Assembly (NCBI GenBank): GCA_032249235.1
Contig: JAVVGF010000003.1
Location: 128,001 to 192,000, forward strand
Direction of reading: 5' to 3'
DNA length: 64,000 bases
From: Thermoproteota archaeon
GTDB taxonomy: Archaea > Thermoproteota > Thermoprotei > Gearchaeales > Gearchaeaceae
Below, piece after piece: positions 1-64,000 of this stretch. The notes below the pieces were generated by a model. It was not told where the DNA came from, did not search any database, and saw nothing but the letters and a program-made list of their open reading frames with translations. Every line of letters begins with the position of its first letter. The first letter of the stretch is position 1. A program made the translations under genes and the position numbers.

Positions 1-716
1 AATTTTTTGTCAAAAGTTTCTACATCTTTTTTCCTTATTCTGTTTTTCACTTCAGCTATAACTGCAATACTTTCTCCCTTGATCTTCGTTTCAGCATAAA
101 GATCAACCTCAACTAACTCACGATTAATATTGAAAAATTTTCTTTCCATCTCAGGAACTTTAATTTTAAGATGTCTCTCTATCCAGCCAGGTAAAACTAC
201 TCTAGCTATGTCTTCAAGACTGAATCCTACTGTTTCTTTAAGACCCTCAAATTCCTCGCTCAAACGCTTTAAACTCATTGCTAATTCATTTAATGTTTTC
301 TCTGTTCTTTCTTGAGCCTCTGCTAATCTTATAACAGCTTCCTCTAATCTTGAAAGTCTTTCTTCAGTCTTTATTTGAGCTTCTTCTAACTTAGCAAGTC
401 TTTCTTCAAATTTAAGCTGGGCCTCTTCTAACTTAGCTAATCTTTCTTCAGCTCTTATGAAAGCTTCTTCTAACTTAGCTAATCTTTCTTCAGTCTTTAT
501 TTGAGCTTCTTCTAACTTAGCAAGTCTTTCTTCAAATTTTTTCTGAATTTCAATCAACTCCTTTATGCTATTTTTCAAATCCTCAATAGCTTTAGTAAGT
601 TCTAAAACTTGCTTTGTAAGTTTATCAAATTCTTCCCTAGTTACTTTTATCTCCTTAACTCTTTCATCAACTATCTTTAGTATCAGTTCGTAAAGCTCTG
701 GTGTAAGTGATGCCAC
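1..716 (-). CDS. Coiled-coil repeat protein with C-terminal PD-(D/E)XK nuclease-like domain (DUF3782-like); runs off the window edge
   Basis: Not in the ORF track. Manual translation from GTG at 716: MASLTPELYELILKIVDERVKEIKVTREEF..., tandem EERLAKLEEAQIKT repeats, then ...EVDLYAE...IAEVKNRI (D...ExK motif). Confidence 0.8.
   Translation of the reverse strand, partial: MASLTPELYELILKIVDERVKEIKVTREEFDKLTKQVLELTKAIEDLKNSIKELIEIQKKFEERLAKLEEAQIKTEERLAKLEEAFIRAEERLAKLEEAQLKFEERLAKLEEAQIKTEERLSRLEEAVIRLAEAQERTEKTLNELAMSLKRLSEEFEGLKETVGFSLEDIARVVLPGWIERHLKIKVPEMERKFFNINRELVEVDLYAETKIKGESIAVIAEVKNRIRKKDVETFDKK
335..540 (-). repeat. 42-bp in-frame tandem repeats encoding 14-aa (double heptad) units
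   Basis: A block beginning tctttcttcagtctttatttgagcttcttctaacttagcaag recurs at about 357 and 483 (126 bp = 3x42 apart), with degenerate units between. Confidence 0.85.
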
Positions 717-983
717 TAAATAATAAATTCCAAATAACTATAAATTAATATGACGAGCATGTTCCTTAAAAATAAGCTTAGAACAAACTTGCGCTGTATA
801 ATTTCGTTAGTATTTACACAATGAATACTCAAGTAGAGGGATATTTTGATTCGAATAGCACCCGCTTTATCAATAACATGAGCGATCATTAAATGACATA
901 ATGAAATCGGCTAGTATTAAATTAAAGAATTTTTCATCTCGTTAAAAAAATTAGAATTATAACATAAGTGAATAAAATAACTC

Positions 984-3788
984 GTGGAGTATTTCAAAAT
1001 TGCTTATAGAAGTGTCAGAAGAAAAATTTTACTTTTCAGCTCACTTTTTATAATTTCTTGCTTAATCTCTATAATTTTCACAGCATCAAACATAGGTGGG
1101 TATGTAGCTGTATCGGAAGCAATTAGCGAAATAGCAGAAAGAGGAACGGATATTGACATGATAGTTAGGATTAACAAACTTTATGGAAATACTAGTTTTG
1201 ATATAATTGAGGGGACTCTATTTAAAAGTAGAGTAGCGCAAATTCAGGATGTAGTCTTAGTTGATTTCCTCTTCGGAATTTCTTCTCCATTTTATTTCAT
1301 TACCCCCACGTTGGTGCCAATGGAAAGCTATCCAAATACAAGTGTTCCTCCAAAGCTAATCCCACCAATTTATTTTGTCCCAGAAAATAGCAGTATTTAC
1401 AAGGAAATCGGCTTTAAGCCCAATGAAGGAGAAGCCCTTATGGTATGTTATAACCAATGCTATGATATTGGAATGGATAAATTAGATTTTGGAAACTATT
1501 CGTTTAAAATTGTAAAGATCAGCTTTGTTAAATCTTTAGATAAATACTATTTATTTAGCTTTGGTCAAATCCTCATGTTAAATTATAACACATTAGATTT
1601 AACAATATTAAATAAAATAAATATAAATGAAATGGACTTATACGTATATATTAATCATAGCAGAGTAATTAAACCAAATGATTTAAATAAAACCATAGAA
1701 ACATTAAATCAAATAGAAAATAAAATAATGAATTTATATAATATAATCTTTAGCTTTAATGACAAATATATAATCTCTATTATTGATATTTTAAAAAATA
1801 AAATTGAATCGATTAGAAACCAGTATAGTTCATTTTTATTTGGATTTATATTTTTATCGCTTCCTTTAATCTTTATAACAATATACTTAGCTTCATCTTT
1901 AGGAGATTTTGTATTTAGTTTTAAACTTAGAGATATAGCATTATATAAAATTAGGGGCTTTAATATAAGAAAAATTTTTATAATTAACTTGCTAGAGCTT
2001 ATTTTTATAATTGTTTTAGGCTCTTTGCTCGGATACTTTTTATCTCCGCTATTAGTAGCCTTTTCCTTTAATTACAAGTATTTAAAAAGCTTAGAGATCG
2101 CTGTGAATAATGTTTATGCGTTCTCCTTTGCAATTTTGATAGGATTTATAGTTGCACTTTTGGCATTCATTAAGCCTTTGAGAGAAAACTTGAAGAAGCC
2201 TATAATATATGCTTTACAACCCTTACAAAGTAGTGGCGATAAACCTTATAAAAAAATAAGAGTCTGGGCCTCTTTTGTATTGGGGACTTATAAAATAGCG
2301 ATTTGGATATTTAATGTTAAAACCTTAGATTGGCTATTTTATGCAATTCAAACACAGAATTTTGCGTTAGCAATATTTTTTTACGTGTTGAACATTATAG
2401 ATTTTCCTTTGAATTTGTTGGGCCCTTTTTTATTTATATATGGTGTTTCTAAGTTGATTTCTTATCATGCACCTAAGTTAATCGAGAAACTTGTTTCTTC
2501 ATTAAAGCTTTTCATTAAAGATTTCTCAATTTTAGCTGCGAAGAACATTTCTAGAAATAAAGCAAGAAATTCTTTAGTGATATTCACAATTTCTTTGATT
2601 GTATTTTATAGCCTTTTCAATATTACTATTTTATCAACTGTAGAAGATTATGCAATAAGACTGGCTTATTACAGTAGCGGTTCAGATATAACGCTAGTAT
2701 TAACAAATTCATCAAATATCGATGTAGCACTTAACAAAATTAAGAATTTTGAAGAGGTGAAAATGGCTTCTTTAGCATATCTGATTAGAACCAATATCAG
2801 CGATATACTTGCTGTGAACACAGAAGAATTTTTGAAAGTCTGTTATTATGAGAATGAATGGTTCAAGGGTGGCAGTCCAGAAGAGCTTATGAAAAAACTA
2901 GATGCGAATTCTATTATTCTCAACGAAGCTTACGCAAAGAATGGGTTTATTAAAATTGGGCAAAAAATTAATGTGCGCTTGGTAATCGGTAATGCTTATA
3001 ATCTCACATTTACAGTTATAGGCTTCATTGCGGGTTCAACGGATCATACTTCGTTATATCTTGATCTAGAGAAAAAAAATTTAGATTATGAATATTCGCT
3101 TATATCAACAAATAACCTTTCTAGTTTACAAGAACAAATTTCAATATACAATTCAGATTTGCCTTTTAGATTTGGTTTTATTTCTATAATTAACATAGAT
3201 TCTATTAAAAATCTAAATTTAACTTCTCAACCAATTATTTTAATAAAACTTAATTCAATTGAATTGACAAATGTTGTAATTAATAAAATACAAAATGAAA
3301 TTAAAAACGTATTGTCAATAATAACTTTTAAGGATAAATATAATTCAATTAGAGAACAATACTCATCAACGATATTTAGACAAGAGTATATCAATTTTCA
3401 AACTATTATCTCTATTATTTTAATAGCACTTGGGGTGTCATCAGTAGCATTGATAACTTTGTATGAGAAATCTCGAATAATATCTTTGCAATATATTAGA
3501 GGTATAAATAGAAAACAATTATTCATCGTGAACTTTTTTGCAATGTTTGGTACATTGATCATTTCGATCTTAATAGGCGCTTTAGCTGCGTATGCTACTG
3601 TTTTAGGCTATACAAACATTATACCTTTCATTGATTTAAGTTATGGCTTAATAAAAATGAGAATAATAATTTTACCATCCTTCTATATTTACGTAGCATC
3701 AATAATAATTGGAACTTTTTTAAGTTTAATAATTCCTTTGATTTTATTTATTAAAAGAATTCAAGCACAGGTTGAAGAGTTGATATGA
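984..3788 (+). CDS. FtsX/MacB-like ABC transporter permease (two permease modules)
   Basis: 934 aa; two TM clusters each following DIALYKIRG / IISLQYIRG motifs; overlaps the downstream ATPase gene. Confidence 0.85.
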   Translation: MEYFKIAYRSVRRKILLFSSLFIISCLISIIFTASNIGGYVAVSEAISEIAERGTDIDMIVRINKLYGNTSFDIIEGTLFKSRVAQIQDVVLVDFLFGISSPFYFITPTLVPMESYPNTSVPPKLIPPIYFVPENSSIYKEIGFKPNEGEALMVCYNQCYDIGMDKLDFGNYSFKIVKISFVKSLDKYYLFSFGQILMLNYNTLDLTILNKININEMDLYVYINHSRVIKPNDLNKTIETLNQIENKIMNLYNIIFSFNDKYIISIIDILKNKIESIRNQYSSFLFGFIFLSLPLIFITIYLASSLGDFVFSFKLRDIALYKIRGFNIRKIFIINLLELIFIIVLGSLLGYFLSPLLVAFSFNYKYLKSLEIAVNNVYAFSFAILIGFIVALLAFIKPLRENLKKPIIYALQPLQSSGDKPYKKIRVWASFVLGTYKIAIWIFNVKTLDWLFYAIQTQNFALAIFFYVLNIIDFPLNLLGPFLFIYGVSKLISYHAPKLIEKLVSSLKLFIKDFSILAAKNISRNKARNSLVIFTISLIVFYSLFNITILSTVEDYAIRLAYYSSGSDITLVLTNSSNIDVALNKIKNFEEVKMASLAYLIRTNISDILAVNTEEFLKVCYYENEWFKGGSPEELMKKLDANSIILNEAYAKNGFIKIGQKINVRLVIGNAYNLTFTVIGFIAGSTDHTSLYLDLEKKNLDYEYSLISTNNLSSLQEQISIYNSDLPFRFGFISIINIDSIKNLNLTSQPIILIKLNSIELTNVVINKIQNEIKNVLSIITFKDKYNSIREQYSSTIFRQEYINFQTIISIILIALGVSSVALITLYEKSRIISLQYIRGINRKQLFIVNFFAMFGTLIISILIGALAAYATVLGYTNIIPFIDLSYGLIKMRIIILPSFYIYVASIIIGTFLSLIIPLILFIKRIQAQVEELI

Positions 3789-4678
3789 AAGGTGTTAGCG
3801 TTAATGTAAAAAATTTGGTCAAAATATACAAAACAGGTAGCATAGAAGTGCAAGCTCTTAGAGGTGTTGATCTAGAAGTAGAAGCAGGAGAATTCATCTC
3901 GATTATTGGTCCTAGTGGAAGCGGCAAAACAACTCTTTTGAATATAATAGGTGGATTAGATTATCCTACTGGAGGTTATGTAAAGGTTGGAGAAATAATT
4001 GTTTCGAATTTAAGTGCCAGACAATTAGTAGAGTACAGGAAAAAATATGTAGGATTTGTATTTCAATTCTTTAATTTAATACCTGAACTTAATGTTGAAG
4101 AAAATATAGAATTGCCTATGATAGCATTGGGCATTAATAAAAAGAAAAGAATGGAAACTATCGAAAGTTTACTTGATATTCTCGGAATTAAGAATAAAAG
4201 ATATAATTTTCCTCATGAGTTGAGCGGAGGCGAACAACAACGGGTGGCGATTGCAATAGCTCTTGCAAACGATCCTCCATTATTATTAGCTGATGAACCA
4301 ACTGGTGAGCTAGATAGCTACAATGCAAAGATTTTGATAAATTATTTCGCTAGAATAAATTCAGAGCTCGGGAAAACGGTGATTGTAGTAACGCATGATC
4401 CAAACGTAGCTTCTGCTACTAATAGAATATACAAGTTAGAAGATGGTATGATAAAAGGTAGCTTTTTACCTTCTTCACTTGCGTCAGATGCTAACGTTAA
4501 ATATTCAGATATTCTCAAACGAAGAATCACTGAAATAGAAGAAGCTATAAAGAAACTAGATATTGAATTTAAAGAAGGAAAGATCAGCCCAGATAAGTTT
4601 GCTGAAGAAAGAATAAGACTTCAACAAAAGAAGCAAACACTGAAAGAAGAACTGGCACACTTGGGGCTTACTTCGTAA
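3785..4678 (+). CDS. ABC transporter ATP-binding protein, LolD/MacB type, with C-terminal helical extension
   Basis: Walker A GPSGSGKT, signature LSGGEQQR, Walker [10 protein letters not shown]-loop VTHD. Confidence 0.95.
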
Positions 4679-4863
4679 ATAAAGATTAAAATTTTAGCCA
4701 TTAACTTGAAATTATTATTTATCTACATGATCAATAAAATTTTGTAAAATTAACCTTACAACTGGTAAAGATCACATAGGAATTATTCTGTACTCAGCAC
4801 TATTCGATTTGGATTCAAATCAATACTTTGCACAATTAAATTTTCAGTTATCTTAATAATCTT

Positions 4864-5250
4864 GTGGTTGGTAGAGCTAAAGATTGGTTAAAGCAAGCTG
4901 AAAGGAATTTGAAATCAGCAGAAGTGAATTTAATTAACGAAATATATGAAGAAGCATGTTTTGAAGCTCATCAAGCTGCTGAAAAGGCGATAAAAGCACT
5001 TTTGAATGTTTTTCATAAAGAAGTAAGAGGTCATTCGATAATCTATTTGGCAAGAACTTTGAATATTGAAATTCCAGCTGAGATTTATTCTTGCATGCAA
5101 TGGCTTGATAAGCACTACATACCCAGCAGATATCCAGATGTTTATGACCAAGGAATTCCTGCAGATTACTATAATAAAGATGATGCAGGTAAATGCTTAG
5201 ATTGTGCCAAGAAAATAGTTAACTGGGTTAAAAATGTTGGAAATTTGTAA
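4864..5250 (+). CDS. HEPN domain protein (HEPN-MNT pair)
   Basis: ACFEAHQAAEKAIKA, RGHS and YIPSRYPD motifs; overlaps the MNT gene. Confidence 0.9.
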   Translation: MVGRAKDWLKQAERNLKSAEVNLINEIYEEACFEAHQAAEKAIKALLNVFHKEVRGHSIIYLARTLNIEIPAEIYSCMQWLDKHYIPSRYPDVYDQGIPADYYNKDDAGKCLDCAKKIVNWVKNVGNL

Positions 5251-5602
5251 ATTATATAAGGACTTGAAGCCTAAATTGGTAATCCTTTTTGGATCCTATG
5301 CTAGAGGAGATTATACAAATGAAAGCGATATAGACGTGCTTGTTGTATCTGATAATCTGCCTTTAGATCCTAGAGAATCTTTTGCAATAACTTACAATCC
5401 TGAATATCCAAAGATTATGCCAGTAGCTATGCATACTTCTGTTTTTATAAAAAAATTAGAAAGCGGTGATACTTTCATCCTAGAAATTTTAGAAGACGGT
5501 AAAATTATTTGTGGAGATGAAGAATTCATAAAAGAAACTCTTATAAAATATAAAGAGGTTAGAAAGAAATTCAAGAGAGAAGGAAAAGTTTGGTCATGGT
5601 AA
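5234..5602 (+). CDS. Minimal nucleotidyltransferase (MNT)
   Basis: LFGSYARGD...SDIDVLVV motif. Confidence 0.9.
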   Translation: MLEICKLYKDLKPKLVILFGSYARGDYTNESDIDVLVVSDNLPLDPRESFAITYNPEYPKIMPVAMHTSVFIKKLESGDTFILEILEDGKIICGDEEFIKETLIKYKEVRKKFKREGKVWSW

Positions 5603-5763
5603 CTTAGAGCTAATTCTATGAGAACGAAATGAAAGTCTTACATCAAGTTCGTTCAGAAATTTGAGTTTTACTCAGTTTTCTGGTTTATAACATATAACAC
5701 TTCTGGCTTTCTTAATTTCCGTAGATTAAACAACAATATATAGCATAGCTTATTTTAAGAATT

Positions 5764-6669
5764 GTGGAAATTAGAAAAATAATAACGCTTGAGCCTTCAT
5801 CTACTGAAGTAGTTTCATTCCTGGATGGAGATACATCTAGAATAGTGGGTGTTAGTGATAAGTGTGATTATCCTCCAGAAGTTATCTCTAAACCAAAGAT
5901 TGTTAAAAGTCTTATCAATGTTAGTGAGGAGATGTCTTCTTTAGAAATAGATAAGGAAGTGAAGAAACATCTTGCTAGCGGAAAGCCTATTTATGAAATC
6001 GATTGGAATGCTATTAAAGAGATTAAGCCAGATTTATTAGTCGGACAGTCAATTTGTGGTGTCTGCGCCTTTCCAATCAACTCTTTATTATCTCATCCAC
6101 ATAATAGAATACCGCTTGAGGAATTTTTGATATATGATTATAGTCCAAGAAATTTTTACGAAATCTTTCTACAAATTTATGAATTAAGCAAAATAATAGG
6201 AAGAAAAAATAAAGCTGAGGAGCTTCTAGAATATCTTTATTTCTTTGAGAAGGAACTTAAGTATTTAGGTAAATCTAGAAGAATAGTAATGCTTGAATGG
6301 ATAATGCCCATCTATGTAGCAGGACTTTGGATATCTCAAATTATAGAAATGTGTAATGCCAAAACGTTAATAGCTTCAGGTGAAGAAGGAAGACATGTAG
6401 ATTGGGATGTGATAAGAAACTTCGATCCAGATATTATTCTTATATCACCTTGCGGATTTGGAGTTAAAAGAACGCTAAAAGAGATTGATTTGCTTTATTC
6501 TCTTCCAGGTTGGAAGGATACAAGAGCATTCATAAAGAAAAACATTTACGTAGTTGATTCCGTATACACTTCAAGAGCTACCCCTAGAATAGTTGAATTC
6601 GTAAAAAACTTCATGGAAATACTTAACGAAAATGAACCTAGAAGAGAAGTTATGATAAGATTGGAATAA
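5764..6669 (+). CDS. BtuF/TroA-like cobalamin or Fe-siderophore binding protein
   Basis: ITLEPSSTE, IVGVSDKCDYP, PDIILISPCGF and PRIVE motifs; no signal peptide visible. Confidence 0.75.
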   Translation: MEIRKIITLEPSSTEVVSFLDGDTSRIVGVSDKCDYPPEVISKPKIVKSLINVSEEMSSLEIDKEVKKHLASGKPIYEIDWNAIKEIKPDLLVGQSICGVCAFPINSLLSHPHNRIPLEEFLIYDYSPRNFYEIFLQIYELSKIIGRKNKAEELLEYLYFFEKELKYLGKSRRIVMLEWIMPIYVAGLWISQIIEMCNAKTLIASGEEGRHVDWDVIRNFDPDIILISPCGFGVKRTLKEIDLLYSLPGWKDTRAFIKKNIYVVDSVYTSRATPRIVEFVKNFMEILNENEPRREVMIRLE

Positions 6670-6741
6670 TTGTTTTTTTGTAGTTTTATGCTAGTATTAT
6701 CCTTAATTTTTTGCAAAATAACTATTAATTACTTGATTATT

Positions 6742-8013
6742 TTAATAGATTAAACTTATTATTTTAGTGTAATAATTTTCAATAAACGAATTATAATATC
6801 GTCTTAATTTAATTATCATATAATCATTAATAGATATATAAATGTCTTTAAAATAACTAATTAAACTTATTTGTGACTTAATATTTGGTTTTAACTTTAC
6901 TATTTTGTCATCGTCTTGTTTAGGTGTACCTCTTCCATCCATGTTGCTCGTGGCTAAATAAATATAACCTTCTTTATCTACTGCAATATCTCTTATTCTG
7001 CCTAAAGTTTTACTTAAAATAGTGTAGTAGTTAACCACTTTCTTAGGATTGTTTTTATCAAAATCTACAACTAGGACCTGTTCGCCTCTTAGACATGCTA
7101 CAAGCAGCTTTCCTTTAAGTTCAGGATAAACATCTCCTTTGTAGAAAACTATTCCTGAAGGAGCCCATGTATCGCTTCCACTTTCTAATATAGGATTTAT
7201 GTAATTATTATCATTTCCAACACCTACGATAAGAGGCCAACCATAATTCCCACCTGCAATTATCACATTTATCTCATCATGTGCAAATCCTTTTTCTCCA
7301 CTAGGCCCATGCTCGCTTTCATACATAATGATACCATTCCAATCTATTCCTTGAGGATTCCTATGACCATAGCTATAAATGATAGAAGCGAATGGATTAT
7401 CTTGCGGTATTGAACCATTTGGATTTATCCTCAAAATTTTACCTGCTAAGCTATTCAAATCCTGTGCTAAATTTGGCTGAGCTGCATCACCTGTGGTAAT
7501 GTATAGTTTTTTGTCAGGACCGAACTTAATTCTTCCTCCATCATGAATGCTAGCCCCAGGTATTTTATCTACAAGTATCTTTTCTTCGATTAGAGAATCG
7601 TTAACTAATTTGAACATAGAAACTCTATTCCAAAGCCTATCATTTTCTTGATAGGTGTAATAAAGATAAACATATGGCAAGTTAGGAAAATCTGGATGCA
7701 AAGCCAAGCCTAGAAGACCTCCTTCACCAATTTCTTTAACATTGATATTAACTTTGAGTTCAATCAATTTTCCTTCATAAAAAACTTTAACTTTGCCCGG
7801 TCTTTCAGTGAAAAAGAGCTTTCCGTTCTTATCGAAGGCTAATGACCAAGGCGTATCTAAATTGGAAACAACTATTTCATAGCTATATTCATTGTTCTTT
7901 CGAGGAATTTCTCGAAATATGATAGGGTATACAATAATTGCGACGATAAGAAAGACAATAATAAATGTTAAAAGCATAAGCAATAGCTTAAATCTACTCA
8001 CTACAAGATTCAT
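6742..8013 (-). CDS. PQQ-dependent aldose sugar (glucose/sorbosone) dehydrogenase, N-terminally membrane anchored
   Basis: GEGGLLGLALHPDF, HDGGRIKFGPD, YGHRNPQG, GRIRD; hydrophobic N-terminus. Confidence 0.9.
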   Translation of the reverse strand: MNLVVSRFKLLLMLLTFIIVFLIVAIIVYPIIFREIPRKNNEYSYEIVVSNLDTPWSLAFDKNGKLFFTERPGKVKVFYEGKLIELKVNINVKEIGEGGLLGLALHPDFPNLPYVYLYYTYQENDRLWNRVSMFKLVNDSLIEEKILVDKIPGASIHDGGRIKFGPDKKLYITTGDAAQPNLAQDLNSLAGKILRINPNGSIPQDNPFASIIYSYGHRNPQGIDWNGIIMYESEHGPSGEKGFAHDEINVIIAGGNYGWPLIVGVGNDNNYINPILESGSDTWAPSGIVFYKGDVYPELKGKLLVACLRGEQVLVVDFDKNNPKKVVNYYTILSKTLGRIRDIAVDKEGYIYLATSNMDGRGTPKQDDDKIVKLKPNIKSQISLISYFKDIYISINDYMIIKLRRYYNSFIENYYTKIISLIY

Positions 8014-8150
8014 CCTTAAACAAGTTGATATATTTTTGGATCATTCTATGTTTTAACAAGTATGAAAATCGAAACCCTTAATCATCTTACTTGACCGAAA
8101 TTATTGTGAATAAATTCTTATAAAAGATGTGTTCTTACTAAAATTGAAGC

Positions 8151-9179
8151 GTGAAGTTCCAGCGCAAGTATTTCATCAGAATAAATGAAGATGTTGATTT
8201 ACCTTTAATAGGATGCATAGCATTTGGTGTAATTGATCGAGGAACAAACGTAGTTGAATTGAGATCGAATAGCTATTGTCCTTTAAATTGTATTTTTTGC
8301 TCAACCGATGCAGGACCATTTTCTTGTAGCAGACAAAGTGAATATAGAGTTAATAGAGAATTACTAGTTTCTTATGCGAAGGAGATGGTTAAGCTAAAAG
8401 GGAAAGATGTAGAATTCCATTTGGATAGTGTTGGTGAACCTCTAGCATATGATGAACTTCCTGAATTAATACATGACTTGAAGTCTATAGAAGGAGTTAA
8501 AGTAGTAAGCCTTCAAACACATGGAGCTTTGCTTTCTTATAAGCTTGCAGAACGATTAGCTGCAGCGGGATTGGATAGGATAAATCTTAGCATTGATACA
8601 ACTGATCCTGAAAAAGCGAAATTCTTGCAGGGAATGCCTTGGTATGATGTGAGAAAAGTTATGGAAGTTACTGAATGGATTGTAAAAAATACAAATATAG
8701 ATGTTTTACTTGCACCTGTCTTATTACCTGGCTTAAATGATAAGGATATTGAAGATGTTATTGAATGGGGTAAAAAGATTGGTGTAGGAAAAAGATTTCC
8801 AGGATTCGGGATTCAATTATTCTTAAGACATAAGCATGGCAGAAATCCTGAAAATTTAAGGAAAATGAGCTTCGAGGAATTCAAATCATTATTGAGATAT
8901 TGGGAAAAGAAACATGATGTGAAGCTAATATATAGCGAAGAAGATTTCGGAATGCATAAAGCGCCTAGCTTGCCTATTTTGTTCAAGATAGGTGAGAAAG
9001 TAAGAGTAAAAATTATGGCTCCAGGATGGCTTAAGAATGAATGGCTCGCTGTACCTTTAGGTAGATTTGAAGGAAGCAGGGTAATAACTGTTATAGCTGA
9101 AAAGCTTGATATAGATGTGAAAATACCTGTGAGAATAATAGAAAATAAGCATAATATATATTTAGCAAGACCTATATAG
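8151..9179 (+). CDS. Archaeal radical SAM protein with C-terminal TRAM-like domain
   Basis: CPLNCIFC (CxxxCxxC), GVIDRGTN and GEP motifs; beta-rich C-terminus. Confidence 0.85.
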   Translation: MKFQRKYFIRINEDVDLPLIGCIAFGVIDRGTNVVELRSNSYCPLNCIFCSTDAGPFSCSRQSEYRVNRELLVSYAKEMVKLKGKDVEFHLDSVGEPLAYDELPELIHDLKSIEGVKVVSLQTHGALLSYKLAERLAAAGLDRINLSIDTTDPEKAKFLQGMPWYDVRKVMEVTEWIVKNTNIDVLLAPVLLPGLNDKDIEDVIEWGKKIGVGKRFPGFGIQLFLRHKHGRNPENLRKMSFEEFKSLLRYWEKKHDVKLIYSEEDFGMHKAPSLPILFKIGEKVRVKIMAPGWLKNEWLAVPLGRFEGSRVITVIAEKLDIDVKIPVRIIENKHNIYLARPI

Positions 9180-9270
9180 ATTGCCTAATTTTAGACGTAA
9201 TTAAACTTTATATTTAAGTTGGTGAAGTATTCATTAAGGTGCTATTAATAATTACTTTGAGCTGTTAAAC

Positions 9271-10791
9271 ATGAATATTCCTAATACTTCTTTTAGTAGT
9301 TTAAAGAATTTCATAAATGAGTTATCTATAATTATGCCCCATATTGAAAATGGTAAGGTTGTGAATCCAACACCTCTGATCGATCTTACTGAATTGATCG
9401 CTGAGTGTGCAAGGAGAGAATATAAAATCAATGTCGATGCTAAAAAGATTAAAGTCTATGGAAAGCTTGAAAGCAAACTACCTGCAGGCTCTGTTAAGAC
9501 TAGGCCTGCATATTATATTTTAAAAAACGCAATAGAGAATGGTCTTTTGAAAGAGGATACAATAGTATTCGAAGCTACATCAGGAAACTTTGGCATTTCT
9601 TTATCATTATTAACTAAATTGGGAATAAAGGTTGTAGCGCTTGTATCTAGAAAACTTCAAGAAGGAGTTCTTGAAGAATTGAGCAGAAGTGGTGTTAAGA
9701 TAATAGACTTAGATATTGATATATGCCCAGCACCCGGCCTAAAAGTGAGTTTGGATACCTTAAGTGCTAAGCTTGCATTCGATAAGATCAAGGAATCATT
9801 AGAGGAAATTGGTTTAGACACAAGAAAATTAGAGCATTTCGAAAATGAAATAGAGAGTTTGCTTATTAAACAAGATGTTATAAATCTAGCCAAACTTCTT
9901 GCTAAGATTTACAATGGCTTTTGTCCAGAACAATATGATAACGAATGCAATCCTAAAGTACATGAAGAAATAACAGCAAGAGAAATAGAGCAACAATTAA
10001 ATGAGTTAGGAGAAAATATTAATGAATTCACAATTGTATGCACTTTCGGTACAGGCGGAACTGCTACAGGATTGAGCAATTATTTTCTAAAGACTTTAAA
10101 TTCAAAGAAAGTTCGTGTAATATATCCCTTATCAAATCAAGATGTAGCAGGCATAAGAACAAAAGAAAAAGCGTTTGGTCTTCGTTTTTATAAGCCCGAA
10201 CTTTATCTTGGAGAGCATGAAGTAGATTTTGAAGAAGCCAAAAAGTTATTGATATTCTTTAATGAAAGAGGCATTAATATTGGTGAAAGCAGCGCATTAG
10301 CGCTTTATGCAACAATCCAAATGATCAACTTTGGTTTAGGAAACAAATTCTTAGTTATATTGCCTGACGATTTTGAGAAATATTCGAAGAAATATGAAAT
10401 CAGACCAATCAGGCTTAGCGTAAACTATGAAGAGATAAAAGAAAGAATAAATGAATACGAAGCAATAATATGGACGCATGGAGCATTCGTTCCAAATGAA
10501 GAAGCAATTGAATTAATTAGCAAACAATTCAACGTCGATAAAAGCAAGATAGAAATAGCAAATAGAGAAGAAATGATACAGCTAACATTGAAATCTCAAA
10601 TTCCTGATAGGATTAAAGCTAAGAAGAAAATTCTTTTGATGTGTGTAGGCGGTGGTACTTCATTAAAGATTGCAGAGTTTCTTTCTAAAAACGGAATTGT
10701 GGCTCAAAGCTTGGAAGGAGGAATAATTCCTTTAGCAAGCAAGCTAGGTAAAAAAGTAGAAGAATTATTAAGACCATTCCCAAAAAATTAG
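9271..10791 (+). CDS. PLP-dependent cysteine synthase-family enzyme fused to a C-terminal rhodanese-like domain
   Basis: GSVKTR (PLP Lys), EATSGNFG, GTGGT; C-terminal LLMCVGGGTS...SLEGGI resembles a rhodanese active-site loop. Confidence 0.75.
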   Translation: MNIPNTSFSSLKNFINELSIIMPHIENGKVVNPTPLIDLTELIAECARREYKINVDAKKIKVYGKLESKLPAGSVKTRPAYYILKNAIENGLLKEDTIVFEATSGNFGISLSLLTKLGIKVVALVSRKLQEGVLEELSRSGVKIIDLDIDICPAPGLKVSLDTLSAKLAFDKIKESLEEIGLDTRKLEHFENEIESLLIKQDVINLAKLLAKIYNGFCPEQYDNECNPKVHEEITAREIEQQLNELGENINEFTIVCTFGTGGTATGLSNYFLKTLNSKKVRVIYPLSNQDVAGIRTKEKAFGLRFYKPELYLGEHEVDFEEAKKLLIFFNERGINIGESSALALYATIQMINFGLGNKFLVILPDDFEKYSKKYEIRPIRLSVNYEEIKERINEYEAIIWTHGAFVPNEEAIELISKQFNVDKSKIEIANREEMIQLTLKSQIPDRIKAKKKILLMCVGGGTSLKIAEFLSKNGIVAQSLEGGIIPLASKLGKKVEELLRPFPKN

Positions 10792-10802
10792 GGTATACCT
10801 AA
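10788..10802. promoter_or_regulatory. Palindrome TTAGG-N5-CCTAA immediately upstream of the TATA box of the metal-transporter gene
   Basis: ttagggtatacctaa followed by tttaaata at 10805-10812; GTG start at 10834. Confidence 0.4.
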
Positions 10803-10833
10803 AATTTAAATAACTTCTGGCAAGTATAAGTAT

Positions 10834-11595
10834 GTGGATAAGAAAGTAGTATATGTTTCTCTAATGATTTCTTTTGGAATCATCATAGCTATTCTTTCAA
10901 TGCCCGAAATAATGGAAAATCTCGCTTCTAACATTCTTAATCAATTTGGGATCGGTCTTATATTCTTAGCATTACTATTTATAGGTTTTATACATGGCAT
11001 AAAACCTGATGAACATACATGGCCTATTACGATCCCTTATGCTTTAGTTCAAAAAAATCTTAAGAGAGCTGTACTAGCTTCGTTTGTATTTACAGGCGCT
11101 TTAACACTTGTATGGACGATTTTGAGTTTAGTAATATCACAAATACTCTCTCTATTAACAAATCCTGAGATGCTAACACCTTATGCAGATGTCATAGCAG
11201 GCTTAACGATGATAGGTGTAGCCCTGTTGTTTATTCTCAAGACTAAAAAGAACGAAAATAAAATCGGAACAGATCATCTCGTACCTGATTATAGGTATAT
11301 ATGGATTCATGGTTTAGCTGCTTCATTCGGAGGAGATTTCTTCGTAGTTTTAATATTGAGTAGTGTATTAATAGGAAGTGCAATACCTGCAAGCTTAGGA
11401 TTTTCAATAGGGTTTTTGTTTGGGGTAGGTTCAATGATTGCTCAAAGCATTGTAGTTATAGCAGCATACAAAGGATTCAATTTATTGATAAAGAATGCTA
11501 ATCTAATGGCTAGAAGTGGAATGCTATCATTACTATTCTTAGGAATTTTTCTATTCAGCCTAGGTATTATAAACTTTATAAATCTAATTATTTAA
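10834..11595 (+). CDS. NiCoT/RcnA/UreH-like nickel/cobalt transporter-family membrane protein
   Basis: GFIHGIKPDEH motif in a TM helix, second IHG motif, about 7 TM segments. Confidence 0.65.
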   Translation: MDKKVVYVSLMISFGIIIAILSMPEIMENLASNILNQFGIGLIFLALLFIGFIHGIKPDEHTWPITIPYALVQKNLKRAVLASFVFTGALTLVWTILSLVISQILSLLTNPEMLTPYADVIAGLTMIGVALLFILKTKKNENKIGTDHLVPDYRYIWIHGLAASFGGDFFVVLILSSVLIGSAIPASLGFSIGFLFGVGSMIAQSIVVIAAYKGFNLLIKNANLMARSGMLSLLFLGIFLFSLGIINFINLII

Positions 11596-11629
11596 AAAAA
11601 TATATAAGCGAGAATAAAAATTCTTAATT

Positions 11630-12280
11630 ATGAATTTATTAGAAATATTATATGCGGCTGTATTATCTATTTGGGTATATTTTGTAGCATTCCATTTAAC
11701 AAAATGGCTTTATAATATATTGAAAAATAAGGGTTTGAAAGATAACGTGATAGTTTATTTCAATAGAAAAATAATTCATATCTTAGCAGGTGGTCTTGTT
11801 GCTCTATTAGTTCCTTTAATATTTACTTCTTATATAATACCCCTTATCCTTGGTTTATTGTTTGCTTTAATAACTTACATACCTCATAGAACTGGCAAAT
11901 TGTTGTATTGGTTCCAAGATCCTAACAACTATTATGAGGTTAATTTTTGCATCATGTGGGCAATAATAATTACAATTGGTTGGATTTTATTCAACAACCC
12001 TTGGATTGCAGTCGTGCCTGTTCTATTCATGGCTTTCGGAGACGCTACAACAGGTTTCGTGAGAAACTTGATCTATAAAAGAAGAACAAAATCTTGGATA
12101 GGTAACATAGCAATGGGAATTGTTAGTGTTCCTATTGGAGCAATAATAGGAATTGCAGGCATAGTTGCAGCTTTAATCTCTAGCATAATTGAGCATTTTG
12201 AATTTAAATACATAGATGATAACATAACCATTCCTTTAGTTTCATTTATAGTTATTTATTTGATTGGATTATTTTTCTAA
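11630..12280 (+). CDS. Dolichol/phytol kinase family (CTP-dependent polyprenol kinase)
   Basis: NRKIIH, FGDA, TKSWIG and IDDNITIP motifs. Confidence 0.85.
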   Translation: MNLLEILYAAVLSIWVYFVAFHLTKWLYNILKNKGLKDNVIVYFNRKIIHILAGGLVALLVPLIFTSYIIPLILGLLFALITYIPHRTGKLLYWFQDPNNYYEVNFCIMWAIIITIGWILFNNPWIAVVPVLFMAFGDATTGFVRNLIYKRRTKSWIGNIAMGIVSVPIGAIIGIAGIVAALISSIIEHFEFKYIDDNITIPLVSFIVIYLIGLFF

Positions 12281-12959
12281 TATTGACATTCCAAATGAAA
12301 TACTTTATTCACTTGAAAGAATCGTAAACACTTATGAGAAGGTCACACACTCGATAACTTTAAATCTTGATTCATTACTAAGGAAACAATTGGTGAAAAT
12401 AGTCGATAAGGAACCAATAATGGATGTAGGTTCAGGAACCGGAGCACTAGTTGAGGAATTGAATAAACTAAAACCTAGCATGTATGTAGTTATGGTTGAA
12501 CCTATTGAAGGTTATACGAGGATTCTTAAGTATAAATTTAAAGGTTATAATTTTGAAGTTATAAGGGCCTTTGCAGAGTATTTACCTTTCAAACAGAATT
12601 CTTTCGAATTTCTAATGACTAGCTATATGCTTAGAGATTCAATGGATCTAGGAACAGTCATTAAAAATTTTGAAACAGTTTCAAAAAGAATATTAATTTT
12701 AGATTTTTGGAAGCCTGATAATTTTATTGTTTTATTTCTTGAATTATTATATATGTATACTTTTATGCCTTTGTTAGTTGCTATTCATGATCCATGGAAT
12801 TTAAAATATTACTTAACAATTCCAAAAACAGTCTTAAGAGTCCCTAAGTTTAAATATTTGATAAAGATGTTTAAAAAATCAAAAATACAAAAAGTTAAAA
12901 AATGGTTTGGCGGTATATTCTTTCTAATTTATGCCAAATCTACTGACCTTTCCAAATAG
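12264..12959 (+). CDS. Class I SAM-dependent methyltransferase, UbiE/MenG-like
   Basis: MDVGSGTG, AEYLPF, ILDFWKP. Confidence 0.75.
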   Translation: MDYFSNIDIPNEILYSLERIVNTYEKVTHSITLNLDSLLRKQLVKIVDKEPIMDVGSGTGALVEELNKLKPSMYVVMVEPIEGYTRILKYKFKGYNFEVIRAFAEYLPFKQNSFEFLMTSYMLRDSMDLGTVIKNFETVSKRILILDFWKPDNFIVLFLELLYMYTFMPLLVAIHDPWNLKYYLTIPKTVLRVPKFKYLIKMFKKSKIQKVKKWFGGIFFLIYAKSTDLSK

Positions 12960-14892
12960 GCATTCTTTTATCGATGAATGCTTTCATGCCTTCTTTGAAA
13001 TCTTCACTAGCTACTAAACTTGCGAGCTCATTAGCTCCAATAATTATAGAATTCAAGAAAATACTTTTATAAGAATTGAAGCTTCTTTTAATAGCTTTGA
13101 CAGAAAGTGGTGCTAATCTCTTAATTTTATCTATAAATTCGATCGCTACAATATCTAGCTGTTCTTTAGCGACAACGAGATCAACTAAACCTAATTCTCT
13201 TGCTTCCTCAGCGCTAAATTGTTCACCTGTTAGGCAATATCTCATTAATTTCTTATTAAGCATCGATAAACCTAGTGTAGAAGCTAATGGTGGCATTGCA
13301 CCTATCAATCCTTCTGGTAAAGCGAAAGAAGCATCTTCACTAGCTATGACTATGTCGAAGAATAAATTTATTTCTAAACCTCCCCCGAATGCTATACCAT
13401 TGATTAAGGAAATAATTGGCTTTTCATAATTCATCAAATTCATCACCAATGGACCAATAGTTCTTTCAAAAAACTCTCTTCCTTCATTTAAAGATTTCCA
13501 TTTACTCATGACATTAATATCATCACCTGAAGAGAATGCTCTTCCTTCACCTGTTATTAGAACTACTCTAATAGCTTTATCTTGTGCCGCTTTATTAAAT
13601 GCTTCATTCAAATTCCTCCACATTTCTTCATCTAAGGCATTCAATCTTTTTTCTCTTCTCATCGTTATCAATGCATAGTCATGTCTTTTTTCATATCTAA
13701 TATTTCCTAAATCGATCTTTTCATATTGCCATTCATAGAAACCTTTACCTGTTTTCTTACCTAAATTTCCATTCGATACCAATTCTTTAAGCAACTCATT
13801 AGGCTCATATTCTACAGATCCTGTATTCCTTTTTTCTTGCTCGAGTACTTCAACGATCCTATCTATTCCAACATCATCTGCATATTCTAGCGGTCCTTTA
13901 GGTAAATTTAAACCTTTTTTCATAGCTTTATCTATATCATAAGCATTGGAAACATCATTCTTTATAAGCCAAGCTGCTTCATTAATTGTGGTTGAAAGCA
14001 AATTAAGAGGATTTATTTCGTAAATTCTTTTCACATCTACTTTAGGAGTTTTAATTCCGAAGCCATATTCATAAAAACCTGCACCGCTCTTTATCCCGAA
14101 TCTTTTATTAGCAATCAGTTCTTCAAGAATTCTAGGCATGTTTATTTTTAAACCTTCTTTTATCATTTCATTAATTACCCCATATATAATATCTAGACCT
14201 ACGAAATCAGCTAGTTCAAATATTCCCATCGGATAGCCAAGCCTTATCTTAGCAAGCGCATCAATTTCTTCATATTTGAAACCTTTTTCAGTTAACTTTA
14301 TTGCTTCAAGAAATGTCCTAATAGCTAATCTGTTTACTATAAAGCCTACGACATCCTTTCTTAGCACAACGTATTCCATCTCTAAACTGCTAGCGAATTC
14401 CTCCAACTTTTTTATCGTTGTATTAGAAACTTTATCATGACCAACTATTTCTACGAAACGAATTAATAAAGGAGGATTGAAAAAGTGAAGACCTGCTACT
14501 TTATCACTTCTCTTCGTAACTTTAGCTAGTTTAGATATAGGTATAGAAGAAGTATTGCTAGTAAGTATTGTATTTTCATTACAAATCGAGTCCAATTCTT
14601 CAAATAGTCTTTTCTTAAGCTCATAATTCTCTGGTATAGCTTCAATTACTAAATCTACAAATGGCGCTACTTCTTTTAGATTCGTTAATGTCTTTATCCT
14701 CGCTAAAACTTCATCTATGCTTGAAATTTTACCTTTAGCAAGCAGTTGCTCAAGGCTCCATTTAATATTAGCTATTGCTTGTTTCAATATTTCTTCCTTA
14801 ATATCAACAAGATATACTTCATGCTTTGCAAGTGCAACAACTTCAGCAATTGCATGCCCCATTGTACCAGCTCCTACGACGAGAACTTTCAT
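12940..14892 (-). CDS. 3-hydroxyacyl-CoA dehydrogenase / enoyl-CoA hydratase fusion
   Basis: GAGTMG, SNTSSI, GLHFFNP; C-terminal crotonase motifs AFSSGDDI and GGGLE. Confidence 0.92.
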   Translation of the reverse strand: MKVLVVGAGTMGHAIAEVVALAKHEVYLVDIKEEILKQAIANIKWSLEQLLAKGKISSIDEVLARIKTLTNLKEVAPFVDLVIEAIPENYELKKRLFEELDSICNENTILTSNTSSIPISKLAKVTKRSDKVAGLHFFNPPLLIRFVEIVGHDKVSNTTIKKLEEFASSLEMEYVVLRKDVVGFIVNRLAIRTFLEAIKLTEKGFKYEEIDALAKIRLGYPMGIFELADFVGLDIIYGVINEMIKEGLKINMPRILEELIANKRFGIKSGAGFYEYGFGIKTPKVDVKRIYEINPLNLLSTTINEAAWLIKNDVSNAYDIDKAMKKGLNLPKGPLEYADDVGIDRIVEVLEQEKRNTGSVEYEPNELLKELVSNGNLGKKTGKGFYEWQYEKIDLGNIRYEKRHDYALITMRREKRLNALDEEMWRNLNEAFNKAAQDKAIRVVLITGEGRAFSSGDDINVMSKWKSLNEGREFFERTIGPLVMNLMNYEKPIISLINGIAFGGGLEINLFFDIVIASEDASFALPEGLIGAMPPLASTLGLSMLNKKLMRYCLTGEQFSAEEARELGLVDLVVAKEQLDIVAIEFIDKIKRLAPLSVKAIKRSFNSYKSIFLNSIIIGANELASLVASEDFKEGMKAFIDKRMPIWKGQ

Positions 14893-14928
14893 AAAAATAA
14901 ATAGTTTAAAATAATAAAAATAAAAAAA

Positions 14929-15525
14929 CTATTTAACTGGAGCTTGTAGATGTCCTATTGTAAACGTTGAAGCCATGAAAAGCCACGTAATACCGAAAAT
15001 CAATGCTACTATTATGAAAGCCCATCTCGTTGCTTTGTTATTTATATGTGTTAGAGGAACTGAAAGAATTGCAGTTAGACCGAACATTAAATAAGCGAAA
15101 GCTGCTAGTTCTGGCGTTCTTGAAAGTCTATTCGCTAGTATTGCAAATACGTCGTTGAAGGAATATAAAGCTGCTATGAAAGCAAAATAGGATATTGCTC
15201 TTAATCCTGTATTCAAATAAAGTGAAAATGCTATGCCAAGTAGTAAAATGCCTCCTATAGCTGAAGAACCGCCATAGAGAACATCATAAACTCCTCCGCC
15301 TATATTTCCAAAAGGCCATATTATTATTATAAGAAGACCGTTGATCAATAGATAAAGACCTAGTAGCCCAAAAGCTATTGCGAAGCTCTTTGCTTTAGTT
15401 GTATCTTGGAATGTATCTTTTGAAGCGTCATAAGGTAATCTCCAGAATAAAAGAGCTAGTAATATGCCTGCTGCACCAACAACCCATGCCATGCTATCCA
15501 AAGTATCATGAGGTGGAACTGCCAT
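14929..15525 (-). CDS. DUF981-like membrane protein
   Basis: About 6 TM segments, WPF...YDVLYG motif, C-terminal GH. Confidence 0.6.
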   Translation of the reverse strand: MAVPPHDTLDSMAWVVGAAGILLALLFWRLPYDASKDTFQDTTKAKSFAIAFGLLGLYLLINGLLIIIIWPFGNIGGGVYDVLYGGSSAIGGILLLGIAFSLYLNTGLRAISYFAFIAALYSFNDVFAILANRLSRTPELAAFAYLMFGLTAILSVPLTHINNKATRWAFIIVALIFGITWLFMASTFTIGHLQAPVK

Positions 15526-15769
15526 CGTTTTTTATTAAATGATTATCAATATATAAAGGTATGTATTTTTCATAATATATTATTATTTTCAAATATGTAT
15601 AATAAAATATTTAGAAATATTTGTATACATTTGTATTTATTTAAGAAAAGTTAACTAAATTTTACCAATTAATTTTATTATGATTTGCCTTCATTTTCAT
15701 TTATTTCTTTATTAGCAAGCATTATATCTTCTACTCCAAATCTTATATATTTGATTTAGAACTAATCAT

Positions 15770-16228
15770 ATGGCAAGAAAAATTTATTTAGTTCAACATG
15801 GAGAATCTTATACTGAAAACATTGATCCTGAAAGGAAGCTAACGCCTAAAGGAATAGAAGAAACTAAAGTTATCTCAAAGTACTTATCTAAGATTGGAAT
15901 AAAGATAGATGCGATTCTACATAGTACAAAACTGAGAAGTAAACAAACAGCAAACATAATTTCTTCTGAATTGAATGTGAGGAATGTTTTCGAAGTTAAG
16001 GATCTGGAACCTCTTTCTGATCCTAAAGCTACTCTTCAAATTATTAATCAATATGAAGGTGATATAATGCTAGTTGGTCACCTGCCTAATTTATCCAAGT
16101 TAGTAGAACTACTCACAGGTTCAGAATCTGTTCTATTTAGGTATTCAGGAGTTATATGCTTGGAAGAAGTAGAAAAGGATAAATGGAAAATTAAATGGTT
16201 CATTATCCCAGATATTATAAAAGATTGA
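15770..16228 (+). CDS. sixA: Phosphohistidine phosphatase SixA family
   Basis: LVQHG, RKLT, HSTKLRSKQT, LVGHLP. Confidence 0.85.
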   Translation: MARKIYLVQHGESYTENIDPERKLTPKGIEETKVISKYLSKIGIKIDAILHSTKLRSKQTANIISSELNVRNVFEVKDLEPLSDPKATLQIINQYEGDIMLVGHLPNLSKLVELLTGSESVLFRYSGVICLEEVEKDKWKIKWFIIPDIIKD

Positions 16229-16548
16229 TCATTATTTATGGAATAAACTTAGTACAAATAACAGAGAGAAATCGAAATGTTAAAAAATACCTCTAATTTG
16301 CTCACCTGCTCTATTTCGTAAAACTGGCTTCATACCAGCCTTGAGAAGCTCCAGAATTCCTTTTCAAAGTATTTCATCGTTATTCTCATTAATTCGTAGC
16401 TACATCTAGCATTTGAGTGCAATAAGATATGCAAGGAATCACCTTAATTATTTAAACTAATCCTCTTTGAGGCATGAACTCTCTGTTTTATGGCAACTGG
16501 ATAATCGTGTTTAAATACCCTTCTTATTATTTTAGAATCGGTGAGTTA

Positions 16549-16902
16549 ATGGGTCATGTATGGGCTGATGTAAAGTTAATAAATGTTGTTACAGGTCAAG
16601 AAATTAAAGTTACAGCTTTGATTGACACTGGAGCAACTTTTACAGTCTTGCCTTGGTGGATTCATGAAAAATTAGGACTTAAGATAATAGGTAGAAAGAA
16701 AATTGAGACAGCTAAAGGCTATACAGAACTTGATGAAAGCTTTGTATTGATTGAATTAGAAGGTAGATCAGGAATAACCCCAGTTCTAATTTCAAAAGAA
16801 TTGAAAGATGTTTTAGTAGGTGTTTTAACATTAGAAAGTTTAGGTCTAATGGTAGATCCAACATCAGGTAAGCTTAAGGAGACGAGAATATTGTTGTTAT
16901 AA
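16549..16902 (+). CDS. Clan AA (retropepsin-like) aspartic protease
   Basis: ALIDTGAT and LVGVLTLESLG; start moved to ATG at 16549, preceded by the SD-like GGTGAG. Confidence 0.85.
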   Translation: MGHVWADVKLINVVTGQEIKVTALIDTGATFTVLPWWIHEKLGLKIIGRKKIETAKGYTELDESFVLIELEGRSGITPVLISKELKDVLVGVLTLESLGLMVDPTSGKLKETRILLL

Positions 16903-17022
16903 TTATGCTTATCGCCTTTTTAATAAACCCTGAAGAATATTAATAAAATAGAAACGTAAGAACATAAAATGCTAGAATTAAGAGAAAATTAACTTTAACA
17001 ATTTTAGTTTTAAATTATTTAT

Positions 17023-17484
17023 TCATGGTATTGTCATTACTTTTCCTTCAGTTAAATTCAGTATATCCATAGGTTTAATTTTCAACGTAGTGTTTACAGC
17101 ACCTCCACCACCATAAACATATTCTTTCTTCATTACTTCTTCATCTATTAAACATGTAACCTTCTTTTTATGTCCAACAGGAGGTATTCCTCCTGCTTCA
17201 TATCCTGTATGCTCGATCACTTCATCTTCTCTAGCAAGTCTTAATTTTTTAAAGCCTAAAATATTTGCCAGCTGTGTTTGATTTACTCTTTTATTTCCTG
17301 GAACGATTACTAAAATAGGTTCACCTTTTTCATTCATGAACAATAAAGACTTTATAATATCTGAGATAGCAATCCCTAGAACTTGACTAGCTTTACCTGC
17401 GCTATATGTCTCTTCATGATATTTCAATTCAAATTCTACACCTTTTTCCTTTAGATAATTCTCCAAATCTTTTGGTCCTAACAT
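17023..17484 (-). CDS. YbaK/EbsC family aminoacyl-tRNA deacylase
   Basis: IIKSL, GYEAGGIPPVG, YGGGG. Confidence 0.9.
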   Translation of the reverse strand: MLGPKDLENYLKEKGVEFELKYHEETYSAGKASQVLGIAISDIIKSLLFMNEKGEPILVIVPGNKRVNQTQLANILGFKKLRLAREDEVIEHTGYEAGGIPPVGHKKKVTCLIDEEVMKKEYVYGGGGAVNTTLKIKPMDILNLTEGKVMTIP

Positions 17485-17546
17485 AAGAAGAATTTTGGAT
17501 ATGGCTAAATAAATTATATTTTAATTTCAAGGAAAATGTAGATTTT

Positions 17547-18692
17547 GTGTATGATTTTTTAGCCACAGTAAACATTGGACTTGAGAAAATTGCTTCAAAA
17601 GAAATTTCTAACTTGCTGGATGCCAAAGTTTTTGAAGATGTAGGTAGCGTTAGTTTTTATGCTGATTTGAATGCTATCTTCAAGCTAAACATGTATTCGA
17701 GAACCATCAATAAGTTAATCCTTGTTCTTGGGAGATCATACTTTGAGAACCTTCAAGATATTTACAAGCTTGCAAACTACATAAGATATTCAGATTTCAT
17801 CACAAGAGAACAAACTTTTGCAGTAAGAGTTGAAAGAATAGGAAAACATAATTTCACCAGTATTGACGCAGCTGAAAGGATTGGACAAGCTATTATCGAT
17901 AGCTACATAGAAGAAACAGGTTTTAGGCTTAAAGTCAATCTAGATGAACCTGATGTTGAAATCTATTCAAGAATAAAGGATGATCGGGTGATAATTGGAA
18001 TAAACACAACTGGTATATCTCTTCATAAAAGAGGCTACAAGAAATATAAGCATCCATCAGCTATTAGTCCAACTATTGCAGCTTCAATGCTTTATCTTGC
18101 AAATTGGAATGAAGAAGATTTCTTAATAGATCCTATGTGCGGTGGTGCAACTATACCCATAGAAGCTGCTCATATAAAACTTAAAATCCCAATTTCAATT
18201 TTCAGAGAAAGATCAAAAATAAGCTATGCTTTTAAGAAGTTAAAATTTTTGGATATTGAGAAATATGAAACGATGATGGATCAAGCTTTGAATTATTACT
18301 CAGAAGAAAATTTTAGAATAATAGCATGCGATATTTCTCCTAGGCATATTAAAGGAGCTAAGCAGAATGTATCAAATGCTTTAGTAAGTAATTTTGTCGA
18401 TATTTTGAATTCTGATGCAAGAAATATCGATAAGATTTTTTCTCATTTCGATATAGCAGTGTTGAATCCTCCTTATGGCAAGCGTTCAGGAGATATAGGT
18501 TATATAAGGAAATTGTATGATGCTTTTTTAAGTTCCTTAAGAAAAAGTTATTTTAAAAATGCGGTAATCATAACTGCAGCACCTAAAATTTTCAAAAGCT
18601 ACGTCATAAAGAATGGATTTTCAATTGCTGAAGAATATGTTGCTTTTCATGGAGGTTTGATCACAAAAGTATTTAAGATTATTCCAGCTTAA
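17547..18692 (+). CDS. trm14: tRNA (guanine(6)-N2)-methyltransferase (THUMP + methyltransferase)
   Basis: THUMP domain, SLHKRGY, DPMCGGATIPIEAA, NPPYG. Confidence 0.88.
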   Translation: MYDFLATVNIGLEKIASKEISNLLDAKVFEDVGSVSFYADLNAIFKLNMYSRTINKLILVLGRSYFENLQDIYKLANYIRYSDFITREQTFAVRVERIGKHNFTSIDAAERIGQAIIDSYIEETGFRLKVNLDEPDVEIYSRIKDDRVIIGINTTGISLHKRGYKKYKHPSAISPTIAASMLYLANWNEEDFLIDPMCGGATIPIEAAHIKLKIPISIFRERSKISYAFKKLKFLDIEKYETMMDQALNYYSEENFRIIACDISPRHIKGAKQNVSNALVSNFVDILNSDARNIDKIFSHFDIAVLNPPYGKRSGDIGYIRKLYDAFLSSLRKSYFKNAVIITAAPKIFKSYVIKNGFSIAEEYVAFHGGLITKVFKIIPA

Positions 18693-19224
18693 AGCTTATT
18701 TCCATCGCATCATACCCGAAATCGATCGATGAACTCTTATATTTCCCGCTATTTCTTACATATTCCAAATAATCTTTCATACTATTTTCGAACATTTTAA
18801 CGTTATCTGCAACTACTATTGCACCTTTTTTCAGCTTAGCTTCTGCTAACTTCAAATATGTGAGATATTCTTCTTTTTTTGCATCAATGAATAGCATATC
18901 AATTTCTGCATTCAATTTAGGTATTATTTCTTTTGCATCACCTGCAATCACTTCAATTTTATTCGCTAAACCAGCTTTAGATATATTTGATTTTGCAATT
19001 TCTGCTCTATTAGGATCTATTTCGATCGTGATTAACTTTCCTTTCTTTAGCTTAGATGCCATTATAATAGCTGAATATCCAACCAAAGTACCTATCTCAA
19101 GAATAACGCTTGGCTTATATCTTGAAACTAATTCAGCCAACACTTTACCTTTAGCTTTGCCAATTATAGGTAAGTCTTTTTGCTCAGCTTCTTTTTCTAT
19201 TTCTCTTAATACTTCTAAATTCAT
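18679..19224 (-). CDS. SAM-dependent O-methyltransferase (caffeoyl-CoA OMT/YrrM-like)
   Basis: LEIGTLVGYS, LFIDAKK, ADNV. Confidence 0.88.
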   Translation of the reverse strand: MNLEVLREIEKEAEQKDLPIIGKAKGKVLAELVSRYKPSVILEIGTLVGYSAIIMASKLKKGKLITIEIDPNRAEIAKSNISKAGLANKIEVIAGDAKEIIPKLNAEIDMLFIDAKKEEYLTYLKLAEAKLKKGAIVVADNVKMFENSMKDYLEYVRNSGKYKSSSIDFGYDAMEISFKLE

Positions 19225-19279
19225 ATCTTTTTAAATAAATGTCAACTTATAAATTTTTAATCTATCAATATTTTGAAGT

Positions 19280-19774
19280 TTATTTATCCTTAATTTTCTT
19301 TAAATTATTTATTTCGAAATTGAGAAGCCATTCCTTTATTTTGATGCCATAAGAATATCCTCCAAGAGAATTTTTTCCTACAACCCTATGACAAGGTATG
19401 AATATTGGAACAGGATTTCTCGCCATAGCCATACCAACGACTCTAGGATGTGTATTAGTCTTCAAAGCCAATTCTGAATAAGTAATAGTTTTGCCATATT
19501 CTACTTTCAGAAGTTCTTCTAAGATTTTGTTAAATACATAACTATTTGTAAGGATAAAACTTTCTATAGGCAAAGGTTTTTGTAATTCTCCTTGAAAATA
19601 ATTTATGAGCCAAGTAGAAAATTTTTCTCTTTCTCCTTTTAATATATCAGCTTTTCCTTTTTCTTCATGATCTATCAAATCTACTGAATAAAGTCTTTCA
19701 TCCTTAATTTTTAATTCAAAAATGCCTAAAGGAGATATTACTTTTGTTATTCTATTATTTGCCACATTTTTCAT
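19280..19774 (-). CDS. ogt: Methylated-DNA--protein-cysteine methyltransferase
   Basis: IPCHRVV active-site motif, RVVGMA. Confidence 0.92.
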   Translation of the reverse strand: MKNVANNRITKVISPLGIFELKIKDERLYSVDLIDHEEKGKADILKGEREKFSTWLINYFQGELQKPLPIESFILTNSYVFNKILEELLKVEYGKTITYSELALKTNTHPRVVGMAMARNPVPIFIPCHRVVGKNSLGGYSYGIKIKEWLLNFEINNLKKIKDK

Positions 19775-19810
19775 ATTCTTTATTGAAATTTAAAAACTAG
19801 AAAGAAAAGA

Positions 19811-19818
19811 TTTATAAA
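19811..19818 (+). promoter_or_regulatory. BRE/TATA promoter of trpB2
   Basis: Purine-rich gaaaaga followed by TTTATAAA; predicts a transcription start near 19841. Confidence 0.6.
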
Positions 19819-19844
19819 TCCTTATGCAATAGTAAAGGAAGAGG

Positions 19845-19882
19845 GTGCTATGGCCCGCCAATGGAATTTGGCCGTAAGGCCA
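19845..19882 (+). promoter_or_regulatory. Candidate Trp-responsive leader (u[13 protein letters not shown] plus alternative hairpins) overlapping the trpB2 start
   Basis: GTG 19845 to TAA 19877 with two TGG codons; complementary segments TGGCC/GGCCA and GCCAA/TTGGC. Confidence 0.4.
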
Positions 19883-21213
19883 GAATAAGAGCAAGCCAAA
19901 GTGAAGATATTGTACCCAAGTTCTGGTATAATATCGTTCCAGACCTTCCAAAACAATTGCCTCCTCCTAGGTTAATAGATGGTTCGATACCACCAAAAGA
20001 AATGTTCGAAAGGCTATTTCCAAAAGAGCTAGTTAATCAAGAAATGAGTAAAGAACGTTACATACCGATTCCTGAAGAAGTAAGAGAAAAACTAATAGAG
20101 CTTGGAAGACCGACTCCATTAATAAGAGCAAAAAGACTTGAGGAATTCCTCAATACTCCTGCAAGGATTTACTTCAAATACGAAGGTGTTTTACCTACAG
20201 GAAGCCATAAAGTGAATACAGCAATTGCCCAAGCTTATTATAATTCCAAGCAAGGTATTGAAAGATTATCAACTGAAACAGGTGCAGGTCAATGGGGTTC
20301 TGCTTTATCTTTAGCTGCAAGCATGTTTTCTTTAAAAGCAAGAATATTCATGGTAAAGTCAAGTTATTACCAGAAACCTTATCGGAGAATTCTAATGGAA
20401 ACTTATGGAGCAGAAGTAGTACCTAGTCCTTCAAAAATAACAAAGTTTGGAAGATCAATAATTGAAAAAGATCCTGAAAATCCTGGAAGTTTGGGAATAG
20501 CCATTTCTGAAGCAATTGAGGATGTACTTAGTGACGAAAGAGCTCGCTACAGCTTAGGAAGCGTTCTAAATCATGTTTTGTTACACCAAACTATAATAGG
20601 TCTTGAAGCAAAACAACAATTAAACGAGCTAGGAGAAGAATATCCCGGTTACATAATCGGTTGCGTAGGAGGCGGATCTAACTACGCAGGTTTGGCATAT
20701 CCTTTTGTTTATGAGAAATTGAAAAACAACGTTGATATTCAATTCATTGCTGTCGAACCTAAAGCATGTCCATCGTTGACCAAAGGAATATATACTTACG
20801 ACTTCGGTGATACAGCTGGAATCACACCGCTCTTAATGATGTATACTGTAGGACATAAATACAGAGTGCCACCAATCCATGCAGGTGGTTTAAGATATCA
20901 TGGAGATGCTCCTACACTTTGTTTATTAGTAAATGAAAAAATCGTTAGCGCAGTTGCATATCACCAAACTGAAGTATTCGAAGCAGGAAGATTGTTCGCA
21001 AATCTTGAAGGCATAGTACCAGCTCCTGAAAGTGCACATGCCGTTAAAGCTGCTATCGATATCGCTAAAAATGTAAAGGATGAAAAAGTTATACTATTTA
21101 ACTTAAGTGGACATGGTTTACTTGATCTTCTAGGATATAGCGAGTATCTTGAAGGAAAATTAAAAGATTACGAACCAGAATTTATAGATCTTTCTTATTT
21201 ACCTAAAATATAA
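19861..21213 (+). CDS. trpB: Tryptophan synthase beta chain 2 (TrpB2)
   Basis: GSHKVN (PLP Lys), [36 protein letters not shown]. Confidence 0.95.
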
Positions 21214-21223
21214 TTTTTTAAAT

Positions 21224-22081
21224 TTATTTTTTTGAAAATACCAAAAAAGCAGACAATATTATAAATGCTGAACCTATAAGTTGTAATATATTAAAACTTT
21301 CATAGAAGATATAGAAAGCTAATAAGGTTGAAGTCAATGGCTCTAAAAGGCTTATTATTGACGATCTTGTAGGACCAATTAATCTTAGACCCATAAAAAA
21401 TGTGGATATTGCTAAAGCAGTACTTATCATAGCCATTGCTATGCAAAACAATAAAGCAAAATAATTGAACCGAATAACTTCATTTTGAACCAATGAAGCT
21501 ATGAAAAAGCTCATAGAAGCTGAGCTCATAACGAAGAGAGAAGCTAGTTCACCTTTAATATTCTTTAATATCTTTGAGCTGGTAACTATATAGATGGAAT
21601 AGACTATCGCTGCACTGAACGCTAACGTTATCCCATAAACATTTAAGTTATAGCTCGGATTAGCTATTAAGAAAACACCGATGAAACCTAAAAATAAAGC
21701 AATTATAATCCTTGAAGTTATTTTATCGATATTTAATAAAGAAGCCATTAAAGAAACAATCGGAGGATAAGAATAAAGCAACAGAACTGCTACTGAGATT
21801 GGAATGTAATTTATAGAACTTAAGTAGAGAAGCGATTGGGAAAAATATCCTATACTACCTAAAAGAATCAGGCTTATTAAAATATTAAACTTAGGTATAT
21901 AAAACTCTTTTCTTATATACAAATATAAGAAGATTATAACTGATGCAATTGAAAATCTAAAAAACAACATGTTATATACACTAAAACCATATAAATATAC
22001 AAATTTAGCAAAAATCGGTAAAAATCCAAAAGATATTGCAGAAATCGAAACTAAAAGGGATCCTTTCAAGCTCTTATTCAT
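21224..22081 (-). CDS. EamA/DMT family transporter
   Basis: About 10 TM segments in two repeats, LLYSYP and LLEPL; ATG at 22081 preferred as start. Confidence 0.88.
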   Translation of the reverse strand: MNKSLKGSLLVSISAISFGFLPIFAKFVYLYGFSVYNMLFFRFSIASVIIFLYLYIRKEFYIPKFNILISLILLGSIGYFSQSLLYLSSINYIPISVAVLLLYSYPPIVSLMASLLNIDKITSRIIIALFLGFIGVFLIANPSYNLNVYGITLAFSAAIVYSIYIVTSSKILKNIKGELASLFVMSSASMSFFIASLVQNEVIRFNYFALLFCIAMAMISTALAISTFFMGLRLIGPTRSSIISLLEPLTSTLLAFYIFYESFNILQLIGSAFIILSAFLVFSKK

Positions 22082-22145
22082 CTTAATATAAGATAAAAAA
22101 GAGGTTAAAAACAAAATCTTTTATTTAAGATGAGAACTTATTAAA

Positions 22146-22457
22146 ATGATGTCTGAAGAACCTAAAAAAGAAGAAGTATTGGAGGCGCTTAAGAATTGCT
22201 ACGATCCAGAGATACCTTTTAATATAGTTGATCTAGGCTTGATATATGATTTGAAAATAGAGAACGGAATAGTTAAAATCAAAATGACTTTAACTACGCC
22301 TTTTTGTCCTGTAGGTCCTTTGGTAATTGAACAAGTTAGGCAAGAAGTTATGAAAGTTAAAGGAGTAAAGGATGTCGAGGTTGAATTGGTTTGGGAACCA
22401 AGATGGACTCCAGATAGGATGAGCGAAGAAGCAAAATTAGCATTAGGGCTAATGTAA
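22146..22457 (+). CDS. DUF59/SufT metal-sulfur cluster assembly factor
   Basis: DPEIPFNIVDLGLIY, TLTTPFCP, WTPDRMS. Confidence 0.92.
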   Translation: MMSEEPKKEEVLEALKNCYDPEIPFNIVDLGLIYDLKIENGIVKIKMTLTTPFCPVGPLVIEQVRQEVMKVKGVKDVEVELVWEPRWTPDRMSEEAKLALGLM

Positions 22458-22487
22458 CTTTATTACATACTAAATGTTTAAGTTTTC

Positions 22488-24062
22488 GTGAAAAATAAAG
22501 AAGACTACGAAACTAATTTAGAAATAATATCAAGTAAAGAAAAAATTGAGAATTATTTAACTGATGAATCTAGAATAATAAAAGGATATGCAGAAGAACT
22601 TATACTGGTCAAATCAGAACAAGATGTAATCAATGCTATAAAATACGCAATTTCTCAAAGAAAAAGAATAACAGTTTCAGGTGCGGGAACAGGTATAACT
22701 GGTTCACGGGTGCCTTTAGGCGGTATTATTTTGTCGATGGAGGATTTTACAGAAGTTTATAAAAAGCCAAATTACAATGAAGAATTCATTACTATTGAAG
22801 AATACGGTAAGAAATATTCAATAATCATCGGTAAAGATGAAAAAGACGAATGCTATGCGATTGCTTCACCTGGAATTCCTTTAAAGATTTTTAAAAAGCT
22901 AGTTGAGAGTAAAAATCTTTTCTATCCTCCTGATCCTACTGAAACTTCTTCATTTCTTGGAGGAAATGTAGCTACTAATGCATCAGGATCAAGAACTTTC
23001 AAATATGGCTCTACAAGAGATTATGTAAGAAGACTAAGAATAGTGTTGCCGACAGGAAACGTTTTAGATATAAGAAGAGGAGAACGTTTCTTTAATAGGA
23101 AAAGATTTGAGCTCAAAGTTGAAGATCGTGAAATTATATTAGAACTTCCTGATTATAAAATGCCAAACGTCGAGAAGAATGCTGCAGGATACTATATTAA
23201 AGAAAATATGGATCTTATAGATTTGTTTATAGGCTCTGAAGGAACGCTAGGTGTAATAACTGAAATAGAAGTTAAGTTAATTAAAAAACCGAACTTTATC
23301 AATGCGATTTTCGTTTATTTCGATGAAGAAATAAAGGCTGTGGAGTTCGCTAAGCTTATCAGAGCTAAAGCTAAAAGGGAAGAATTACCAATAAGTGCAA
23401 TTGAATTCTTTGATGAAAATTCCGTTAATTTCATAAGGGACAAATATTCAGAGAAAATTCCTTCTAACGCGAAAGCTATAATAGATTTAGAAATAGAATC
23501 AGAAAGTATTGATGAAAGAGATAGATATTTTGAAAAATTATTGAAGCATGTTGATGAATTCAAAGCAGAAGCTTACTTATTGGAAATAAATGAAGCGAAA
23601 GAAATTAGGCATGCACTACCTCAATCTGTAAACAATTTCATAAAGATTCATGGTACAAGGAAAGTAGCTACTGATATTGCTGTTCCTGAGGAAAACTTCT
23701 TTGAAATGTATAAATACTATCATGAAATTGGCAAGGCCTCTCAAATCAAATATGTTTTATTTGGTCACATTGGAAACTTTCATCTGCATTTCAATTTTTT
23801 ACCCAGCAACAAAGATGAATTAGAAAAAGCTGAACGATATGTAGTTTTATTATGGAAGAAAGGAGTTGAACTAGGAGGAACGATAAGTGCTGAGCATGGA
23901 GTGGGAAAAAAATATTATGTTGAAAATGGCATTAAGAAACCTTTAATAAGCTTAATGTATAATGAAGAAACAATGCTAAAACTTATAGAATTGAAAAAAA
24001 CAATAGACCCATATTTGATTCTTAATATTGGAAACATAATACCAGAGGAATATTTTAGATAA
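22488..24062 (+). CDS. FAD-linked 2-hydroxyacid oxidoreductase (GlcD/D-lactate/D-2-hydroxyglutarate dehydrogenase family)
   Basis: GGNVATNASG, FIGSEGTLG, FGHIGNFHLH, SAEHGVG. Confidence 0.88.
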   Translation: MKNKEDYETNLEIISSKEKIENYLTDESRIIKGYAEELILVKSEQDVINAIKYAISQRKRITVSGAGTGITGSRVPLGGIILSMEDFTEVYKKPNYNEEFITIEEYGKKYSIIIGKDEKDECYAIASPGIPLKIFKKLVESKNLFYPPDPTETSSFLGGNVATNASGSRTFKYGSTRDYVRRLRIVLPTGNVLDIRRGERFFNRKRFELKVEDREIILELPDYKMPNVEKNAAGYYIKENMDLIDLFIGSEGTLGVITEIEVKLIKKPNFINAIFVYFDEEIKAVEFAKLIRAKAKREELPISAIEFFDENSVNFIRDKYSEKIPSNAKAIIDLEIESESIDERDRYFEKLLKHVDEFKAEAYLLEINEAKEIRHALPQSVNNFIKIHGTRKVATDIAVPEENFFEMYKYYHEIGKASQIKYVLFGHIGNFHLHFNFLPSNKDELEKAERYVVLLWKKGVELGGTISAEHGVGKKYYVENGIKKPLISLMYNEETMLKLIELKKTIDPYLILNIGNIIPEEYFR

Positions 24063-24066
24063 AAAA

Positions 24067-24651
24067 TTATTTTGTTTTAGGAGTAGGTAATATTCCTCCT
24101 AAAAAGAAGACCACTAATATGTTTACAAATCCAGAGATTGTGATGAAAATTCCTTGTGGTATAGCGCCTATAAGACCGTGTGTAAAAGCGTAAAATCCAA
24201 ATTCAACAAGTAAATAAAATACCATATTGATTTGAAGGATTAGATACGGATAAGCAGTATAGCCTCCTAATGCATTAGCCCATGGTTTCATAAAGAAAAT
24301 TAAAAATCCTATCAAATTAAAAATGAATAAAATTAATGCAGCTCCTCCAACAATACGAAAATCAAGGTTGAATATCACAGCAATTGAAAATCCTAGCCAC
24401 ACAAATGAGAATAAAGCAGTAAGTAAAGCAAAAAGCTGTTGAATATTTACTGCGATTCCTTGATTTCCTAAAGGTGATTGGAAAATAAAGGAAAGCGAAT
24501 TAAGGAATAAGGCTAAGAAAGCTATGAACGCATATATACTTAAAGTAAGCAATACTTTTTCTCCTGTCTCTATTCCTAAAAGCCAAAATCCTGTTAGTAT
24601 TGCAGCAACAGAATATGCTCCAAAACCTAAAGTAACGGCACTTAGACCCAT
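24067..24651 (-). CDS. Small 6-TM membrane protein, possibly an AmiS/UreI-like channel
   Basis: Highly hydrophobic 194 aa; GFWLLG and LFSFVWL resemble AmiS/UreI; 32 bp downstream of the transhydrogenase gene. Confidence 0.45.
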   Translation of the reverse strand: MGLSAVTLGFGAYSVAAILTGFWLLGIETGEKVLLTLSIYAFIAFLALFLNSLSFIFQSPLGNQGIAVNIQQLFALLTALFSFVWLGFSIAVIFNLDFRIVGGAALILFIFNLIGFLIFFMKPWANALGGYTAYPYLILQINMVFYLLVEFGFYAFTHGLIGAIPQGIFITISGFVNILVVFFLGGILPTPKTK

Positions 24652-24683
24652 TATATAAAAATAAAAAATAAATTTATTTAAAT

Positions 24684-25985
24684 TTAACCTAAAGCTTCTA
24701 AAAATATTTTTTCCAAATCTTTTTTTGTTACGTTTTTAGGAGATTGAGCTAATAATCTTTGTTGTTTTAATGTTCCCTCTACTAAAGCATCTAAATCTGC
24801 CTTAGTAAATCCTATATCTTTAAGATTAGTCGGAACATTTAAATCTTCTAAAAGTTTTATATAATATTCGAATAAAGATTCCCCTATTTCTTTTATACTT
24901 TCCACATCTTTACCTGTCAATATTCTTACAACTTCTTTGAATTTTCCAAAATTATATGATGCTACATATCTAAATGCATATGCTGCAGGGATAGCAGTTG
25001 AAATTCCATGAGGTGCTATAGGATAACCGAATTCATAATCTTGAGGATAGTAATTCCTTACCATACCTGCTATAGGATAGGCCATTGAATGTGGTATATG
25101 CACGCCGACATGGCCAAATCCTATACCAGCGATGCTTGCACCTAACATCATATAGTATCTTGCTTCTAAATCATAAGGATCCCCAAAAGCCCTTCTAAGA
25201 TATTTATGAACCCATTCAATTGCTTGTTTAGCGAGCATATCACCTAAAGGTGTAGCCCCTGCATAAACAGGCCTTTCAGCAGGATTTTTTATTGCTGGCT
25301 TAGCAGTATAAGGTCTCGAAGTAAAAGATTCAATAGCATGATTTAATACATCCAAGCCAGAAGAAGCTGTAACCATAGGAGGCAGGCTAACAGTGGTGAA
25401 AGGATCAATTAGCGCTACAGTAGGTCTCATATAAGGATTACTAATGCCTGTTTTAACTCTCAAATGCTTAACATCTACGACTGCAACAGCTGTTCCCTCA
25501 CTTCCAGTCCCGGCTGTGGTGGGTATAGCGATCAACGGCTTTAATGGTCCAGGCGGCAACATCCCTTTTCCAACAGGCTTATTGATGTAATCTTCTATCG
25601 GTCTTGGATATGTATGAAGAAGATTTAAAACTTTAGCAGTATCAATTGTAGAACCTCCTCCCAATGCAACGAAACCGTCTATATCTTTATCTTTAATCTC
25701 TTTATAAGCCTCAATTAATTCTTCATCCTCAGGCTCTATTCTAACTCTTGTAGTTGTTTCAACATGAATTCCTTCATTTTCTAACGAATATTTTATTTCT
25801 TCATATAGTTTGCTTTCAACAAGCTTTTTGCCTACTACTATTAAAACTCTCTTAAGACCAAGTCTTTTTGCTTCAAATCCAACTTCTTTACTAACTCCGA
25901 ATCCAAATTTAATAGTTTGTGGTAAAGATAGAACGAAAACAGGGTCGTTCGCTAAAGAGTAGGTTATATATGGATTTGTTGACAT
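24684..25985 (-). CDS. Hydroxyacid-oxoacid transhydrogenase (HOT/ADHFE1-like Fe-ADH)
   Basis: GGGSTIDTAK, IPTTAGTGSE, HAIESFT, RPVYAG, GVHIPHSMAYPIAG, PHG. Confidence 0.85.
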   Translation of the reverse strand: MSTNPYITYSLANDPVFVLSLPQTIKFGFGVSKEVGFEAKRLGLKRVLIVVGKKLVESKLYEEIKYSLENEGIHVETTTRVRIEPEDEELIEAYKEIKDKDIDGFVALGGGSTIDTAKVLNLLHTYPRPIEDYINKPVGKGMLPPGPLKPLIAIPTTAGTGSEGTAVAVVDVKHLRVKTGISNPYMRPTVALIDPFTTVSLPPMVTASSGLDVLNHAIESFTSRPYTAKPAIKNPAERPVYAGATPLGDMLAKQAIEWVHKYLRRAFGDPYDLEARYYMMLGASIAGIGFGHVGVHIPHSMAYPIAGMVRNYYPQDYEFGYPIAPHGISTAIPAAYAFRYVASYNFGKFKEVVRILTGKDVESIKEIGESLFEYYIKLLEDLNVPTNLKDIGFTKADLDALVEGTLKQQRLLAQSPKNVTKKDLEKIFLEALG

Positions 25986-26027
25986 CGATTCAATAATGTT
26001 TATATACTTATAAAGGTTTCTTATGTC

Positions 26028-26840
26028 ATGAGCGTTGTAAAAAAGATATTCTTGTTTGATTTTGGATGGCTTGCAGGCGATGGCGGATGGTTTCTACCAG
26101 GCTGGGGAGCAGTAACTTATAGCCAAAAAACACCCGAGCGAGCTTGGGTAGAAATTCCAGTAACGGGAGTACTATTGGATACCGATATAGGTTATATTGT
26201 ATTCGATACAGGTGTAGCACCTAACGCATGGCAAACGCATACAAAAGCTGTAATGGAAGCATTTCCTTTAATAAAATTCAATGATAACAATAGAATTGAA
26301 AGACAGCTAGCTAATTTGAATTTAAAACCAAGCGATGTCGCATATATTATACATTCACATCTACATTTTGATCATGTAGGTCAAACAAACGTATTCAAAG
26401 ACCATAAAACCCCAATAATTGTGCATAAGAAAGAATTGCAATCTGCATTAATGCTATTATGGATGGGAAAAGAAGGTGCATATCAATCAGCTAACTTAAA
26501 TGAATTAAAAGGAGCTAACTGGTTTATTGTTGATCTTCCTGCATTTGAATTAGCTGAAGGAATTAGATTGTATTTCTCAGGAGGACATACAAGCGGTCAT
26601 ATGGTTCTTAGTGTTAAAACAAAGAATGGAAACACTTACTTCTTTACAGGAGATCATATACATCTACCAAGAGAATTGGAAATCGAATCAAAAGGATGGC
26701 TCCTTGCTGATTATGATGAATGGCTAACCTTTGTAAAACAGCTTAAGCTTTGGGAAAGAGCCAATAATGCAAAGATAATTATTTGCCACGATCCAGATTT
26801 CTGGAAGAAATATCCTTCTATTCCTAAATATTTAGAATAA
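26028..26840 (+). CDS. N-acyl-homoserine lactonase-family metallo-beta-lactamase (AiiA/AttM-like)
   Basis: FDTG, HSHLHFDHVG (HxHxDH), GHTSGH, TGD, HDP. Confidence 0.85.
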   Translation: MSVVKKIFLFDFGWLAGDGGWFLPGWGAVTYSQKTPERAWVEIPVTGVLLDTDIGYIVFDTGVAPNAWQTHTKAVMEAFPLIKFNDNNRIERQLANLNLKPSDVAYIIHSHLHFDHVGQTNVFKDHKTPIIVHKKELQSALMLLWMGKEGAYQSANLNELKGANWFIVDLPAFELAEGIRLYFSGGHTSGHMVLSVKTKNGNTYFFTGDHIHLPRELEIESKGWLLADYDEWLTFVKQLKLWERANNAKIIICHDPDFWKKYPSIPKYLE

Positions 26841-26842
26841 AT

Positions 26843-27172
26843 TTATTTTTTTCTATATATAAAGAAAATTAAAATAGATATCACTATAAGATATATTCCA
26901 ATTATTAAAAATAAATTTATGAAAAAATATGACAATATATAAATTCCAATAAAAAATAATGTAATGCCCCATATCAAATAATAAAGTAGATCCTTTGTAG
27001 TGCTACCTATTAAAATAATTGTTACTGAAATAATCATTAAGAAATAACCTAAGAATTCAATAATATTGAAAGTTCTCAGACCAAGACCGTATATTATCAT
27101 CAGAAAGCCGAGTGCCAAAAAGAAAAAAAGGTAAGTATATCTTTGATCAATCATTGTAATTTCTCTCCGCAA
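26843..27172 (-). CDS. Small 4-TM membrane protein, last gene of the SPFH operon
   Basis: Hydrophobic 109 aa; overlaps the SPFH gene end. Confidence 0.65.
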   Translation of the reverse strand: MRREITMIDQRYTYLFFFLALGFLMIIYGLGLRTFNIIEFLGYFLMIISVTIILIGSTTKDLLYYLIWGITLFFIGIYILSYFFINLFLIIGIYLIVISILIFFIYRKK

Positions 27173-28179
27173 TTTGAACAGAATTTTTGTCCTTGTGTAT
27201 AACTAGCTCCACATTTAGGACATTTCAATTCTTGAGCAATTCTAACACCGCATTCGGGACAGAATTTAGCTCCTGCAGGAACAATATGCCCATTAGGACA
27301 TTTCGTCATTTGTTGTTGCAAAGGCTTTCCGCAATTTGAACAGAATTTAGCTCCTTGTTGGTTGCTAGCACCACAATATGGACATGCTATTAGAACTTGT
27401 GTTTGTGGTTGTTGGAATAATGGAGGAATTATTGCAACACCTGTTGCAACTCCTGCACCTGGACTTTTGCTCAATTCTTCAGCTGCTTTCTGAACAGTTT
27501 GCATTCTTAAAACTTCTGAAGCGCTCACTCCTGATTGAAGAAAGAAAATTCTATCCCTCCATTCGGGAGTCGTATCAATACCTTCAAATTTTACATCTAT
27601 TAATTCTAAGCCTATTCTCTTGAAAGCAGCTAAGAGCATATTTTTTGCTAAAAAACTAGTCTCATCAAGCTTGTTATAAACATCTCTTAAGCTATATTTG
27701 CTTATTCCTTCGATGAAATTTTGATTGAAATAACCTCTTAAAAATTCTTGAAGTTTAACTGTATCATATACCGCTTGACCTCCTACAACTTCATTTACGA
27801 AAAGATTTGGATCTTCAATTCTAAACCAGAAGCTTCCATGGAACATTAGAGGAGCTAATTCAATTGTTTGAGCTTGGCCTCCAAATTTTCCTTGGAATTG
27901 CTTTAAAGATACGAATATCACTGTAGCTGTGAAAGGAACTTTTTCATAACCTGCAATTCTCGCTAATACTTTTGTAAGTAAAGGTAAATTCGCAGTCGTA
28001 ATTGTATGCCTTCCAGCCCTGAATATATCATAAACCTTCCCATCCCTATAAAAAACAGCGGCTTCAAATTCCTTGACGATTAGCTGACTACCCCATTCAA
28101 TTGTATTAACAGGATATCTATAAACAATTTCTTTTTCGTCAGGATTAACCCATTCAATTACTTTAGGCATTTTTCTCAC
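27151..28179 (-). CDS. SPFH (band 7) domain protein with three C-terminal zinc ribbons (YdjI-like)
   Basis: GSQLIVKEFEAAVFYRDG, GRHTITTANLP; CPYC/CSNC, CPNGH/CPEC, CPKC/CSNC. Confidence 0.88.
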   Translation of the reverse strand: MRKMPKVIEWVNPDEKEIVYRYPVNTIEWGSQLIVKEFEAAVFYRDGKVYDIFRAGRHTITTANLPLLTKVLARIAGYEKVPFTATVIFVSLKQFQGKFGGQAQTIELAPLMFHGSFWFRIEDPNLFVNEVVGGQAVYDTVKLQEFLRGYFNQNFIEGISKYSLRDVYNKLDETSFLAKNMLLAAFKRIGLELIDVKFEGIDTTPEWRDRIFFLQSGVSASEVLRMQTVQKAAEELSKSPGAGVATGVAIIPPLFQQPQTQVLIACPYCGASNQQGAKFCSNCGKPLQQQMTKCPNGHIVPAGAKFCPECGVRIAQELKCPKCGASYTQGQKFCSNCGEKLQ

Positions 28180-28669
28180 CTATACCATGAATAAACTTAT
28201 TCCTCTCATCAATCTTCTCTTCCAAATCCTCTAATAAAGATATGATTTTTCTCATTTCTCCTTTTATCGAATTTGCATCCAAGATCTTATTGTTTAGCTC
28301 TTTAGTTTCATTCTTTATCTTTTCTGCTGAATCTATTAAAGATAAATCATACTTAGTTATTTGATCCAACTCTTCTTCTCTTATTTTAATGATATCAAAA
28401 AATCCAGAATAGCCTGCTTCAGCTTTATCTATCTTTTGCCATATTTTATCGAACATAAAACGAATATTATCATATAACATGCGTAAATCTTTATCCTTGC
28501 TTATTGTTTCTAGGTTGCTAATAGAAAAGCTTTCGAAATTTTCTTTGCCCTCTCTTATTAAAGCAGAAACTTTCATCCTTATTAAACGATCACTTTCTCT
28601 TCTCAGTTCCTTTTGTTTATATCCTCGATATCCTGGAACATAAGATACAATTCTTTCAACTAAACTCAT
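28163..28669 (-). CDS. All-helical hypothetical protein
   Basis: VPGYRGYKQKELRRESD and GYSGFFD; heptad-rich; overlaps both neighbours. Confidence 0.7.
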   Translation of the reverse strand: MSLVERIVSYVPGYRGYKQKELRRESDRLIRMKVSALIREGKENFESFSISNLETISKDKDLRMLYDNIRFMFDKIWQKIDKAEAGYSGFFDIIKIREEELDQITKYDLSLIDSAEKIKNETKELNNKILDANSIKGEMRKIISLLEDLEEKIDERNKFIHGIGEKNA

Positions 28670-29796
28670 TCTTCACTCTTTTTAAAAATTGAAGATATAT
28701 TAAATTTAACTAAAGGTCTTGTTCCTGCAATAACATTTCCAGAAGATTTATCAATCGCAACGAAATATTCTTTTTTATCCCAATTATACTTAACCACTAC
28801 TATAGGAACGTATATGAGCTCTGGACTTCCTACAATGTTAGCGTTTACATTGAAAGTCACTATGTTTGAATATCGCTTCTTTACATGCTCCAATGCCTTG
28901 CTAATTGCTATTGACGAAGCTTCTTTCTCATCTAATTCTACTGAAAGCATGTTAGGAACATATTTCAAAGGTTGTTTAGAGCTTAAAGGTAATTTGTATT
29001 TCTCTAAATCTGGCTGAAACTCTGAATTTGCTCTTGCTATTATAGGAACTTCATATGTTTCAGCAATTTGAAATCTTTGCCTTATTTGTCTAGTTATTAC
29101 TTGCTTACCTATCGTCTCTGTAACATATCTTAGAGTCTCTACATAACCATTCAAGCTAACAACGATATGCCAAATTGGTACATAATTATCTTGAACAACT
29201 CTCATGTTTGCGCTTTTTGCAGCTCCTCTTGTTACGAAAATACCTTTAGCTATGAAATCTTCTGCAATTTTAAATGCATCTATATCTGAAGCATTCAATA
29301 TGCCTATTTGAGGTATTGGTTTTGAAGCATCTGCGTTATTCACAAATCCACAATATTCGCAAATTATCAGCCAAGGTAATGTTTCACCACCAATATTTAA
29401 AGGAGCTCCACAATTTTGACATTTCTCTAATTTAATTCTTTGAGGTGCTTGAGTTTGTTGTTCAGCTTGAGCTTTCTCTTCTTCCTTCTTCTTTATATTC
29501 TCTAAATTGAGCTTTTCTTTATAGGGAACAAATTTTGATTTATCAGGAAATGCTTCATACAAAGTTTCATCAAGGAAAGGTATTATTTCATCCTCAATAT
29601 AACCTTGAACGATTAAATCATCATTCTCACTAGATAAAACAACTGTACCTTTTTTGAAGAGACCCTTTTTCCAATGAACTATGCTCGTGATCTTGCTCGT
29701 TTCTAATTCTGTTTTATAACCGTTTTGAGCAAGCTTATCTGCTAAAATTTTAGCTACATAAGCATGATCAATTCCTACTCCTTGATATCTTACCAC
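28666..29796 (-). CDS. Zinc-ribbon protein, YdjG-like
   Basis: CQNCGAPL...CEYCG, YVPIW, ELIYVP, IDKSSGNVIAGTRP. Confidence 0.65.
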   Translation of the reverse strand: MVRYQGVGIDHAYVAKILADKLAQNGYKTELETSKITSIVHWKKGLFKKGTVVLSSENDDLIVQGYIEDEIIPFLDETLYEAFPDKSKFVPYKEKLNLENIKKKEEEKAQAEQQTQAPQRIKLEKCQNCGAPLNIGGETLPWLIICEYCGFVNNADASKPIPQIGILNASDIDAFKIAEDFIAKGIFVTRGAAKSANMRVVQDNYVPIWHIVVSLNGYVETLRYVTETIGKQVITRQIRQRFQIAETYEVPIIARANSEFQPDLEKYKLPLSSKQPLKYVPNMLSVELDEKEASSIAISKALEHVKKRYSNIVTFNVNANIVGSPELIYVPIVVVKYNWDKKEYFVAIDKSSGNVIAGTRPLVKFNISSIFKKSEE

Positions 29797-29832
29797 ATGC
29801 TTTATTAAACTAAAAAGATTTAAATTTTGAGC

Positions 29833-30375
29833 TTAAATGTTCTTCAAATATTCACTGAAATATTTTTCTAATTTAACTAATTTTGGAGAAATAACAAATA
29901 TACAATATGGATTATATGGATTTTTATCATAATAATCTATATGGTAATCTTCTGCTCTATAAAAAGCTTTTAATTCTTTTAATTCTGTTACTATAGGCTT
30001 TTTATATATTTTCTCAGCTTCTTTAATTTCTTCTTCAGCAATCTTCTTTTGTTCCTCATTCGTATAAAGGATAATTGAACGATATTGCGTACCTATATCA
30101 TTTCCTTGCCTATTAAGAGTTGTAGGATCATGAATGCTGAAGAATATTTTAAGCAGTTCCCTATAAGATATTACATTCGGATCGAAAGTTATTCTTACTA
30201 CTTCAGCATGACCAGTTTCTCCTGTGCAAACCTCTTCATATGTAGGATTTTCTTTCCAACCTCCTGCATAACCAGGTTCAACTTTGATAACTCCTTTAAT
30301 CCTCTTAAAGACAGCTTCAGTGCACCAAAAACATCCACCTCCTAAAACTGCGATTTCAAGGTTCTCATTTTGCAT
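29833..30375 (-). CDS. msrA: Peptide-methionine (S)-S-oxide reductase
   Basis: [20 protein letters not shown]; ATG at 30375 preferred as start. Confidence 0.95.
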
Positions 30376-30414
30376 AGGTATATTTATTTCACAAAATTTA
30401 TTTAATTTCAAGAA

Positions 30415-30963
30415 ATGAATTTTAAAAAAATAATATCTTACACATGTTTCTTGGGAATTGCATCATTCATAATTACTGTTGCCTTATCAACATATTATAA
30501 CCCATGGTTTAGTATATTTAAAAATGCTTTCAGCGATTTAGGAGCACCTTCAGCAAATCTTCCTTGGATATATAACTACGGTTTAATCGTTACTTCAATA
30601 TTCATAATCCTCTATTCTATCTTCATAATTTTATCAGCAAGCAATAAACTCGAAGTTATAAGCGGGGCTTTCTTCTTTGTAGCAGGCATATTTCTTTCTT
30701 TAATTGGCATATATCCTGCAGGAACCAGACCTCATGTTTTCGTTTCAACTTATTTTTTTATACAAAGCGATATTGCAATATTAAGCTGGAGCCTTGGAAT
30801 TCTAAATAAAAACAGAAAAATCGGCTTAGTATTCTTGATAATAGCTATAGTTTCTCCTTTAATAGGCTTCATCATTGAATGGCCTTCTGTAGCATTACAA
30901 GAAAGTTTCGGGATAATCATAATAACTATTTGGGCAATAACAGTCTTTTTTATTTATAAATGA
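30415..30963 (+). CDS. DUF998 family membrane protein
   Basis: [27 protein letters not shown]. Confidence 0.8.
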
Positions 30964-31039
30964 AAAGTATGAACATAATAAAACATGTTAAAAATTCGCA
31001 ATTTAAAATAAAATAAAATTTTGATCTTTATTCATTTAT

Positions 31040-31528
31040 ATGAAAGAAGTCAATTGGGATTCTGAAGGCCCTTATTTCGAAGATCTAGAAATAGGTATGA
31101 AAATTAAATCTTGGCCTAGAAGAACATTAAGCAATATTGATAATTTATTTTGGCTTTCGCTTAGTGGTGATCAAACAGCGATATATACTGATGAGAATTT
31201 TGCAAGGAGTCTAAGATATAAAGAGAGACCGATCAACAATAATTACTTAATAAATTTAGTCTTAGGGATGAGCATTAAAGATACTAGCAAGAACAGTTTA
31301 GCTTTAGTGAATATAGATTATGCAAAAGTACTTAAACCTGTTTATAGCGGCGAAACTATTGAAGTTGAATCAGAAGTTATCGAGAAGAGAGAATCGAAAA
31401 CTCGAAAAGAAGTAGGAATCGTGACATGGATACATAGAGGTCTTAATGAAAGAGGAGAAATCGTTGTTGAAATAAGGAGAACAAACCTCGTATATAAGAA
31501 AATGTACTCACCTTTTAAAAATGAATGA
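31040..31528 (+). CDS. MaoC-family (hot-dog fold) dehydratase subunit 1
   Basis: GPYFEDLEIG, KPVYSGET, KRESKTR...GIVT. Confidence 0.85.
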   Translation: MKEVNWDSEGPYFEDLEIGMKIKSWPRRTLSNIDNLFWLSLSGDQTAIYTDENFARSLRYKERPINNNYLINLVLGMSIKDTSKNSLALVNIDYAKVLKPVYSGETIEVESEVIEKRESKTRKEVGIVTWIHRGLNERGEIVVEIRRTNLVYKKMYSPFKNE

Positions 31529-31994
31529 AGAATTTGGTTATTTAGGTAAGTTCTTTGAAGATTTAAAGGTAGGTGAAATAATAGTTCATAAGTATGGTCG
31601 TACTGTAACGTATGATTTAAATTTATTATTTACTAACTTTTTGCTAAACGACTCTCCTTTGCATTCAGATTCGAATTACATGGAAAAGACCGAGTTTAAA
31701 CAAATTCTTTTGTTATCTAGTATGACATTAGCTGTTGCAATAGGTATTGCATCGCTCGATTTCAAGAATATAGTATGGGATGAAGGAATTTATAATGTAA
31801 AGTTTTTGAAACCAGTTTTCAACGGTGATACTTTAAGAGTCATCACAGAAATAATGGAATTAAGAGAGCATGAAGAAAGAAAAGAACTAGGAATCGTAAA
31901 ACTAAAGCATGAAGTATACAAAAATGGATATGAAGAAAAAGTATGTGAATTTGAAAGAGTTATTTGGTTATTAAAGAAAGAATATTTCAAATGA
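31521..31994 (+). CDS. MaoC-family dehydratase subunit 2
   Basis: GKFFEDLKVG, NDSPLHSD, KPVFNGDTL. Confidence 0.85.
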   Translation: MNEEFGYLGKFFEDLKVGEIIVHKYGRTVTYDLNLLFTNFLLNDSPLHSDSNYMEKTEFKQILLLSSMTLAVAIGIASLDFKNIVWDEGIYNVKFLKPVFNGDTLRVITEIMELREHEERKELGIVKLKHEVYKNGYEEKVCEFERVIWLLKKEYFK

Positions 31995-31995
31995 A

Positions 31996-32847
31996 ATGAA
32001 AATTTACAGATGCCTTTTATTCACCCCTGCAAATGATCAAAAGAAAATCATTAAACTAAAGGAGATTAGAGTTGATGCGGTCATATTAGATTTGGAAGAC
32101 TCCGTGCCTATTCAAGAAAAAGAGAAGGGTAGAAAAAACGTGTTAGAATTAATGAATACAATAAAGGGTAATAAAGCAATAGGAGTAAGGATTAATTCTT
32201 TTGAAAGCAAAATGTGGCTTAAAGACATCTTGCAAATTGTAGAAGCAAATCCAGATTTCATAATGATACCAAAAGTGAAAAATGAAAAAGAAATAGAAGT
32301 AATTTCAAAGACACTTAAATCCTTGAATTCTCAAATTCCTTTAATTGCAAGCATTGAAGACGGAGAAGGACTATCAAGAGTCTTTAAGATAGCTAAGTCA
32401 TGCGATGAAATCATAGCATTGATGTTTGGTAAAATCGATTTCAATGCAAGCATAGGAGGTGAAGAGGGAAATTTCGCAGAAATGTTAGCAAGAGCTTTAG
32501 TTAGCATAGCAGCTTCGACAAATAACTTACAAGCAATCGACTCTCCATGCATAGATTTAAAAGATTTAAAAAAGCTCGAAGAGGAAGCAAGAATTGCGAA
32601 ATCGATGGGATATACAGGCAAAACTGCAATACATCCTTCTCAAATTGAAATAATAAATAAAATCTTCACACCTTCAAAATCTGAATATGAAAACGCTTTA
32701 AAAATTATTGAAGTTTATGAAAAAGCTAAAAGAGAAAATCTAGGAGCAATAAGATTCGAGGACAAGATGATTGATGAAGCCGTTGTAAAACATGCAAAAA
32801 GAATTGTAGGTTTATACGAAAATGTAATGAAACTTCAAGAAAATTGA
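31996..32847 (+). CDS. CitE-family CoA-ester lyase (citryl/malyl/citramalyl-CoA lyase-like)
   Basis: LLFTPAN, LDLEDSV, VRIN, GKTAIHPSQ, MIDEA. Confidence 0.9.
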   Translation: MKIYRCLLFTPANDQKKIIKLKEIRVDAVILDLEDSVPIQEKEKGRKNVLELMNTIKGNKAIGVRINSFESKMWLKDILQIVEANPDFIMIPKVKNEKEIEVISKTLKSLNSQIPLIASIEDGEGLSRVFKIAKSCDEIIALMFGKIDFNASIGGEEGNFAEMLARALVSIAASTNNLQAIDSPCIDLKDLKKLEEEARIAKSMGYTGKTAIHPSQIEIINKIFTPSKSEYENALKIIEVYEKAKRENLGAIRFEDKMIDEAVVKHAKRIVGLYENVMKLQEN

Positions 32848-32848
32848 A

Positions 32849-34378
32849 TTATAGATATTCCCAGATGCCTTTTCCTTTATAACTATAAACTACAGTTTTG
32901 TAAGTCATGACATACTCTATAGCATAACCTATTCCTTCTCTACCTATTCCTGAATCCTTTCTACCTCCAAATGGGAAATATCCTATTCCGTGTCTAGGAT
33001 AATCATTTATATATATTGTTCCAACTTCAAGATATCTGATCAATTTTCTTATCTTATTGATATCATTACCGAATATAGCAGCATCTAAGCCATATCTTCT
33101 TCCATTCGATAGCTCTATGGCTTGTTCAAGATCTTTGATTTCAACAAGTAGAGCTACTGAAGCAAAGACTTCTTTATTATAAAGATACATGTTCTTTACA
33201 TTCTCAGGCGTAGCTTCGATTAATGTTGGTTTTATATAATTTTTTTCACGTTCACCTCCAAATAATAATTTGCCTCCTTTGCTAACAGCATCCTCGATAC
33301 CTTTCATTAATTCAATAGCAGTATCTTCGCTTATCAATGGCCCCATGCTCGTTGTTGGATCTCTTGGATCACCCACTTTTACTTTTTTCAGCTCTTCTAT
33401 AAGATTCAATTTAAGCTGTTCATAAATCGGAGATTCGGCCAAAACAAGTTTTATCGAATCGCATCTTTGCCCTGAGTAGCTCGTTATACCTATAGCGATT
33501 CTTGAAGCTGCATAAACAGGATCAGCATCCTCTAAGACAATAGCAGGATCGCCCCCACCAAGCTCCATTATAAAACTTTTTATTCCGCTCTTTTTGATAA
33601 CTTTCTCTCCTGTCTCCGAACTACCTGTAAGCGATATGACTGCTATTCTTCTATCATTTAAATATCTCTCAATTTCACTACCTGAAAGAGGTAAAACTGA
33701 AAATGCTTCTTTTGGAAATCCTGCAAGCTCTAAAATTCTAGCAAGCATCAATGCAGGCAAGGGTGTTGAAAGAGATGGTTTAAGAAGAATAGCATTAGCA
33801 GAGACTGCTGAGTATGCTAACTTATTGACGGCATCGAATAATGGATAATTGAAGGGTGTAATAGCTAGCACAACACCATAAGGTTCTCTTCTAACAATTG
33901 CTTCGCTTTCAAGACTTTCAGAACTCCAATCTCCAGGCACATACTCACCATACATTCTTCTTACATCCATATCTGTTCTCCTTAACCTTTCAATTGAAGC
34001 ATTTATTTCTCCATTAGCTGCAACCCTTGTTTTTCCATTTCCTAATACTAGAACATTTACGAAATCTTCTCTATATTCTTCTAATAAGTCAGCAACCTTA
34101 TTAAATATCCTAAGTCTTTTCTCTCCTGGTGTATCTCTAATAACCCATCTACCCTTATTATATGCGATTTCTATTGCTCTATTTACATCTTCTTCTTTTA
34201 ATCGCGTAACCTTAGCAATAGTACTAAGGTCTATTGGACTTTTAACTTCAAAGAATTCTTCGCTGATCTTCCAATTCCCAGCAATATATGTTTTAAAAAG
34301 AGGAGTGCCATCTTTCTCTTCGTATATATGCTTAAAAATTTCAGAGCTTATTTCTAATTTCACAGGATCTTTAACCAT
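32849..34378 (-). CDS. gapN: Non-phosphorylating NADP-dependent glyceraldehyde-3-phosphate dehydrogenase
   Basis: [40 protein letters not shown]-terminal GKGIWEY. Confidence 0.9.
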
Positions 34379-34417
34379 AGCTTTTTAATCTGAAAAATTG
34401 TATATGAATTTACGGTT

Positions 34418-34942
34418 TTATTCTTTCATAAAGAAAGAAATCATCTCATATCCTGAACTATACTTTCCTTTCCTCCCATATATTACAAGAATTCTATCAT
34501 TAACAATTTCATATTCTTCTTTCATCTCTACTTCTTTTATCTTACAATTTGAAGGGAAGTTCCAATAAGCGACGTAATCATATTCGATAATTTCAGGCTC
34601 GTATTCATTTTCATAAACATTGAGGCCTTCTTTTAGCATTACTTCAAAACCTATTAGAAATACTAAATATGGTCTATCATGTGAACCTCTAAAGCCTAAG
34701 TCAACCATCAAAACATTAGCTTCACATTTATGGCCATTAACTCTTATTCTTTCTTGATTTAAGAAATTTTGCATATTATAATAAACTCTATTCATTTCTT
34801 CTTCAAACTTTGCTTCATCTTTGATTAAATTATGATAATAGAGTTTAGGATCGATGTAATCAAAAATTAAATAATATACTATAAATCCCTTTGAGACGTT
34901 GAAAAAAGCTTGGGCATAAATTGGTTTTACTTCTTCACTCAT
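34418..34942 (-). CDS. Hypothetical protein
   Basis: Clean 174-aa ORF co-oriented with neighbours; no recognisable motif. Confidence 0.6.
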   Translation of the reverse strand: MSEEVKPIYAQAFFNVSKGFIVYYLIFDYIDPKLYYHNLIKDEAKFEEEMNRVYYNMQNFLNQERIRVNGHKCEANVLMVDLGFRGSHDRPYLVFLIGFEVMLKEGLNVYENEYEPEIIEYDYVAYWNFPSNCKIKEVEMKEEYEIVNDRILVIYGRKGKYSSGYEMISFFMKE

Positions 34943-34963
34943 AATTAATAATTCACGAATCCC

Positions 34964-35821
34964 CTAAAAAGCGAAAATAATCGGTATTATAATGGGAATC
35001 AATAATGTAAGTATGAAACCACTAGCTATGGAGGGAATTGAATATTCTTTGCCCAATCTTGATATGAAAACAGGCAAAGTATCATCCATAGATGTCGCGC
35101 CTCCTATACTTATCAGAGAACTAGGATTTCCCTTTATGAATGGAACGATTATAAACGTGAATTGTTCTCTTAAGAAATTAGATAAAAATGCGAGATTTCC
35201 TATAAAAGAGCCTTCATAACTAGCTAATAATGGACCTATATAAGTATACCATCCCATGCCTAGACAAATCGATAAAGAAGCTTTAATATCAATACCAAAT
35301 AGAAAAGAGTTCAAGGTACCTGCGCAAATAGCGCCTATTATTGCTGCAATGCATGTAAGAAATGTTACTTTAGCACTTTTCTTTAAGAGCTCAATTGAAA
35401 ATAATTTTCCTACAGAGATTCCAGCAGCGACAGCTAGTATAAGAAGTTCATAACTTATTAAAGTGCGATAAGGAATTTCTTTTGGAAGGAATTGACCTAA
35501 TATCCATCCAGCTATAATAGCAAATATAAAGCTTATCTTTGTTTCAGATTTGCTTACTTTTAGCTCTGCCATTCTCCTATCAAGAAGCAAACCTATTGTA
35601 AACGTTATTAAAATCGTGATTAAAGCATAGGCTATAGATAAAGATATTAATTTCAAAACTTCAAAACTAGAACTAATCGATGATGAAGCCCATGAAGATA
35701 TTGTAATTATTAAAATTATTACAATCGGAACTAAAGCATTATCATAACTTTTATTCAGTAATTTACCCATAACTAAGGATATTAGAAACAAAGTGAGAAA
35801 AGCAATTGCTAACAGATCCAT
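34964..35821 (-). CDS. Lysine exporter LysO/DUF340 family membrane protein
   Basis: GMGWYT, FLSNFLRE, GGATSMDDTLP. Confidence 0.85.
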   Translation of the reverse strand: MDLLAIAFLTLFLISLVMGKLLNKSYDNALVPIVIILIITISSWASSSISSSFEVLKLISLSIAYALITILITFTIGLLLDRRMAELKVSKSETKISFIFAIIAGWILGQFLPKEIPYRTLISYELLILAVAAGISVGKLFSIELLKKSAKVTFLTCIAAIIGAICAGTLNSFLFGIDIKASLSICLGMGWYTYIGPLLASYEGSFIGNLAFLSNFLREQFTFIIVPFIKGNPSSLISIGGATSMDDTLPVFISRLGKEYSIPSIASGFILTLLIPIIIPIIFAF

Positions 35822-35877
35822 TATTCTAAATATCTAAGCTCTTAATTTAAATACAAGATGCTTCACTGTAAATTTGA

Positions 35878-36933
35878 ATGGTTAAAGATAAAGACATATG
35901 GAATGTGCTTGAAAAGATAAGGGATCCTGAATTAGGAGTAAGCATAGTTAAAATGGGCATGATAAAGAAAGTAGAATTGAAAGGTGATAAAGTCTTCATT
36001 GAATGCGAGCTAACAACTCCTGCATGTCCTTTGAAAAAGGAAATTGAAGATAACATAAGAAGTGAATTATCAAAGATAGAAGGAATAAGAGATGTTGAGA
36101 TCAAAACGTCAGCTAAAGTTCTTCCATCGAGAAGAATATTACCTGAAGATATTCTTCCTGGTGTCAAAAATATTATCGCAATAGGAAGCGGTAAAGGTGG
36201 GGTAGGAAAGTCTACAGTATCAGCGAATCTGGCTATTGCACTTGCAAAAAGTGGAGCGAAAGTAGGATTGCTAGATGGAGATATTTATGGGCCAAGCATA
36301 CCTAGAATGCTTGGTGTTAAAGAACCTGTAAGAACAGATGGTAAAAAGTTGATTCCACCAGAAGTTTTTGATATAAAAGTTATATCGATTGGATTTTTCA
36401 TAACTGAGGATACTCCTTTAATTTGGCGTGGTCCAATAATATCAGGTGCATTAAGGCAACTATTCACAGATGTAGATTGGGGTGAATTAGATTATTTAAT
36501 CGTAGATCTTCCTCCTGGAACAGGCGATATACCACTTACTCTTGCACAAACTTTACCAAATGCACATGGAGTTATCGTTACAACGCCTCAACCTGCAGCA
36601 TATAGCATAGCTATGAAAGCATTGATGATGTTTAAAAAACTAAATCTTAACGTTATAGGAGTAATAGAAAACATGAGTTATTTCATATGTCCTCATTGCA
36701 AAGGAAGAGTTGAAATATTTGGTTCTGGAGGTGGGAAAGAACTCGCTGAAAAGCTTAACGTAAGCTTCTTAGGTAGCATACCTCTTGATCCTGAAGTTAG
36801 ATTGTCATGCGATGAAGGAATTCCAATAGTTATATCAAATCCTAATAGCGAAGCCTCAAAAGCTTATTTTGAGGTAGCAAGAAGACTCGCAGGAAAGCTT
36901 AGCATGATATCTTTCAAATTATTGAGATCATAA
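35878..36933 (+). CDS. mrp: Mrp/NBP35 Fe-S cluster carrier ATPase with N-terminal DUF59 domain
   Basis: DPELG/TTPACP, SGKGGVGKST, WRGP, DLPPGTGD, ENMSYFICPHC. Confidence 0.92.
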   Translation: MVKDKDIWNVLEKIRDPELGVSIVKMGMIKKVELKGDKVFIECELTTPACPLKKEIEDNIRSELSKIEGIRDVEIKTSAKVLPSRRILPEDILPGVKNIIAIGSGKGGVGKSTVSANLAIALAKSGAKVGLLDGDIYGPSIPRMLGVKEPVRTDGKKLIPPEVFDIKVISIGFFITEDTPLIWRGPIISGALRQLFTDVDWGELDYLIVDLPPGTGDIPLTLAQTLPNAHGVIVTTPQPAAYSIAMKALMMFKKLNLNVIGVIENMSYFICPHCKGRVEIFGSGGGKELAEKLNVSFLGSIPLDPEVRLSCDEGIPIVISNPNSEASKAYFEVARRLAGKLSMISFKLLRS

Positions 36934-37515
36934 TTTTTTACACTTCATAAAATACCAAACTCCAGCTTTTCTTGAGCTTATAATTTCAAAACCTGCTTTG
37001 CTTAGAAGCTCATCATATTCTTTTTCGTTAAGAGGATTAACAGACCACCAATTTGAAAGGATATTGCTTAGTATGCCTCCTTTGCATAAGCTGGTCAAAA
37101 ATAATTTTCCATCTTTTTTCAATATTCTTCGAATTTCTCTTAATGCTTCTTCTTTATTTTTCAATAAATGTAATACGAAAAGCATCGCAACTCCTTCAAA
37201 GCTCTCATTTTTGAAAGGCAACTTAGATACATCGCCTCTTATTGCATCTACGCTTTTTCTTTTCTTTTTCAATACCTTCAAAAATTTCGATGAAATATCT
37301 AGCGCTATGTAATTCGAGACATTCAAGAAGTCCCTTAATTTTCCTGTACCAGCACCTAAATCAATCACTGAATTTGAATTAAGAAATTTTGCAACCTCCT
37401 TCATGATGGAGCTATATCTCATCCTTGCTGATATGAGCATACCTATGGGAGCCCATATATTTTCGTAGAAAGGTGCTAGCGTTTCGAGCAAATCATGCGT
37501 TTCTTTACTCTCCAT
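36928..37515 (-). CDS. Class I SAM-dependent methyltransferase
   Basis: IDLGAGTG, GDVSKLPF, RILKKDG. Confidence 0.85.
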   Translation of the reverse strand: MESKETHDLLETLAPFYENIWAPIGMLISARMRYSSIMKEVAKFLNSNSVIDLGAGTGKLRDFLNVSNYIALDISSKFLKVLKKKRKSVDAIRGDVSKLPFKNESFEGVAMLFVLHLLKNKEEALREIRRILKKDGKLFLTSLCKGGILSNILSNWWSVNPLNEKEYDELLSKAGFEIISSRKAGVWYFMKCKKL

Positions 37516-38722
37516 GAGATAAAATTATATCCCAAATATTCAATGCAAGATCATCTTTTTTCATTTTAGGAATATTCCAAACTTTTCTATTTCTTAAATT
37601 TATAATTATAACTTCATTATAATCGCTTGAAAATCCAATGTCTTTTCTAGAAATATCGTTAATAACTAAAAAATCACAAAATTCATATCCTTTAATCAAC
37701 AAATCCAAGTCTTTGTTCAAGCCATATTCTGCCTTAAACGCTATTAATTTAGTTTTTGGAGAAATCTCTTTTACAAATTTTATTATCTTTTTGGTCGGTA
37801 TCAACTCTACAATTAGCTTATCAATAGCTTTACTTTCGATTTTTCCTTCAAATTGATTTAAAGGCTTGAAATCGACTACTGCAGCTGTAGAGACGAAATA
37901 TTCTATATCATTATTCCTAAGTAGATCTTCGATTTTGCTTAGCATAACTTCTGAGGTTTCCGCATATATGTTATGTAAGAAATTTGGGGCTTCGATCTTC
38001 ATATCTCCGTGAATAAGATAAACATCTGCTCCTTTGAACCATGCAACTTTAGCCATTGCAATTCCCATCTTTCCTGAACTTGCATTGGTTAAGAACCTTA
38101 CCGAGTCGAGATATTCTCTTGTAGCACCTGCAGTGACAATTACTTTCTTTTTACTTAAAGGTTTCTTGCTTAAGACATGCACTACAGAGTAAAATATTTC
38201 TTCTTCACTTGCTAACTTAGCCTTTCCTTCTTCAATTCTAGGTTCAACAAAGTTAATGCCTTGTTTTTTAAGCTTTTCAATATTCTCTATTAATATGCGA
38301 TTTTCATACATTGGTTCATGCATCGCAGGTGCTATTAAAATCGGTATTCCTTTGCCTAAGGCAACAGAAACAACCAAGGTAACTGGCGTATCAGAAATCC
38401 CATTAGCAATCTTGCTTATTGTATTTGCTGTAGCAGGCGCAACTAAAATGAGATCTATTTCATATTCTTTAAACAAACTTGTATGCTCAACTTTTCCAGT
38501 TATTTCATAAACAGGTTTATTTCCTGTAGCATATTCGAAAAGATAAGGGCTTATTAACTTCGCAGCATCATAACTCAAAACAGGAATTACGTTTGCTCCA
38601 TGCTTTATTAAATATCTAGCAATATCTATAGCTTTATATAGTGAAACGCTTGAAGTTACACAATGTATTATATTTTTATTCTTCAACATATTGCTTAACT
38701 TTCCTCTTATTTCTTCAACCAC
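37505..38722 (-). CDS. coaBC: Phosphopantothenoylcysteine decarboxylase/synthase
   Basis: APATANTISK, PAMHEPM, TAGATREYLDSVRFLTNASSGKMG, AAVVDF, FKAE. Confidence 0.95.
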   Translation of the reverse strand: MVEEIRGKLSNMLKNKNIIHCVTSSVSLYKAIDIARYLIKHGANVIPVLSYDAAKLISPYLFEYATGNKPVYEITGKVEHTSLFKEYEIDLILVAPATANTISKIANGISDTPVTLVVSVALGKGIPILIAPAMHEPMYENRILIENIEKLKKQGINFVEPRIEEGKAKLASEEEIFYSVVHVLSKKPLSKKKVIVTAGATREYLDSVRFLTNASSGKMGIAMAKVAWFKGADVYLIHGDMKIEAPNFLHNIYAETSEVMLSKIEDLLRNNDIEYFVSTAAVVDFKPLNQFEGKIESKAIDKLIVELIPTKKIIKFVKEISPKTKLIAFKAEYGLNKDLDLLIKGYEFCDFLVINDISRKDIGFSSDYNEVIIINLRNRKVWNIPKMKKDDLALNIWDIILSHGE

Positions 38723-38786
38723 GTTAGAATAATAGCGAACTTAACTTAATAAGAAATATTATAAGTATGTTTAATTTTAACAAATT

Positions 38787-39170
38787 ATGGAAATAAATCG
38801 AGCAAGAATCCTTTTAATAATAGGTGGCCTTTTCATAATTGCTTCATTAGCATATCCCTTCTACGGTGAACCAAGATTGTTATATCTCGATGATATAATA
38901 GGAAATTATGTATTCGTAATACTTCTAATAGGCTTCCTTTGTATGATCTCGCCCATGATACTTGAAATTTCCTTTATCAAAAAAAGCGGAAAAATAGGCA
39001 ATTTTCTTCTTTATTTCACTTTTTCAGTAATCTTAGCCACCTTTGCTGTTAGAGTTTTTTCACCAGTTCCTATATATTCGATATTTTCCATTCTTAAAAG
39101 CGGTTTCTTCGTTTACATCATAGGAGTTTTACTTGTTTTCCTTTCTTCTTCGTTGTTATTGAGAGATTGA
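38787..39170 (+). CDS. Small membrane hypothetical protein
   Basis: About 4 hydrophobic segments. Confidence 0.55.
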   Translation: MEINRARILLIIGGLFIIASLAYPFYGEPRLLYLDDIIGNYVFVILLIGFLCMISPMILEISFIKKSGKIGNFLLYFTFSVILATFAVRVFSPVPIYSIFSILKSGFFVYIIGVLLVFLSSSLLLRD

Positions 39171-40603
39171 TTAACAAAATTATTATTTTTCCTAAATATT
39201 TCCTTCGTAAATAAAAGGGAAAGAAGTAATAAAAAGAATAAAGAAGAAGTGATGTAAAAGATTAGCTCATAAGCAAAACGTGAAGGTATGTTAATCGCAA
39301 TAGGACCATATTTAATGGAATCTTGGAATTGACTCATTATAGTCCCTGCAATAGCTGGCCCCCATGCAGAACCAAGATTTCTGAAAACTGTATTTAAACC
39401 TGTAGCTATTCCTAAATTCTTTCTATCTACTGAAAATATAACTATGTTTATCAATGAGACGTTGAGTAAGGTTGAACCTATAGCTGTGAACACAAGAGTT
39501 GAAATTAAACTTGGGATGCTGATAAAAGCAGAATATGAAAGTAGTAGAAGACCGATTGCAGATATACTAGAACCAATAAGCGACATTAATTTCGCGCCTA
39601 GTTTGAAGAGATTTCTACCAGCTACAGGTGCAACTATTAATTGCACTATAGCATTTGGCGTCATGAATAATCCTGTATCTAATATGCCCAGAGCATATCC
39701 ATAAGGTTGGGGCATTTGAAATATATATGTTATTGCTTGGGACATCAATTGGAAAACAAATCCAGCTAAAAATATCCCAAAATTAGCTATTAGAATGTTT
39801 TTGTTCGATAACAAATAAGTAGGGATAATTGGATTACTTGTTCTCCTTTCATGCAATGCGAAAATGATTAAAAATGATAAAGAGATAAGGAAAAGAACTA
39901 TGACTTCGAAATTGCTCCAGCCTAAATTTGGAGCTTCTGAAACTCCAATAATTCCTGCCATGAGTATGATCGAAAGGAAAATTGCGCCTAGCCAATCTAT
40001 TTTTTGAGGATTCCTGTATCTACTTTCCCTAATAAATATAAAGGCAACAATATCTAGTGCTATGATGAAAGGAATAACTGTGTGATAAGTAGCTTGCCAA
40101 CCATAATATTGACTTATGTAAGCTCCTAATGGCAATGATATGAGAACACCAACACCAAACATAGCACTAATTATACCCTGTACTTGAGGAATCATTCTCG
40201 GAGGAAATTCTTCTCTTACTATAGAGAAAGCCAATGGCATCATTGCTCCTCCAATTCCTTGTATCGCTCTTGAAATTAGGAGAATTGTAAAATTATTTGC
40301 AAAGCCTGTAGATATTGCACCTAAAGTATATATCAACATTGCAATCATGAGTATTTTCTTTTTTCCATATACGTCACCAAGTTTTCCAAAAATTGCAGCA
40401 GAAACAGTTGAAAAAGCTAGAAACAATGATAATATCCAAGCCACTTCTGCTTCGGTAACTCCAAATTCTTTTTGAATAGTTGGAAGAGAAGGTATTAACA
40501 TTGCTTCAGTATACATTACTAAAAGAGGAATTGATGCAAGAATTATAGCTGTCCTATAAGCGTATTTGAGATCGTAAATTTCGTTATCTTGAGTGAAATT
40601 CAT
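39113..40603 (-). CDS. MFS transporter, 14-TM (DHA2/EmrB-like)
   Basis: GKLGDVYGKK, RAIQGIG, IDWLGA. Confidence 0.9.
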   Translation of the reverse strand: MNFTQDNEIYDLKYAYRTAIILASIPLLVMYTEAMLIPSLPTIQKEFGVTEAEVAWILSLFLAFSTVSAAIFGKLGDVYGKKKILMIAMLIYTLGAISTGFANNFTILLISRAIQGIGGAMMPLAFSIVREEFPPRMIPQVQGIISAMFGVGVLISLPLGAYISQYYGWQATYHTVIPFIIALDIVAFIFIRESRYRNPQKIDWLGAIFLSIILMAGIIGVSEAPNLGWSNFEVIVLFLISLSFLIIFALHERRTSNPIIPTYLLSNKNILIANFGIFLAGFVFQLMSQAITYIFQMPQPYGYALGILDTGLFMTPNAIVQLIVAPVAGRNLFKLGAKLMSLIGSSISAIGLLLLSYSAFISIPSLISTLVFTAIGSTLLNVSLINIVIFSVDRKNLGIATGLNTVFRNLGSAWGPAIAGTIMSQFQDSIKYGPIAINIPSRFAYELIFYITSSLFFLLLLSLLFTKEIFRKNNNFVNQSLNNNEEERKTSKTPMM

Positions 40604-40696
40604 TGAAGATAATTACTTCCAAACCTTCTTAAAAATCGTTTTTTTTCGATTTAAGAAAATAATTAAAATTTTTGATATGTGTTAATTGAAATTAAA

Positions 40697-41401
40697 CTAT
40701 TCTACTTTATAGTATATTCTTCTATTGGTTTTTCCCTTATTTTCCATTTTAAGCAAAACTATTTTCCCGATTTCTTTAAGCCTTGATACATGGCATCCTC
40801 CATCCGCTTGTATATCGATACCTTCTATTTCAACTATTCTTAATGTATCGATATTTGGAGGTTGTGCTTCGGCTAATTTGACTAAGCCGGGAATCTTAAG
40901 AGCTTCTTCTCTTTTTAGGAAGTATATCTTAATTTGTGCATCTTTTTCGATTAGGCGATTAGCTTCTTCTATCACTGATTCTATTAAGGCTCTATCAAAA
41001 CTTTCCAAACTGAAATCAATCCTAGATTTATCGAAATCTATTTGATTTCCAGTAATTTTCGCTCCTAACTTGTTATAGAAAATAGCACTCAACAAATGTG
41101 CTGCAGTATGCATGCGCATAAGCATTCTTCTCCTTTCCCAGTCTATGATACCATGAACCAAATCGTTAAATTGCAGACCTTTTTCATTCAAAACATGAAT
41201 TATTCTATTACCTTCTTTTAAAACTTCAAGTACTTGATATTTCTTCTCATCTTTTATAAGATAGCCAGTATCATGAGCAACGCCACCGCTACGTGGATAG
41301 AAAGCGGTTTTATCTAATTCAACCTTATTTTCTTCAACGAAAATTACTTTAGCATCGAATTCTCTTATGCTGCAATCTTTTAAGTAAAGCGCCTCGCTCA
41401 T
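40697..41401 (-). CDS. alaX: Alanyl-tRNA editing protein AlaX-M
   Basis: FYPRSGG, HTAAH (HxxxH), DGGCHV. Confidence 0.92.
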   Translation of the reverse strand: MSEALYLKDCSIREFDAKVIFVEENKVELDKTAFYPRSGGVAHDTGYLIKDEKKYQVLEVLKEGNRIIHVLNEKGLQFNDLVHGIIDWERRRMLMRMHTAAHLLSAIFYNKLGAKITGNQIDFDKSRIDFSLESFDRALIESVIEEANRLIEKDAQIKIYFLKREEALKIPGLVKLAEAQPPNIDTLRIVEIEGIDIQADGGCHVSRLKEIGKIVLLKMENKGKTNRRIYYKVE

Positions 41402-41423
41402 AAATAGTTATCATTTTGCGAGT

Positions 41424-41821
41424 TTAAATTTTCAAAACATAAAGTCCTATATTTTCATCAAATACCCTTTGACCAATGTTTGTCGTTTCTTCAATTACTA
41501 ATTCGATAAAAGGATTAACTCTTCCTTTGATTAAATGTCCACCTAATGTAGTCATATCTTTTCTAGAAAGAACAACATGAACATGAACAAATGGCTCACC
41601 ATCTTTCAAAGATACATTTCCTTGCAAGCCAATTACTTCAAATTGTTCATTGTACTCTTTCTCTTCATACTTTTTTGTTTCATGATTGAAATAAGCAATT
41701 ATGCATGATCAAAACCTCCTATTCCTTGTAAAAAAGCTGTTTTAACATTGTTCGTTTTACAAATTTCTACAATCTTATCATGTAAGATATCGCCCTTATT
41801 CAATTTGAATAACCTAGCCAT
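41424..41821 (-). pseudogene. PPC/DUF296 domain protein with a frameshift near 41700
   Basis: ATG 41821 gives MARLFKLNKGD...QGIGGFDHA*; adding one A (GCA-ATA) joins it to IIAYFNHETKKY...LQGNVS...HVHVVL...GGHL. Confidence 0.75.
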
Positions 41822-41851
41822 ATAAGCAAGAAATATTTAAAATATTTTAAA

Positions 41852-42154
41852 CTATTCTTGTGATTTAAATAACCATTTTTCGCTCCAATCCCTAATGTCT
41901 TTCACTACAATTGTTAGCTCTCTTCCTTTTTCTGTTAAAGAATATATTTTTCTCTTCTTTTTCTCTTCTACTTTAACTAATTCTTCTTTGCACAATTCTC
42001 TTAGTGCTTTAGATAATGTCCTTGAACTTATGCCCTTCATGGACCACAGCAATTCATTAAAACTCTTTGAACCACTTAGCAATCTATCTATTATAACCAA
42101 TCTCCATGGCTTTCCCAATATTTTCCAAGCCTTTGTTATTGGACACTCAGACAC
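41852..42154 (-). CDS. HxlR-family winged-helix transcriptional regulator
   Basis: N-terminal CP (SECPI), LGKPWRLVII, ISSRTLS, YSLTEKG. Confidence 0.9.
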   Translation of the reverse strand: MSECPITKAWKILGKPWRLVIIDRLLSGSKSFNELLWSMKGISSRTLSKALRELCKEELVKVEEKKKRKIYSLTEKGRELTIVVKDIRDWSEKWLFKSQE

Positions 42155-42186
42155 AATCTATTTAGGAAATAAACAGATAAATTTAA

Positions 42187-42220
42187 ATACTTTACTTAGT
42201 AAATTTATGAAGTAAAGTAT
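42187..42220. promoter_or_regulatory. Perfect 11-bp inverted repeat between the TATA box and doxX start; candidate HxlR operator
   Basis: ATACTTTACTT (42187-42197) and AAGTAAAGTAT (42210-42220), with nested palindrome TTTACTTAGTAAA. Confidence 0.6.
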
Positions 42221-42686
42221 GGACTTGAATATTTTGTTGGATCCTGTAAGAAATCCATTGTTGCTTGGCATTGCAGCAATAATCATAAGAGTATTCGTAG
42301 GTGCTTTGATGATAATACACGGTTATCCAAAGTTATTCGGTCCTTCTAGAAAAATGATGAGAGATAACATGAAGCAATTAGGAATTCCAGGATTCCTCTT
42401 CGATATTGCGGGGCTTCTCGAATTCATAGGAGGAATTGCTTTAATTTTTGGTTTCTTAACAAGGATTGCTGCTTTGCTTTTTGCTATAGAAATGATAGGA
42501 ACAACAATCATATACATAACAAAGCTATACAATGTGCCTATACCTAGAGGCTACATAGAACCAATGTTCAAGGCTACGAAAGGATACATTGGAGGTTGGG
42601 AATTGGATACAGTAATTCTAGCAGCATCCATTGCAATATTGATAATAGGTCCAGGAATTTTCTCAATCGATTACATAATTTTCTAA
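42219..42686 (+). CDS. DoxX family membrane protein
   Basis: RVFVGALMIIHGYPKL, EFIGG...GFLTR, GPGIFSID. Confidence 0.9.
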   Translation: MDLNILLDPVRNPLLLGIAAIIIRVFVGALMIIHGYPKLFGPSRKMMRDNMKQLGIPGFLFDIAGLLEFIGGIALIFGFLTRIAALLFAIEMIGTTIIYITKLYNVPIPRGYIEPMFKATKGYIGGWELDTVILAASIAILIIGPGIFSIDYIIF

Positions 42687-42699
42687 ATTTTTTAATTTC

Positions 42700-42762
42700 T
42701 TTTTTCCGGTCTCCCACTCATCGATCCCAACTGGGTACTCATGGGAGAGATCCTGCCTTCAC
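42700..42762 (-). ncRNA. Candidate K-turn guide sRNA (non-canonical H/ACA-like) antisense to the 16S rRNA 5' end
   Basis: Minus strand reads GGCAGGAUC-UCUCCCAU-GA-GUACCCAGUUGGGAUC-GAU-GA-GUGGGAGA-CCGGAA; arms complementary to UUCCGG-UU-GAUCCUGCC. Confidence 0.7.
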
Positions 42763-42814
42763 TATTATTTATTTTAAAACTTCTACTTTTTATTGTTTTT
42801 GATTAATTAATCAT

Positions 42815-44452
42815 GTGGAAATTGAAGGAAATATCATCGATGTATTTGAAGAAAAGATATTTACTGGAAGGATAGAAGTTGAAAGAAATAGAATTAAAAA
42901 GATAACTAAGATAAATAAAGAATTAAAAGAATTCATAACCCCTGGCTTTGTAGATGCTCATATTCATATCGAAAGTAGCTTGCTTTGTCCTAGCAGATTT
43001 GCAGAAGTTGTAGTACCTCACGGAACTATAGCAACAGTATCTGATCCTCATGAAATTGCTAACGTACTAGGAATTGAAGGAATAAAATATATGATAGAAG
43101 ATGCGAAAGAAGTACCTTTGAAGATTTTTTATACAGCACCTTCTTGTGTTCCAGCAACGGCATTTGAAACTAATGGTGCAGAATTAGATGCAATAGCTTT
43201 GGAAGAAATATTCAAACTAGAGAGAATAGTTGCGTTGGGCGAAGTGATGGATTTTGAAGCCGTCATAAATCGTGATAAATATATCATGGATAAAATTCAG
43301 CTAGCAAAAAAATTAGGAAAGAAAATTGATGGTCATGCGCCTTTACTCAGAGGAGAAAATTTAGTAAAATATGTTTCTGCAGGAATTGAAACAGATCATG
43401 AATCAGTATATTACGAGGAAGCTCTTGAAAAAGCGAAGTTAGGAATGAAAATAATGATAAGAGAAGGATCTACAGCTAAAAATATGAATGAGCTAATAAG
43501 ATTAGCCAAAGAAGATTATGAATGTTTTTTTGTTGGCGATGACGTAATCGTGACTGATCTTATAAAAGGGCATTTAGATTTGCTTTTGAAGAAAGCTGTT
43601 GAACTAGGATTGGATGAAATAAAAGCTTTAAAATGTGTAACTAAGAATCCTGTTTTGCATTATAATCTTCCTGTGGGTTTATTAAGAGAAGGAGATATAG
43701 CTGACTTTTTGGTATTAAATGATTTAAAGAATTTTAAAGTAGAAAAAGTCTTCATTGAAGGCGAATTGGTTGCGAAGAGTGATGAATGCTTATTCAAGAC
43801 AAAACCTAAGATAACAGGAAATACAATAAAAGCAGAATTGCTAAAAGAAGATAGGTTAAAAATAAATGCAAAAGGTAAAGAAGCTTTAGTCAATGTTATT
43901 GGTGTAATAGAAGATCAAATCATAACTAAACACCTAACAGAAAAGATGGAAATAAATAATGGAGAGATTAAGCCTGATGTGAGCAAGGATATTCTCAAAA
44001 TAGTTGTCGTTGAAAGATATGGATATGGAAACATAAGCTTGGGATTTATAAAAGGCTTTGGGTTGAAAAATTGTGCTATTGCATCATCGATTGCTCATGA
44101 TTCACATAATATAATAGCTGTAGGAGATCGAGACGATTTAATATGTAAAGCAGTTAACATGCTAATTTTAAGAGGAGGTGGTTTATCATATTCAAGCGAC
44201 GAAGAAGTAGATGTATTAGAATTACCTATTGCCGGCCTTATGAGTGCTGAAGAACCAGCACGTGTTTCAATGAAGCTAGAAAAATTGCATGAAAAGTTAT
44301 ACAAGAAAGGCAGCAAATTAAGAAATCCTTACATAACCTTATCTTTTATGAGTTTGCTTGTAATACCTGAGCTAAAAATAGGTGATAAAGGGCTTTTTGA
44401 CGTTAATAACAAAAAATTTATTCCTCTAGTTAAAGAGGTCCGTAATAATTAA
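42815..44452 (+). CDS. ade: Adenine deaminase (AdeC type)
   Basis: DAHIHIESS, DPHEIANV, LGEVM, DGHAP, TDHE, IREGS, AHDSHN. Confidence 0.93.
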   Translation: MEIEGNIIDVFEEKIFTGRIEVERNRIKKITKINKELKEFITPGFVDAHIHIESSLLCPSRFAEVVVPHGTIATVSDPHEIANVLGIEGIKYMIEDAKEVPLKIFYTAPSCVPATAFETNGAELDAIALEEIFKLERIVALGEVMDFEAVINRDKYIMDKIQLAKKLGKKIDGHAPLLRGENLVKYVSAGIETDHESVYYEEALEKAKLGMKIMIREGSTAKNMNELIRLAKEDYECFFVGDDVIVTDLIKGHLDLLLKKAVELGLDEIKALKCVTKNPVLHYNLPVGLLREGDIADFLVLNDLKNFKVEKVFIEGELVAKSDECLFKTKPKITGNTIKAELLKEDRLKINAKGKEALVNVIGVIEDQIITKHLTEKMEINNGEIKPDVSKDILKIVVVERYGYGNISLGFIKGFGLKNCAIASSIAHDSHNIIAVGDRDDLICKAVNMLILRGGGLSYSSDEEVDVLELPIAGLMSAEEPARVSMKLEKLHEKLYKKGSKLRNPYITLSFMSLLVIPELKIGDKGLFDVNNKKFIPLVKEVRNN

Positions 44453-44491
44453 AACTTTTTATTTTTAATTTTAAATTAAAATAATCTTATT

Positions 44492-45781
44492 ATGAAATTG
44501 AAATATCTAATTCTTTATTCTATTTTAATTCGTGAAGCTTTTTCTTTTTGGACAGGGCATCCATATGATTTTGAAATGTTCGCTAGAGTAGGTGAGCAAT
44601 TAGCTAGAGGAGAGCCTCTTTATGTTTTCATATATCCTTATGAAGACATAAGCTTTTGGCCTCATGGCTATGTAGGATATGCATATCCTCCCCTTTTCGC
44701 ATATTACTGCATGATTTCATACCTAATTTATAAATTTATTGGTTTAAATTTGCCTTTTTTATACTATTTTTTATTAAAGCAACCTATGATAATAGGAGAT
44801 GTAGCATGCGGATATCTTATTTATAAAATAAATGTCAAATTTTTTAATAATAGTACAAAGCCTTTAGTCGCATGGCTTTTTAATCCTATAACGATCATAT
44901 TTTCAAGCATATGGGGTATTCCTCATGCATTGGCTATATCATTTGTTTTGTTATATTTACTAAAGTACGAATTAAAATATAGCTTTATACTTATATTTTT
45001 AGCATTTTTAATTATAGGCTTACCTTTTATATATATAATTTCACTAACCATATTATTTTTGAATAATAAAAAGCATATCATGACTAGCCTTTTTATTTTT
45101 TTATTCATAGGAATTGTTTTTCCGCTCGTAACACTAATCCCATTTAAGCTTCAGGATCAAATAGGGAATATTTATTTAGCTGTCGTCGATGTCCTTTTTA
45201 AAAAATCGCTAGGCCAATTTAACGCATATATGATTTTTAATTATTTGTATTACCTCAATCCATATATTTTTTCTGATTTATTAATACTAGCTTCAAACAC
45301 TCTGCCTTATATTTGGTTACCAATACTGATAATTTCTTTAGCATTATTGCGCCACTCCATTAAAAAAATCAATTATATTTCAATAGCAAATATTTTCCTA
45401 CTCACGACATTGATTTTCCTAATATTTAGGGAAACAGTAAATGAGCAATATATACTGTATTTTATATCAATGTACTTAGCTTCTTATAAATTTATAGAGA
45501 ATGATTCATTGAAAAAATTATTCTTGATAATTCAAATTAATACCTTTATGTTTATGTTTATTAATAATCCATTCTTTTTACGATTTATCACACCTTTAAA
45601 TCAATTCTATTATATGTTTGATATAAGTTTAACTACTACTGAACCATTTAAGTTTGTTAGATTAACTATTATGACAATAGCTGGTACATTAAATACAATT
45701 TTATTAATATTTTACTTAAAAAAATTTATAAAATTAATTTATGGCGGTACTGGAGGTGCTGGAGACAAACCTCTTGAATAA
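44492..45781 (+). CDS. GT-C fold membrane glycosyltransferase (GT87/PIG-M-like)
   Basis: GHPYD, YAYPP, KQPMIIGD, WLFNP, NEQY; many TM segments. Confidence 0.7.
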   Translation: MKLKYLILYSILIREAFSFWTGHPYDFEMFARVGEQLARGEPLYVFIYPYEDISFWPHGYVGYAYPPLFAYYCMISYLIYKFIGLNLPFLYYFLLKQPMIIGDVACGYLIYKINVKFFNNSTKPLVAWLFNPITIIFSSIWGIPHALAISFVLLYLLKYELKYSFILIFLAFLIIGLPFIYIISLTILFLNNKKHIMTSLFIFLFIGIVFPLVTLIPFKLQDQIGNIYLAVVDVLFKKSLGQFNAYMIFNYLYYLNPYIFSDLLILASNTLPYIWLPILIISLALLRHSIKKINYISIANIFLLTTLIFLIFRETVNEQYILYFISMYLASYKFIENDSLKKLFLIIQINTFMFMFINNPFFLRFITPLNQFYYMFDISLTTTEPFKFVRLTIMTIAGTLNTILLIFYLKKFIKLIYGGTGGAGDKPLE

Positions 45782-47358
45782 ATTTGCATAAAAGGTAATA
45801 TATATGCGATTACTATTATTGCAACAGCTAGAATAACCCAAATTGATATTTTATCTAGAATTGTTGGATCGTTTGAATTGTGCTCAAAAAGCGAACCTGC
45901 ATCCATCGCCATTCTAGGACCCTTTATGATGGAAAGACCAGCATTGAAAATAAATATGACACCTGATAACCATAGTATTATTCCTCCTATTGCAGCTGTT
46001 ATTGCTAATGTTATCCAAATTTGAGGAGCTGCTCCACCATAGAGAATATCAGCAGTCCTTCTAGGCATGCCATATAAACCAGCGATGTGAAAAGCCAAGG
46101 AAAATATAGACATACCTATAAACCATAGATAAGGATGAACAAAAGCTAATCTTCTAAACATGACTGCTTTATTGAATAATGCAGGAATTATTACATAGCT
46201 CGATACCATAAAAGTCAGTGTAACAGCTGTAGCTACAGTTAGATGGAAATGACCAACAATCCAAGTTGTGTTATGAACTAAGGCATTAAGCGTATAGCTT
46301 GCATTAATAATTCCTCCTATACCGCCAAATGCAAAAAGTATCATCGAAAATGCTATACCTGCGAAAACACTATCTTTCCATGGAAGATGCTTAATCCAAG
46401 AAAATAGACCTTTTCCTCCTTTTTCTCTATAACTCTTCTCCATTGTAGCTAGCAATGTAAATGCAGTTAAGAAGCTTGGTATTGTTACCAAATAAGTTAA
46501 AGCGGATTGCATGAATTTATATTGATTTGCAATCCCAGGATCTACGAGTTGATGATGAACACCTACTGGCGTCGAGAAAAGTATGAATAAAATAAATGAG
46601 ATTTTTGGAAGTCTTTCACTGTATAACTTTGTATTCAATAATTTAGGTATTAGGAAATACCACAAAGTAATAGCAGGCAATAACCAGAAATAAACTAAAG
46701 GATGACCGAAATACCAGAAATATGTCCTAGCTTCTAAAACATCTACAGGCATATTAGAAAGCGACATAGGTAAAAGATCCTTTATGATTTCTATCGCTAA
46801 TCCAGGAGTAGCTTCAAGCCAAATGATTAATGTAGTTAAAACGCCGAAAGTTGCAATAGGTATTGATCCTTTATTCTTCATCCTCCATTTGATGAAAGCT
46901 AAGAAAATCGTTGCCGCGAAAACCCAAGTACCTAGTATTAATATCGTTGCACCCAAGTAAAATAAAGGATCAGCTTTCAAAGGAGGATAAAATGTATATA
47001 GCACACTAGATGTGCCACTTAATATCGCTAATGTGGTCATTAAAACTCCTATTACAGCTAGTCCTAATGCTAAATTCAATAAAATCTTGTTTAAATTAAC
47101 ATTAAGTTCTCTTGATATTACGAAAGTAGCTATTGCCATTATGAAGAATGCTGTCCAAACTATAGCTAGACTAACACCATGAGCTGTTAAGCTAAGATAA
47201 TATAAAGAAGGACTTAGTTGAATTGGAGAATATGGCGTTCGTGTTAGTAATTGAAGTAGACCGAACATTCCTCCTATCGCTAGCATGAGGAAGCCAAAAA
47301 TTATCGATATCTTAGAAAATCTATCTTCTTGCTTAAAGCTTATCTCCATGTTTCTCAC
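45739..47358 (-). CDS. cbaA: ba3-type (family B) heme-copper oxidase subunit I
   Basis: TAHG, WYFGHPLVY, GVHH, HNTTWIVGHFH, GMPRR. Confidence 0.93.
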   Translation of the reverse strand: MRNMEISFKQEDRFSKISIIFGFLMLAIGGMFGLLQLLTRTPYSPIQLSPSLYYLSLTAHGVSLAIVWTAFFIMAIATFVISRELNVNLNKILLNLALGLAVIGVLMTTLAILSGTSSVLYTFYPPLKADPLFYLGATILILGTWVFAATIFLAFIKWRMKNKGSIPIATFGVLTTLIIWLEATPGLAIEIIKDLLPMSLSNMPVDVLEARTYFWYFGHPLVYFWLLPAITLWYFLIPKLLNTKLYSERLPKISFILFILFSTPVGVHHQLVDPGIANQYKFMQSALTYLVTIPSFLTAFTLLATMEKSYREKGGKGLFSWIKHLPWKDSVFAGIAFSMILFAFGGIGGIINASYTLNALVHNTTWIVGHFHLTVATAVTLTFMVSSYVIIPALFNKAVMFRRLAFVHPYLWFIGMSIFSLAFHIAGLYGMPRRTADILYGGAAPQIWITLAITAAIGGIILWLSGVIFIFNAGLSIIKGPRMAMDAGSLFEHNSNDPTILDKISIWVILAVAIIVIAYILPFMQIYSRGLSPAPPVPP

Positions 47359-47804
47359 CTCTCAATTATTAAATGAGCATACATTGTCTGATGACCATCA
47401 CCGCAATATTCGTTGCATATAATCAAGAAATCACCTTTAAGATCTTGAGGCACATTCCATGTGAAAGTAGCTGTATAGTATGGTAGTATCATTACGTTAA
47501 CGTTGGTACCTACGATTTCGAAACCATGCAATACATCTCTACTCAATACTTCAAATATCACTTGCTTTGGATTTTTCAAAATGATTTTTGATGGATCAAA
47601 ATAGAAACGTTCTGCGACGATTCTAACTTTGTATATTCCAGGTTGGATTTCTTCAATACCTGGCTTAAAAGCTTGTACTGCAGGATAGACTGAGCAAACT
47701 GAAGGAGGTTGATAACCAAAATTGGTAGCGTATACTAAAGCCGAAAGGAAGGCTGCAAGTATTGCAATCACCACAATAACAAATGCTAATTCAAATGTGT
47801 CCAT
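47355..47804 (-). CDS. cbaB: ba3-type oxidase subunit II (CuA)
   Basis: One TM helix; DVLHGF and CNEYCGDGHQTM CuA ligands. Confidence 0.93.
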   Translation of the reverse strand: MDTFELAFVIVVIAILAAFLSALVYATNFGYQPPSVCSVYPAVQAFKPGIEEIQPGIYKVRIVAERFYFDPSKIILKNPKQVIFEVLSRDVLHGFEIVGTNVNVMILPYYTATFTWNVPQDLKGDFLIICNEYCGDGHQTMYAHLIIER

Positions 47805-47962
47805 TAGCTAATTCCACCTCTTGCAATCATTAAAAAGTAAACAGCAAGCCATGTTGCGATTAATATTGATGCATATATTAATAGAATAGTAATAGTTCCT
47901 ATTGGTTTAAATTCTGTGCTTTTATCGTTCTTCTTACTAAATTGTTTTACAAAACGCATCAT
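47804..47962 (-). CDS. cbaD: ba3-type oxidase small subunit IIa
   Basis: Below the ORF-track cutoff; manual translation MMRFVKQFSKKNDKSTEFKPIGTITILLIYASILIATWLAVYFLMIARGGIS, whose KPxG...W..VY....ARG pattern matches subunit IIa; stop overlaps the cbaB ATG. Confidence 0.85.
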   Translation of the reverse strand: MMRFVKQFSKKNDKSTEFKPIGTITILLIYASILIATWLAVYFLMIARGGIS

Positions 47963-48069
47963 AAAGAATTTTAAAAATTCTAATTTATAAGTTTAGCTAT
48001 TCATTTGTATAATTCTATATGAAATTTTATGCAAGTTATTACAATTAATTAGTGAAAATTAAAATTGAT

Positions 48070-48549
48070 CTATTCTTCAAGATTTCTCCATTTTCTCCAA
48101 CTTCCAAACTTAAAATCATATTCAGGACATCCTCTTCTGTAATAGAATTTGTTTTCAATCTCATCTGTATTCACTACAAATTTATAAAATATTTTTTCTA
48201 AAAACTCAGCATCTCTAATTAAGTCTTTTGCTTCCTCTTTAAATCTTTTAATGAATAAATCCATATCTTTCTTTTTTTCAAAATATAAAATTATAATCCC
48301 TTTTGTAAAAGGTTTAAATAAGCCTTGAAATTTCATATACTTATATGTAGAATTAGGAATTTCTTTAATTATTTTTTTAATTAAAGTAAGAACGGCATTT
48401 AAATCTTTAATAACTGAGTAAGGAATTCCTAATTTCCAGCATCTCAAAGAATTCGGATGCTGAATTCCTTGCATATAATGATACCAGCATATCTCACACT
48501 TTTTATACCATCCACCTTCTTCTTCCCATTTAGGTAAAATTGCTTCCAA
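48070..48549 (-). CDS. Hypothetical protein, possibly related to the LanKC/RamC N-terminal lyase domain
   Basis: WKLG...YKY...KGIIILYF...FYYRRG motif order. Confidence 0.5.
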   Translation of the reverse strand: MEAILPKWEEEGGWYKKCEICWYHYMQGIQHPNSLRCWKLGIPYSVIKDLNAVLTLIKKIIKEIPNSTYKYMKFQGLFKPFTKGIIILYFEKKKDMDLFIKRFKEEAKDLIRDAEFLEKIFYKFVVNTDEIENKFYYRRGCPEYDFKFGSWRKWRNLEE

Positions 48550-48662
48550 TGTGAAAATTTAACTTACAATGCATAAAAGTATTTGATTAAAGGATCAGCT
48601 TCTTCAAATTATAAATTTTTATGTCATAACCTTTGTGTTATATATTAAAGTATTGAAGAAAA

Positions 48663-49988
48663 TTAAATGCCTGGTACTTTTATTTTCTTCTTAAATCCTG
48701 CTGTTAGTACAGCTGTATAAACGATCCAGATTAAAAGCCAAGAGAATCCTAAAATCTTTGCATCATTGCTCAAACCATACCATATAAATCCTAAGATTAT
48801 CACACCTATTATGGATGGAATTACTTGAATGATTGTCTTCTTTTTTAAACCGAAGTAGTATAAAACTGCAAAATGCAATAGTATGAAAGCAGATAATGCT
48901 CCAAAATTCACTAAGCTAACTAACAAATCTAAAGAAATTGAAATCGCTATAATTGTACTTACCAAGCCACTTATTATCGTTGCAACCCAAGGCGTTCCAA
49001 ACTTTGGATGGACCTTTGCAACAAGCTTAGGTAGAAATCCATCTCTGCCCATTGCATAAATTACTCTTGCAATAGCTGTCGTAGCTACGAGACCATCTCC
49101 TATACCCCATGCTATTGCAGTAGCTATCGTAGTTATAGAAAGTAATAAAGCTCCACCTACAGTAGCAGCAACCTCATAGAAACCAGTGTTAGGGTCTTGA
49201 AAATTATAGGTAGGATATGAAATATAAGCTAAATATGTTTGACTAACAAAAAATAGTCCTATTAGAAATACTGATAATACAACAGCTCTTCCAATGTAGC
49301 CTGCTTTGCCCCTATGCTCCTCAGCAAGAGTTGTTGCTGCATCGAAACCTAAGTAACTTAGTACAGCAATAGATGCAGCTGTTAATATTGATGTGATTGA
49401 AAAGCCTGAAGGATTATAAAAAGGTGCAAGTGTAAAGCTTAAGCCTTTGTTTAAGATATAGTTTAAAGAATAACCTATGAATAAGAATAATGCTACAAGC
49501 TCTATTACTAGCAAAACTCGATTTGTTCTTGCAGTAGGTTTTATTCCAAGTAGAGCAATTGTAGTCATAGGAATAAGAAAAACCAAGACCCATACCCAAT
49601 AAGGAATTGATGGTATAAGACTGTTCATAGCCAAAGCTGATACAACGTATACCAATCCAGGTACAAGGAAGTAATCTAAAAGAATAAGGATACCTGCAAC
49701 GAAGCCAAATATTGGATTTACCGCTCTCTGGGCATAATTATAAACTGAACCAGCTAAAGGAAATTCTCTTACCATTAGGAAATATGCATAAGCTGTGGGC
49801 ATCATTCCTAACATACCTAGAAGATAAGCTAATGAAGGCATACCCTCACTTACTGAGGCTACGATACCATAAATCCCCCACGGAGCAATAGGTACCATGA
49901 AAACCAAGCTATATATCAAGACATCTATCCAATTTATTTCTCTCCTAAGCTCTTGCTTATATCCAAACTTGGATAATTCTTCTGTCAT
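48663..49988 (-). CDS. APC-family amino acid/polyamine permease
   Basis: MVPIAPW, AGSVYNY, SYLGFDA, GRDGFLP, FGTPW. Confidence 0.9.
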   Translation of the reverse strand: MTEELSKFGYKQELRREINWIDVLIYSLVFMVPIAPWGIYGIVASVSEGMPSLAYLLGMLGMMPTAYAYFLMVREFPLAGSVYNYAQRAVNPIFGFVAGILILLDYFLVPGLVYVVSALAMNSLIPSIPYWVWVLVFLIPMTTIALLGIKPTARTNRVLLVIELVALFLFIGYSLNYILNKGLSFTLAPFYNPSGFSITSILTAASIAVLSYLGFDAATTLAEEHRGKAGYIGRAVVLSVFLIGLFFVSQTYLAYISYPTYNFQDPNTGFYEVAATVGGALLLSITTIATAIAWGIGDGLVATTAIARVIYAMGRDGFLPKLVAKVHPKFGTPWVATIISGLVSTIIAISISLDLLVSLVNFGALSAFILLHFAVLYYFGLKKKTIIQVIPSIIGVIILGFIWYGLSNDAKILGFSWLLIWIVYTAVLTAGFKKKIKVPGI

Positions 49989-49992
49989 AGCA

Positions 49993-50973
49993 TCACCTCG
50001 AAGGATAATTTCTTAATTTAATTCTCACTTCTTCATTTTTTATTACATCAATTGGGAAGAAAGCTGTAATTATCCAGTTTGGAACATCTACTACTTCACT
50101 AACTTTTAAATCCATTGCAACGCTTGCAAGCATATAAGCTTCTACTGGGGACATATATTCAGAAAGTATGTTTATTATTCCTTTTGTAGCTTGCTTGACC
50201 GCAGTCCAAAGGTCTGGCGCAATAGCAGGAAAAGCTATGTATTCTTTGAATGTTAGCTCCCTCATATTGTTACATTTCAAAATTGGTTGAGTAAGACCTA
50301 TATTCTTATGTAACTTCACTATTAATTTTAAAGTCGTAGGAGCTTCAATTGCTGTACCACACACTTCGCCATCTCCTTGTGCCAAATGAGTATCTCCTAG
50401 AGATAAAAGAGCACCCGGAACAAATACTGGTAAATATAATCTTGAACCAACAGTTAATTGCTTTATATCCATATTCCCTCCATTTTCTCGTGGAGGAACC
50501 GTGCTCCACTTTCCTTTGTAAGGAAGAGCTGTTCCAATAACTCCAGTAAACGGTTTATTCGGTATTTCTATTTCTAAATCGCCAAATTTTGCATAAGAAA
50601 CGTTGTTGTAAACTTTCCAAATTTTCAATGCTGGGCCGCTTAATTCAATTGGCGCAGTATAACTTTCTTGTGCTAATAATCCGAAGCCGGGAATGACAGC
50701 AGTCCAGCCCCATCCTTTATCCTTAAATTCAAGAAATTCGATCTCTAATGCATCGCCTGGTTCAGCACCTTCTATTGCTATGGGTCCAGTTAATGGATGA
50801 ATTCTAGAAAAATCTAATTTCGTTACATCTTCAGCGCTAGAGGTAACATTTATTTGATTGTCAGATGCTTCTTTTGTTTCTAGTTCTATTTCATCTCCAC
50901 TTCTAACGTTCAATATTGGTTTTAGCGAATTATCCCATTTATTATGGGTTATTGCATGGATTGTATGGAGCAT
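49993..50973 (-). CDS. Acetamidase/formamidase family protein
   Basis: HPLTGP, GGNMD, GDTHLAQGDGEVCGTAIE. Confidence 0.92.
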   Translation of the reverse strand: MLHTIHAITHNKWDNSLKPILNVRSGDEIELETKEASDNQINVTSSAEDVTKLDFSRIHPLTGPIAIEGAEPGDALEIEFLEFKDKGWGWTAVIPGFGLLAQESYTAPIELSGPALKIWKVYNNVSYAKFGDLEIEIPNKPFTGVIGTALPYKGKWSTVPPRENGGNMDIKQLTVGSRLYLPVFVPGALLSLGDTHLAQGDGEVCGTAIEAPTTLKLIVKLHKNIGLTQPILKCNNMRELTFKEYIAFPAIAPDLWTAVKQATKGIINILSEYMSPVEAYMLASVAMDLKVSEVVDVPNWIITAFFPIDVIKNEEVRIKLRNYPSR

Positions 50974-51353
50974 GTTAAAAATATCAGATTACATAAATTA
51001 AATTTTTTGCTAATGTGTTGAGAAATTAGAATTAAAAAAATTAAAATTTTAATGAGATAAAAATTTTTATCTAATATTCGTATATATTAATTAAAAAGCT
51101 ATTAGTTGAATGTATCTTTGTAATAGAGAAGCCAAAAACTTTCTGGATAAAATATTTCTTGCGAGCCATTATGTTTACCAAATATGTAGCATCTAAGCTT
51201 TTTTCATTGTATTAGCATAGTTAGAATCTATACCAGTAACTATTGCTCCACCATATTGATTTATATAAAAAAATGAGAGAGTTCAAACAGCTGTTACATT
51301 TTCATAATATTCAAGTATATAAAGATTGTTCGAAAAATAAAGTAAGGCGAATT

Positions 51354-52190
51354 TTATAACCTTTCTTTATAAATTGAGGCAACATCGATAATTTTTGAAA
51401 ATTTTATTTCATGTTTCCCTTCAAATGATTTTATATGCTTAATCAATTTATCTAAAAGTTCCATTGTATGGCCTCTTCCTATAACTTCTGGATGAAAAGT
51501 ATACGTTATAACTCCTTCTTTTTGATGCTTAATCATATAATCAAAATTCAAGCTCCAATTATCGAAAACATCGTTAACTGAATATAAACCTTGAAGTATA
51601 AAATTTGGATATCTGACAAATTCAAAATGAGGGTAATCATCAAGACTCCAATGTACAGGAATTTCTATTAACTTAGATAAAGGTCCTTTTTTAACCGAAC
51701 CATTCTCTTCGACTTTTAAATACAAAGGAGGCCTATAAGGCTCGAAATCTTTAGCCATAAGGCTCGAATCATAGATGAAGTCAAACTCTTCAAGTATAGA
51801 TAATGTATGTTCAGTTAAAGCCCAAGAAGGAGATCTATATCCATGAGGTTTTAAATTTAAAAACTTCTTCATAACTTCGATTCCTTTTACGATGATTTCT
51901 TTTTCTTTTTCCTTGTCATTCAAAGATTCAGGTGGTTCATGTAAGTATCCATGATGAGCAATTTCATGCTTTTCATCCTTAATCATACCAACTTCTTCTT
52001 GGAAGTGCTCAATTGTATGTCCAGGAATGAAAAATGTGGCTTCTATATTATATTGTTTAAGCAACTTCAATATTCTTCTAACTCCTACAGCTGCGAATTC
52101 TCCTCTTGATAAGTTTGTATAATTTGTCATTTTTCTATAAATCCACGGAGAATAAGCATCGAAATCAAAAGTCAAGCAAACATAGTACAT
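51354..52190 (-). CDS. Polysaccharide deacetylase/PuuE-like CE4 family protein
   Basis: LTFDFD, SRGEF, HEIAHHGYLHE, GYRSPSW, YDSS, FHPEVIGR. Confidence 0.88.
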   Translation of the reverse strand: MYYVCLTFDFDAYSPWIYRKMTNYTNLSRGEFAAVGVRRILKLLKQYNIEATFFIPGHTIEHFQEEVGMIKDEKHEIAHHGYLHEPPESLNDKEKEKEIIVKGIEVMKKFLNLKPHGYRSPSWALTEHTLSILEEFDFIYDSSLMAKDFEPYRPPLYLKVEENGSVKKGPLSKLIEIPVHWSLDDYPHFEFVRYPNFILQGLYSVNDVFDNWSLNFDYMIKHQKEGVITYTFHPEVIGRGHTMELLDKLIKHIKSFEGKHEIKFSKIIDVASIYKERL

Positions 52191-52220
52191 AATTAAAATT
52201 TCTAAATTTAACTTATATTT

Positions 52221-52964
52221 TCAAACTTTGCTAATAATCCCAGCTTTATTATTTAGAACACCAATAACGACAGGAACTATTTCAACGCTATTAATTTTAG
52301 AAGCTAATACTATATCATCAAAATAACCACTATTTATGACTTCTTTTCCTGTTCTACTCTTTGAGAAAGCTGAAACAACATCAATTTTAACTGAATTATA
52401 AAGATGCAAAGCAATTAGTTCTTCATCTTCCAATTGAAGTTCTGAAGCATGTTGAATTAACTCATGAATGATCAAGCCTGCACAAAAATAATCTTCCAAA
52501 GCTAACTTTTCTAATTTATATCCTGCACAAACCATGTTTATCTTCTTGAAATTATTTATGAAAAGAAAGTTCGCAATGCTTTTAGCGTTCAAAGTTGATG
52601 CAATTAGCATGTTCTTAAAATTCTTTTGAGAGAACCTTTTTACAATAATTGAGCCTGCATTGCTTCTTATTGCAATTGAATCAATACCTTTTTCAAGGAA
52701 GGATCTATAATGCTTAATAATTTCATTAGGAGAATTATCGAAATCTGCTTCTTTTGGCTTAGAATAGCCTACTTTAGCAAACAAGGGTATGCCATTATTT
52801 CTTGAAAAATTAAGAGCTTCATTGAAATCTTCGAAAGCATAAACATATTTAAATCCTAGATTTAATGCGGTAACTACTAATGTTGAAAATCTTAATACAT
52901 CAATTAAAATTAAAGCATCATATTCCTGATCTTGTTCCCGAAACCATGTTATTGAGATTTTCAT
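52221..52964 (-). CDS. comB: 2-phosphosulfolactate phosphatase (ComB)-like protein, divergent
   Basis: IDVLRFST, DFDNSP, VCAG...ALEDYFCAG. Confidence 0.7.
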   Translation of the reverse strand: MKISITWFREQDQEYDALILIDVLRFSTLVVTALNLGFKYVYAFEDFNEALNFSRNNGIPLFAKVGYSKPKEADFDNSPNEIIKHYRSFLEKGIDSIAIRSNAGSIIVKRFSQKNFKNMLIASTLNAKSIANFLFINNFKKINMVCAGYKLEKLALEDYFCAGLIIHELIQHASELQLEDEELIALHLYNSVKIDVVSAFSKSRTGKEVINSGYFDDIVLASKINSVEIVPVVIGVLNNKAGIISKV

Positions 52965-54004
52965 ATCTTATCAATCCACTTATTCATGTGTTCTTTAATG
53001 ACTCTTGCGCAATTTTTCCAAGCTATCTTTTCTAAATCTTCATCTGAGAATCCTTTCTTTTTCAAATAGTCTAACACCATAGGAATTTTCGAAGCATTCT
53101 CAAGACCTATAGGAGTATTTGCAATACCAAAAAAATCACTACCTATGGCTAATATATCAGAACCGAAACTCTCTTTAACAGCTATGATATGTTTCGAAAG
53201 TTCTTCTATGCCTGGATTTTCTCCAATCGTGGATCTTATGAACGTAAATCCTACAATACCTTTCGTTTTTCTTATAGCTTCAAGCATATCATCATCAAGA
53301 TTTCTCTTGTGATTAGCAATAGCGAAGTAATTTGAATGGCTTGCTATAACTGGCAATTTGCTAATATTTGCAACATCTAAAACTGTATTTTTCCCTGCAT
53401 GCGAAATATCTAAAATCATGCCTAGCTCATTAGCAAGCTCTACAACTTTTTCTCCTGCTGAAGTTAGACCAAAGTCTTTCTTAGAAGTACATGATGAAGC
53501 GAATTTATTGTCATAGTTCCATGTTAATGCGATGGATCTTATTCCTAAAACGAAAAGAATTTCTATATCATCAGGCTTTTTCAAAGAATCTAAACCTTCT
53601 AAGCTCATAAGAATCCCAATTTTTGAGCTTTTCTCTAAAAGATCAAAATCTTGTCGCTCTCTTACAAGCAATAAGCTATCATGATATCTTCTTATGAGCT
53701 TTCTATAAATTAATGCTTGATCTATAACTTCTTCAAAATTTCCTATGTATGAAATTGTTGATTCTTTTAAAGAAGGATACAGTCTCTTAATTCTTTCAAG
53801 TTCGAATTCACTTATCGTATTTATAGCTGGGAATATCGCACCGAATATAAGCTTTACATTTCCTTTTTTATACTTAGGAATATCGCCATGTCTTCCTTTA
53901 ATATCTTCATCAAAATCCATGAATAAGTTTTTATTCAATTCAGGTTGATAGCTTCCTGTTTTTATCGCGTAAGCTATATCTTGATGAAGGTCAGCTATCT
54001 TCAT
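52961..54004 (-). CDS. Membrane/renal dipeptidase family (M19)
   Basis: DLHQD, LEG, LTWN, DISH, ASHSN, RNLDD, IGSDF. Confidence 0.9.
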   Translation of the reverse strand: MKIADLHQDIAYAIKTGSYQPELNKNLFMDFDEDIKGRHGDIPKYKKGNVKLIFGAIFPAINTISEFELERIKRLYPSLKESTISYIGNFEEVIDQALIYRKLIRRYHDSLLLVRERQDFDLLEKSSKIGILMSLEGLDSLKKPDDIEILFVLGIRSIALTWNYDNKFASSCTSKKDFGLTSAGEKVVELANELGMILDISHAGKNTVLDVANISKLPVIASHSNYFAIANHKRNLDDDMLEAIRKTKGIVGFTFIRSTIGENPGIEELSKHIIAVKESFGSDILAIGSDFFGIANTPIGLENASKIPMVLDYLKKKGFSDEDLEKIAWKNCARVIKEHMNKWIDKI

Positions 54005-54096
54005 TATGTTTAGTTAAATATCCTTGATGATTTATTTCTTTATAAAGTAGCTTTTCTCTCGATAGAAATTAATCTATCTTTAATTCGATATAATAA

Positions 54097-54783
54097 TCAT
54101 ACGTTCGTATATAATTCTATTTTAAGTTGTTTTGCAAGTTCTTGTGCATCATCCTCAGCATAAGGTGTTACGAGAAGCAATCTCGAAGGTTTTTTTCCTA
54201 CTTTCTTTTCATAAAAGATCGCTTTTCTATTGAAAAGTGTTACATCTGATTTCCTAACATGAGAAGTTACTTCAATGAGAATTAACTCCTGATCACGTAA
54301 AGCAATATCTACTTCGACTACACTTGGATAACCATAAACCAAGCCCTCATCATCATAGCTAGTCCATCTTTCAACTTTGATGTTAAAAGATTTTTCAAGT
54401 AAACCTTTTAGACTATTTCTAAAAGCGCTCTCAGCCATTATACCCCATCTTGCTCCCAGAGCATAAATATGTCTTTCAAGACGCAAAAAGTCTTCTCTTA
54501 AATTCTTAATTTCCTCCCATAATTTATTATGACTTTCCCATAGCTTATTTTGGTTCTCCCATAGCTTATTATTACTTTCCCACAGCTTGTTCTGGTTTTC
54601 CCATAATTTATTATGACTTTCCCATAGCTTATTATGATCCTCCCTCAATTTTCGCTGTTCTTCAATGAGCGCATCTAGTTTCTTAAGTATTTCAGATATT
54701 CCCAAATAGCCTGCTACAGCGTAGCGAAATTCAATATCTTTATCTAGCAATTTTAAAAATTCACTTTTTAGATCAATACCCAT
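54097..54783 (-). CDS. DUF3782-like heptad-repeat protein with PD-(D/E)XK-like C-terminal domain
   Basis: DIEFRYAVAGYLG, NKLWE repeats, ALGARWG, EVDI...IEVTS; ATG at 54783 preferred as start. Confidence 0.85.
   Translation of the reverse strand: MGIDLKSEFLKLLDKDIEFRYAVAGYLGISEILKKLDALIEEQRKLREDHNKLWESHNKLWENQNKLWESNNKLWENQNKLWESHNKLWEEIKNLREDFLRLERHIYALGARWGIMAESAFRNSLKGLLEKSFNIKVERWTSYDDEGLVYGYPSVVEVDIALRDQELILIEVTSHVRKSDVTLFNRKAIFYEKKVGKKPSRLLLVTPYAEDDAQELAKQLKIELYTNV
54512..54640 (-). repeat. 21-bp tandem repeats encoding NKLWE(S/N)(H/Q/N) heptads
   Basis: tccca(t/c)a(g/a)(c/t)tt(a/g)tt recurs every 21 bp, about 6 units. Confidence 0.85.
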
Positions 54784-54988
54784 TATATAATCAATTATAC
54801 GTTTAACAATTAAATAAATTAAAGATTTACAAAATAGAGTAGCAATGGATGGGTTGCATCTCAATTTTCTTCTAAGAAGTAATTAAAGGTTGCTTGGATT
54901 GACATTCAAAAATTACAACGTTTGAATGAAGAATCCTAATTGAATTTGGATACAATAATCATATATTTCACTTAAAATAATAATAATC

Positions 54989-55333
54989 ATGATTAAGAAA
55001 ATAGCATCAATTGCTGTGGTTGTTTCAAACGGCAAAAAAGCTGCAGAATGGTATAAAGAAAAGTTGGGGTTCGAAATCGTTGAAGATTTTGGGCATTGGA
55101 TAACTGTAGCTCCTAAAGGTTCTGAAACTGTTCTGCATTTATGTGGAGGCCCGCCCTTGGAACCTGGAAATACTGGCATATTACTAATATGTGATGATGT
55201 TTTGAAAACTGTTAAAGAATTGAAAGAAAAAGGTGTTAAAATAACTAAGGAACCAAAAGATGAAGGATGGGGAATTTATGCAATGTTTTCAGATCCTGAT
55301 GGTAACATATTTTGGTTAATGCAAAGTGAATAA
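54989..55333 (+). CDS. VOC/glyoxalase family protein
   Basis: WYKEKLGF, WITVAP, GWG...FSDPDGN. Confidence 0.9.
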   Translation: MIKKIASIAVVVSNGKKAAEWYKEKLGFEIVEDFGHWITVAPKGSETVLHLCGGPPLEPGNTGILLICDDVLKTVKELKEKGVKITKEPKDEGWGIYAMFSDPDGNIFWLMQSE

Positions 55334-55999
55334 AAAAGAAATCTATTTTTTATTTTAATTCCTTTAATCATACTATTTTTCTTAGTTAGCTTAGAAATAA
55401 GTTATGCTAAAGGATTAGATATAAATTACAAAACTTATCAATTTCTAAGTTCTTATGAATATAATATAAATAAGAAGATTGAAAAAACTGGATTAGCCAT
55501 TGCTTCCTTTAATAAATCTCAAGCTATACCTCCTGTAACTTATGATGAACAAATTGGCATTACTTTCTCAAGAGGTTCTACATTTCTAAAATGGAACATT
55601 ACAGCAGTTTCCCAAAATGAAAGCTATGGTTATGGACCTGCATAAGCGAATTAGGAATATTCTATGCTGAAGTAAAATTATCATATACGGTCAAGGCTAT
55701 GTTATATTTTCAAATGAAAATACAAGTGGAAAATTGGATAATGGGCAACATGTCATTTACGTAGCACCTAATGAAACTTTGCATCTAAAGGCAGAAGAAA
55801 GCTATTTATTTTTTAACTTTCAAGGTTGGAAAATAGGTATCAGCAAATGCTTACTGACAAATCAATCAATTTGAATATAGAAGGGCCTTTAACGATTTAA
55901 GCAGTATTTGGATTTAGCATGATTTTTTATTTAATTATACTTATCTCTGCAATAGGAATTATGGTTATTTTAATTTATTATAAATTTTTAAGAAAATAG
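55326..55999 (+). pseudogene. Decayed secreted/surface protein gene
   Basis: Signal-like hydrophobic N-terminus out of frame with GTG 55326; PPVTYDEQIGITF...WNITAV...YGPA* ends at 55645; later fragments with stops and a C-terminal TM plus basic tail. Confidence 0.55.
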
Positions 56000-56009
56000 A
56001 GAACCAATC

Positions 56010-56947
56010 ATGGTAGAATTGTTTAGATGGCAAGAACAGAAGTGTGAATTGAATTTATCAATTAGCGGAATAGAACCCTTCATTGAAATAGAAAAACTAG
56101 AAAAAGAAGAAGCTGAACCAAAGCAAATACTATCAGAGAGGTATGGCACTAAAGAGAACAATATCGCTATTGTTCATGGAGCGCAAGAGGGATTATTTTT
56201 TGCCTTACTTGCATTGAAGCCTAGAGAGGTTTATATCGCATTGCCTGCTTACCAACCAATGTTTGAACAATCAAAGGAGCTCGGAATAAAAACGCATTTC
56301 ACCAATAATCCTTATGATTTAAAGAATAAAGTAATAATATTATCGAATCCAAATAATCCTACAGGCGAAATCTATAATGTTCAAGAACTTGTAGAGAACA
56401 AAAATTTCCTAATATTAGATGAGATCTTTAAGTATTTTATAAATGAAAAAGATAAACTTATTGAGAACACAATTATTATTTCAAGCACAAGTAAGTTTTT
56501 TAACTTTAAAAATAGGAAAGTTGGATGGATAATATGTGAAGAAAGAATTATTGAGAAAATAAAGTATTATAAAGATTTAATTTCTCCAGAACCAATCTTT
56601 GATGAAGAATTGATTAATTATGCATATAAAAACTTTAATTTTTTCAAAGAAAGAAATATAATATAGTTAATAAAAATCTTGAAATTATTAATAAATATAA
56701 TTTGAGTGAATTTAAGATAAAATATAATAAGTTTATGCCTGTAATGATGTTAGAAAGAGAAAATTTTGACTCAATGGATTATTGCTTGAAGTTGCTTAAA
56801 GAGAAAGGCGTACTCTTGACACCCATGAGTTATTTTCTAAAAAGAAATGCTATAAGAATGTATTTAGGTTATGAAGATAGTAGAAAAATAGAGGAAGCTA
56901 TTAGAAGGATGGTTGAGTTCAATAATTTATATTTCAAAACAAAATAA
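56010..56947 (+). pseudogene. Class I/II PLP-dependent aminotransferase split by a frameshift near 56660
   Basis: HGAQEG, NPNNPTG, DEIF, SSTSK in the first ORF; GVLLTP...IRM in the second; adding one A (AAT ATA AAT ATA GTT) fuses them. Confidence 0.75.
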
Positions 56948-56952
56948 AAAAC

Positions 56953-58353
56953 ATGCCTAGTTCTTTCATTACGCTTCTTAAATTGCTAATTAAAACTCGT
57001 TATACATTACCTGTGCTGCTATTCTTCTTTGCTATTCTTTTTCTTAATTTATTCTCAAGTTTTCAAAGACATAATACAGAGTTGCCTTTTATACTTAAAC
57101 TATATTTGTTCACAATCCTCACATTCATAGCAGTGATTTCTTTTTTATTTGGCGAGTTATTGCTATTGAAATCTGATGCAGATTATTTATTGACACTTCC
57201 TGTACCTAAAAAGAACTTAGTGTTATCGCTATATACAATCCAGTTCATAGCGTATGCATTCCCAGTAATTTATACAGTAGGAGCTTTTCTGAGCTTAAAT
57301 GAAATTCACGTAATTGTAGCGATGGTACTTTTAGTATTTCTAATAGTCTCTCTTAGCACAATATCATTTAGTTTATCAAACAAACAAAAGATACCAATTG
57401 CGTTATTCATTACAATTTGGATGATGACCGCAATGATCAATTTCCAATACTCGCCACTTTATGTTTTCATAAATGATTCTATACCATCATTAATAATACT
57501 GGCATGCTTAACTTTGATAACAACATTCTTAGCAATAAGAACTCTCTACAACACCGAACTAGAATTGGCTAAAAGAAGTTCAAGTATAACATCTTCAGAA
57601 GTTAAAAAATTAACGAGCTTCAAAAATCAGCTAGGAAAGAAAGCGATAAGAAAACTTTACTTGACAAACTTCAACTTTAGTGCCAGAATGAATTTAATGG
57701 GGATTTCAAAATATACTACTGCTAGAGTGAATTTGAATCTCCTAACTATTGGTGTAGCTGTTTTTAGTGTAGCTTATGCTATATTATTACTAAGATATGT
57801 CAGTTTTGGTGGTGAAATAACTAAAGTCATAGTACCAATCTTCTTACATACCTATAGCATTGCATTTGCTTTTTTCATTTCCTCAGGATTACTTGCAAAT
57901 GAAAGAGTATGGTTAGCCTTCACCTCTTTGGATCCTGCTGAATATTTAAGAGAAGTTTTCATTTCGAGATATTTGGCATTGTTGATTATGTTTTCTCCTT
58001 TGATATTAGTGAGCATATTCCTTTACTTCAATGGAATTAGCTTTGCAATCAACTCTGTATTTTGGTTTTTATTCTTCGTTCCTTCATTTAGTATCATAAC
58101 AAGCTTTGTAATAAGTTACTTAAAACCTGTTCAAATAAGAGAAGAAATATTTACTACTTATCAATTTAGTTTGCAAGACCTTGTAGTAATAATATTCATA
58201 ATTTTAGGAACGATTTTAGCAAGCATATCTTTTATTACTATTGCGACAATGATAAGTAGTATTATATTTCTATTAGTATTTATATATTTAATTCTAAATA
58301 AAGAGATATTACGCGAACTAGCATCTAAAATGACTGAAAGTGGTTTTGTTTAA
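56953..58353 (+). CDS. Polytopic membrane protein, putative ABC-2-type permease
   Basis: About 12 TM segments in two halves; KSDADYLLTLP and ERVWLAF loops. Confidence 0.6.
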   Translation: MPSSFITLLKLLIKTRYTLPVLLFFFAILFLNLFSSFQRHNTELPFILKLYLFTILTFIAVISFLFGELLLLKSDADYLLTLPVPKKNLVLSLYTIQFIAYAFPVIYTVGAFLSLNEIHVIVAMVLLVFLIVSLSTISFSLSNKQKIPIALFITIWMMTAMINFQYSPLYVFINDSIPSLIILACLTLITTFLAIRTLYNTELELAKRSSSITSSEVKKLTSFKNQLGKKAIRKLYLTNFNFSARMNLMGISKYTTARVNLNLLTIGVAVFSVAYAILLLRYVSFGGEITKVIVPIFLHTYSIAFAFFISSGLLANERVWLAFTSLDPAEYLREVFISRYLALLIMFSPLILVSIFLYFNGISFAINSVFWFLFFVPSFSIITSFVISYLKPVQIREEIFTTYQFSLQDLVVIIFIILGTILASISFITIATMISSIIFLLVFIYLILNKEILRELASKMTESGFV

Positions 58354-58366
58354 AAAGTTTAAAAAT

Positions 58367-59281
58367 TCAATTTTTTATTGATTTAAGTTTACTAATTAAG
58401 ATTGGTAATAGCTTATACAAATCTGCTATAACAAAATAATCTGAATAATTTGCAATGGGTACGTTCTTATCTATATTTATTGCTATGATAGTTTTTGAAT
58501 CCTTTATTCCCGCTATATGTTGAGGTGCACCTGAAATGCCGATTGCTATATAAAGCTTGGGTTTAATACTTTTTGAAGAAACACCAACCCATGAGTCTTC
58601 TGACATCCATTTGAAATCTGCTGCGATTGGTCTTGTTGAAGCTACAGCCCCCTTGAAAATTTCAGCAAGCTCATATGCTAGTTTCAAATCTTCCTTTGAT
58701 TTAAATCCTCTGCCGACGCCAATAACGATTTCAGCATTCTCTAAATTGTTTTCGTCTTTTTGTTTTTCTTTGATCTCTTTTACTTTAATAATTGATTGAG
58801 CGGCAAACTCGTAATTTAATAAAATTGGTGATTTATCTGCTATCTCCCATTCAACTCTTTTGTTTTCTAACGTCATAGAAAAAGATCTTGTTTTATTTAT
58901 ACGAACAGAACATGTAGCAGAGCCCCCAAGAACTTCTCTTTCAATTATAAAGTTATCTTTGTCTAGAGCTATATTTGTTACTTTCGTGAACATTAAAAGA
59001 CGTTTTAAAGCCGAGAACTGTGCAAGTATATCTACATGATTCCTGTTATGCAAAGTAGTAACTACATTTGCTTGTTCTTTTTCAAATATCTCCTTTAATA
59101 ACAATGCATGAGAATCATTATTTAAATTATTATTTAAAACATAAATTTTATCAAAACCCTTAAATTTAGATTCTTTTGTTGTTATACCTATTATTTCAGA
59201 AGAATTCTCTACAAGAACTTTAGAATTTTTTAGTGTTTGTTCTAGATTATTTGGATTTAAAGAGAAAATTATTGTTTTCAT
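58367..59281 (-). CDS. etfA: Electron transfer flavoprotein alpha subunit
   Basis: IGVGRG, STRP, KPKLYIAIGISGAPQHIAG, IAINID. Confidence 0.92.
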   Translation of the reverse strand: MKTIIFSLNPNNLEQTLKNSKVLVENSSEIIGITTKESKFKGFDKIYVLNNNLNNDSHALLLKEIFEKEQANVVTTLHNRNHVDILAQFSALKRLLMFTKVTNIALDKDNFIIEREVLGGSATCSVRINKTRSFSMTLENKRVEWEIADKSPILLNYEFAAQSIIKVKEIKEKQKDENNLENAEIVIGVGRGFKSKEDLKLAYELAEIFKGAVASTRPIAADFKWMSEDSWVGVSSKSIKPKLYIAIGISGAPQHIAGIKDSKTIIAINIDKNVPIANYSDYFVIADLYKLLPILISKLKSIKN

Positions 59282-60051
59282 GGAATAAAATCTTTTAAAA
59301 TATCTACAATTCTATCTGCTATCTCATTTATATCACCTTCGATTATAATTCTTTTTCTCTCAACTTGCTTAACTAAGATTTCGAAATCGATATTTTGTTT
59401 TGAATCAATAGGATCTTCTATTCGATGTTTATATAAAGGCTTTGTTTTGGCTTGAAGTATTTGTCTTACTGTAGCTTTTCTCGGCTGATTCATCTCTCCA
59501 GTTACGCTTATGAAACAAGGCAAGTTACATTCTACAACTTCTGTTCTATCTTCTAGATCTCTTTCCACTATGACGGAATTGTTTTCTATAACGATCCTCC
59601 TAGCAAATGTAATTACAGGAATGTTTAATAAAGTAGCCAAGCGGGATGCGAATTGATAAGATGACATGTCGCTAGATGTTTCGCTTGCAAAATAAATGTC
59701 GAAATTACCTAACTTTTTTATCATAGCACATAAAGCTTCTGTTATTTCAAGAGTTGTTGAATTGATGAGCCTTTCGTCAATTAATAAATGAGCTTCATCA
59801 GCACCCATCGCTAAACATTCACGAGCTAGTTTTTCAATTTCTTGCGTTCTTTTATCGATAGGACCCCATGTTAGAGCTAAGAAAACAAACACCTTTGCAC
59901 CTATCTTCTCCTTAATCCTTATCGCTTCTTCAAGAGCAACTTTATCGAAATCGCCTATCGTTAAAGGAATCTTTTCTATAAGAACGCGATTATTTTCGAT
60001 TTTTAAGAAACTTAAGTCTAAAGAGGGTTTGACAAAAACAGCAATATTCAT
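59278..60051 (-). CDS. etfB: Electron transfer flavoprotein beta subunit
   Basis: DKVALEEAIRIKE, LAMGADEA, NQPR; overlaps etfA. Confidence 0.9.
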   Translation of the reverse strand: MNIAVFVKPSLDLSFLKIENNRVLIEKIPLTIGDFDKVALEEAIRIKEKIGAKVFVFLALTWGPIDKRTQEIEKLARECLAMGADEAHLLIDERLINSTTLEITEALCAMIKKLGNFDIYFASETSSDMSSYQFASRLATLLNIPVITFARRIVIENNSVIVERDLEDRTEVVECNLPCFISVTGEMNQPRKATVRQILQAKTKPLYKHRIEDPIDSKQNIDFEILVKQVERKRIIIEGDINEIADRIVDILKDFIP

Positions 60052-60062
60052 AAAAAATTATT

Positions 60063-60665
60063 TTACCACCAGCCTTGCTTTGTATAGGGAATCAAGAATA
60101 GAGCTGTAGTTATGACTTGTAATTTAAACCATGTATTATAAAGCCTTTCTACTAGTTCAGGATCTTCAATTTTTTTAGCAATGAAGCCTTTTAATACTAC
60201 CGTTATAGGATATATACAAGTTACCATGTATCTCATAGGTATATGCGGAACAGTTTGAACATTGTCAGCTTTTCCTTTTTGCTCATAAGTATGTCTTAAG
60301 CCGATTAGATAATGGTAATTTATGAAATTTTCATCTAAGGGTCTAAAACATATATCCAATAGCCATTGTGCTAATCTATCAACAGTATTATTGACATATT
60401 CTGTTATCGTAGTTTCACCCTTCTTATCTTTGAAGTAATATAATAGATAATCTCTTGATCCAAAGTAATTCACTATTGCATTCAGTATATCTTTCATGTT
60501 TTCCTTGATTATTTCTCCTATTATTTTCCTGTTTTCCTCATCTTCCTTACTCCATAATGCAGAATCCAGGAGAAGTGAAAATTCTTCTTTAGTCATTGGA
60601 GCTTTTGGCACTTCAGGTTTTCCATAAATGTAGCCTTCGATCTTCTCTTTATATAGTTCTGCCAT
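60063..60665 (-). CDS. Protoglobin (single-domain archaeal globin)
   Basis: IEGYIYG, LLYYF, WLLD, IGLRH (proximal His), HIPMRY, IYPIT, WFK; collinear with Methanosarcina protoglobin as recalled. Confidence 0.9.
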   Translation of the reverse strand: MAELYKEKIEGYIYGKPEVPKAPMTKEEFSLLLDSALWSKEDEENRKIIGEIIKENMKDILNAIVNYFGSRDYLLYYFKDKKGETTITEYVNNTVDRLAQWLLDICFRPLDENFINYHYLIGLRHTYEQKGKADNVQTVPHIPMRYMVTCIYPITVVLKGFIAKKIEDPELVERLYNTWFKLQVITTALFLIPYTKQGWW

Positions 60666-60714
60666 ATAATAAAATATAAAGAAGTAATATATAAATCTAA
60701 AAAAATTTACTTTA

Positions 60715-61866
60715 TTATTTATTTACTATAACAACCTGGGTCGCATAAACAAGAGGAACGCCGATGATGGTTACGATATAGATAGCTTTTCTTTGGAATT
60801 CTATGATTTCTTTACTAATTTTTCCATCATAACGTTTTGTTAAATATTCGAAATTTAAAGCTCCTTTGTAAACTAAAGTAACCTTTTGTCCAGCTTTAAG
60901 CTCAAAGCCGGTTGAATTTTCTAATATATTCAGTATTTCTTTATATGTTGCATTTACTACAGGAGTTATTGTACCGTTTGGCAATACCTGGAATATTTCA
61001 AACATGAATCTAGGTATCATTTGTTGAGGCTGAATTGGTAAAATTGAAGATATACCTCTAATGAAAATAAGCTTCAAGTAAATTGTTTCATTGCTCACAT
61101 TTTGAACCGTGATATTAAACCCGTCTTGGCTTATTGTTACGTTGAGTATTTCTAATTTATGAAATCTATAAAGCTTTACAAGTTCATTGAAAATCTTGCT
61201 TTCCTTTAGACTTAATTTTATCTTGTGCTTAAATACATCCTCAACATTCTTATTCTGAAGTATCTCATTTACATCGCTAACAATATAGGCTTTTGCAAAA
61301 GGTACAAGCATAAAAGTTGCGTTCGCTTCGCCATTAATTAAAACTCGAGGTATTAGATCGATCAAAACTCCTTGAGTAGAATTCGTCAAATTCAAAGGAG
61401 GTTCAATTCTAACAAGTAGCTCATTTGAAGGAAGTTTTGCTGTATAATTTTGACCTTCATAAGTCACTTGAGCTGAAGCGTTTGTAAATCTAATTAAATT
61501 ATAGTTGCCTTGAGGTAATTTTGCAACACTTATTACTTGTGTCAGATTAACAAGACCCATAAGCTCTATTTCACTTGATTGATTCAAAGAAATCCAAGCG
61601 TCTGTTTCTAATTTATGAATCAAGACGTTGCCATATTTCAAATAAATTGCTGTAATGTTTGGAAATGTTAATGGCGGATCGGTAATAAACAATACAAAGT
61701 TATAGTTTGCAGCCTGAATCGGTGTCGTTTGAGTAATTGGAGAACTTGTAGTTTGCGTACTTGTCGGTGTTACTGCTCCTTTTGGTAGCATTTGAATATA
61801 TGTATATGCTAGAAGAGATGCTATGATTACTACAACTACAACACCTATTAGTACTTCTCTTTTCAT
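60715..61866 (-). CDS. DUF4382-like membrane-anchored surface protein
   Basis: N-terminal TM, Thr/Ser-rich linker, ITDPP, YNLIRF, LPS; many NxS/T sequons. Confidence 0.75.
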   Translation of the reverse strand: MKREVLIGVVVVVIIASLLAYTYIQMLPKGAVTPTSTQTTSSPITQTTPIQAANYNFVLFITDPPLTFPNITAIYLKYGNVLIHKLETDAWISLNQSSEIELMGLVNLTQVISVAKLPQGNYNLIRFTNASAQVTYEGQNYTAKLPSNELLVRIEPPLNLTNSTQGVLIDLIPRVLINGEANATFMLVPFAKAYIVSDVNEILQNKNVEDVFKHKIKLSLKESKIFNELVKLYRFHKLEILNVTISQDGFNITVQNVSNETIYLKLIFIRGISSILPIQPQQMIPRFMFEIFQVLPNGTITPVVNATYKEILNILENSTGFELKAGQKVTLVYKGALNFEYLTKRYDGKISKEIIEFQRKAIYIVTIIGVPLVYATQVVIVNK

Positions 61867-61959
61867 ATGCTTTCTTAGCTCAGTTTTTTAAATAATGCTA
61901 GACTTTTTTACGCAAAAATATAAGCATTTGAACAGTTTTTTGAAAAAGCTTATAAAAGC

Positions 61960-62410
61960 TTGAACGGAACAATTAAAGAAAATTATCCACAGAAGGTGAA
62001 AGATTTCTTAAGGTAAGACTATGAAACAGATGAAGAACACACTGGTGAAGCTTTAGAACTGGTAGAAAAATACGTTAAACTTCCTCAGAGATTGCAAATA
62101 ACAGTCATTGTAAACTGAAGAGAAGTTGGAACAAAGCAAACAGGATGCGCACTATATGGGGCTAGATGGGGAGAATGTTATGAAAACATTATAACGAAAA
62201 TTATTCTTCTGTCGCAATATATGTACAGAAGAGTTCTCAAATATGGTAAAGGAAGTTAAAAAAGGACTGGATGGAATAGAATAAACGAATTGATCATAGA
62301 AGGTAACTATTATAAAGGAAGAATATGTATAGCAAAAATGATATCAATGAGTTTAAATTCTATGTTAAATTTAATGAAAGTGCGAATATTGATATTTTTA
62401 ATGAACTAAC
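61960..62410 (+). pseudogene. Degenerate gene remnant of unknown function
   Basis: Coding-like fragments (DYETDEEHTGEALELVEKYVKLPQ; GTKQTGCALYGARWGECY) broken by stops. Confidence 0.3.
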
Positions 62411-62464
62411 TTAGTTTTTAATTTTTAGATAAATTCGATAAAATTTTCTTTAGTTACATGTGTT

Positions 62465-62840
62465 TCTAAAACTTTTATTACCGTTAGTTCAAATGGATCT
62501 TTATCAATTATGATAAAATCAGCATGTTTTCATGATATATCTAATCCTAACTTTGTGAATCCATAGCAGTAATTAAAGTGTAAAACTCTTCCTAGTTTTA
62601 TAAATCACTTTTTTAACCATTCTTTCCTGTATTTACATAAAAATTCTTCTTTTTGAATACAACAGCAAGAGAGATATCCACCTCTTCTTAATAATCAATG
62701 AGCATCATGAGCTTCTAGCCAAACGCGTATCATACTTCATGCTGTAGTACGTATTTAATACTTATTATATTCTCTGTAGCTAACAGATGAGCGAAATGCA
62801 GTGTTGAATCAGCTGAAATGCATACTTCCAAAATCGGAAA
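62465..62840 (-). pseudogene. Possible amidohydrolase C-terminal remnant
   Basis: Fragment KHADFIIIDKDPFE resembles the amidohydrolase ADxV/I motif; multiple stops. Confidence 0.3.
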
Positions 62841-62850
62841 CTTTTAAACT

Positions 62851-63372
62851 TTAATCGAATATTTTTGCCATCAGAAGCATATCATGGTAGCGCCAGTCAA
62901 CTCCAAAATATGCATCTTTTAAAATGCCTTCCACAACAAAACCCATCTTCATGTAGAGGTGAACTGCCCTCGTGTTATCTTTTACGACCTCAAGAAAAAC
63001 TCTATGCAACCCTTTCCTTCTTGCCAGTTCGAGCGCGAAGGTCATCATTTGTGTCCCCAATCCCTTATTCAGGTAATCCTGATGCAGGTAAATGATGAGT
63101 TCCCCTATTCCTTTTAGTCTTGGCAAAGTAGATACAAAGATCTGTAGATGCCCCACAACCTTCTCATGATCAAGAGCAAGAACTATTATATCTCGACCGA
63201 GCCCAGAAAGAAATCTTTCTATTCGTGTTCTATCATAAGGCGGGAGACCGTAAATGAGGACCTCTTCCGAAAGAGATTTATAAAAATCAGTCAATCTATC
63301 AATATCATCACTCATAGCCTCTCTTAACAAGATACGTCTTACGTCTTTCAACTCAACTTCTTTCACAGTCAT
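62851..63372 (-). CDS. GNAT family N-acetyltransferase
   Basis: YLNKGLG (motif A), LEVVKDNTRAVHLYMKMGF. Confidence 0.9.
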   Translation of the reverse strand: MTVKEVELKDVRRILLREAMSDDIDRLTDFYKSLSEEVLIYGLPPYDRTRIERFLSGLGRDIIVLALDHEKVVGHLQIFVSTLPRLKGIGELIIYLHQDYLNKGLGTQMMTFALELARRKGLHRVFLEVVKDNTRAVHLYMKMGFVVEGILKDAYFGVDWRYHDMLLMAKIFD

Positions 63373-63620
63373 GCTATAGATCGTTAGCGATAATTCGATA
63401 TATAACTTTGCAGTAAACTGGAATCCATATTTTTAAATTTTTTATTTTCATATTATGGAATTGGCTGTTCACATATATTAATATGACAAAAATTTATGTC
63501 GCAAACAGGTTGAACTTAAGAGGAATGATAAAACCACACATCAGGTTAAATGATTTATCTATTATACAACGCATGATTACGTCCTCAAAAGTCTAAATAA
63601 TCATCTAATCATTATAATAA

Positions 63621-64000
63621 ATGATGTTAAATAAAAAGAATACAAGAAAGAAAACTATATATATAAGTATTCCAATTATTGCTCTGATTTTATTAGTATG
63701 GATAGTAGTACCCCAATATTTTACAAATGATAGGAATAATCTTTCAAATGATACAGAAGTTAATTTGCCATCATTAAACCTTCATCTTGTTTTTTATAGG
63801 TATGGTAATGTATCTTCGAACATTTTGGCATGGCTTTCTATGATAGGTGTTAATACTATTGATTTATCAAAAGCTACTCTTAAAGAAAATTCAGTTGTAA
63901 TAATGGATGCTTCATCAATTTCAAAAGGATTACCGAACAATCTTGGCTTATTATTTTCAAAGTTCCAAAACGTTAAGAAAACGCTCATAATAGTTATACA
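63621..64000 (+). CDS. Membrane-anchored hypothetical protein; runs off the window edge
   Basis: Not in the ORF track; open frame MMLNKKNTRKKTIYISIPIIALILLVWIVVPQ... to the window end. Confidence 0.65.
   Translation, partial: MMLNKKNTRKKTIYISIPIIALILLVWIVVPQYFTNDRNNLSNDTEVNLPSLNLHLVFYRYGNVSSNILAWLSMIGVNTIDLSKATLKENSVVIMDASSISKGLPNNLGLLFSKFQNVKKTLIIVI

Follow-up and report, generated by a model that had tools for sequence, protein, structure and literature searches.

What is the GC-rich island that interrupts an AT-rich gap between two plus-strand genes of this genome, and on which strand is it read? The island lies in the window, by which we mean the whole 64-kb stretch of DNA (64,000 nucleotides) that was analysed, in a 128-nt gap between the plus-strand genes for DoxX (42219-42686) and adenine deaminase (42815-44452). 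Its GC fraction was 0.517 at 42700-42759 compared to 0.18-0.30 on both flanks, in agreement with the original prediction, which had described a GC-rich island in an AT-rich gap. Read on the minus strand from 42757 to 42706, it consists of a 9-nt arm (GGCAGGAUC), an 8-bp stem, a K-turn, a CCC-AGUU-GGG tip and CCGG, followed by AA. In a K-turn, tandem sheared G.A pairs extend one helix, a 3-nt bulge comes next and the second helix opens with a G-C pair; here the tandem G.A pairs are formed by 42740-42739 facing 42719-42718. The parts that had been named from the letters (the arms, the 8-bp stem, the tandem G-A, the GAU bulge, CCC-AGUU-GGG and CCGGAA at 42709-42704) were all recovered exactly as claimed. 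Along the minus strand we assign the following features; alignment A1 and model R2, which are named with some of them, are described below.

42758 to 42762, minus strand: putative 5' leader GUGAA; the transcript start may be near 42762.
42749 to 42757, minus strand: 5' guide arm GGCAGGAUC, complementary to G10-C18 of the genome's own 16S rRNA and equal to the RF02807 consensus.
42741 to 42748, minus strand: 5' strand of the 8-bp stem, UCUCCCAU, from the sequence, the fold and covariation in 34 sequences.
42739 to 42740, minus strand: G-A on the non-bulged K-turn strand, aligned with the G.A pairs of RF02807 and R2.
42723 to 42738, minus strand: K-turn C-stem and tip, with the pair G42738-C42723, internal U.U and A.A, and the loop AGUU.
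42735 to 42733 with 42728 to 42726, minus strand: apical helix CCC:GGG; this helix 2 covaries in the family.
42720 to 42722, minus strand: 3-nt K-turn bulge GAU, of which the U and the next G-A form UGA, invariant in A1.
42718 to 42719, minus strand: G-A on the bulged K-turn strand, from the sequence, the RF02807 alignment and A1.
42710 to 42717, minus strand: 3' strand of the 8-bp stem, GUGGGAGA, from the sequence, the fold and covariation; the last stem pair is U-G.
42706 to 42709, minus strand: 3' guide arm CCGG, pairing with C4-G7 of the genome's own 16S rRNA; CCG is invariant in A1.
42687 to 42705, minus strand: A-rich 3' tail, without an ACA box and without a partner for a lower stem.

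In the fold the flanks of the hairpin were unpaired and no lower stem was seen, and an ACA box was not found in the 3' tail, where ANA triplets are uninformative within the A-run; the absence of both a lower stem and a correctly spaced ACA had been noted in the original prediction. In canonical H/ACA RNAs the lower stem measures 7-9 bp and the ACA follows the upper stem at a distance of 14-16 nt (Toffano-Nioche et al. 2015; PMC4652768), and with both missing the element was rejected as a canonical archaeal H/ACA sRNA. No clear oligo-U terminator was seen 3' of the element on the minus strand. A TATA-like, A/T-rich stretch lies ~24-32 nt upstream of the putative leader, in surroundings that are AT-rich throughout. 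The spacer at 42764-42800, from the sRNA to the start of the adenine deaminase gene, is likewise AT-rich, with TATA-like runs that are usable in both directions, and part of its arrangement (AAUAAAAA..., then UUUU.AAAAU) was also found upstream of the copy in the same-genus genome G001. The folding energy was unexceptional (z = -1.31 for the minus strand and -0.77 for the plus strand), so the case for a functional RNA rests on homology and covariation instead. The pair of arms at the observed spacing has a single occurrence in the window, and none of 100 shuffles produced it.

A gathering-threshold Rfam scan of the whole window gave no match. Based on a permissive scan of 42600-42900 we found that RF02807 (Pyrobaculum sRNA 209, typed H/ACA, for which Bernick et al. 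2012, RNA 18:402, is reportedly the source paper) aligns to the element over model positions 1-65, with both arms identical and the GA/UGA of the K-turn in register. This alignment reached 27.5 bits, with E 0.0021 for the 301 nt searched, compared to a gathering score of 42. In a scan of 120 genomes of the class with stricter filters the same model gave 42-86 bits in 26, almost all of them from family f4, and did not recover the element. We read this miss as narrowness of a Pyrobaculum-only model, because a broader model without the element's own lineage, R2, scored it at 45.3 bits. Two models were built. Alignment A1 (22 rows) and model R1 combined the RF02807-type matches with structured pattern matches from other families, and R1 found members outside its seed in the window's order (G011, G006, G007 and G004), in the same class (G017) and in another class of the phylum (G216, G195 and G209). 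R2 was rebuilt from 30 sequences, none of them from the window's family f1, as a guard against circularity. Searched against the window, R2 matched the element and nothing else (E 8.5e-10; the next best match scored 7.9 bits, E 2.1), and it gave 45.0 bits for G001, 37.8 for G006, 33.9 for G007 and 26.4 for G004. The match in G009 (19-20 bits) lacked the K-turn hairpin and was left out of the member count.

Simpler searches were less informative. BLAST of the 86-nt element against 61 relatives returned two matches only, one in G001 (E 6.9e-7) and a partial one of 31 nt in G055 (E 2.6e-4), and at the latter a regex scan found no arm plus stem. The arm pattern alone was rejected as a test of membership: it matched 35 of the 120 class genomes and a reversed control matched 37, so by itself it carries no information in GC-rich genomes. 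We read the 46 places where it occurred as approximately 10 K-turn hairpins, approximately 11 antisense readings of 16S 5' ends, and otherwise what look like chance matches or coding sequence. Box C/D sRNAs are defined by a C box (RUGAUGA) and a D box (CUGA), with the K-turn formed at the ends of the RNA. A box C/D identity, including a U3-like one, was rejected, as the element has GAUGAG only, inside the hairpin, and lacks CUGA; the best match of a box C/D model to it reached 10 bits (E 7.6).

The comparison with known RNAs was closest for Pyrobaculum sRNA 209 (RF02807, PyrR209), with which the element shares an identical 5' arm (GGCAGGAUC), an identical 3' arm (CCGG), a single K-turn hairpin (GA ... 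UGA), an A-rich tail and the absence of a lower stem and ACA. It differs from this RNA in its GC content (45% compared to about 60-75%), in its stem (8 uninterrupted base pairs, compared to 6 bp, a bulged A and a further 1 bp in the Pyrobaculum consensus), and in an apical stem of 3 bp rather than 5; the two come from different orders of the same class.

Conservation of the stem was assessed in an alignment of 34 sequences that was fitted to the model, which favours structure. In this alignment 88.7% of the cells were standard pairs compared to 66.5% in shuffles, a value that none of 500 shuffles reached, and double changes were present at 11 of the 12 pairs. The covariation score was 0.548, and at most 0.104 when the partners were slid by 1-3 columns. 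MAFFT and the covariance model shift the K-turn and tip of the window's sequence by one column, and thus the counts per pair slightly understate the pairing. The 5' arm was unchanged in 21 of the 22 rows of A1, the remaining row reading GGCGGGAUC, and the G-A columns of the K-turn (42739-42740) were nearly invariant. Covariation of the stem between near-fixed arms, as the original prediction had expected of relatives, was therefore found, and what did not follow was an Rfam match above the gathering score or presence throughout the order. In the same-genus genome G001 the stem UCCUCCAC:GUGGAGGA differs from UCUCCCAU:GUGGGAGA by two double compensatory changes and a change from U-G to C-G, while the 5' arm and GAUGA are unaltered. 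The gene order HxlR-DoxX-sRNA-Ade is the same in G001 as in the window, and the flanking proteins are 71-73% identical.

Outside the genus the homologues stood in unrelated gene contexts and their arms were still complementary to 16S, as expected for a free-standing sRNA gene. Clear members were found in 6 of the 12 genomes of the order, with G009 doubtful. No member was found in the other six. Two of these, G002 (90% complete) and G003 (74% complete), belong to the same genus as the window's genome; in both, the region upstream of ade has a different neighbour and the element is absent. Among the sampled genomes credible members came from seven GTDB families in two classes (f1, f2, f4, f5, f11, f12 and f33).

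We then asked what the arms would pair with in the organism itself. The assembly comprises 1.43 Mb in 18 contigs and is 91% complete. A search of all of it with the archaeal SSU model (RF01959) gave no 16S match, because the 16S gene is broken up between the edges of two contigs (C4:1-299, L120, and C10:1-55, L119). A search of the genome for the 9-mer GGCAGGATC returned five sites, two of them at contig edges, which are the two ends of the 16S gene. Contig C4 begins inside the 16S gene, and its reverse reading gives the 5' end ACCCCGGUUGAUCCUGCCGGAC plus the preceding flank. The genome's own 16S 5' end, taken from this contig edge, is ACCCCGGUUGAUCCUGCC, and is identical in G001. The 5' flank of the 16S gene on C4 is a near-perfect inverted repeat of the sequence after its 3' end on C10, and the two presumably form the pre-16S processing stem.

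Against this 16S 5' end the 5' arm paired at 9 of 9 positions (G10-C18) and the 3' arm at 4 of 6, CCGG pairing with C4-G7 only, while A42705-A42704 face C3 and C2 and stay unpaired. The claim of perfect pairing by arms of 9 and 6 nt thus stood for the first arm and not for the second. The target UUCCGG that it had assumed for the host was seen in G195, a genome of another class, and not in this 16S. Exactly UU, namely U8-U9, was left between the two arm duplexes, as had been claimed. Among the five genomic GGCAGGATC sites the bipartite target was present at one, the organism's own 16S 5' end. The 3' duplex comprised 3 bp in G001 and G007 when each guide was paired with the 16S of its own genome, and 3 bp also in G195, where 16S starts with AUUCCGG. 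As duplexes of 3-4 bp recur in these genomes, the short 3' duplex seems to be characteristic of the family and not a sign of decay. The look-alike RNAs of the other class (G195, G209 and G216) have CCG only as their 3' arm, and 16S in those genomes starts with AUUCCGG or AAUCCGG.

Two further observations concern the 16S sequences of this family. In f1 (G000, G001, G002 and G007) the 16S 3' tail reads ...GCGGCAGGAUCACCUC (C10:41-49, L119; L109, L110, L111), which contains the 9-mer GGCAGGAUC of the guide 5' arm and so the perfect complement of 16S G10-C18; G009, from a sister family, has GGCCGGAUC in its place. In G002 the 16S 5' end (L110) is ACCCCAGUUGAUCCUGCUGG, a paired change relative to G001 (G6 to A and C18 to U) that would disrupt the 3' duplex formed by CCGG; searches of this genome, which is 90% complete, recovered no guide.

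RNAs of this design have been described before. In the H/ACA-like RNAs of Pyrobaculum described by Toffano-Nioche et al. 2015, a K-turn is embedded in the hairpin and two free strands form a pseudo-pocket (PMC4652768). Li, Wu and Ye 2024 (NAR 52:4644) purified Cbf5-bound RNAs from S. islandicus and reported four atypical guides without lower stem or ACA, one of which, the bipartite guide sR109, makes 16S psi-8 as judged by deletion and in vitro assay (PMC11077068). According to these authors, sR109 binds L7Ae and Cbf5-Nop10, the activity of the atypical RNP depends on L7Ae and Gar1, deletion of sR109 leads to slower growth, and the homologous site in P. aerophilum is said to have been predicted earlier for an atypical guide (PMC11077068). 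They also find that atypical guides work with proteins of S. islandicus and of P. furiosus (PMC11077068).

Based on these comparisons, we consider it about 85% probable that the minus strand carries, at approximately 42762-42690, the gene for a single-hairpin atypical H/ACA guide of 65-75 nt, of the Pyrobaculum sR209 and S. islandicus sR109 kind. The original prediction of a non-canonical pseudouridine guide of the Pyrobaculum type is supported by the full-length RF02807 alignment, by the R2 match and, by analogy, by the psi-8 activity of sR109. By the published description, the element resembles sR109 in its atypical H/ACA design and in a bipartite guide directed at 16S U8. The genome encodes Cbf5 (with TruB_N, TruB_C_2 and PUA domains), Nop10, Gar1 and two L7Ae-family proteins, and we read the element as the organism's psi-8 guide because U8 is the first unpaired U and genes for all four proteins are present. 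The stem of 8 bp plus two G.A pairs gives 10 layers, matching the reported H/ACA length: of 15 productive archaeal H/ACA folds, 14 have exactly 10 layers between the pocket and the second G.A, and 8-13 layers are reported for H/ACA-like RNAs (PMC4652768). With canonical H/ACA RNAs of the Pyrococcus Pf9 type the element thus shares an upper-stem K-turn, ten layers, a bipartite guide that leaves U-N unpaired and the same four proteins, and it differs from them in having neither the 7-9 bp lower stem nor the ACA. Among the points that stand against the guide reading are the RF02807 score under gathering, the unexceptional folding energy, the six genomes of the order in which no member was found, and the shortness of the 3' duplex, which has just 4 bp with the host 16S. 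The more stable and critical guide duplex is, according to Li et al., the 3' one (PMC11077068).

By homology with the validated S. islandicus RNA, transcription, protein binding and modification of U8 would be expected here too. L7Ae would bind the K-turn formed by the tandem G.A pairs and the GAU bulge, and the ten-layer stem would take up Cbf5-Nop10-Gar1. Pairing of the two free arms with 16S, the 5' arm GGCAGGAUC at G10-C18 and the 3' arm CCGG at C4-G7, would then leave U8 and U9 unpaired at the foot of the stem, where Cbf5 could convert U8 to pseudouridine.

The Cbf5 gene itself was found in two overlapping frames on contig C4 (L113:1175-1420 and L113:1339-2154), namely an 81-aa N-terminal piece that ends just past HSGTL and a 271-aa frame with TruB_N, TruB_C_2 and PUA. 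An intron in the cbf5 mRNA is known in Crenarchaeota, and the split frames resemble it. Li et al. also mention two exon-encoded Cbf5 fragments (PMC11077068).

The 16S 5' end is also where a chaperone could act, as the original prediction had proposed. Eukaryotic U3 snoRNA is a box C/D RNA that chaperones the 5' end of 18S and the central pseudoknot; its 5' domain pairs with the ETS and with 18S, and no modification results. The element is like U3 in pairing with the 5'-terminal region of the small-subunit rRNA, and unlike it in being H/ACA-like and without a D box (CUGA), whereas U3, as a box C/D RNA, has a different set of proteins. It is unlikely, though worth naming, that the RNP is bifunctional, so that besides making psi-8 it would also clamp the 16S 5' end in a U3-like way by its 9-bp arm. 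If this were true, the guide and the 16S 3' end, which in f1 carries the same 9-mer GGCAGGAUC, would be rivals for the 16S 5' end, and the guide might thereby set when helix 1 and the central pseudoknot form, or when joined 5' and 3' precursor ends are resolved; a 3' duplex of 3-4 bp would fit binding that matters more than catalysis.

Quite improbable, in our judgement, is the stronger form, in which the RNP is mainly or only a clamp or chaperone of 16S G10-C18 (helix 1 and central pseudoknot) and pseudouridylation is absent or secondary. The strong and invariant contact is indeed the 9-bp 5' arm, the U-loading 3' duplex is 3-4 bp in f1, and competition for the 16S 5' end by the f1 16S 3' tail is possible. 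The slower growth after sR109 deletion (PMC11077068) could stem from lost modification or from lost binding, and according to a 2026 preprint one yeast H/ACA snoRNP combines modification with scaffolding (10.64898/2026.03.20.713187). Nevertheless, sR109 directs psi-8 at the same site in vivo and in vitro (PMC11077068), the stem length and the two unpaired U residues fit the catalytic geometry (PMC4652768), and no chaperone effect of an archaeal H/ACA RNA was found in the literature examined.

The psi-8 guide would be transcribed from the minus strand, whereas both neighbouring genes are on the plus strand. We therefore also weighed a plus-strand hairpin that would serve as DoxX 3' UTR or terminator, or as leader or operator of the adenine deaminase gene, its 16S match being coincidental. 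The RNA data bear on this. One 114-nt metatranscriptome contig spans 42648-42762 at a depth of 3.1; it is unstranded, has no other letters apart from one left-out base in an A/T run, and extends into the DoxX 3' end. A second contig covers 42575-42677, and none covers 42765-42826. The spanning contig could be plus-strand RNA or DNA carry-over; its end at 42762, 5 nt ahead of the arm, is where a minus-strand transcript might begin, and DNA contigs also break nearby. The continuity with DoxX is in favour of a plus-strand reading, and the plus strand folds too (-15.6 kcal/mol). In spite of this we regard that reading as very improbable. On the plus strand the G-U pairs would turn into C-A, including the one at columns 13/72, the closing pair, where G-U is the commonest pair (15 of 34 sequences). 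The G.A/G.A signature of the K-turn exists on the minus strand only, and outside the genus the 16S-complementary arms are found next to unrelated genes. Archaeal termination occurs at T-runs, and T-runs are already present between the DoxX stop and the hairpin. Least probable of all is a chance GC-rich hairpin or a decaying, unexpressed relic, for which the non-significant folding z-score, the RF02807 score under gathering and the lack of the element in some close relatives can be cited, but which is contradicted by the shuffled arm pairs, by the independent R2 match, by the covariation in 34 sequences, by arms and K-turn that are kept alongside compensatory stem changes in G001 despite flanking proteins of 71-73% identity, and by the listing of no other letters in 42700-42762 for runs X7, X9 and X10 (X11 being without cover) while the flanks vary.

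The kind of RNA, its target and its mechanism are already in print (PMC11077068), and the novelty that the original prediction implied was overestimated. What is new is a member in an uncultured, AT-rich hot-spring lineage, earlier reports of atypical H/ACA guides being from Pyrobaculum and, in 2024, S. islandicus, together with a first sketch of the spread of the family. Li et al. leave the distribution of atypical guides in other phyla to be investigated (PMC11077068), and the literature that we searched yielded no survey of the distribution of the atypical psi-8 guide. As the Pyrobaculum-only Rfam model misses most members, R1 and R2 could seed a broader family.

The members also indicate variation that the RNP apparently tolerates, namely a 3' guide of 3-6 bp, A.A for A.G at the second K-turn pair and an 8-bp stem that is perfect instead of bulged; the known mechanism is left unchanged by it. 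On its non-bulged strand the K-turn has AA and not GA, so that the second K-turn pair is A.A, in L090, L093, L094 and L095 (G001, G006, G007 and G004) and in L139 and L140 (G195 and G209). In G006, G007 and G004 the stem has 7 bp, with an extra unpaired A ahead of CCG. The RF02807-type RNAs L054 and L057 (G057 and G113) have an altered 5' arm (…UAGGAUC) with different preceding letters.
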